In this document: positions 1-64,000 of the stretch, in pieces
How the letters are laid out: the number at the start of each line of letters is the position of its first letter
Position numbering within the stretch: position 1 is the stretch's first letter
NCBI GenBank assembly: GCA_951406725.2
Contig: OX597815.1
Span: 92,008,001 to 92,072,000 of the forward strand
Origin: Octopus vulgaris
Taxonomy: Eukaryota
Direction: 5' to 3'
Length of the DNA: 64,000 bases
Notes under the pieces: generated by a model
Databases searched by the model: none
Told to the model about the DNA's origin: nothing
What the model saw: only the letters and a program-made list of their open reading frames with translations
Made by a program: the position numbers and the translations under genes

Positions 1-12558: not shown

Positions 12559-15500
12559 GTTGGTGCCATTCTTCTTCTACTCTAACCTTTTCTAATCTCT
12601 TCGTTATGAATAGCTTTATACACACACCCATACATACATACATACATACATACAAACGTCAACATCCATATGTATTCATGTATGTGATACATACGCACGC
12701 ACACACATACATTACATATTCACACTCATTTATTACGTGTATAAATGTATACACAATTTCGTTGATTAGCTGTCATTCATGTGCATACACTCGAAATCAG
12801 TTATATGGTGTAACTTTTCGTTATATACACAAGTAATTTTTGTTGGAAATAGATCAAATGATATCATTATATATAATATATATATATATGTGTGTGTGTG
12901 TGTATATAATACACACTCATACAGTCATTTGATGTCAAGGTTTTCTTTTTATTACATGACTATCATCAATGTGGCAAGCAACGAATGGTAACATCTGGAA
13001 ATTTGGAACCAGCGTTATATTACAGAAGTTATGTTAGGCGATCAGTAGTAGGCGGAAAGCTTTCAAGAATATTAGCCATTACCATACGAAGCCCTTTATA
13101 TACCTAAGCCCAGTATTCCTTTGTCAGATAAGCCAATAATGCTTTGAAGACTTTAAAAAAACTCTCATCTTAATTCATCAATTCTGTCTAGTGCGGCTGT
13201 TTCGTTCCATCTTCCCCTAACATGTCAGTTTCTATTTGTTTCAGTTAGTCCACTTAATTAGAAAGGAATACACACACCGACACCAATGTGAACAAAATTT
13301 CTTGCAATAAACTAGTGTTTTACGGTTATTTTATATCAATTTTTTTTTTACACATCTACTGAATATTGCGGATTGTAAACATAACCTTTAACAATGATTA
13401 ACTTATTCAAAAGTTTCTCGTTGCCATTTCTAACTTACATTTGGAACTTTGGTGTGCCGATTGGAGAATGTCCTGGTCTTTCTAAATAGTAGCAATAGGT
13501 AATTTTCCTCTGACCCATGGATTTAATTCCTTTCGACCGTCAGTGACCCTTTCTACGAATGTTTAATGCTTATTATTCAGAGGTAGATGAGTTCGATTAC
13601 CACGAAGAGTGTAGAATATAACGTTTCGGGCTTTCCGCTTCGTATGAGTGTGAGGAAAATAAAAAGTAGTTTTGTTATTTACTGTTTTCATTCCGCCTTA
13701 CATTCCAAGTTCATATTCTCCTGGGGTCGATAAAATGTAACCTCTTTGCTCTCAAAAGTCGGTTCTGTGCCCAAAGAAACAAAACAAAATAAACACATTC
13801 CTTATGTTTTGGTAACTGTACAAGGATTAAGCTTCCGATTCGGAAATATATTGTTACAACATTCCATTTTCTGTCCCTTTCAACGTCTTGGCCCTTATAC
13901 CGGAAAGACTTGGGGGTGGGGTTCAAAAGGAAGTTTTGTCCTTATACCTACATAAAAATAAAGTTGTGGTAGGTATCCTTCCTGCAGTGATGTTGAACAT
14001 TTGTAATGTAACCCTCCCTAGTTACATAAATGGCACCAATTCTTTGCATTACAATAAATTCAGTTATTTTGATTTGCGTGACTCGTATTTTTATGTTTCT
14101 ACAGGATGCATAATAAAATATTGTCTCACTCAGTAGCTCATGTTGTTTTGTCCTAGGTCAGCTCTGATCAAGAAGACTATGATCAAAGACGTTCCTCTTG
14201 TAACCACCCCATATGAGTACAACCTCTTCTTCCAGACCAAACATTATTCCAATGTTCCTTTTTTTTTTAATGTGGTTTGAGGAAGATTTGGCTGCTATTT
14301 TTTAGTTACAAAGGAGAAATTTATTTCCTATCAAATGCCACAATGGTAGACTCAGCATTTCTAGTGTTTGAATGAAATGAAAATGTTTCCCTACTACACT
14401 AGATCTTTTGCACATCAATAGAGTTTATTCTTTTCAGGTTATTCACTGTAACCAAATGTAAAGGAGGTGTGAGCATTACTGTGAAGTAGTAATAGCCCTA
14501 CAATTTTTGTCAAGTAAATATTGTAGGATAGAACAACTTCCCACAACCTATAGTGGCAGCACTGTAAAAGTGGCAAAACTCCTTGGTAATATATATGTCC
14601 AATAGTGGAACACCTGTCATGTCTACAGGAGATGTGGGTTTGAGTCTAGTGTGCAGCCATTAACTTTTTTATTCAAAATAGATTTTTTAACTGAATATTT
14701 TGCATGCTATTATTTATTATAGCTTTATGTGAGCTTCGAGATCCACTATTCCAAAAATAGAATTATATATATATTTAGTATCACTGGAATTTGGCAGATT
14801 AGGATGAGAATTAAACTGATTGGTTTTGCTATTTTTACAGCTCATCATTTTCCCTCCCAAAATAGTGAGACAAATAGTGGAAGACTACTTATTAAAATAT
14901 TAGCAAAATGGCAAGGCGTAACTAAATTCGCATGATGTTATAAAGTTGACCATTAATTATATAACCAGCAAATGTAGCTATGTAGGCAGAATGTCACAAG
15001 TAAGATTCATGCTTTTCTACTATTATACATGCTATAGTGGCTAAATCAATTCAAAATATCAATATTTTAAAAAGGTATGAATTGGTATTGCCTCAAACAA
15101 AATGCCTAACAGTATTTATACCTCTTCTGATTTTAGATCCTAACAAAGTCAGCTTTGTTTTTTGATCTCGGGTTGACATAATAAGTACCCATCAGGAACA
15201 GGGAGCAATCTTAATCACCAATGAAATTTGTGACCTTGTGCTTGTTATGTATTTTAATATACATTTGTATCTGATTCACACTGGACTTTTACATTGGCTC
15301 CAGACTTTATATTTACAGGATAGAGATAGATATTCAATCAAAATTGGTTCTCATTCTATTGATTATGGGGATAAAAGACTCAAATCAAGTCTGTAGAAGA
15401 TTGTAGAGAGATGAATGGAATGAAATACTGAAATGATTATTAGTCAAAAGCTCTGGATTTTACCATTCACCAACCTCTGTTAATAGTGTTAACTTCTGAA

Positions 15501-15940
15501 TTAGTGTTTTGAATTTTCATTGACAGGGAGAGAGACTGAGAGACTTACATATTCAAATATTATGCTCTATAAATTCAATTCATATTAGAGTTTTTTTTAT
15601 TTTGAGTATTTTGTTGTATTTATGAGCAAAATAGATATATATGCCTATATATGAAATATATCTGCTATTCATTGTTACTATTATTTTAACAACTCAAAAG
15701 TCAAGTGCTGTTGTATACATACATCTTAGGTTTCATGGATGAAATGAAATTAAACTTTTTGCTGTTTAAGTGATAAATTACAAATTACTTGTTGAAGTTA
15801 CATTTTGAATTTTAAATATGGAATATACCGAATATTTGTTTTACTTGCATTTCCAAATGTTTTCAACAGAAACTTTTCATGAAAAGATTAAACTTATCCT
15901 CACATAATTTTTTCACATACTGATGATAATTAGGGATAAC

Positions 15941-16340
15941 ATCATCATCATCATCATCATCCATTTTCCATGGTGGCATGGGTTGGACAGTTTGACCAGA
16001 GCTGGCAAGCTGTACCAGGTTCCAGTCTGATTTGGCTTGGTTTCTACAGTTGGGCCCCCTTCCTAATACCAATCACTTTACAGAGACTGATGGGTGCTTT
16101 TATGTGGACAAGCACAAGGGCTCTTGCAAGATGCAAACCTCTTCAGATGGGAGGGGATCTTTAATAATTTTTCTGTGCTGGGTCTTCTTGAGTACAGCAA
16201 GGTGCCCAATATCTTGGTCCTTTGTCATCTCCTTTGTAAGGCTCAGTGTCCTGAGAACAGCCTTTAATACTTTGTCCCATGTTTTCCTGGATCTCCCTCT
16301 TCCACAAGTTCCATCCACTTTAAGTGATCGGCACATCTTT
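15941..16340 (-). mobile_element. RTE LINE 3' end with (GAT)n tail
   Basis: CRSLKVDGTCGRGRSRKTWDKVLK is the RTE C-terminal GRGRP motif. It is followed by the family 3' UTR and a (CAT)n tail. Confidence 0.75.
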
Positions 16341-17029
16341 ATAACAGATTTGAAATATCATTTTTTTCCAGACTACAGGCTTTCTTTATAATTTCCATAT
16401 TCAAATATTATGCTCTATGAATTATTTTATATTGTAATTCCTTTCATATTAAAAACTATTGTGTATTTATCAAAAAATTATATAGTTTATATTTTACCCA
16501 AAATGTGTATTTTCTCAATGCCTTGCATTACCTCGACACATCTTGCATAATTAATTTTGGCACCACTTACTTGTTTTATGAGAGAAAGTGAAACATTCAT
16601 CACATTCACAGTGCAGCTACCATTACATAGTGTAATGAACTACACCACTCTGCAATATCTAATTCAAGTTAAGCGGACTACTGCACCATTAATAGTTAAG
16701 TATCTTGTCCACAAACACATTGCAGTTCTGGTGACTGATTACAGACATATATATATACATACACACACACATACACATTGCAAAAGGGCTCTCATATGGC
16801 TAAGAGTTGTTTTAACTCTTATTGCTAGCAATGCTGGTGCTTACTAGCACCCTCCATCATTTTAGTGACAACTGTACTTGTTGCTTATTGGTTCTAAATT
16901 GCAAATAGCCACCTTAATAATTTATAATTCTCGTTTCACCATTTTCAAAATCAGTCAATGTTTCCTATGGTGTTCTTTGTAAGGCTGACAAGGTGACTTA
17001 GGTTCTTTAACCCTCGACATTGGAGTAAT

Positions 17030-17079
17030 GAGTCACTGATGAAGATTGATTAAATCTGAAATCAACACTGATATGACTC
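17030..17079 (+). ncRNA. Type I hammerhead ribozyme (all core elements present)
   Basis: GAGTCA [stem I] CTGATGA [core] AGATT-gatta-AATCT [stem II] GAA A-TCA-acac-TGA-T [stem III] A^ TGACTC [stem I']. Cleavage triplet AUA, cut after 17073. Confidence 0.8.
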
Positions 17080-17958
17080 CATCTCACTTGTCATAGAGAG
17101 GGAGCCTGTCTCTCTTGTCAGCTGTTAGAAAAGTGCTCTCATGTGGTTACTATTGTTTTTCTGTGAGAAAAAATGCTGTTGAAATATGGGAAATTTGCTG
17201 ATTCAGGTTCAAATCTACTTTATGGCTAAATGAAGTCACTACAATATGTTTGAATAGTGAAGTAAGTAAAAGTGTATTTAATGTGTGGAACCTAAAAAAA
17301 TCAAAGGCATATTAAATATGGAGTGAGGAAAAACACTCATAGGCTACACATTTTTTCTCAATTTTCTGGTTGGCACTGGAGGCTGCTATGAACATGTTTT
17401 AGTCTTATGATCTCATCAGTGAAACATAGGATTTGCAGTATTTAATGAGGTGGTAATGGGAGAATAAGACCAAAACGTCTGAATTGTCCAAATAAGACCA
17501 AAACATGTCTGAATTGTCTCCCATATTTGCCAAACTAAGAAAAATAATATTAGTCAATGAGTAATATTAGTTTCATCTCACATAATTATTTCCAGTTAGC
17601 CTTTTGGTGCTCACTGCTTTAAATAAGCTAGCATAAACTTTTAATTCTCATTCAATTTTAGTTTCACTTTCATTAAACATACACAAAAAGATATTTATAT
17701 ATATATCAGTCGTGATTTCAATTTCTAGACCAGGTGGTGCATTGTGTTCTTGAGTAAAACACTTCCTCTCATGTTGCTCTGTGATCACTTCAATACCTGA
17801 TGCATGGTACACTGTGCACCTGTTCAGACAATGTTGATTTGATGGAAAGAGTGAACCAATGGGCAGTACAAGCATTTGATCACTATAAATAAATCATTTA
17901 TGTAGGTCATTCAGCAAAAGCTGAACACTTATACACCGTCTTCAATAGGAGAGTCCAT

Positions 17959-17999
<41 letters not shown>

Positions 18000-18269
18000 T
18001 GATGATGATGGTGAATTTGTGCACAATCTTTTCTGAAAAGCAAAATAATTAGCTAGCCAATCCACAACTTTTCGTCACACACCACTAACACTCTTCTTAA
18101 TTCCCAAATAATTCATATCTCATACCACCCCTCATATAAACCACCTCTTTCTTGGCCCTCTTCCCTTATAATCCAGATTTCACTTTCTATATGTGGAGTA
18201 AAGGTAAAACAATATTTGAGAGCGAGAAAGTGTGTGTGTGTGTCTAAAAGAAGAGGGGAGACAGAAGGA

Positions 18270-19100
18270 AAAGAAAGTGAGATGTAAGTGCTCTCTTCAC
18301 TGATGGCATCTCTGTACAGAAGTTGCATGGTTCCCACAAGTCATATATGTGTACCTAATTTTCTTAGTGACCATCAGACTAGAGAATATGGTGCTCTGTC
18401 TAAAGCCTCCTTCAAGTGAATGAATGCTAGGTATAGAGGCTTGCCCTTAGCTAAGAACTTCTGTTGTTATCTCATTGGGAAGTAGGCATCAGTTGTACTC
18501 CATCTTAGCACAAACCCAAACTGCACCTCACCTAAGCTGCTTCTTTTTTATATTCAGTTATGCTACATCTACTTTGTCACTAGGTCCATCAGTTGGTTAC
18601 TCTCTAGTTGTTTCTTTGTAGATTATCTCCTTTATCCTTGTAGTAATTGATAGTTACACCAGTCCTTGCACATAATATCTCTCTATACTATTTAATTGTC
18701 TATGCAAGTGACAAGCATGTGCCCTATTGCACCAGTTATTTTCAGAGTCTTAGCAACTACCTGTAATGGTAGGTTTCCTTGAGAAACCAACTATTAGAGC
18801 TGTCAACTTCAGTTATTGGTTACTCTATTCCTTATGCATTTTCCTCAAGCAGCAATCTCTCATAGTAATAATTCCATTCCTCTTTCGACCATCAGTTAAA
18901 ACAAGCTCACCGCTATCATTCAATATACACATTTCCCTCAAAATGCTATTCCTACTGACACATTTATTTGCAATCCAAAATACTTAATGCTCATAGGGCA
19001 TGAACAAGCCTCTTTCAAAGCTTCCCTTTGTTAAATATACCTGAAATTTAGGTTCCCTGATATTGTTCCTTACTCTCCATTTTCTTCCAGTCTTCTCAGA
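18270..19100 (-). mobile_element. Decayed RTE RT fragment
   Basis: Nucleotide similarity to the RT region of the 37960-40130 copy (KG..NYR and QFGF-like remnants); heavily disrupted. Confidence 0.5.
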
Positions 19101-20192
19101 CCTGTCTCATATATGTATATATATATATATATATATAATAATTGTTTAATGTCTGTTGTCCATGCTGGCATGGGTTTGACAGTTTGTCTGTTTTGGAATG
19201 GTTTTTACGACCGGATGCCCTTCCTAACACAAACAATTGCACAGAGTAGGCTGAGTGCTTTTTACATGGCACCAGCACTGCCAGGGTCACAAAGTAACTT
19301 TGCAAAACAGAAGATCTTTGAGAGGGGAAAGGGCTTTGAAGGAGGTGATCTTGTGTCAGCTGATGAAAGGTTATAGTATGACAGAGACAGAAATAGATGT
19401 CTTGCTGTAGAGGAAGTACATGGCTACCTGACCAGAGAGAGAGAGGGAGAGGGAGTTAACAAGAAAGAGGGCAGAAACAGGTGTGCTTCAGTAAGGAGAT
19501 ACATGGTTACCTAGCCAAAGGGAAGAGCAAGAGAATATATATGTGTGTGTAGATAGATAGATTTATGTGTGCCTGTGACTTTAATGAACATATTAAACAA
19601 AACCATGATAGTTACTCCAGCATACTTGGACGTTATGGGTATAGTGTAAAGAATGATTTAGGATCAAAGCATTTACTGTGATCACTTCAGGAAACTGGCA
19701 GCCACTAGATCAAGTACTACTCAGGTGAACATGCACAAGGTAGATGAAATGGGATTGGCAACTTGTTGAAAAATGTACAACTCACCATAGAGTAGTGATT
19801 AGTGACCTCAGGATAAGAGCAAGGTAGTCTCTGAAACACAAGGCAATCTGGAAATGGAAGAAGTTATGGAAGCTGAAAGATTTTTTGACCAGACAAAGAC
19901 TCAAAGAAGTAAGAAGTACTGGTTGATGCATATGATGAAAAGTAGTAGAAGATAGAGACTTGTAATAAAAAGGACAACTGGGAGTTTTTATGAGAACTTG
20001 GAGTAGACTGGAAAAAGATGAGGAGCAGGCAATATATCTTGCATTTATTAACTTGGATAAGACTTTTGATAGGATGCCAAACCCTGTAGTTTGATGGTCA
20101 CTCAGAAAAAAGAATACTAAGTGTGGATGAATTGCTTGTGAAAGGCATGTAGAAGAATGGTGTTAGTAATATGTACATATGATTACATCCAC

Positions 20193-20212
20193 TCCTCTCT
20201 CTCTCTCTCTCT

Positions 20213-20276
<64 letters not shown>

Positions 20277-20277
20277 T
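20193..20277. repeat. Compound (CT)n(TA)n(GA)n microsatellite
   Basis: Read directly from the sequence. Many other (TA)n/(CA)n tracts occur, e.g. ~17963, ~30873-31020, ~31516, ~36475, ~47008-47105 and ~53609. Confidence 0.9.
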
Positions 20278-22142
20278 CAGTCAGTCAGTCATGGCTGAAA
20301 TCTAAGTTATTTCACTTAGCAGTTCAGCAAAAGAGGCCAATTGAATAAGTACTAGGCTTACAAAGAATAAGTCCTGGGGTCAGTTTGTTCAACTAAAGGT
20401 GGTGCTCCAGCATGGCCACAGTCAAATGACTGAAACCAATAAAAGAATATATACATCATCAGTAAATCATAAATCTGAAAGAGATGCACACTCTAAGATA
20501 AAGAGCAGTAGAGTATTTAGAGAAAGATAGTTATGGCTGATTCATTGGGTTACCCATGGTTTCGCATCCATAAAGCACTAAGCTTTACATATGTCCCGTC
20601 AGACCCTAATGACTGATCATTAAGATCTGACAAAACATATAACAAAGATGGACAGATATGGGGGTAATTCAAAGGAAAGTGAAAATGCCCTGCAGGTCTG
20701 GAGATGAGAAAGACAGACAGAAAGTCTACACACTCACACAATGGGCTTCCACACAAATTTCCGCCTACCAAATCCACTCACAAGGCATTGTTTGGCCTAG
20801 GGCTATTATAGAAGACACTTGCCCAAGGTACTGCACAGTGGGAATGAACCTGCAACCACATGGTTGCAGAGTAAGCTTCTTAACCACCTAGCCACGCCTA
20901 AGCAATTTTATTCCATTTGTTCATATCAGTCTTTTATTTATGTATTTTTCATCCAAACTCTCTTCTGATAAGAACTTTATAAAGTCGTTACTGTAAATAT
21001 TTCCTTTGTTTATTAAAATTACTTTGGGTCCTGATCAGTTCTGGATCTATATTTCTGTTTTAAGCCCCATTTGCAATTGGAAATAGGAGTGGTCTGATGA
21101 GTATTTGTTTATTTACTTTTTTAAAAGAAAATAATCTTCCTCTCCACCACACCCACACCAGTTAATGTCATTCAAACTTATTCATTCTTACACACACATA
21201 AAACATTATTTCCCTGTTCTTTGTCTTTCTTTCCTTCCTTTCTTCTCTCTCTCCCTCTCTCACCTCCTCTTTTTTTCTCATGCAACATACACGACACCAT
21301 TCCCTCCCCTCCCTTTTCTCTTCCACTGTTCCCTCTTTCCTCCTTGCACACATTGTTACCCACTCTCTGTATGTTTCTAAGATCTTTGTTAAAGTCAGTC
21401 AGATAAACCTACTGACCAAGGGAGTGTAATATTAGCTGCCTCCTTTCTCTGTTCTGGTGGAATGAAGAGAGGGATAGATAAACTCAATTTCGACTTGGGT
21501 GGTCAGACTTGTCACAGTCTACAGAGTGAAGTTGCCTGGCAGTACAGAGGTAGTTTACTCCTTAACTTGCTAATATATTAAAGAGACTTCACCCCTTGGC
21601 TGTTCTACTTTCAAAGGACTTTTTTTATATAGTTGTTTAGCTTTACACATACATTTCTTTTTTATTTTATTTTTTACCTCAAACCTAATCCCCCCATCCC
21701 ACCGTGTGTGTGTGTCTCTGTGTCAATTTTAGAAGATATTTTAATCTGATCAAGGTTTTAGTTGCTGTAGCTTGCCTAAACCTAATTTTCCAGGCTTTCT
21801 CTTTCCTCACTTGTATCCAGTTAACATTACATCTTAACCTTAATTTTCCTTTTAGAAAGCAATGAGAATGAGGAAATAATACAAATGTTAGGAAAGTAGT
21901 TCCCTTTGCTTCATGATTTTGAGATCAAATCTCTGCCTGTTCATTTACATTACATTTTATTTATTTATTTACATTTTTCTTGTTACTTATCTACAACATA
22001 ATTAATAATAGACAATGAGTCAACAGTTTGAATATTAATAAACGCCTACTCAATACTTTTTTTTTTTTTTCACCTTTTATACCATTTCTGAACACTGTAG
22101 TCGACCATTTATTTAAATACATGACCTGTTTTTGTTTTTTTA

Positions 22143-22361
22143 CCCCCTAGCATTCAGATTACTCTGTCAGATGCAATACCTATTTATTCACATTGTTTTG
22201 ATTTAATCGTGCATTATCTCTTAGCTTGGAGATTTTGATGATTTGATTGTTTATTTTTACAATGACATTGTGGGATAGGTGTGAGAGGCCTGATCTGGCT
22301 GGTTTGAGCATAAAACAGAGAATATTTTGGGCTGAATATGGCCAGTTTAAATGCTAAAAGG
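22143..22361. mobile_element. piggyBac-type MITE (TTAA-like target, CCC/GGG-like ends)
   Basis: tttaCCCCCTAGCATTCAG...ATGCTAAAAGGttaa. The same family occurs in opposite orientation at ~54908-55068 (partial) and ~55211-55432. Confidence 0.65.
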
Positions 22362-22899
22362 TTAAAGCAGTATTCAAAGTTTATGCTCTTGAGAAATTCT
22401 GTGTCCAGTAAAATGTGAATTCACTGGGTACTGAAACATAGTTCTGTTTGTTTTGCGAACACAGTCAAGATCATGCTGGAGTATCTCCTTCATGGTAGGT
22501 GTATTGAATTTCTTAATCTCTGAATTCTATTCTAAATTACCAGATATAAGCTCACAAAGGAGTCTTTATGTGTTCATATGAAAATAACTCTATCTTGTCT
22601 CATATTACACACTAAGGTGATAAAAGAAGTAAAGTTGATTGAAATATAAAAAAAATTTTAATCGTCATAGCTGGAATTCTTTTAATCATAGATTTTATTC
22701 AATCACAGCTGATCCAAACAAATTTGATGTAGAATGACCAGCTCTTAGGCCTTTAATTCAGATTTTTTTACTGGTGTTTTGTTGGGAATTTGGGCTGTAC
22801 TCTCAGTTTTATGTGCCTCTTCACTTCTATTAACTCTTAACCTTAGTTGGTCTGGTTTAGATCAGGAAGCTCAGCTATTTCTTAATTAAAGCAGATAGA

Positions 22900-23800
22900 A
22901 ATATGAGGGCAAGAGAAGCATGAGACGCTGAAAATATCCCTCAGAATAGGACATGAGCTTGTTATTAAGTCATCCAGGGTTCATTACCAATGACTGTCAT
23001 GGTAGGGAAACAACTACAGTGCATCAAAGGGATTGACCAAGTCATAGACTTACAGCACAACTAATTAGAAAGAAAGATCAACTAATATGAGCTGTGGTTT
23101 AGTTTTGTACTAAGATAAGGCACCATTGATGCCTTTCAGCAAGATAACTAATAAAAGTTCTTGGCAAAGAGCAAACCACTAAGCATTCATTGACCTGGAG
23201 ATGGCTTTTGACAGAGAACCATGCTTTGTTGTCTGGCAGTTGCTTAGGAAACTAGATGTAGATGAATGGCTTATGAGAGTACATGGATGTTATCAGTAAA
23301 GTGAGAGTTAGCAATGATTTTAGTGAGAAATTTAGTGTGTAGGTAGGTGTACATCAGGAATCAGTTCTCAGTCCCCTCCTGTATCATACTTCTCCAGGTC
23401 ATTACAAGAGTTCAAAACTAACTTTCCATGGGAACTTCTGTGTATCAATGACCAAGTTCTTGTTGCTGAATCTGCTGAAGAATTAGAGAAACATACCAAA
23501 TGTGGAAGCAAAACCAGGACTAATGACAAAAGTTTTAGCAGGATAGGAATTCTGTATGCTGTATCCAGTGTAATCTATGGATATACAAAAGTTGAAGTGA
23601 GATCACAGATAGACTGACTAAAAAATGAACATTGATTGTAGATGTACGAAGGCTGGAAAGAAATGAGGCGAACATGATTAATATTAGTGTACATGAACAA
23701 ATCGGTTGACAGAAATTAGATATATTGTGCAAGAAAAAAAGACTGAACTAGTACATACATGTGATACATACAGATAAGGAAAGTTGGATAAACAGGTGCC
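22900..23800 (+). mobile_element. Decayed RTE RT fragment
   Basis: Remnants AFIDLEMAFDR, VGVHQESVLSPLL and FPWELLCINDQVLVAES, homologous to the RT at 63473-63889. Confidence 0.65.
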
Positions 23801-25199
23801 AAGTAATCCTAGTTGAAGAAACTTGCAATTGTGTTAGTCACTGCACCAGTATGTAACTACCACTATTTTGTTTTGTTTTTGATTTATATCATAGTTGCTG
23901 GTTTAGCTGTGAGGTTAAAAAGTTTGCTTTTTAATTACACTGTTCTGGGTACATTCCCATTGTGCAATCTTTGGTCAGTTGTTTTCTGTTGTAGGCTTGG
24001 GTTGACCAGTTCTTTGTGAGTTGAATTTAGTAGATGAAATTGTGTGTGTGTTATGTGTTAGAGTAAAACTGCATCCCTTTATATCATGAAAGTGATGGGA
24101 GATTGATAAATTAAATACCAAATAGAAATTTGTACTGGGATCAATATGAACTGCTAAAACTTTTTGGATGTATCACTTTTGCATGGTTGCAGTCCAGTGA
24201 CTGAATCTCTCATGCCACCAAGAGATGAAATATAGATTCCCTCCTTCCACCAAACATTCAAACTCAGCATCAAATACAATGAAACTTAAATTCTTCTATG
24301 TATTTTATGCAGTTCTTCACATTCTGTTCTTGCAGAGCTGTGATATGTTGGTGTTGCTAAATGTATGCTGATGTTGTTAGGTTATTTTGACATTCTTTTC
24401 CTCTTTCTCATTTTATAGCTGTTTTGATTTTATGATTACTGCAACCAGATATGTCAGATTTCTACTTATAATTTCTATTAACTAGAGTTTAATCACCTCT
24501 GTCCACCCTGACAATTGCTCAAAGAGTGGTACATCAGCATTTTACTAATCTTCTTTCTTTTTATGATATTTTTTATTTTTGTTTTTTAAAAACACCTATT
24601 TACATAGATTTTATGTATCCCAGAGAGAGTAATGCTCTATCAGTTTGTTACCATTCTTGTCAATCTCACCAGTTATATATACACATATGTACTTATTGAT
24701 TTGTTTCCTATGGCATGGAACTGGATAGATTCAGAAAAGCCAACCATTATAAAAAAACTTAGTGTGTTAAATAAATGAGAACCCCATCTAACCCTAGACA
24801 ACTGCCAGTTGTAGGTAACTTTACTATAAGAGCTGTTTTTTTAGAACCAACAGCTAAATGAAATGAAATAATGATTGCAGACTTGGATATTAAATCACCA
24901 GCAGCTGGCCTTCAACTGTATGATATTACTAGGATAGGTAGCTGTCATTTTAATTTTGGTTTCTTTTGATTTATCGGCTAAACTAAAAAGCCAATGGAGC
25001 CTTGTGATCTAGAAGGGCTAACTTTGTTCATGTAAGATCAAGAGTACAAGTGGGCAGTTGGATATGGTATTGGGAGACTTTCCCCTAGATCACAAGTTCA
25101 AATTGGCTAAAGGCACTTTAGGACACATTAATCTACATTACCTCAGTTCATCTATTTGCTCAGGAAACATATTAGACAACTAAGTACTAGGTCAACTGA

Positions 25200-25546
25200 T
25201 GTGGAGGTGCAGTGGACTTACGGTCGTAAGATTGTGGTTTCAATTCCCAGACCAGGCATTGTGAGTGTTTATTGAGCGAAAACACCTAAAGTTCCACGAG
25301 GCTCCGACAGGGGGTGGTGGTGAACTCTGCTGTATTCTTTCACCACAACTTTCTCTCACTTTCTTCCTGTTTCTGTTGTACCTATATTTTGAAAGGGACA
25401 GCCTTGTCACGCTGAATCCCTCATAGAACTACATTAAGAGCACATGTGTCTGTGGAGTGCTCAGCCACTAGTATATTAATTTCACAAGCAGGCTGTTCTG
25501 TTGATTGGATCAACTGGAACCCTCATCGTAACTGACGGAGTACCAT
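25200..25546 (+). mobile_element. tRNA-derived SINE
   Basis: tRNA-like head with B-box-like GGTTTCAATTCCC, followed by a body with no coding capacity. Confidence 0.55.
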
Positions 25547-27099
25547 GAGATCAACTGATGAGAAAATGATATCCTGACTAGGGAACAGAAGTATTTGTCA
25601 TCTACTTTATGGAATTAGAACTAAGCACCATTTCATGGAGGTCTCACAAGACATTTGTGTGTATTTATTATATACATAAAATCGAGCATTTTATCCTGGA
25701 ACCTAACATGGCTTTCTTGTTCTATAAAGATTCAAGCTGTGTAGGCTCAAGTCATGTAAAAACTGATAGTAATTTTTAGCTTGTGACTTACTGATGAAGT
25801 CCAGTAAGGCCAAAACATGTTTGAGACTTATCACTATACTGCCATAGGTCAGACCTACTTCACACTATAAATTCATCATCATCATTTTAACATTCACTTT
25901 TCCATGCTTACATGAGTGTATGGGTTAGATGGAATTCACTGAGGTAGATTTTCACACTGCCAAATGTCTTTCTTGTCACCAGCCCTCCCTCACTTCCAAG
26001 CAAGATAATATTTCATAATAGTCTGACATTTTTACAGAAGATTCCAAACAAATGACACTGCTTGTATGACAGTGAACCTCATTTACAACTATCACACATT
26101 GTCAAAACAAGGACACACTAACAGTCTCTTCTCTCTCTCTCTCTCATACACACACATATAAGCCCCTTTCAGCTTCTGCCTACCAAATCCACTCACAAGG
26201 CTTTTATCAACTTAGAGCTATAGTAGAAGATGCCTAAGATGGAACACAGTGGGACTAAACCTGAAGCCATGTTGCTTGGAAGCAAACTCCTTGACCACAC
26301 AAAAATGCCTAATACTGTCTTTGTTTAATTAATTGCTATTAATTCAAATTCCAGTGTTGCCATTCTTGTCTTTCTTCACTAGAATTAATCATTAAGATAA
26401 TGATTTTTTTCTCTTCACTATTGATGTAAGGATAATAGTTTGGTTCGCCACATTAAATATGTTAGTATACACTTTACTAATTGTTTTTCATGCAGCAGAC
26501 AGACATCTCTCAGTATCTTCCTCCAGTCATTCTTTCAAGTTGTCACATCATTCAGTGTTTATTCCCTAAAATCCTCTGCTGATGAAATTTAATTAGATCA
26601 AATATCTTCAGAGTTGTCACTATACTGCTAAAGATATGACTCTCTCTCCACCTTATACTATCTTCATCCAATTTAAATAATGGAGTTGTTCCCTTTCTTT
26701 CTCTAAACCTAAATTAATTGATAAGTAGTGTTTATCCCCACTTTAATGTGGGTGTTCTCTAAGAGACAACAATACTGCAATTTTAAGCACAGGAAGACAT
26801 CTCCAGCTGGTTTATTCAGTGTATTTTCCACACTTGATATTTATTACAAGTGGGTGATAACTCCTGCCATTCTAGCTTTGAGATCACCAGACCACATGAT
26901 TTCAGTCTTAGTGGATCTCTTCAGTGGTTGGAACTTGTTTGCCAGGCATGTCAGTAGTTTGATCTTGCTAGCAATCTATTGAAAATACAGTGTCATACAA
27001 TCACTGATTTTATAACCAGGAAACTAGTCCATTAGAAAATCTCTAAGATGGAAGCTGCATATGAAAAGGTAGTGTTTATCCCTACTTTAACATGGGTGT

Positions 27100-28600
27100 G
27101 ATTGTACATGGCTTGCACAGCTCTCACAAGCCATTCAGTAGACCTAGTTTTCTTAGTGAGTACAAGATGACAGAATTTTGTCAAAAGTCTCTTCCAAATC
27201 AAGGAATGCCAAATGTAGGGGCTTACCCTTAGCTGAGAACTTTCTCATGAAAGAACTTTTCACTGATAAGAGGACACAATGCATCTAAGCTCATTTTCCT
27301 CCCGATCAGCCATGCTGGAAACTCTTTCATGTCAATTTGATACCTTTGTAGTTACTTCTTACCTGAGCATCTGCTTTGTCTTTCCAGTAGTCATTTGGGT
27401 ATGGCCTCCATGTGAGTGACTAGCACATTTTCTGTTGCATTAGGTTCAGCATCTCAGTTACTTTTCCCGATGGTCAACCACTTTGACTGACCTCACATCC
27501 TTAATCATGCTTTTGACTGTGTAACTGTCAAGCTTAAAAGCTGATCCCTCTGTTGAGACTTCATGGGATAATCTGACTCTTTCTCATACATTCAGCAACT
27601 TTTCATACAACATTGCCATATCTCTTTCTTCTTGACATCAGTGACAGCAAGTGTACTATTATCATTTCACACACCTTTCCCCAACTGCATCTTGATTCTC
27701 ACTGACACATTGCCTTGCTGGCTGGAACATTTCATGGCTCTTCATCCTCTCATTGCAGAACATTGGCAAACATTTTTACTCTCAGTTTCTCTCCTTGCTG
27801 CATATACTTAATGTTGTTTTTAGCTACCTTATATTATTCTTTCCCCCTTCTCTGCTCTCCCATTCTTTCTTGCTCTTTCTCCTAGCTTTAATGGGTCTAT
27901 CTATTGTACTATTGTGCCCCCATGTCACTTTCCATCTCACTGGAACCTTGTTCTATCAATAGATCTTGGTCCAATGTTCACAGCAGTTTGTCTCTTAGAA
28001 ACTTACTGTTGCCCTCTGTGATATAATTCTATTTTCTCCGCTTTGTCATATGTGTCAGTACTGCTTTGAAATTAGCCATGGAATCTTTTAACCTCTGTAC
28101 CTTTCTTCACCAGATAGCTTTTGTCCTGAGTTTGTATACTTCTTATCCTGAGGTCACTAATTACTAGTCTATGTAAAGTAGTATCTTCTTCACTGAAGAG
28201 AGATTTCATATTCACAACCAGTTGCCCATATCACTTACAGGTGAACATGAAGTCTATCTAGTTTGCAAGCTCACTGGATTGGAAGGGGATCAGGTGTCTA
28301 GTTGGTTTCCTGAAGTTAGTGTTGCAAATAATTAGATTATTTTCATCACATAACTTCACAAACTTTGCATTCAATGTACAATATGCATGTGTGTGTGTGT
28401 GTGTGTGACACATACAGTATGTGCCACTTGTATAATGAGAGATGCCACTGAACTTATTCACTGCACCAAACTGTTATGTAGTGTTGTCTTTGAACCTGTC
28501 CAACCCTATGATAATGAGCCAATCATATTCAACCCCTTTACTATGATCTTGTACCCAGTACACCCAGCAATCACGAATTATTAATATCCAGCCCACCCTC
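27100..28600 (-). mobile_element. Decayed RTE endonuclease/RT fragment
   Basis: LCDENNLIICNTNFRKPTRHLI matches LMICNTNFRKPASHLI of ORF 37983. Confidence 0.65.
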
Positions 28601-28997
28601 ATCCTCTTTCATGCTCTCACTCCAGTCACTTTACCTTCATATTTTTGTTCTCTTCTTATCTTGGTTTTTTTCTATCATCGCTACCTGCTATTTACCCTAT
28701 TCCTCTTGCTACTTTGAGCAAACAGGTGCAGTATAAAGCAATGAGAACTCTTTAGACTTATAGAGGTAGAAGACAGTGTCATTGGTGCCATGATAAAATT
28801 CACCCAATACATGCCATACATTGATGGTGTTAGTAACCATCCAGCTTTATAAATGAAACCGAAAAGAAAATGTATGAGTGAACTTGATCCTCTAATAGAG
28901 CAGTAACTCCAAATAAGAACTTTTTTGAACCAGGGTGCCCCATCCAGATAGTGCCGGTATGGAAAATGGATATAAAATGATGACATATATATATATA

Positions 28998-29358
28998 GGT
29001 ACAGGAGTGGCTGTGTGGTAAGTAGCTTGCTTACCAACTACATAGTTCCGGGTTCAGTCCCACTGTGTGGCACCTTGGGCAAGTGTCTTCTACTATAGCC
29101 TCGGGCTGACCAAAGCCTTGTGAGTGGATCTGATAGATGGAAACTGAAGGAAGCTTGTATATATATGTGTGTGTGTCCCCAACATCGTTTGACAACCAAT
29201 GCTGGTGTGTTTATGTCCCCATAACTTAGCAGTTCGGTAAAAGAGACCGATAGAATAAGTACTAGGCTTACAAGGAATAAGTCCTTGGGCTTGTTTGCTT
29301 GGCTAAAGGCAGTGCTCTAGCATGGCCACAGTCAAATGACAGAAACAAGTAGAAGAAT
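28998..29358 (+). mobile_element. tRNA-derived CORE-type SINE
   Basis: A box TGGCTGTGTGG, B box GGTTCAGTCCC and CORE-like GGCACCTTGGGCAAGTGTCTT. Related copies or fragments lie at ~20300-20450, ~20740-20900(-), ~26160-26310(-), ~31030-31180, ~45120-45250 and ~51933-52090. Confidence 0.8.
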
Positions 29359-30871
29359 ATATATTTAAAATATGTGCTCACATCTACATAGAAACATGCA
29401 TATCAGTGCATCCATTTCTATCAAAGGTAACTTGATCAAGCAGTAAGGGTTGCTAAAGCCAGTGCCTGAAAGAATTAAGTACTGGGACTCAATATGATGA
29501 ATTTCAATTCTTGAAGGCATTGCTCTGAAACCAGTAAAATAATAAAAGAATGTGACTTTCTTTAATTTTGCTACCCTTTTCCCACCCATATACTTCATTT
29601 TTCCAACATGAATTGCCATTCATTATAATGAGAAGATGCCTTTCTTATTTCCAACTGCTGTGATAGAATAAACTCAGCAAGTGTTGTTACTTAGTCCCAA
29701 ATCATCCTTATGGTATTAAAGGTATTCCAGTCATATTTGATCACCATATCTTCTTCCTTCAGACATAATCCACCCACGCCTAATGTGCCTTTCATTTATG
29801 AGACAGAAGGTGTCTGATTTAATGAAAAATCACCTGCTGTTTCTAGCTGGTTAAACCACCACATAGAAGCTCCTTCATTGTTTTATAGATAATTGACTCC
29901 TGAGAGGAACATAGTCAGGGTTGTGGAACCTGAAGATACCTACCCTGTTGTTTATAGTTAGTGGTGAGATTATTCTTCCTTTTGTCTATCATTTTCTCAT
30001 TATCAAATGATTATTCATTGTATTGCTTGTATTCTGAGCAACCTTTCCATAAAACGTCCTTGTTTTGATCTTGTTTTTGGTGCAAGTTTTATCTTAAGGT
30101 TGTTAACTACTATTACCGCTACTACTATTACAACTGTCTATTATTACCAACATCACCACTACAATTATTTACTTCTCACAACATCGCCATCAGAGTATAC
30201 AATCCTCCTACAGGAGTGTGTTAGGTAGAATCATGCATGTGCCTGAGAAGAGATGTGTGTGTGTGTGTGTAGTAATGCTTGGGTGCCTGAGTTGCTGACA
30301 TCAGACCACACACTGACAGTTTAGGAATGTCTGTGTGTTATTACTGACAGCAACAGGCTAGTCTTAACACATACACCCACACACATATAAGTGCATATAT
30401 ACATTCATATATGTATGTGAGTGATACATTATATATACATTTATTCATTATACATATAACCTGCCTTCACTTTGTCTTTATGGAAAAGAATTGGTAATGG
30501 TAGATGGAAAGCTGTGAAGTGGGATGTATAGGTATATTTATGTATTTATGAATTTAAATTTTATACACACACATGCACACACACACACGCATACACACAC
30601 GTGTGTGTGTATACACATATGTATATCACCATCATCATCATTTAATGTCCATTATCCATGCTGGTATGGGATGGACGGTTTGACTGAGAACTGGCAAGTC
30701 AGGATGCTACACCAGCCTCCAATCTGATTTGGCAATGTTTCTACAGCTGGATGCCCTTCCTAACGCCAACTACTCTGAGACTGCAGTGGGTACTTTTTAC
30801 ATTCCACCACCACGGGTGCCAGTCAGGTGGTGCTGGCATTGGCCATGCTTGAATGGTGCTTTTTACATATG

Positions 30872-30917
<46 letters not shown>

Positions 30918-30946
30918 TCTATATATAGACACACATATATATATAG

Positions 30947-30981
<35 letters not shown>

Positions 30982-31512
30982 CACACACTTGCATTGTGTG
31001 TGTGTGTATGTTTGTGTGTATGTGTGTATGCAGGCATGGCTATGTGGTAAGAAGTTTACTTCTCAACAACATGGTTTTAGGTTCATGCACAATGCCTGGT
31101 ACGTTGGGCAAGTGTTTTTTGCTATAGCCCCAGGCTGACCAAAGTATTTAGTTAAGGGAAACTAAAAGAAGCCCATTGTGTTACTATGTCCTTCCCTTGA
31201 GGTCAGGTGATAGTTGTAAACAAGCCTCACTGTCACACAAACAGTCTTCTTTGTTTCTAATCTTCCATGATAACATGTCTGGTCATGGGGAAATTCTACC
31301 TTATATGGAAACAAGTAAGGGTTGGTGACACAAAGGGTATCCCGTCATAGAAATTCCACTTCAATAAATTCTATCTAACCCATGCGAGCAAGTAAAAGTG
31401 GACAGTGAAATGATGATGATGATCACTATATAGCAGTTCTTGGGCTCAGCAGATTCTGTTAAATCCTCCATCCTATGCCAGCATGGAACATGGACATGAA
31501 ATAATGATGATG

Positions 31513-31561
<49 letters not shown>

Positions 31562-31964
31562 CATACTAGACTACCCATGATCCGGTGGGTCACTGGGGAA
31601 GTCTGAGTTTCCCAGCAATGGAGTTTTGCTTCGTGGTTTTTTTTTTCCATGTTATTTCACATGCTTTCAACAAATGTGACATTGAAATCACACATAAACG
31701 GCTCCTTTCCCCAGAAAAGGAAAGATTTGACTGCTATTTCTTGGATGCCCTGCTACTACGTAACAGGTATTTCGGGTTCTTTATCGCAAATAGCTGTTGT
31801 GTGGTAGCAGGGTGTGCTAGAAGTAGCAGCTAAATCTTTGGAGGTGAGATACGTTGAATGCACTCAAAAAAAACCTATGGAAAAAAACTATTTCACACTG
31901 AGGTTACCAACAGGTCTTTTATGAAATATTTACCGTATTTTTAAAGTTATTTTCACTTAAAAAT

Positions 31965-32056
31965 ATTTTGCCCATCATAATGTGTCATGTGTCTAGTTAT
32001 TTTGCCCGTCATAATGTGTCTAGTTATTTTGCCCATCATAATGTGTCAAGTTATTT
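31965..32056. repeat. 27-bp tandem repeat, about 3 copies
   Basis: TTATTTTGCCC(A/G)TCATAATGTGTC(T/A)AG repeated. Confidence 0.8.
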
Positions 32057-33145
32057 TTGGAGTATTTTCCCATTATGCACTGTTTTGGGTTTTATACCCC
32101 CAAAAGCCTGAATATCTCAATAACTACTGGCCTGATTTAAGCAAAACTTGTTTTATTCCGTTTGACTTCACACTTCAGGAGCATTTTACTTTCAAATTAT
32201 TTTCCTATTATGTGCCAGTTTGGCTGTGTGACATTGCAAGCAAGCAAAGTTGAACTTCACTTTTAATGTATTATATATATATATATCATCATCATCATCA
32301 TTTGACATCTGCTTTCCTTGCTGGCTTGGATTGGAGAATTTGACGGGGAATAGGCCATCTGCAGGTCTGCGACGAGTTCCTATGTCATCTTTGACCTGTT
32401 TCCTATGGCAGGATGCCTTTCATAATTCCAACCTCTTTACAGAGCATACTGGGTGTTTTTTTTATGTCACTGGCACTAGTGAGGTTGCTATATAACTTGC
32501 AAGACAGAAAGGAAAAAGACCATACGAGTAAGAGAAAATGTTTGGGAGGGGAATGTGGAGATAAGTGGCTTTATGCCAGGTGTTGAAAGGCTAAAATACG
32601 ACAGAGGGACAAGCACAGGTGTCTTGCTATAGAGGAGATACATGCCTGAACAAGATAGAAAGAAGGTAATGATGGACTACTAGAGCACACTCTTAAGGAA
32701 CAAGACTGTGAGCATAAGAGAGGATATGAACAATGGGTTGTGGGAGGAGATGATAGAATGAGTGCTTTCAGAAGAGTGTGAGGAGGGAGTAAACAGGTGG
32801 AGATAGAAGTTAATGTAGTGAGTAATGAACAAGGGTGGGGGTACATAATAGGAAACACCAGTATGTAAGTGTGTGCCATATATTTATACATACACACGCA
32901 TAAATTTATATATGTGCATAGATAAATTAATATCTAGATATGTATGTATATGTAGATAAAGACATGTGGATGTTTGTCTACCCCCTTCCCCCCATATATA
33001 TATATTTATTTATTTTATTAATATTTGACAGAAGTAACAATGACTGAAGGAACAAGAGGTTCATGCTAACATGTGATCTCTTAAGCACCACCAGCTCAAA
33101 TATTTTCTCCTCTGTCTTCCCTCTTTGGGATCTTTCCTTCTCCTT

Positions 33146-33180
33146 GTTTCCGACGAAGAACTCCGCTCGAAACGTTAAAC
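33146..33180 (+). ncRNA. Minimal Penelope-type hammerhead motif, slightly decayed
   Basis: GTTT CCGACGA A GAAC-tcc-GCTC GAA ACGT T AAAC. U4 is C and stem II has one mismatch. The palindromic ACGT stem III is typical of Penelope minimal hammerheads. Confidence 0.6.
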
Positions 33181-33324
33181 CCTCCTTCCCTTCTTTCCTG
33201 AGCGTCAATAATACTTTAATTGTTCCACGTCTTGCGTTGCTGTGTTTTTTTCTCCTTTTTTTTTTTCTCTTTTTTTCTGTGTTTTCTTGTTTGGATTAAC
33301 TTTATATATATATATATATATATC

Positions 33325-34690
33325 ATCATGATCATTATTTAACGTCTGACTAGGCAGAAGCCTGCACCAGACTTCTGTAACTGTTTTGGCAGCTAGATGC
33401 CCTTCGTAACACCAACCACTCAGCAGAGTGGACTTAGTGCTTTTTACCTGGCACAAGCACAGGTGACGTCAGTTTTGGCAAGCTCCTTACAGCTGGATGC
33501 CCTTCCAAACACCAACCACTTTACAGTGTGGACTGAGTGCTTTTAAGTGGCACCTGCACTTACAGGGTCACCAAGACAAAAAAATCTCTTTTGAGAGGGA
33601 AGGGGGCACTGCAGGAAGTGATCTTGTGTCAAATGATGAAAGGTTATAGTGAGACAGAGAGATAGAAACAGGTGTTTTGCTGTAGAGGAGGTACAATGTT
33701 ACCTGACTGGAGAGAGAGAGAGATAGAAAGATCAGGAATGAAGACAGAAACAGGTGTGCTGCTGCAAAGGAAATACATGGTTACCCAACCTGAGGGAAAT
33801 GCAGGAGAAGGAGAGAGAGAGAGTGGGAGACAGCAGAATAGAGATGGTGAAAAAGTGCTAGGCATATTCACAAGGGACGGCGATCAGAATATAAATGGGA
33901 TGGTTGAGTAAAGGAAGAGAGAGATAAAGATGGTGGCAAGTACCAGGGCATAACCTTGAGGTTCAAATGCCATAATATAAGTGGCAGGATATTGCGAAGG
34001 AAGTGTGATTAAAGAGTGCGGAGGAAGGAGAGTGAGTAGCGAAAACCTGGTTATATATAGAGTTGGGGTCGATAACTTGGTTATATATAGAGTTGGGGTG
34101 ATACAGAGGAACAGAGCCATGAAGACAGGATTGGGGAGTTAGAGGTAGGCATAGCGTATAAAGGAGGAAACATGGGGAAGAGAAGAGATGTAGAGACGTA
34201 GATTGGTTTGTTGGGGTAGGGTGAGTGAAAAGTTTTCTTGTTACATGTAGGTGGAATGCACAGATCAGGGGGCTAGTGGATAACAATGATATGATACAGT
34301 GAGATAGAGCCAAGAGGATAGGATTGGGGAGTAGGAGGTAAGCATAGTGCATGAAGTTGAAATGCAAGCAAGAGAAGAGATGTAGAGATATAGTTTGGTT
34401 TGTTGTGGTAACGTTTGTGAGAAGTTTTCTTGTTAAGTGTGGGTGGAGCACACAGCGCCTCTAGAACTCAGTTTCACTGACATGGGTGGGTCTTAAGAAC
34501 CTCATATCGCCAGACATCTCGGTCTATTGTCATTTCCTCCATGTAGCCCAATGTCCTGAGATTGATCCTTATCACTTCACCCATGTCTTCCAGGCTCTCC
34601 TTCTTCCACGGGTACCATCCACTTTCAGCACCATGCACTTCTTTATGCAGCTGTCCTCATTCATACACATCACGTCCAAACCAAACCAAT
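33325..34690 (-). mobile_element. RTE 3' end with long (~1.2 kb) 3' UTR
   Basis: HWFGLDVMCMNEDSCIKKCMVLKVDGTRGRRRAWKTW, followed by a purine/pyrimidine-skewed UTR and a (GAT)n tail. Partial copies at ~19140-19540, ~32290-32830 and ~51440-51910. Confidence 0.65.
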
Positions 34691-34854
34691 GTAGTCTTCT
34701 CTCTCTCTCTCTCAATATATGTATGTATATATATATATATATAAAATCAAACCAAATCAAATCAGACAAAATCAGACCAAATCAAATCAGATATCAGAAA
34801 GCAGAACCAAAATCAAATTCGATCAACATCAATGGAAATTGCAGCTGTGGTACC

Positions 34855-35228
34855 AGTGCCGGTGACAAGTAAGCGAACCATCCGATCATGGCCGTTGCCA
34901 GCGCCGCCCCGACTGGCCTCCGTGCCGGTGGCACGTAAAAGCACCATCCGTTCGTGTCCATTGCCAGCCTTGCCTGGCCCCTATGCCGGTGGCACGTAAA
35001 AGCACCATCCGTTTGTGGCCGTTTTCCAGCTCCGTCTGGCACCTGTGCGGGTGGCACGTAAAAAGCACCTACTACACTCATGGAGTGGTTGGCGTTAGGA
35101 AGGGCATCCAGCCGTAGAAACACTGCCAGATCAGACTGGGCCTGATGCAGCCTTCTGGCTTCACACACCCCAGTTGAACCGTCCAACCTATGCTAGCATG
35201 GAAAGCAGACGCTAAATGATGATGATGA
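34855..35228 (+). mobile_element. RTE 3' UTR fragment with internal tandem units and (GAT)n tail
   Basis: Three GGTGGCACGTAAAAGCACC units, then GGTTGGCGTTAGGAAGGGCATCCAGCCGTAGAAAC, then GATGATGAT. The same family occurs at ~4780-4930, ~30630-30870, ~54660-54907, ~59590-59760 and ~62225-62640. Confidence 0.75.
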
Positions 35229-35349
35229 TATACAGAGAGAGAGAGAGAGAGATACATATATATGTATATAGAAAACAAGGTTATTTTATTCCACATGGGC
35301 AGAAATATTGGAAAAATAGAAGTTGAAAATACACTGAAAATAGTTCAAA

Positions 35350-36470
35350 TGTTTTTATTATGATATTTAAAGATTTAACCAGTTTCACAGTTTACACTGC
35401 TTTTCAAAATTTTGAAATAGAGAGGCATGGCTTATATCACAGCTATTTTGCTTCTGAAGCTTGCCTTATTTTTATAAGTTCATGGCTCAAATTAGTATAT
35501 GTTTTGAATAGAGTTTGATTGGTAGAGGATAGTCAAATGACTGGTGTTAGAAATATTTGTAGGTTCCCCTGCTACGTCTGTGTGTTAGTATCAAGTGATA
35601 ATGTTTAGCATCATAAGTTAAGGCAGACACAGTTGATGGAACGAGTCTAGTGGTAGTACTAAACAATCACTGCTCTGAATGTTTTCTGTTAAGTATTTGT
35701 AGGGAATGAGCATGTGATTAAATTTAAAACCTTCTCTATATCTCCTGCTACATCTGTGCATTAGTGTCTTGTAGCAGTACATTTTGCACCTAACAGGAAG
35801 GCTGACACGGTTGAGTGAATGTATTTAGTTACAATCAAGGCACTCCACATTTAATCTGTCAGGTGAGAGAGTAGACAGGAATCATTTGTATGTCATCCAG
35901 TGGCTAAAGTTTAGGTTGTAGGTTCCTCATGTTAAGTGGCAGAATGAGCTTTGTGTGTGAATAGTTATTTGTTAAGTCTGGGTTTCATACTTTTGTATGA
36001 AAGTATTCTCTTTATCTGTGCTTCTCTGTGGTATTCACTGAACATAGGTAGAGTGGGAAGACCTGGAATTTGGGGGACATATTTTTTGCATATATGTCTA
36101 TGTGTCCACTCAGTGGAACCTGTCTAGTACTGGAGTTTCATATTTGTTGTCAGTGAATGGTCAGCCTATTTCTTAGAGTAAGCTTTGTTTGACCTATGTA
36201 ATCTTCATTACATCCTTGACATTTGATAGCATATATTAAATTCCTTGAAGCACATGTAAAGTAATGTTTTATGATAAAAATTTGTCCTGATTTGAATTTG
36301 TATGTTGTGTCTTCAATAAGATTGATGTAAGTCGCACAATTAGAGCGGCCACACTTTTTGACTGTTGGTGTAGGAGTTGTGGAAGGTAATTTAGCACCCG
36401 TGAGGAATTTTTTGAGAGACTTTGATTGTCTTTTACTTTCAATTATTTTGTGTATTTCGAATGCTTGTTT

Positions 36471-36476
<6 letters not shown>
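35350..36476 (-). mobile_element. Penelope-like element 3' part: GIY-YIG endonuclease and downstream region
   Basis: KKCGRSNCATY...FTCASRNLIYAIKCQGCNEDYIGQTKLTLRNRLTIH gives the GIY-YIG motif with the Penelope Cys linker. It continues with stops to ~35970. A decayed hammerhead and AATAAA lie at ~35352-35410. Confidence 0.85.
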
Positions 36477-36513
<37 letters not shown>

Positions 36514-36800
36514 CACACTAACTAAACATTATCTTTAAGACATAAAATCAGAGTTGTAAGTAGTGGAAAGCACAGTATTGTACAGTTAAGGTGAATGAGG
36601 TGCAACAGTGTGTCTTTTAAAATCTCTCTCTCTCTCTAACCTTAAAGCTAATCAAGTAATGCTCCATGATCTACTTAGCAATGGTGGTAATAGTGACATT
36701 TGAGGGAATTCAAAGAGAAACTATGTGCACCTTATTGTTTTCTTTGTATATGTACATACAGAAACATGTTTGTGTGTGTGTGTGCGCAAGCTCATAGATC

Positions 36801-37330
36801 CAGGGTGTTCAGGATAAAAGGAAAAGAAAGCACAATATCTCATCCAAAAATAAAAATATTTGAAAAACTCAAAAACTATCAACTACATTATGGCTGGGAG
36901 ATAACAGTTTACTCAATGTAGCTGCCCTTAGCTTTCAACATAGCCTCAAGATGACTCTGGAACCTGGGAAGATCTTTGATTCCCTCTTTGACCTTGCCCA
37001 CCAGCTTAGTCTTGGTTGTTGCAGGCAGAGTGGTTGGTATCTTTCTCAATATCTCATCCAAAAATAAAAATATTATAGGATTACAATCAGAGAAATTAGG
37101 ATAGCAGAAATTGGGGCTGGTGAAGTCGTAAAGCTGTTTGACACAAACCCATAAATCAGCAATGCATAAACATTGAACAAGTGATTGGATGGCTTTTTGC
37201 ATTTTGGTCAGGTTCAGTTGCTGGCAACCCAATGTAATCACACCTGTAGAGTTTCTCTTGAACAGGTAAAGTTCTCTTGTAATACTAGACCAACAACTTA
37301 CAAAATATTTCATAATCCTTCACCTGAGTG
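36801..37330 (-). mobile_element. Tc1/mariner-superfamily (maT/DD37D-like) transposase C-terminal remnant
   Basis: FTSPNFCYPNFSDCNPI resembles WPPNSPDCNPLD, and LEAMLKAKGSYIE resembles LEAVIEAKGGYIE. CAGGGTGTTCAG TIR-like end at 36801. Confidence 0.55.
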
Positions 37331-37444
37331 AGAACAGCTGAATTCTATTTTCCATTCATCTGTAAGCTCTTGTGGGAATTGTTTTTTCATTATTTGTTTT
37401 GAAATGGCAACTAACCAATTAATTTTATATGTTTCTTCTTCCAG

Positions 37445-37579
37445 GTTAGGTGGACCTGATCCTTTGGACTATATCAGTATGTATGCCAACTCTGGTGATC
37501 CAAACAGAAACATCCCTCCCCATTGGCATTACATTAGTTTTGGATTATCTGATCTCCATGGTGATGGCCGTGTGCATGA
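37445..37579 (+). CDS. SUFU: Suppressor of fused, exon 2
   Basis: ccag|G LGGPDPLDYISMYANSGDPNRNIPPHWHYISFGLSDLHGDGRVH GA|gtaagt; 135 nt. Confidence 0.96.
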
Positions 37580-37959
37580 GTAAGTAAAATTATCAAATTA
37601 CCCCTCCACTTTTTTTTTCTTTTTCCATTTTACTTCTAATTTCTCCTCAAGAATATAAGCAGGTGGGTTTAGGAAAATTTCAGTATTCTGAATATAATAA
37701 TAATAATAAGTGAGTAGATCAGTGTATTTTATTTTTTTAATAGTTTGTTGCCATTTTTAGTATTTTACCACAAAGATTAATGGGGGCTTTTGTTTCTATG
37801 GCTTTAACTGAAAAGTATTGGTTTGCAGTTCTTGCAAGAAGATTATGCAGAACGCAAGAGTTAAGCCTAAGCAACTTAAAGAAATGTCCTCATTCTCTTA
37901 CATGTCCATGACTGAATGTATCACAAAAGATTCATCTTCAGGGCCAAAAAATATTTCAG

Positions 37960-40130
37960 TCTTGAACAGCTACTAACTCTCTGTGAGATATGTTGATGTA
38001 TGCTGCATCCAAAAAGTTTGGTGGAAGGGAGCTTCAGCCAGGATCCTCACTGGTGAAAGGCATAGGTATAAATTCTTTTGTGAGGGCAACAGTGATGGGG
38101 TAGGAGGTATTGGCATACTTCTAGCTGAGAAATGGATAAACAAGGTGATTGAAGTAGTCAGAATATGTGATAGGATACTTAAGCTTAGACTAGTTTTGCA
38201 GAATTGCATAGCAACATTCATCTCTGCCTATGCCCACCCCCTCCCCAGCTGTTCAAATGAAAAAAAGGACTGTTTTTATGACACTCTTTTTCAGGTGACT
38301 TTGAAGATAAATGACAGTGATCTTATCTTTGTGGCTGGTGATTTCAATGGACATGTTGGGCAGCACCCAGGTGGCTTTCATGGAGTGCATGGGCCCCATG
38401 GAATTGGTTTCCGAAATGAGGAGGGAGCAAGGTTGCTGGAGTTCAGTGATGCAAATGACCTAATGATCTGCAACACCAACTTCAGAAAGCCAGCCAGTCA
38501 CCTGATAACCTATAAATCCAGTGACCATTCTAGCCAGATTGACTACATTCTCACCAGAAAAAGGGCTTCATGGTTGCTCTTAAATGTAAAGGCCTTCCCT
38601 AGTGAAGAATGTACCCCTCAGCAAAGATTACTCATTAGTGACTTTAAGCTACAGGCACAAAGGAACCCAAGAAGCAAACCAGTCCAGAAAAGAAAGATCT
38701 GGAAGCCTAAAGATCCTTTGAATAGTCAGGTTTAGGGACTTCCTAACTGAAGCATTTGATGAGAAGTGGGAGAAGCTACAAGCTTGCAGTATAGAGGATA
38801 ACTGGAAGTTTCTACAAGATAACTTACTGAGAGCCACAAACAAATTTGTGGGAGGTGCAAAGTTCCAACCAGACCTAGAGTGACATGGTGATAGAACAAT
38901 GTAGTTGACAGTGCCATTAGAACAAAGAAACAGACTTGGAAGGACTGGAAGTGTCGGGGTAGCAAGGAGCTGTACCAGGCAGCTAGAAGAGAAGCTAGGA
39001 AGCAGGTATACTTAGCCAGGGATGAAGCAAAAAGGAAGAAGTTTACTAATGTTCTGTAGCATGAGGACCAGTAACTTGATGCGTTTCAGTTTGCAAGACA
39101 GTGTGCCAGGGAAAATTGTGATGTTGAGAGAGAGAAGTGTATTCGCATGGATGATGGTTCACTTGTAGTTAGTGACTCTGCAAAGAAAGAGGCTTGGAAG
39201 TGCCACTATGAAAAGCTACTGAATGTAAAGAACTCATTGGAGAAGGAGAGTCTGCCTGATGTTGATCCAACAGAAGGACCAGCAATCCAAAGAGACAGTA
39301 ATGTTGTAGACAAAGCCATGAAGGATATCTTGGGGAAAGCCCCCCCCATCAGGAATAACTGCTGAGATGCTTAAAATATCTGGCAGTGTGGGTTATGATC
39401 TAGTCATCTGTATATTTAATCAGGTGGTACCTGAAGGAATCATACCCAATGACTGGTGTAGTCGCACCATAGTCAACAACTACAAAAGTAAAGGTGATGC
39501 CTTAGATAGAAGTAACTACAGAGGTATCAAATTGTTGGATCAGGTGATGAAAGTCACAGGGAGAGCCATAGCCCAACTAATTAGGGAGAGAGTCTAGATG
39601 AGATGCAGTATCAGGGAGAAGCACCACCAATGCTATATTTCTGGTAAGGCAGCTGCAGGAGTCTAAGATAAACCTCTGTACTTGGCTTTTGTTGACTTGG
39701 AGAAAGCTTTTGACAGGGTCTTCCAATCCCTTATCTGGTAGTCAATGCGTAAACTAGGGATAGACAAGTGGTTGGTGAGACCTGTACATGTGGTCTGCAA
39801 GAGAGACAACTATGCTAGTATGGTTATGTGATACATATGGATGAGGATAGCTGTGTAAAGAAGTGCCAATCTCCAACTGTGTAAAGAAGTGCCAATCTCC
39901 AAGAAGTGCCAATCTCCAACTGTGGAGGGAACCTGTGGAGGGAACCCAGGAGGGAACCCAATCTCCAACTGTGGAGGGAACCCAGGAAGACATGGGATGA
40001 GGTAGTGAAGCATGATCTTTGAATGTTGAGCCTTACGGAGGTAATGACCAGTGACCAAAACTTTTGCTTGAGAAGATCCGTCAAGCCAAGTGAAATCATA
40101 GTTGTGGCTGATGTGGATGTCACATATACA
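37960..40130 (+). mobile_element. RTE-clade LINE, decayed (APE endonuclease, partial RT, 3' end)
   Basis: VDVCCIQ, FISAYA, VAGDFNGHVG and SQIDYIL (APE); KGDALDRSNYRGIKLL and AFVDLEKAFDRV (RT). Stops, frameshifts and a large internal deletion near 39800. Confidence 0.92.
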
Positions 40131-40249
40131 ATATGGATAGCAAGAGGAGGAGAGACGCATGAAGTAGGAGTACCTGAGTGGAAGTAGCATGAGATCAGCC
40201 AACTCCATGGAGCAGAGGCTATTGTAGTGGTGGTAGAATATAGCACATT

Positions 40250-41520
40250 TGTGGGCCAAAGGTTGGAGTATGTTGTCTAGTACTTCATGCCAAGCAGTCA
40301 AGTGGCCTATCTTTGGATGCTATCAGTATATGTAACAGTATATATAACAGTAGCACTTTCCCAGATGCAGAAGTACTGCTCTATTGTAGATCTTAACTGA
40401 GCTTTGTAGAAAGGTAATAGGTATTAGGGGTCTGAAGAGGAAGGTCAGTTTTTGAAATACAGTTTTGAACATGTGCATTTACCAAGAGAGATCTTCAGTG
40501 ATGATGAGACATAATATTTGTAGCAATTTGAGAATTCTTGTTGCATGTTGTTCATATTTTGAAGTTGGGTGCAATGTTTTCTTGATATGTGCAGTGTTGT
40601 GCCTTTGTATTTGAAGAAACCAAGATTGGCATGACCCTTTTGTGAGATATTTTCAAGGTTCCTGTTCATAGTCAGAGCTGATTGGCATATCTAAGTTACA
40701 CATGGATGATGCTTGAATGTGGGATGTTAAGAATGAATGAAAGGTGGTATAATTTCTGTAGGAGTGGTTGTTGGAGGTGATGGCAAGTAAGTTTTTGGTG
40801 TACAGGAAGAAGAGTGTGAGGGCAAAACCTAACTCTGAGACAAACCAGAGTTAATTGAGACAACTCATTTGATGCATGGGCAATGGTATGATCTGACAAG
40901 AAGCCACTGATCCAAGAAATGAAAGATGAATGGAGGCTATAGGCAAGCAGTTTTACCAGATTTGTGAGCCAAACACTGATGTTGGAGGCAACAACAATGT
41001 CTCAAAAAAATTTCTTGACAATATGAGTCTACTGGTTAGTAACACAGGAGAATAGGTCTCCAATAGATCTGGTTTTATGTAAGCCATATTAGTGGTCATT
41101 AAAGAGTGCAAGAGGTTTGTGGTGAAAGGTAAGGTTGTTGTTAGTGGATGTCTCCATTAACTTACAATTGTTGGAAGTGGGTGAAATAGGACAGTAGTTA
41201 ACAAGGTTACACCAGCTTATTACTAGAGATCAGGATATACCCCTGCAAGGAGAGAGAAGAGTTTGTTGAGGATAGGAACGAGCTCTGGGGAAATTTGTTT
41301 GAAATTAATAGAGCTGACATTGTTAGGGCCACAGGCTTTGTTGGTTTAAAGTGATTGGTATATATATGTGCATAGTTGTGAGCCTGGTGGTATGGAAATG
41401 AATAAATTTTGAGAGATTTAATTTTTGTGTTGAGTTGGATGCCAAGTAGGCAGCAATTGTGAAGGCTTTCCTCTTTGGAGTACTGCTTATAGGACCATCA
41501 TGCTTCAGAATGCAGATGTA
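40250..41520 (-). mobile_element. Decayed CR1/Jockey-group LINE RT fragment
   Basis: Remnants KACGPNNVS, NYCPISP and an FCPHTL/YTKNLL RT-like segment on the minus strand; many disruptions. Confidence 0.5.
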
Positions 41521-41557
41521 TTATTTATTGTTTATTATTGTTTTAATTTCCTTTCAG

Positions 41558-41697
41558 GCGAAGTACCAATAATGATGGCCCCAGTGGATTTGGTTTTGAG
41601 CTTACATTTAGGCTACGACGAGAACCAGGTGAAACGAACCCCCCTACATGGCCTGCTGCCTTAATGCAATCATTAGGACGTTATGTCTTTCAATCAG
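41558..41697 (+). CDS. SUFU: Suppressor of fused, exon 3
   Basis: ttcag|G RSTNNDGPSGFGFELTFRLRREPGETNPPTWPAALMQSLGRYVFQS G|gtattt. Confidence 0.96.
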
Positions 41698-42699
41698 GTA
41701 TTTACTTATCTATAGTTTGAAGTGAAGGCATTGTTTTGAGTATCATATTGATACAGCAACAGTTAGACCTGTTTCATATTTGAAAACAGCAGACTTATGA
41801 GACATATGGTCTTAGATGCTTGAAATTATGTAGATTGTCAATGGCTGGTAATATTCAAATTTCTTGGCATTACCTCTTTACAGCTCTACTGTAGCGTAAT
41901 AATGTAGAAAATAGTATAGAATAGTACACTGCAATATAGTATAGCTGTACAATATAGTCCAGTAGAATATGCTTTTCTACTCTAGGCACAAGTCCCGGGT
42001 GAAAGGCAAACTCTACTTTGGCAGAATTTGAATTCAGAATATAAAGACAGACGAAATACCACCAAGCATTTCACCCACCATACTAGCATTTCTGCCAACT
42101 CACTGCCTTAATCCAGTCGAATATTGTCATATGTGAAATAGTTCAGTATGGTATTATTGTTGTTGTCTAGTCCCTGGTGTTCCAGCTATAACCATTCCAT
42201 CTTTTTCCTACATGCAGGGAATTTAGAGCTACCTTATCCCACATTTCATTTTCTAAGACAATGGAGTGTGAATAAAGGGAGATTTGGCTGCTGTTACTAG
42301 CAGATTGAGTGACCATATAGAGGCTCTATCAGTACAATTTAGTATTCTTCAGTGATATATAATGCATTATTGTATAAAAGATTGTAATTTAATGTAATGC
42401 AATATGCCATAGTATAATAACTATAATGCAATAGACTACAAAATAGTACTATACTGAGGTATATCATGAAATAATACTGCATAATGCAATACAGTATGAT
42501 GATGTATATCATAGTGTTGTACAATGTAACATAGCAATGTGCAATATAGTGGATTAGAATACAATTAAATACAGTTTTATATACAATATAATACAAGTTA
42601 GTTAATTATACTGTTTCTGTACAGATATAAATTATCTCTTCTTATATGCACCAATCTTTGCAATTCATTAATTACATAATTACATTTTTTTTTCAACAG

Positions 42700-42842
42700 A
42701 AAACATCCTTTGTAGTGGTGACCATGTGTCTTGGCATGCCCCATTGGATGGCAGTGAATCTCGTGTTCAGCATATGCTTATGACAGAAGATGTACAACTG
42801 CAACCAATTTTAACACCATTTGGTGTTGTTAGTTTCATACAG
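42700..42842 (+). CDS. SUFU: Suppressor of fused, exon 4
   Basis: aacag|AA NILCSGDHVSWHAPLDGSESRVQHMLMTEDVQLQPILTPFGVVSFIQ|gtgaag; 143 nt. Confidence 0.96.
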
Positions 42843-43571
42843 GTGAAGTCCACCATTTCTGTCCCATTTTTATATATTCTCTTCTTACCATGTAAGCTAT
42901 TGCTACTCTGGATTTTTTTCTTTGCCTTATCTAAAACATTAGTGCCTTGCTTAACTTAGGATACTTTTCATGCTTTTTACACCTTTATGTTTCTTCATAT
43001 TCAGTCTATTCACTTCTCTCTCACTTCTCATCTTTAGTTTATCTATTAATGACTGTTCAAACCATTTACAGTTACAAATGGATTTTTCTCTGTAGAATGC
43101 TTTGCATTCCGAGTTCAAACTGTACAAAGTTACTTACATCAACTGTTCCTCTCTCAAAATGACTGTCCCTCTATGTTAGAAATCATAATAGTTAGTATTT
43201 TAAATATAAATCAGAAGTCTGGCACATGTTTGAAGCCATAATTTTGAGATCAGCAATTGAACTGTGATCAAGTCCTTTATTTATTTATTCATCTACCTTC
43301 AAGTCAAAAACAAATTTTTTTATTGGGAAATAGTTAAAACACTTTTGAATATTTGTGTTCACTAAACATTCCTAGTTGAAATCCTGCTAGTATTGTTGAA
43401 TTTATTCATTATGAATGTAGAATTGATAAAATATGATAAATACCAGTTATATCTGAGAGGTTGGTGGACTGGGTGGTTCAATTGACTTTACAGACTGTTG
43501 TGAATTTGGGATTATGTGTGAAATATAGGGAATCAATATTAATGTTTATTTTTTCTCTCGTATATTTTCAG

Positions 43572-43657
43572 ATTGTAGGAGTTTGTAGTGAAGAATTAAA
43601 AGCTGCCCAACATTGGAATGGCCCTGGAGTCATAGAGTTGCTGCGTTCTGTTGCAGT
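43572..43657 (+). CDS. SUFU: Suppressor of fused, exon 5
   Basis: ttcag|IVGVCSEELKAAQHWNGPGVIELLRSVA GT|gtaagt; 86 nt. Confidence 0.96.
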
Positions 43658-44033
43658 GTAAGTTTACAGCTTAGCATTCTGGCTACATTAAATCACTAAT
43701 CTTTAACTCCCAAAACTGTGATGTCTATTTTTATTTACCAGGTCATAACAATTCGAAATATGTCCAGAATTATCTCCCATGCTTACCGAAATAATTATAA
43801 ACGATATTAGTTAATGCCAAAAATGTTTCTTTATTGCATGATTATTTATAGTTGGCTTTTTTATTGCTCTCTTCTAAGGAATTATTAGCATTTAATACTG
43901 CATAGTAGTTCACTATACGTTAATAGTTTCAAATATTTAGTTGAATCCCGAGAAATTCTTCAGAAAATTCAACCTAAACTGATTAACTGTCTTTAATTTT
44001 TATGTTATATTTCTGTTATTGTCTAAATATATA

Positions 44034-44366
44034 GTGACCCCCTTCGGTCAGACACTGACCATGGGTTTGCACCTAGAGAGTTACTCTCTGAGGCACAAGT
44101 CTGGGCAAGGTTGTTTCATGGAAGACCAGCAGTCGCCCATGCATACCGGCCTCCCTCTCCACGTCACCGATGTTGTCCAAGGGAAAGGCAAGGGCCGATA
44201 CAGCTTGGCACCTGTGACGTCGCAACTCATTTCTACAGCTGAGTGAACTGGAGCAACGTGAAATAAAGTGTCTTGCTCAAGAACACAACACGCAGCCCGG
44301 TCCGGGATTCGAGCTCACAACCTCACGATCGTAAGCTCGACGCTCTAACCACTGAGCCACGCGCCT
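44034..44366 (-). mobile_element. Young full-length tRNA-derived SINE with target-site duplication
   Basis: Head GGCGCGTGGCTCAGTGGTTAGAGCG...GAGCTCGAATCCC with A and B boxes, and CORE-like TTCTTGAGCAAGACACTTTA. Flanked by TCTAAATATATA at 44022-44033 and 44367-44378. Confidence 0.9.
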
Positions 44367-44976
44367 TCTAAATATATAAGAGCAAAATTTTGACCACAAG
44401 TACGAAATTTATCAAGGGAAATAACTCTGTAAATTGACAAAAGGCCCAACTAAATATTTGTTTCAAATTTATAGACCAATGGTTTTTCAACTTTTGTATT
44501 TATGCTATAATGTTTGCAGGATAATTTGAGTGAATTCCTGGTGACTTGAGGTAAACATGTATTTTAGAATTAGTTCATGGTTTTCTCTTTCTTCTGATCT
44601 TAGAATTCCTTACAAATGATTTTTCTTATGTTGAATTTAGTGGCTATAAACTTGAAGTAGTGGACTACTGACCACTTATTAAGCTTTATAACATACTCTG
44701 CTTATAGTGTTTGTGTTGTTTTCTTAGGTAGAACTCATTAGTCTTGCTGCTTCAATCTACCTGGTTGAAAATAGTTCCATCTGAAATGTCTGTGATATGG
44801 TTAATATTAGAAAGAACATGCACTTGATATAATACCTTTCCCAACATTATACAAATATCCTTCTAAATGTATGTAAACATTGTATACATACCTACCTACT
44901 TACTGATCCACAACCACAGTCTTACAACTTTACGTTTATAACAGCTTTTTCTATGATGTATTTTTTCTCTTCACAG

Positions 44977-45049
44977 GGCTGGAGGGGCTTGGTTAATAAC
45001 AGATATGAGAAGAGGAGAGAGCATCTTTGAGTTGGATCCTTCATTACAA
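44977..45049 (+). CDS. SUFU: Suppressor of fused, exon 6
   Basis: cacag|G AGGAWLITDMRRGESIFELDPSLQ|gtaagc; 73 nt. Confidence 0.96.
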
Positions 45050-45680
45050 GTAAGCTTTGATTGATTATAAAAAGACATGTTTTAATCATGCATCAATTAT
45101 ATTTTAAGACTTGCTGTGTGTATGCTGCATGATTAAGTTGGCTTTTCAACCACAGGGTTTTGGGTTCAGTCCCACTATATATCACTTTGGGAAGGTGTCT
45201 TCTACTGTAACCCTGGAATTGGTAAATGAGAACTGTATGGAAGCCCATTGTGTGTGTTTGTGCACATACATGAGTGTGAGTATTGACATTCTACAGTTTT
45301 TTTGGGTTTTTTTTTCTTGTCACTGGATCACTGAAATGGTGATATTTACATTCTTTGTTGACATTAAGACAAGTTCTATGCTTTCAAAGACCAGTGAATA
45401 GAAAACTTTCTCTTACTTAAAAACCACATAAAAGTTGGAAATAGAAAAGGCATCTGACCATAAAATGCTGTCTTAAATAAGTCTCTGTCCAACCCATGCT
45501 AACATGAAAAAACAGAGATGTTAAATAAATGAACAAAACAAACTTGTCTATGTTGATATTTTATATTTTCTATAATATGTACTGAATTATTTTGGGTAGC
45601 AATCTAGAGAATGGAGATGAACTTGTAAAAAGGATGTTAGCATAATAGTTATGAAAACTATGCCTGTTGAGAAAATATAA

Positions 45681-46245
45681 GAACCCCTATCTTGCCCAGG
45701 ACATCAATCGTCTGGAAGCTGTTCAGCGACGTGCAACCAAAAGAATACCCTCCATCAGGCATTTGCCATATCCTGAACGCCTTACTTCCCTGGGCATGGA
45801 CACATTGAAACTCCGACGTCTGGCAGCTGACTTGGCAGACACCCATAAAATTATCAACCATCGCACAAACAATAACTCTGAGCACCTCTTCAAACTCCAC
45901 CCATCTAACACCCGTGGACATATTTACAAAGTAAGAAAACAGCACAGCTCCCATGACTTCAGGAAACATTTTTTCACGCTGAGAGTTGCTGAAGCATGGA
46001 ACAAACTGCCGGCATCGGTTGTTAGTTGTCGGAGCACTGCATCCTTCAAAACTTCCATGCTTCCTGAGATTCGCCAACACTACACTTGATTTTCTCCCCT
46101 CCATACACACACAAGCATGTATCTGACTCATACACTGTTCACTTTCCAGACATTTCTACATTACTGCATGTACTTTATATGCACTTTCTGACAAGTTGTG
46201 GTGCACCTGAGCACTGTATACAATAATTTCATTATTATTATTATT
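45681..46245 (+). mobile_element. 5'-truncated CR1-type LINE (ORF2 C-terminus, 3' UTR, (ATT)n tail)
   Basis: NPYLAQDINRLEAVQRRATKRIP...YPERL..LGM..L..RR...TRGH...RKHFFTLRVAEAWNKLP is uninterrupted. ATTATTATT tail. Confidence 0.9.
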
Positions 46246-47020
46246 TTTTTTTATTTAAGAAGAGTTAAACAGTGATTTAGTGTCAAAAGTTGAGAAAAAG
46301 ATTGTGGTACATTTTGAGCATATTATTTGATTCTATTAGGCATAATTTTTTATAATTTGGTTAAATTCTCTAGTTGTGAAAAGATTATGTAATGGAAAAA
46401 AATTAAAATTAAGTAATGGTAACTAAGTACAGCATGTATATAAACATTTTTAGTTGACCATTCCTTTGTAGTGTGTTCTATACAGTACAGCTGTCAGAAA
46501 CTAAAAACTAAAGATTTTAATATTTTGAGATGTCTGCTAACAGAAAAGAGCAAAAAATTCAAATAGAATTATTGATATAAGTTTGTGTTGCAATCAAGTG
46601 ACATAAGGGTGTAGAGGTGAATGTGTGTTTGGTTTTTGTAATGCCACACAGTAATTCTTTTTTCACTCTGGCTGGTGGAAACTGATATTATAAGTAGGTT
46701 ACAATTTTGAAATGTGATTGTTTTGCATACACTTTGAACATTCTTGTGAAAAACAGGAGCATTACATCAGTGACATGAAATTTGATATGTAATCTAATGT
46801 CAAACCAATTCCATGATTCTGTTTCAATTCCATTCCATCAATTCTCATCTGCCAGTTCCTCTCACAAAGTATCAGTTTCCCCAAGGCTTTAATAGAAGGC
46901 ATTTGTGTAAGGTATTACACAGTGGTATCTTACAATCCCCCAAAAAAAAAAAAAGAGAAAGAGTACATGTGATTATAAAACAAATTCATATGCCCACAGC
47001 ACCCACTCTGTGTGTGTGTG

Positions 47021-47103
<83 letters not shown>

Positions 47104-47303
47104 GTGATATAAACATCAAATTCTGCTGAATAAAGCCTTTTTCTGTTCTACCTTTATTGTATTTTCCTGCAAATAATTTTTCTTTCTTTCCAGTTTCAAA
47201 ATGTTTACACGTTACATATTCTGTTAGCATCAACTATCTATACTCTAACTCTGCAAGTCATAGTAAGTTTTACCATTATTAAGCTTTTCCTCTTTGATTT
47301 TAG

Positions 47304-47478
47304 GAGAGAGTGGACAGTGGTATTGAGCAAGAAGGTTCTAACCTTAGCGGTGTCAGCAGTAGGTGCTTCTGGGATGAAATACTTTCCAACAATCATGGCA
47401 ATGAAGACAATAAAGAGAATCGTCTTATTGAAGAAGAAAGGCGCTGTAGTCTTGAAAGACCTCATATATCAGATATAG
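47304..47478 (+). CDS. SUFU: Suppressor of fused, exon 7
   Basis: tttag|ERVDSGIEQEGSNLSGVSSRCFWDE...ERPHISDI G|gtatat, phase 1. Confidence 0.92.
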
Positions 47479-47918
47479 GTATATCAGTCTCTCTCTCACT
47501 TTCATGTAATGTATGTGTATGTATTCATTTCACCTCCCTCATATGGACATAGATATTTCATATAACGTTTCTTTCCTTCACTTACTTATAATATGAATAT
47601 GCATTACTGTAATGCTTCATTGAGTTTATAGAAACAGACTGCCAAACTAAATACCCCTCAGTATTTAATTTCACTCTAAACACTTTGACGTAAAATTTTA
47701 TTAGGATAACTTGTAAAATTGACAAAATAAGTATCTAATATACTAGGAGCAATTAAATTAACAATATCATCTGTTCAGTAACAACTATACTTGTGCCTTA
47801 GTCAAAAGAAACAACACACTGAGGCATACTTTGCATGCACACACACACACACCTCATAAATTATTGAACTCTACAATCTAAACAGTTATTATCCAGAAAT
47901 TTTCTTTTGGCATTTCAG

Positions 47919-48021
47919 AATCAGAACAAATTCGAGCTGTTTTGCAGAAAGGTTTACATAATTCCCTTGTCAACTCCTCATTACTATCAGAACAAAATGA
48001 AAATATCGAGGGTGTTTTACA
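47919..48021 (+). CDS. SUFU: Suppressor of fused, exon 8
   Basis: ttcag|AA SEQIRAVLQKGLHNSLVNSSLLSEQNENIEGVL CA|gtaaat. EQIR..L.KGL matches human TEQIRETLRRGL. The phase-2 donor fits exon 9. Confidence 0.85.
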
Positions 48022-49779
48022 GTAAATATTTATTTTTTATAAAAAATTTTCTTGTATGACTGTTTTACCATTAATTACTTTTCTTATTTTGCTTTATGTA
48101 AATCTTCAATTCCTTACATTTCTATTATTCAGTGTCATCATCATTATATTCATGTTATTTTACTGTCCATGTTGCTTCAATGGCATAGGCTGGATACGTT
48201 TATCATACATGCTGCCATCACTTCTCAAATTTTCACAGCTTTCTGTCATAGTTGAGCTTCAGTCAGCACACCTTTTTTTCATCAAACACTCATTATCAAT
48301 AGTTACATTGTAATTTTTTACAGGTACCAGAATATATATACACTGCAAATAGTCTATAATATTTAATATATTACAAAATAACAAAACTACAAATGCAATA
48401 ATAATTTTTCACATTAGTACAACATTATGCATTTTATTGAAGTGGCATATACTTATATCAGTTACTCACCTCCATCCCACTGGTATCATTGAGTCTTAAT
48501 TTTATTGGACTCAAAGAATAAATAGAGGTATAGAACTATATACTGAAAAGGATTCAATCCACTGTACTACCATTCCTACCTACTACCACCATTCACAGAC
48601 TATAACATGATAATACATATACTAATAACAATTTACACACCAAGGAGACTGCCCTTATGTGGTCATTTGACATGCCACAAGCTGCAGCCAAATCGCCCGC
48701 ATATCACACCATACCACCTTAAAAATGATTAGGGCTCTTTGGATAATGTATTCCTAAATACGCTATAAAAAAAAACTTGAAAATGTTTGTCATTGATCTT
48801 TGTGTACTTGATGAGGGTTGTCTAGGGACTAAACAAATTCAACACATAATTTATGGTAAATTTTTATCATAGTAATTTCCTATTACTACTATAACGGTAG
48901 CTGTGTTATCATACATTGAGTTTATAGAAACATATCCACTATGAAATTTACCAAAACACCTACATCTCTTTCTCTTTCAAAAACCAAGCACAAATGTTTC
49001 ATGTCCTTAAAACTAGAATCGTTACATAACTCTGTCCCATTATATGCTGTCACAATATATTAACTTCCATCTTTTCATTCATCATATGCAACAATGTCAT
49101 TCCATGACATTCGCTTTTCTTGCCTGAGAAGATGGACTTTCTAATACAAACAGGCTATGGTTTGTGAACTTTCTATGAACTTTCTATTTGAGCACTCTAT
49201 AACAGAGAATGTGACAAGGCTAGCTCTTTGAAATACAGGTACTACTCATTTTTGCCAGCTGAGTGGACTGGAGCAACACGAAATAAGATGTCTTGCTCAA
49301 GGATACAATGTGCTGCCAGGAATTGAATTCATGACCTTACGATCATGAGCGGAATACCCTAACTGCTATATTACGTGTGTCTGTGTTAGTAATAACATTA
49401 GTTTAAGAAATTATTCCTGAGTTTATTTATGCACAAGTACAGTAAATCTTCAAATTTTCCTAGGAAATGAAATAAAATGAAATAAAATATTTATGTCATT
49501 ATATTTAAAAATTTATCTAGTGCTTGAGAAAACATGTGCTTCTACTGCATTCTAATTGCTATACAAATCATTTTCCATGGAAAATTTGAAGACTTTCTTT
49601 ACATGTGTATATAGAGATTAATGAGCAATTTCTTCTTTTCTTCTAACTAACCTTATTATTATTACTAACATTCCATTCTGTACACTACCAAAATGTTTTA
49701 TTCTTATATACATATACAGAACCAGTTTTAAATTACTTAAAAAAAATAAACAAACAAAAAACCTATTGTTTATTTTCAG

Positions 49780-49923
49780 CAATCAAAATGGGTCAAGGAA
49801 AGAATCTTTTGACAGCACATTGGCATCTGAAGTTCCGTCTGAATTATTCCGCACTCGCACATTGGATAACGTTCACCTAAAACTCAATCTAGAAGCTGGA
49901 TTATTACTCCCACTGGCTCTTAA
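49780..49923 (+). CDS. SUFU: Suppressor of fused, exon 9
   Basis: ttcag|C NQNGSRKESFDSTLASEVPSELFRTRTLDNVHLKLNLEAGLLLPLAL AA|gtatgt. Confidence 0.93.
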
Positions 49924-50658
49924 GTATGTTCTTACTTTTTCCATTGTATCTCACTACTACTTTCTGTTGTAAGATACACTATTTTATTTGTGTCAAGAAC
50001 CAGATCTAACAGGTACAAACACATACACACATTTGAAGCTTACAAACCATAACCAGGAATAGTGTATATCCTAAGTTAAATTCCCATGTATCCTTGTGTT
50101 CTCTTTTAATGCAATAGTGTGTGATTTGGCTATTTCTGCAGAGTGTGTGATTACGTACAAGCTCCTTCATTGGCTTGTCTAGAAACAGTGATTTCATTTA
50201 ATGAAGACACAAAGTCACTCACCTAATGCATATCTACCACCTGTTATTCACTATCATATAGCAATATTTGTCAATACTTATCATGTAAGCAGTATGTTAT
50301 TTATTATCCAGTAATATCTACTTATTTATCAACCAATAAAGTTACCTTGCTTTTGTCTAGTACCCACAAAAAATTATCACATTGTACTTAGTATTTCTTC
50401 ATCTGTTGGAAGTTTGTTTAAAAACTCAGACTTCTGCTAAAATAATAATTTCATTAACTGCTTAGAAGCCCATATTGCTTACATTTAGACTAAACTTGCT
50501 GCTTCCATCGTATTTATTTCTCGGTTTTCTTTTTAACGTATGTTTGTGCATCTATTTAATTAATATATTCTCGGTAGGTATTTTAATTTATGAACTTACC
50601 TAATGTCTATTTGATTTTAGGTTTCTGTTTCATACAAGATATTTCTTTGTTTCGGTAG

Positions 50659-50797
50659 AGGCAGATTAAAACATGGCCGTCATTTTACATTCAAGAGTGT
50701 ACTGAATGATGTGGCAGTGACATTGGTCTCAAGCAGTGTCACAGGTTCCATAGCAGATGAGCAGCATCCATATGCTACACATGGTCCTTGGCTTCAG
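50659..50797 (+). CDS. SUFU: Suppressor of fused, exon 10
   Basis: ggtag|A GRLKHGRHFTFKSVLNDVAVTLVSSSVTGSIADEQHPYATHGPWLQ|gttggt; 139 nt. Confidence 0.95.
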
Positions 50798-52249
50798 GTT
50801 GGTAACCTCTTGTTTTCACTTATTCTCTTTTCTTAGATAACTGTATATGTGTATAAATTGACGCAAGAGTGTTGCATTAAATATATTTTTGTCATTAATC
50901 TTTGTATAGTGGTTCTCAAATAACGGAAGAACTTCTGGGTGTTGTCATAGAATATGGTTTCCCTACATTACAGAAATATTGGGAATGTGAAAACAAAAGG
51001 ACAAAAATCAGTGAAGTTGTGGTCAGAAGGTTCTTCTTTCCTGCTGAAAAAAGCATACAAGATGCATGCTTTCATAATTCCAAGTAGATAGCAAAGAAAG
51101 AAGTTGAATACTTTGTTTAGAATATTCCAGGGTTCATTGTCTAAGAGTAATCATTAAGCTGCCATTTGGGATATTCATTTGATAGTGATTTGTAAAGAAT
51201 TTGGTATTTGAAGAAATGGTGCCAGAGTAGCAAAAATTGATGTGGTGACATGGTCTTTCATATATATTCAAAGTGTAGTTAGAGCAAAGCAAAAAGTATC
51301 ATTTGGGGATTTCAGATGTGGAAGATATTGGTGTAAGTCATTGAGAATGGTAAAGTTAGATGAAGACCCGCCCACATCAGCGAAACTGAGTTGTAGAAGT
51401 GCTGTATCCACCACCCACACTTAACAAGAAAATTGTATCATTGCTATCCACAAGCTTCCAACCTGCGTGTTCCACCCACTCCCTATCACACTGTATCATT
51501 ACATATGCCCAGCACTTTGCCATCATCTCTATCCTGTTCTCTCTCTCTCTCTCTCCTGCACTTCCCTCAGGTTGAGTAACCATGTATTTCCTTTGCGGCA
51601 GCACACCTGTTTCTGTCTCTCTGCCTCACTATAAACTCTCATCATCCAACACAAGATCACCTCCAATGCCCCCTTCCCTCTCAAAAGAGTTTTGTTTTTG
51701 TCTTTTTTTCTTTTCTTGCAACTACTTAGTAAACCTGTCAGTGCAGGTGCCACTTAAAAGCACCCAGTCCACACTATAAAATGGTTGGCATTTGGAAGGG
51801 CATCCAACTGTAAAAACCTTGCCAAAATTGACCTCACCTCTGCTTGTGCCTCATAAAAAGCACCAAGTCAACTCGGCTGAGTAGTTGATGTTAGGAAGGG
51901 CATCCAGCTGTAATATATATATATATATAAATAGGTGCAGGCATAGCTATGTGCTTAAGAAACTTGCTTCAAACCACATGATTTCATGTTCAGTCCTACT
52001 GTGTGGCACCTTAGGCAAGTGTTTTTTACTATAGCTCTGAGCCAACCAAAGCCTTGTGGTAGACAGAAACTGAAAGAAACCCATCATATTTGTGTTTGTG
52101 TGTGTAATCATCATCATCATTTAACATCTGTTTTCCATGCTGTCATGGGTTATACATATGTGCATGCGTGTGTGCATGCACAGGGATGTGTGTGTGTGTG
52201 TGTGTCTATCTGTACCTACTAATTATAAAATCTCAAAATTGCTCCACAG

Positions 52250-52318
52250 ATTTTGCTCACTGATGATTTTATAGAAGACATGCTACAGGATATTGAAGAA
52301 CTCTCAGATCCAGAATAT
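52250..52318 (+). CDS. SUFU: Suppressor of fused, exon 11
   Basis: cacag|ILLTDDFIEDMLQDIEELSDPEY|gtaagc; 69 nt. Confidence 0.94.
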
Positions 52319-53333
52319 GTAAGCCACCTCTGACCTTCCAATTCTAATATTAAATTCATATTTGATTAGCTGATAGATGTTGTATATTCTTGTGAATCAT
52401 AGCAGGCTGGTTTGCTCATATATTGAACTACTAGCTGAATGACAAACAATTCATATTGTAATGCTGTCATCATCCTGTGTTCATGACACCTAGACAAATT
52501 TCTTTTCTTACTAGCTCAGTCTATACAAAAGTATAAAGAGATATCATGTGATAGACATCTTATATCTATCAAGAGCAAAAGAAATGTATCATTAACTTGC
52601 AGTATGAAACTGAAGTTTACTTACAGCATAAGGCAACAAGAAGCCTCTCACCCCAGAGTTCCCAATCACTTTAATCTGTTTTGACATTGAATCCAGGCTT
52701 CAGTTGTTGCATACACGTGATACCTAGTGTTCAACAGCATATCCTGTGTTAAACTTATTACTCACAAGTGACTCTACCAGGAAGATATTTTATCCAACTA
52801 TGAGTGACTCACTATGAGGACTGCTTATTGTGTGTAGTCCATATCCAGGCTTCATTATTTTAAATCTAATTAAGGCTGATGCTCTTTGTGTACAGGAGCA
52901 AAAACACAGTGGTAATGTTACAGTTTAGCTACATGATCATTTGGTCAGTTGTCCAACACTTTATTTTCACAACCACTGTGCTTTGTAGACTTCAAACATT
53001 GGCATAAGATCACAAATTTTTAGGGAGTGGGTATATGGTTGATTAAATTAAACCCAGTACCTTAATGGTATTTATTTTATTTTATTGACCCAGCAGGGAT
53101 TTGAACTCTGAATATGAAGGAATGTAACTAAATGGCATTCTACTGATCATGCTACACACCACCATAATCGAGTTGCTGCTAAGTGGGGATGTATGTAATC
53201 TATAAGCAGCGAGTTAATATATTAACAGTATTAATTGATTAATAAACCATAAAATTTAATAATTTTATATCCTTTTTGTATCTTTTAAATCTTACCTTTT
53301 TTTGTTTCTTTTTCCCTTCCTATAAAAATTTAG

Positions 53334-53405
53334 ATGGAATGGCCAAAAACCTACGAATGGCCAAGACGGAAATTACTCATCACAATATTCCCAGATGATA
53401 TGTAA
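53334..53405 (+). CDS. SUFU: Suppressor of fused, exon 12 (terminal coding exon)
   Basis: tttag|MEWPKTYEWPRRKLLITIFPDDM* (human FKLPKEYSWPEKKLKVSILPD). The summed CDS is 1467 nt, or 488 aa plus stop. Confidence 0.92.
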   Translation: MEWPKTYEWPRRKLLITIFPDDM

Positions 53406-53604
53406 CTGCAGACAACTGAGGCAAAAAATGAAACTACCAAAATTTCAGCTCTGTTGACCAACAAACATTGGAAGTTTTTTCATTTAAATAACCAGCAAAA
53501 TAGACCCCCACTCCTTTATTTTTTCTACTCCACTCTTTTTTCAACTGTACTGATGAGATGGACTCAACATTGAGATGGTACTTTGCTAGCATCTGACATT
53601 ATAT

Positions 53605-53654
<50 letters not shown>

Positions 53655-53792
53655 TATATATATATATCTTACAATATATTGATTTTTTTCCCAATTTAAA
53701 AAAAAATTCTTAAAAATCATATTACTCCAAAACAACATGTATATGTTTCACTATGTTTGTATTCTCTGATACTGGTTTCAGATTAATATATG

Positions 53793-53825
<33 letters not shown>

Positions 53826-56569
53826 TTGCATACATATATACATACACACACACACAGATACACAAACATATTCATGACATACAAATACAGATGCATACAC
53901 ATTATATGTTATTATTGCATAATTTCCGTCCATTGTTACCCATGCTCAAAGATTGACTGCCATTGTAATCAAATTGACATGGTTACACTTTATTTCTCTA
54001 CTCTCTTCTGAGCCTGTGTCAGTTGAGTGCCAATGTTGAGATTGCTTCAGAGCACAAGTGATACATAATTATACATAATATATTAAAAATTATAAACACA
54101 AACAGACACATATATATATACATACCTATATAAATATGTCATCGGAAACATTAAGTTGAAAGTGAAATAATATCTTGTATAGCTATGTGTTGTAGATAAA
54201 TAAAAACTTTAAGAATCATCTATATATATATATAGATATATCTTTTTTTATCTCTGTGTATAATTTGCTTTACCATTAGCCCCCCTCCTTTTTCTTCTTT
54301 AATTAAGCCATACAATTTTTTTAAAAAGCAATTGAATTTGAACTCAGAACATAAAGGAACAAGCAAAATACAACATTTTAATCTATTTTCTCTACTAATA
54401 CCACCAATTAAAACAAGCCAACTGTAAGTTTGCACACAATCAACAATGGCCTTTTAAAACAATGGTTTCAAATTGTTTCAGTCTGAAAGAAAAAATTATA
54501 TAAGTTTGGTTACTACAACAGCCTTTGCTTTTCTGAACTGTTGAATACAGTTGTTGTTAACCTGGGAAGTAGTACCAGTTTGGGGACATTGTAAGCTCAC
54601 TATGGGATACTGGGTATTTAGGGGCATTGTGATTTTTATTAAAAGTAAAATATTTTACTTGGTGGCATGTAAAAAGCACCAACCGATCGTGGCCGTTGCC
54701 AGCCTCCCCTGGCACCTGTGCCGGTAGCACGTAAAAAGCACCCACTACACTCACGGAGTGGGTGGTATTAGGAAGGGCATCCAGCTGTAGAAACACTGCT
54801 AGATCAGACTGGAGCCTGGTGCAGCCTCCTGGCTTCCCAGACCCCGGTCAAACCGTCCAACTTCATGCTAGCATGAAAAACGGACGTTAAACGATGATGA
54901 TGATGATGGCTAGATCTGGCCTCTCACACCAATGCTACAATGTCATTCTAAAAATAAACAATCGCATCATTGAAATCTTGAAGCTACAAGATAATGTATC
55001 ATAAATTCAAAACAATGTGAATAAACAAACATTACATTTGACAAAGTAATCTGCATGCTAAAGGGTTAAACCAGGTTGAATACTTATATTTTAAATACAT
55101 TTTCAAAAAAAAAATCTCTATTGAGATTAAGATATAAGTAGGATATTCTGTTATCAGTGAGTAGAAAACATTACTGATGATATACCATAATCCAGATCCT
55201 TGTCTTTTTTAACCATCTAGCATTTAAACTAACTATATTCAGCCCAAATATTCTTCTTGTTTTATGTTCATACTGGTCTGGACTGGCTTCTCACACTAAC
55301 CTACAATGTCATTCTAAAAATAAACAATCACATTATCAAAATCTCAAAGCTACAAGATAATGCATGATTAATTCAAAACAATGTGAATAAATAAGGATTA
55401 CATTTGACAGTAATCTGAAAGTTAAAAGCTTAATTTTCATAAAAACTTAACAAGGAACTAGTGCAAATATCTTAAAAGAAGCACATACTGGCTGGGACAG
55501 CATATGAATAATAAATTACTGCACAAAATTAGCTTCTGTTTAATTAAAAAATTTTCTTTTCAAAGCATAGGTAGATGTAAGTTACTTTCAGTGGAAGGGA
55601 CATTGAACCACTGATTTTGTACATATTACTTCCTCCTAATCTCACTAAACATGCAATTCACTTATACACTTGCCATTCAGCTTGTGTCTCAACACTTACC
55701 AGAGTCAATACAAACCACTCATCCAATACTTGTACCCCAGAACATTAACCTTCTTGAATTCCTTCCCCACCCATGTCTTTTCTTTACAGATATTCACCAG
55801 TTTCTGTGGCAATACACAGGTAGAAAAACATGTTCCTGGTTAGGGTGTCAGCCTGTTAGTGCTAAGTTTTTCTTTTATGAGAGGAATTAAACTCATTATT
55901 GAAAGTCAACAAACCATTTGTTAAATTTTTATTGAAGTCATCTTAGAATGACACCCAACAGCTTTAGAAATTGAAAGACACTGAATAATGTAGTCCTGTT
56001 TACTGTAAAAGCTGAAATGAAAATAAAGTGAAGTAGCCCCATCTCTGCATTATTTTTATAATAATAAAATAAGAAATTTAGGTTGACTCAAATAAATGAT
56101 TGGTTGAAATTAGACCAACAAAGGACTCTTCTGTTGCTAAGATAGGATATAAGGCAAAAATGCAAAAGCATACACCTGTATTTTTCATTGGAATTCTACT
56201 AGGTATGCCAAGAACTCTAATCAAGGAGCCACATGTTTAGGTTTTAAATCTGGTTAGTATTACAACTTCTTGACCGATTATTTCATGTTCTATAGAATTT
56301 AGTCATTGAAATTCTTTAATCAAACCAGAACTGTTTATATCATGTCTTTAGATCAATAAATGAAAATAAATGTATTTAATACAAAGTCACAACAATAAAA
56401 ACATGAAAAATATCAAGAAATATGCTTTAATACATTTGGTTAACCTGCAAGAGATTACAACCAATAAATAATACTAACTTGAAAAAAAAACACATTGGAT
56501 AATACAGTCGAAGATATATTTTATAAGGAAAAAAGACAGGATGGTCACAGCCAATAAGCCTTAATCATA

Positions 56570-57795
56570 TTAGGTTGTCACGAAAGTTCTTGCTGTTTTT
56601 AACCTTTAAATTCAGATGCACATATCTCAGCTCAAACAAAACTTTATTAATTGAAATGAACATCATCAGAATCAACACACTTTTGCCAACGTGAAACAAG
56701 TTTATTTGTGCCAGTAGAGTAAAAATCCTGCGTCCTGGTGCCGATGAAGTCGTTGAAGGTGTGTTTGGCATCGTCTTGGTTTTTGAAACATTTCTCATGC
56801 AGTAAGTTGTTGAGATGCTTGAAAAGGTGATAGTTGGTAGGCAAGAGGCCTGGTGAGTATGGTGGATGAGGCAGAGTTTCGTAGCCCAATTCATTCAGCT
56901 TCTGGAGGGTCAGTTGTGCAATGTGTGGTCCTTTTCTATTGACCAATGCTGGCTGTTATTGTCGGAATTTCTTATGCATTTCATCCACTTGCTGACAGTA
57001 CTTCCCTGCCGTAATGGTTTCGCCTGGATCCAAAATGCTGTGATGGAGGAGACTGGCCACAAACCACCAAATAGTCACCACGACCTTTTGGTGCAACTTT
57101 GGCTTTGGGAAGTGCTGTGAGCTGAGCGTCGCCAGTTGTAAAGAATCCACTTTTCATCGCAAGTCACAATCCAATCAAGAAACACGGTCGTTCTTGTTGT
57201 GTAAAAGAAGGGAAAATGAAATTTCAAAACAGCATTTTTTTTTTTGGTTGTCGTTCAATTCATGCAGCACCCATTTCGCAAGTATTTTTGTTTTTCTAAT
57301 CTCTTTCAAGTGGTTCAAAATTGTCATATACATTATGTCTAATTCAGAAGCAAGCTCTCGAACAGTTGTGTGTGGATTGACTTCCACTAAGGCTCTTATT
57401 TGATCGTTGTCAGTATCCAATGGCCGACCACTATGCTTATCATCTTCAAGACTCTCATCACCGCTATGAAACTTCTTAAACCACCATTGTGCTGTATGTT
57501 CATTAGTGGTTCCTGGGCCAAACACATTGTTGATATCGCAAGCTGTTTCAGCAGCTTTTCAGCCTAGCTTGAACTGCAATAAGGAAATTGTGCAAATTTG
57601 CTTTTTGCCCATGTTGTATTCAACGTTCCAGAAAAAATGGCCTAACTATTCATAAAGAAAAGGAGTAACACAATTAGATAGAGCAAAAAATGGGCTAAAA
57701 ATATAAAGTCAAAGTAATTTAACAAAAATTAATTTGAAAATACATCATTTAAAACCAAAATTTAAAATTCTGCAAGAACTTTCTTGACAACTTAA
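56570..57795 (-). mobile_element. Full-length dead mariner (Hsmar1/cecropia-like)
   Basis: TIRs TTAGGTTGTCACGAAAGTTCTTGC / GCAAGAACTTTCTTGACAACTTAA with TA on both sides. Motifs WVLHEL, IVTCDEKW and HPPYSPGLLPTNYHLF. The second catalytic HDNA segment is deleted, and there are stops and frameshifts. Confidence 0.92.
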
Positions 57796-58189
57796 TAGAT
57801 CTGCTCAGTCAGAGCTAGCCTAATGCTAAACAGCAACAATATCAGTGCTGTCTCCTGTTTTTTCAGTTGTTTCTACAACAGCCATCCTTTCTCAGAACTG
57901 GCTAGCTGCATGATATCTTAACTCACCTAATGCATGTAGCTCTTGTCTTCCTTTGTTTCACTGGCCATTGGCTATGTGCTATCCTGCCTCCTCAGAATGT
58001 TGATTCTAAAGAAATCCTAACAGACATTCAAGCAGAACATAAACTGCATCAATCTAGCCAGTTTCTGAAGGCCCATGAAACAGCTCCTTCCTCCTTACAA
58101 AGCTGTTGAAAAAACAAACCAAAACAATATTTTAATTTGCCAGTAAAGAACTGAGTTCTTAGCTGGGAGAATATACTTTATATAAGAAA

Positions 58190-58573
58190 CTAGCAGTATC
58201 GCCCGGCGTTGCTCGGGTTTGTAAGGGAAATAACTATAAAGCATTTTTAGAGAGTTATAGCAAAAAAATAGCAAAAAAATGGAAAAAAAATGATGGTAAA
58301 TTTTTTTGAGAGTTAAAAAAAGGTGGAGTTGCGTCCCCTAGACGGTCTGTGGTTTGGGTTCCTGATTCTCGACCCCATGTCGAATTTATCGATTTTTTTC
58401 AGAACTGGGAGAACTTTTCAAAATTTTCGCTGCGTTAGTTTTGAATTATGACATTGGGCTATGTGTGTGTCAAGTTTCATCAGAATCGGTTGAAAGCCGT
58501 GGTCAGAGTGAGGGTACGAGAAAACAGACACACAGAAAACGCACAGACAAACTGCCGTTTATATATAGAGAGA
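58190..58573 (-). mobile_element. Non-autonomous Helitron
   Basis: On the minus strand A|TC...CCCGAGCAACGCCGGG hairpin...CTAG|T. This gives a 5' TC, a subterminal hairpin, a 3' CTAG and insertion between A and T with no TSD. Confidence 0.82.
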
Positions 58574-58662
58574 TTTCAGTAGTAATTTACTTTGATTAAC
58601 ATTTCTCTTGTATATTTTGTTGGTTTTTCACCACATTATTATTGATAATAATATTATTCAAG

Positions 58663-58872
58663 GGGGTGAGCTGACAGAGTTGTTAACATACTGGATGAAA
58701 TGCTTAGCAGTATTTCGCCTGTTATGTTCTGAGTTCTAATTCCACTGAAGTCAACATTGCCTTTCATCCTTTTGGGGTCGATAAATTACGTGCCAGTGAA
58801 ATTCTGGAGTCGATGTAATCAACTAGTCCCCTCTCCCAAAACTTCAGGCTTTGTGCCTATAATAGAAAGGAT
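58663..58872 (+). mobile_element. tRNA-derived SINE with Nin-like domain
   Basis: GAGTTCTAATTCC B-box-like motif and GCCTTTCATCCTTTTGGGGTCGATAAATTACGTGCCAG (Nin-domain-like). A related minus copy lies at ~41970-42110. Confidence 0.6.
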
Positions 58873-59589
58873 TATTGTTGCTGTTGTTGTTGCAGCCGCT
58901 GCTGCTCTCATAAATATTGCTCTAAGCTTTTAAGCTTTTGTTTTTTTATTATTGAAAGAATGTTTCTTTTTTTCCTTGACCCTAGCAGGTGTGTTTCAAA
59001 TAGAGATATGTAATAAAAAATCTGATATTTAAATGATGCTTTATAATCTGAGGTGCTCATTATTTTGATTTAAGTGTGTTAAGCATGGTTAGTTGAAAAG
59101 AATGAATTAGTAATATTTATCAGGATTAGCATGCAGCTATGACAACAGAATACAAACAATAAACTTGTGATCTACAAAACTACCTTCCATTCTTTACCCT
59201 TTTCCCCAGTTTTCAAACATTCTGTTGTAGATACCTGACTTGATATAATTTAATATTCTACCCACCAATGAATATCTTATCTGATGAGATGACTCACTTT
59301 AAAGACACCTGTATGTTTTTACTACAAAAATACTCCTGAAATTGAAAGAAGGAAAAAAGAATTTGTTTAGATACGTTAGTTACATGACAGCAACAAATGG
59401 GGTACTGCCTTCAAAAGTTTCAGTTAATGATGTTGACTCCAGTATTTAACTCACTATATTTTATCAATATCAGTTCTTGAACCACTAAGTTATGGCATAT
59501 TAAGCTAAAGGAACACATGTAAATGCCCACACATATATCATCATTGTCATTTAATGTCCAAGTTCCAAGCTGAGACAGATTGGACCATA

Positions 59590-60335
59590 TATCATCATCA
59601 TTTAGCAGCTGTTTTCCATGCTAGCATGGGTTAGACGGTTTGACTAGAACTCATAAACCAGAAAGCTGTACAAGTCTCCAGTCTGATTTGGCTTGGTTTC
59701 TATGGTTGGATACCCTTCCTAATGCCAACCACTCCAAGAGTGTAGTGGGTGCCTTGTCACCAGCAATATCGAAGACTATAATGTCATGTGGCTGGACATG
59801 TCTCCTCAAGCACAGCAAATTGCCAAAGATCTCAATCACTTGAAATCACCTCTGTGTGACTCAACATCCGAAGATCATGTTTCACCTCCTCGTCTCATGT
59901 CTTCCTGGATTTGCATCTTCCACTGGTTCTCTCCACAGGTACAGACTGGCACTTCTTTACACAACTGTCCATACTCATCACATGACCATACCAGCACAGA
60001 CGTCTCTCTTGCACACCACATCTGATGACTCATGCCCAATTTGTCTCTCAAGACGCTTAAACTCTGTCCTACATGCACACCGATGTTGCACATTCAGCAA
60101 AGCATACTAGCTTCATTTTTTTCAAGCTGTCTCATGTTCTCTGCAGTCACAGCCCATGTTTCACTGCTGTGTAGCATGGCTGTTTGCACACGCAATCTGC
60201 CTTCCACTCTGAGTGGGAGGCTCTTTGTTACCAAAAAAGGTAAAAGTTCTCTGAAATTACCCCAGCCTATTTTTATTCTATCAGCTATGCTCCCAGAGCA
60301 TCCTCCTCCACTGCTGACTTGGTCACCCAGATAAC
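59590..60335 (-). mobile_element. RTE 3' fragment
   Basis: Homologous to 62640-63330 (RT C-terminal region plus tail). Confidence 0.75.
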
Positions 60336-60658
60336 AATGCGTGTTGTATGTCCCTAGGTAGGCAGACTTGTCACCATTGTGACTAACAAGTTTTGAAAGA
60401 TATGTAGTTATTTGTTTTTTGGTTGTGGGTTTCTGTCTCTTTCAACATATAGAAATCACTATACAGACTTTAAATAAAAGAAGAGAAGGAGAAAAGGTTG
60501 TTGTTGAGGGGAAAAACACAGTATGGGGGGAGAGAGAGAGTGTGTGTGTGTGTGAAAGAAAGAAAGATAGATAGATAGGTATTTTGATTTAAAATGTGGG
60601 AATTTTAAATGCAAATAAATACAACAAATACAAACTTCAAAAAAATGACATGTATATA

Positions 60659-61913
60659 TTGGATCATCCCATAAATAATGCAGTTTTTTCAATTGCATGA
60701 ACTAAAAGTTGGAGGGGGACAGGCTATACTACTTGCATCAACTTGCTATAAAAGCAGGTAGTAATTTTACCTTGTGCTTATTCTTAGTGCAAGTTTTGAA
60801 GAGTGCAGTACTATTTTGACAGTTATTTTTTCAAAGCTATAATGGAAGTGACAAAGGAGTATATTCAGCATATTTTGCTTTATGAGTTCAATAAAGGCAA
60901 CAAAGCAATGGAAAGTGCGAGGAATATTAATGCAGTATATGGGGATCAGGCAATAAGCATAAGCCAGTGAAATTCCAAGCTGGAAACTACAACCCAGAAG
61001 GTAAGCTTCATCCTGGAAGATCTGTAGAGCTCAACCAGGATGTCCTGCAAACCCTGGTGCAACAAAATCCCATTGTAACTGTCAAGGAACTAGCAGAGAA
61101 GCTTAGATTTGGTTATTCAACCATTCATTGATGCCTGTATGCCATTGGAAAAGTCAGCAAATTGGGTCAATGAGTTCCTCACCAACTTTCTGAGTCTAAT
61201 CACATGCAGAGAGTGAATGTGTGGTCTTCTTTGCTGTCATGTCTCACAAATGAACCGTTTTGGGACCAAACAGTGACTGGTGATGAGAAATGTGTTCTCT
61301 ATAAAAATATCAAGTGCCAAAGACAGTGGGTAGGAAAAGAAGAAACACTGGCACCTCAGGCTGAAGAAGGTCTTCACCCACATAGGGTGTTATTATATGT
61401 TTGGTGGGATATGAAAGGTTTAGTCCACTTTGAACTTTTAAACCCAAACCAAATGATAACAAAGGTCTATTGCAAGCAGCTTAAGTCAGCGCTAGAAAAA
61501 AACCGGCCATCTTTCGTTTCAAGATGAAAGGTGTTCTTCCATCAGGATAATGCTTGGCCACATACAGCAAGGATGACATTTCAAAGGCTGGAGCAATTTG
61601 AATGGGAAATGATACCCCACCTACCATATTCGCCAGACATTGGCCCATCTGGTAATCATTTACTCTGCAGTCTTCAAAATCATTTGGACAGAAGAAATAT
61701 GAATTCTGTAGATGAGGTCAGAACAGTTCTGGAGGAGTATTTTTTGTCATAGACAAGTGAATTTTGAAGATGGGCCTTGCAAGTCTATCAAAAGATGGAA
61801 GAACATTGTAGAAAAAGGAAAGTATATTTTCGCTTAAAAAAGAACTTTGTTTATCTTAATTTTGAAAAATAAAAGAAGTGTAAAGGAACTGCATTATTTA
61901 TGGGATGACCCAA
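60659..61913 (+). mobile_element. Full-length dead mariner
   Basis: TIRs TTGGATCATCCCATAAATAATGCAGTT / AACTGCATTATTTATGGGATGACCCAA with TA flanks. MEVTKEYIQHILLYEF, TVTGDEK, FHQDNAWPH and LPYSPDIGPS, with stops and frameshifts. Confidence 0.92.
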
Positions 61914-62224
61914 TATATAATACATATAGTTATTTTTGTTTCTGTGTGTGTGTTTCTGTGTCCTTTAACATATAGACAAGGCAACACAGACTTCAATAAA
62001 AAAAAAACTATATGTAAAAGAAGATGTGACTTACCAAAAGAAACATGGCAGGGAACAATAACAAAAGACCTTAAAACCAGAGGGTTAACAATGAAACAAG
62101 CTGTCAAAGACGCTTTCAGTGTTAGGTGGAATGATCTTGCTGTCACCTGAAGTTCCACAAGGCACAATGAGAATCGAATGTAATGTAATGTAATGTAATG
62201 TATTGTGTGTGTGTGTGTATATAT

Positions 62225-63905
62225 CATCATCGGTGTTGTTTAACATCCACTTTCCATGCTGGCATGGGTTGGATGGTTTGACTGAGTACTGGCAAGCCAG
62301 AAGGCTGCACCAGGCTCCAATCTGATCTGGCAATGTTTCTACAGCTGGATGCCCTTCCTAACACCAACTGAGAGTAGTGGGTTCTTTTTATGTGCCACTA
62401 GCATGAGGGCTGGTCAGGCAGTACGGGCATCAGTCACACTTGGATGGTGCTTTTTACGTGCCACAAGCACAGGAGCCAGTCAGGCGGTACTGGCAACAAC
62501 CACGCTCAAATGGTGCTTTTTACATGCCACTGGCACTGGACTAGTCAGGCAGCACTGGTATTGACCATGCTCGAATGGTCCCTTTTACACACTACCAGCA
62601 CGGGTGCCAATCAGGTGGTACTGCCATCGGCCATGACAACAACTTCACTTGCCTCAACAAGTTTTCACAAGCACAATTTATTGCTCAATGATTAAAGGGT
62701 ACTCTTAAATGGGATGGTTATGCTGCACTGGCATAGGCCACAGTTACAGTCTCACTTGGCTTGCCGGATCTTCTAAAGCACAGCATATCTCCAAAGGTCT
62801 CAGTCACTTGTCATCGCTGCAGTGAGGCCCAACATTGAAGGTCGTGCTTCAACACCTCATCCCAGGTCTTCCTGGATCTGCCTCTTCCACAGGATCCCCC
62901 AACTGCTAGGTTGTGACACTTTTTTACACAGCTGTCCTCATCCATACACAACACATGACCATACCAGTGCAGTTGTCTCTCTTGCACACCACATATGATG
63001 CTTCTTAAGTCCAACTTTTCTCTCAGGGCGCTTACACTCTGTCATGTATGCACACTGACATTACATATCCAGTGGAGCATACTAGCTTCATTCCTTGCAA
63101 GCTTCCATATGTCCTCAGCAGTCATGGCCCTTGTTTCACTGCTATGTAGCATGGCTATTTGTACACATGCATCATACAGGCTAACTTTTACTCTGAGAGA
63201 GAGGCTCTTTGTCACCAGCAGAGGTAGGAGCTCTCTGAAATTTGCCCAGGCTATTCTTATTCCAGCAGCTACACTCTCAGAGCAACCACCCCTGCTACTA
63301 ACTTGGTCACCTAGGTAATGGAAGCTATCAACTACTTGTAGTTTTCTCCCTGCACTGTAACAGGAGCTGTTTTCTGCACATTTTTAATGTTTATTGCCCC
63401 TGAGCATTTGCCACATACAAAAACTGTCTTCTCAGTTAATCTTCCTTTGATATTGCTGCACCTCTTATGTGTTCATAGCTTACACTGGGTACATCTTATA
63501 GAGTTTCTATCTACACCTTTTCTACATATCGAGCAGGGCCATCTTCCTGAAGGGATTTGTGGTTTGTCTGCCTTACTTATTAAGACTTTGGTTTTTGCTA
63601 GATTGACTCTATGGCCCTTCGATTCTAGACCTTGCTTACACATCTGAAACTTCTCCTCTACTTCTGATAGTGACTCAGCTATTAGAGCAAGGTCTTCAGC
63701 ATAGAGAAGTTCCCATGGGCATCCTGTCTTGAATTCCTCTGTTATTGCCTGGAGGACTATGATGAATAAGAGGGGTCTGAGGACTGATCCTTGGTAGACA
63801 CCTACTCCTACTCGGAATTCTTCACTGTACTCATTGCCAACCCTCACCTTACTGACAGCATCCCTGTACATGGCTTGTACAGCTCTCACTAACTACTCAT
63901 TTATC
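62225..63905 (-). mobile_element. RTE LINE 3' half (RT C-terminal region, 3' UTR, tail)
   Basis: GVYQGSVLRPLLFIIVLQ, ELLYAEDLALIAES, RVNLAKTK, WPCSICRKG and LHWYGHV...GRGRSRKTW, followed by the tandem-unit 3' UTR. Confidence 0.9.
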
Positions 63906-64000
63906 CCGTATACATTTCTATTCTACTTTAAACTTTAATCTCCATATTTTATGTAATTCTAAACTACTTCTTAATCCCACTCATTATCAAATACCCATAA

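Follow-up and report, generated by a model that had tools for sequence, protein, structure and literature searches.

We identified a type I hammerhead motif in the first intron of SUFU within a 64-kb stretch of Octopus vulgaris DNA (hereafter, the window). The motif lies in a decayed copy of a 347-bp repeat. This repeat probably represents a non-LTR retrozyme, one that Penelope-like element (PLE) machinery is likely to have spread, and its SUFU copy is likely a neutral passenger of the intron. We place the probability of this reading at roughly 0.8. The coordinates of the relevant features are given in Table 1.

Table 1. Features of the SUFU locus and of the hammerhead-bearing repeat copy (window coordinates).
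Feature	Position	Strand	Basis or remark
SUFU first coding exon	12371..12558	+	donor GT at 12559; matches exon 1 of C24 SUFU-family gene
(TA)n/(CA)n microsatellite at 5′ junction of repeat copy	16738..16775	.	direct reading
1.1 units of 347-bp non-coding repeat	16776..17159	+	379 aligned nt, 90.5% identity to majority unit
Long imperfect rod extending stem I, hammerhead at tip	16983..17123	+	z −3.4, 0/200 shuffles
Type I hammerhead motif	17030..17079	+	direct reading and descriptor match; predicted cut after 17073 (AUA)
Helix III, decayed family palindrome	17061..17072	+	G-to-A at 17065 and 17067
Unrelated dispersed-repeat fragment, in place of family's usual 3′ end	17146..17244	.	
SUFU second coding exon	37445..37580	+	Pfam SUFU match; acceptor AG ends 37444

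The hammerhead motif and its host intron

All elements of the motif can be read directly. They comprise stem I (GAGUCA 17030–17035 and UGACUC 17074–17079, 6 bp), the CUGAUGA core (17036–17042), stem II (AGAUU 17043–17047 and AAUCU 17053–17057, 5 bp, loop GAUUA), GAA (17058–17060), stem III (AUCA 17061–17064 and UGAU 17069–17072, 4 bp, loop ACAC), and A17 at 17073, the last base of the AUA triplet. The motif contains the CUGANGA, GAAA, and UH core elements of a hammerhead and three helices, with helix I open-ended. The pair closing stem II is A-U rather than G10.1-C11.1, and the 6-bp stem I opens into an internal loop, where a tertiary contact with loop II may form. A strict type I descriptor (at least 5, 4, and 3 pairs in stems I, II, and III) has its sole match in the window at this position and matches 0 of 300 dinucleotide shuffles, in keeping with the sequence-only reading, which had described a complete hammerhead with every element paired. 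The bare core pattern is non-significant by itself (8 matches versus 5.6 expected).

A chance match to the descriptor is nonetheless conceivable. The Rfam hammerhead model, which the sequence-only reading had proposed as a check, has no match in the window at gathering score and none at E ≤ 10 in 16800–17300, and the minimum-energy fold differs from a hammerhead in that the 5′ strand of stem III is taken up by UGAU of the core. A match to the Rfam model is not a defining feature of hammerhead activity. The shuffles argue against coincidence, and the majority sequence of 20 related copies (described below), in which the core is intact and each stem is present, already refutes it. We consider a chance match exceedingly improbable.

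Three plus-strand SUFU exons were found. The second coding exon matches Pfam SUFU (E 9.7e-8). For the first, the coding sequence, which starts at 12371, has a match in exon 1 of a second gene of the SUFU family, located on C24 (E 1.6e-5). Intron 1 spans 12559–37444 (24.9 kb, phase 2) on the same strand as the hammerhead, which lies 4.5 kb past the donor and 20.4 kb ahead of the acceptor. The exon matches and both splice sites agree with the earlier reading, which had placed the motif in a 25-kb intron 1 of SUFU, in sense orientation.

The second SUFU-family gene (G000:C24:18420674-18453650, minus strand) is divergent; it shares the exon 1/2 boundary, and its first intron measures 27 kb. The 347-bp unit is absent from the intron 1 region of this gene (39.5 kb searched). 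One weak match to a relaxed descriptor in this gene (stems 4/3/1) was taken as chance. Elsewhere, the window contains a full-length U6 snRNA (3596–3702, plus strand, 118 bits) and open frames at 7100–9600, 37977–39600, 56570–57560, and 61170–61750, which resemble hAT, LINE endonuclease/RT, and mariner transposase remnants.

The 347-bp repeat family and its origin

We identified 25 exact genomic matches to a 31-nt hammerhead pattern and none to its reversed control. A 201-nt segment containing the motif recurs at 75–100% identity in at least 44 genomic places (40 of 282 candidates scored), and the pooled matches of several searches, which give a lower bound, place the family at 125 or more distinct places on 28 contigs. 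The repeat has a period of 345–347, and its 347-bp unit has 43% GC and no long ORF. The majority unit used throughout was built from 20 copies picked by their likeness to the window copy, with the window copy among them. Loop II occurs as GATTA and AATCA among family copies, variants that suggest two subfamilies.

The family is, judging from its sequence divergence, old. The closest non-self copies are 84–89% identical among the matches listed, and 36% of CpG sites are changed. Neither arrays above about 2.2 units nor young copies occur among the best 40 of 1888 candidates.

The structure of the copies was analyzed in 54 distinct loci, which remained of 70 once 16 duplicates had been removed. 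Twenty-four loci are longer than one unit and 12 include an inverted piece. The 5′ ends scatter, while 46 of 54 loci end within unit positions 1–56, including 19 at positions 49–51, a 3′-end count that is favored by 15 loci retrieved with a query close to that end. The terminal motif has 22 exact matches, of which 12 continue into the unit; 7 of the 10 that stop run into a microsatellite. On their 5′ side, longer copies continue into further sequence of the 347-bp unit rather than into an ORF or a unique 3′ UTR. One locus (L016) contains two hammerhead motifs 345 bp apart. The SUFU copy contains a single hammerhead and overlaps itself terminally (16776–16816 and 17115–17159).

These properties are those of non-LTR retrozymes: a non-coding unit of 150–450 bp, GC below 50%, one type I hammerhead, and a high degree of self-pairing. 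Folded as a circle, the majority unit is strongly self-paired (z −8.0), versus −1.75 for the window copy (60 shuffles each). The size of the unit and its 43% GC fit the non-LTR retrozymes described by Cervera and de la Pena (2020, PMC7229834). At least two consecutive hammerheads, a further retrozyme trait, are present in the family (L016) and not in the SUFU copy, which is a solo monomer. Moreover, 5′ truncation, partial tandems, inverted 5′ copies, and a bias towards microsatellites are traits of the kind reported for PLE insertions (bioRxiv 10.1101/2021.04.23.441226). A Penelope or retrozyme origin, as the sequence-only reading had put forward, is supported by a repeat family that has PLE insertion features.

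A different origin within the same machinery has to be weighed. Since no long array and no young copy occur among the scored copies, the family could consist of pseudo-LTR (pLTR) remnants, the unit being the 3′ end of an extinct autonomous PLE; the SUFU copy would still be a passenger. PLE features that this origin would equally explain are the constant 3′ end, the loss of 5′ sequence, the inverted pieces on the 5′ side, and insertion at microsatellites; vertebrate retrozymes are reported to be related to pLTRs (bioRxiv 10.64898/2026.07.22.740005), and a young RT-encoding family of PLE type is abundant in this genome. Against it, longer copies enter more of the unit and not an ORF or unique 3′ UTR, and PLE ORF matches lie within 1.5 kb of only 1 of 54 loci in the copy-structure sample and 0 of 43 loci in a second sample (described below), the single case not being contiguous with the repeat. 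Joins of the unit to an RT and GIY-YIG ORF were likewise absent from the 1.5-kb flanks of these 54 and 43 loci in searches with one PLE protein query. The PLE fragment of that single case, near L013/L094, was rejected as a partner; microsatellites and other repeats lie between. A search for an autonomous partner found no similarity of the unit to 23 PLE loci (best E 0.68). We regard a pLTR origin as unlikely and favor a non-LTR retrozyme.

The very young PLE-like family (L086–L093) has two ORFs, as in L087 (234–3943), where a 480-aa ORF accompanies a 776-aa RT ORF, and is represented by dozens of near-identical copies. Upstream of the first ORF, all of these loci contain a minimal hammerhead-like motif (about 150–195 in L088, plus strand). 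This motif, which was read by eye and is missed by the type I descriptor, combines a short palindromic helix III with a U3/A8 variant of the core; in L093 it departs from the other loci at positions 7 and 17. Covariation of U3 and A8 in hammerheads has been described (PMC3088659).

SUFU intron 1 also contains a broken fragment of a putative Penelope-like endonuclease region (36153–36512, minus strand). We take it to be a GIY-YIG/Penelope-like endonuclease from its motifs. It is 65% identical to the C-terminal part of the RT-encoding ORF, has at least 150 matches among 14128 candidates, and has no match in Pfam.

Helix III, monomer folding, and decay

In the family, helix III is a perfect 12-nt palindrome, AUCAGCGCUGAU. 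Its loop is GCGC in 19 of 48 copies and a CpG-decay form (GTGC or GCAC) in 17; ACAC occurs solely in the window copy, where it results from two G-to-A changes in the palindrome. The self-duplex of the palindrome is predicted at −19.5 kcal/mol in the family versus −2.4 in the window copy. All folding values presented here are nearest-neighbor predictions that exclude Mg2+ and tertiary contacts.

In a lone majority unit, the hammerhead fold lies 5.8–7.9 kcal/mol above the ensemble. The unit is predicted to be locked because CUGAU of its core is paired with AUCAG, an arm of helix III. When two units are folded in tandem, a double hammerhead costs +3.7 kcal/mol, versus +21.3 for two separate hammerheads. 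The prediction is thus that the family ribozyme is inactive in single units and active in dimers. In this testable design, one palindrome would both lock the monomer and activate the dimer.

Tandem transcripts of the family would bring two hammerheads together, the 12-nt palindromes of which would form one 12-bp helix III. The resulting double hammerhead would cut out a unit-length RNA able to circularize, and a reverse transcriptase that copied more than one unit from such a circle or from a tandem template would yield 5′-truncated partial tandems. The observation that longer copies run into more of the unit is as expected for reverse transcription past one round in the model of PMC7229834. 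Circular RNA and mobilization by PLEs are inferred for the octopus family by analogy with this literature. With one hammerhead and no partner in the window, the SUFU copy itself cannot give a circle.

The sequence-only reading had contrasted the motif with those of Penelope elements for having a real stem III with a loop and had suggested that it could fold as a monomer. Stem III with its loop is present in the SUFU copy; what does not stand is the contrast, as the family state is the dimer-type palindrome and the loop is its decay product. Monomer folding likewise holds in part. The SUFU copy ranks first for predicted monomer folding among 36 core-bearing copies that have at least 4 stem II pairs and 3 stem III pairs, with its hammerhead fold 2.2–2.3 kcal/mol above the ensemble and the next copies at 3.5–8.3 kcal/mol. 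Even so, only 2–3% of molecules are predicted to be folded as a hammerhead at 37°C and 0.1% at 18°C. All three changes in the hammerhead of the SUFU copy favor the active fold. The two G-to-A changes abolished the palindrome and loosened the predicted lock, which makes slow monomeric cleavage possible.

Several comparisons address whether the SUFU copy has been retained or is decaying. It differs from the majority unit at 3 of 50 positions in the motif versus 33 of 329 elsewhere (p=0.45), a test of low power. At that power, the motif appears to lack excess conservation over the flanking repeat, that is, to show no selective retention. At about 10%, its decay is like that of other family copies. 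The second, unselected sample was assembled using only unit sequence beyond the motif; its 43 loci, left from 48 after removal of 5 duplicates, contain 23 hammerheads. The core is kept in 11 of the 23, one is fully intact (two under an alternative reading of L064), and core positions are 10% changed versus 12–16% nearby. In a sample enriched by the hammerhead pattern, 12 of 48 hammerheads are intact and 4.6% of core positions are changed. The full intactness of the SUFU copy, its first rank in monomer folding, and the direction of its three changes count against the passenger reading. An intact hammerhead is thus a 5–10% event among at least 125 places. Perfect-looking intronic hammerheads can arise by chance among hundreds of decaying copies, which we consider a warning.

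Four of 24 sequencing runs were also examined. In runs labeled as two other organisms (B and C), the flanks of the insertion are about 99.8% identical (1 difference in 433 nt), and because these are nearly identical they say little about conservation. A contig of run X3 spans the motif and the 3′ junction with one difference; summed depth over the motif in this run is 55–110 times that of the unique flank, a ratio that is not a copy number. In organism D (run X16) the family is present and the unique flanks of the SUFU copy are uncovered at 85% likeness. Run X6, which is RNA by guess only (depth 2), includes contigs identical to the SUFU copy at 16892–17064 and 17035–17135. The latter bridges the predicted cut site; contigs of this kind show neither ends nor levels.

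The sequence-only reading had further proposed a role for the motif in SUFU splicing or output. Stated as exaptation, two transitions would have unlocked a core-mimicking palindrome and so freed a dimer-locked hammerhead, and the copy would now cleave nascent intron 1 rapidly enough to reduce SUFU output or set its timing, being kept for that effect. Such co-transcriptional tuning of a Hedgehog repressor would represent an early step of ribozyme domestication. The sense-strand position, the intact core, the best predicted monomer fold, and the 20.4 kb of intron left to transcribe past the site are in line with this proposal, as is the presence of the insertion in runs labeled as two other organisms, albeit with nearly identical flanks, and intronic hammerheads of amniotes (PMC6155905) and CPEB3 (PMC10274809) are reported precedents. 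The absence of excess conservation (p=0.45) speaks against it, as do the recurrence of a non-G at the changed loop position in other copies (A in 3 of 48), a predicted active share of 2–3% or less, and a stem II closed by A-U instead of G-C. Additionally, splicing of a hammerhead-cut intron is reported to be as good as that of an intact one, slower hammerhead cuts left splicing intact, and only a fast HDV ribozyme is described as blocking splicing (PMC2995048, citing Dye 2006 and Fong 2009). The SUFU copy, one of at least 125, also came to notice because of its perfect look. We consider exaptation very unlikely. Slow cleavage of the intron is possible on the folding predictions and likely inconsequential, and an effect on SUFU splicing or output is unsupported. 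If the SUFU copy did cut in vivo and alter SUFU output, a two-base change would have made a mobile-element ribozyme a gene regulator.

Comparison with known hammerhead systems

Retrozymes of the non-LTR class have been described in molluscs, namely in mussel (PMC7229834), and 235 Rfam hammerhead hits have been noted in giant squid (PMC6962438). Searches of the literature on octopus hammerheads and Penelope elements and on cephalopod retrozymes found no description of the 347-bp family, which may be deposited in Repbase or Dfam. The family likely belongs to an ordinary retrozyme class and is itself apparently undescribed; it adds a retrozyme family from a group without one in the literature searched. 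In Xenopus, one of nine retrozyme dimers is reported to have cleaved in vitro, and over 40% of retrozyme copies lie in introns, yet fewer than expected (bioRxiv 10.64898/2026.07.22.740005).

The closest described systems are metazoan non-LTR retrozymes, above all the 350–390 bp family of Mytilus (PMC7229834). Features in common with the reported Mytilus family are a mollusc-type size (347 bp in octopus), a GC content below 45%, a single type I hammerhead in each unit, a non-coding and strongly self-paired unit, partial tandems, and co-occurrence with PLEs. The octopus family differs in being old and dispersed, with no long arrays seen among scored copies, and is likened to the Mytilus retrozymes by description.

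Newt and axolotl retrozymes and Penelope pLTRs are described as having a palindromic helix III and a tandem double hammerhead (PMC7229834, PMC4209133), the former being present and the latter predicted in octopus. Most metazoan motifs are reported to have a helix III of 1–2 bp with a palindromic loop of 2–4 nt (PMC4209133), whereas helix III of the octopus family is a 4-bp stem within a 12-nt palindrome. The newt, axolotl, and pLTR monomers fail, by these accounts, because helix III is too short; in octopus, the predicted failure stems from a palindrome that carries a repeat of CUGAU of the core, with which it pairs. Finally, amniote intronic hammerheads (RECK and others, PMC6155905) and CPEB3 (PMC10274809) resemble the SUFU motif in being single sense-strand motifs in long introns. 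Those ribozymes are described as deeply conserved and stand-alone, while the SUFU motif is part of a 10%-decayed repeat copy.
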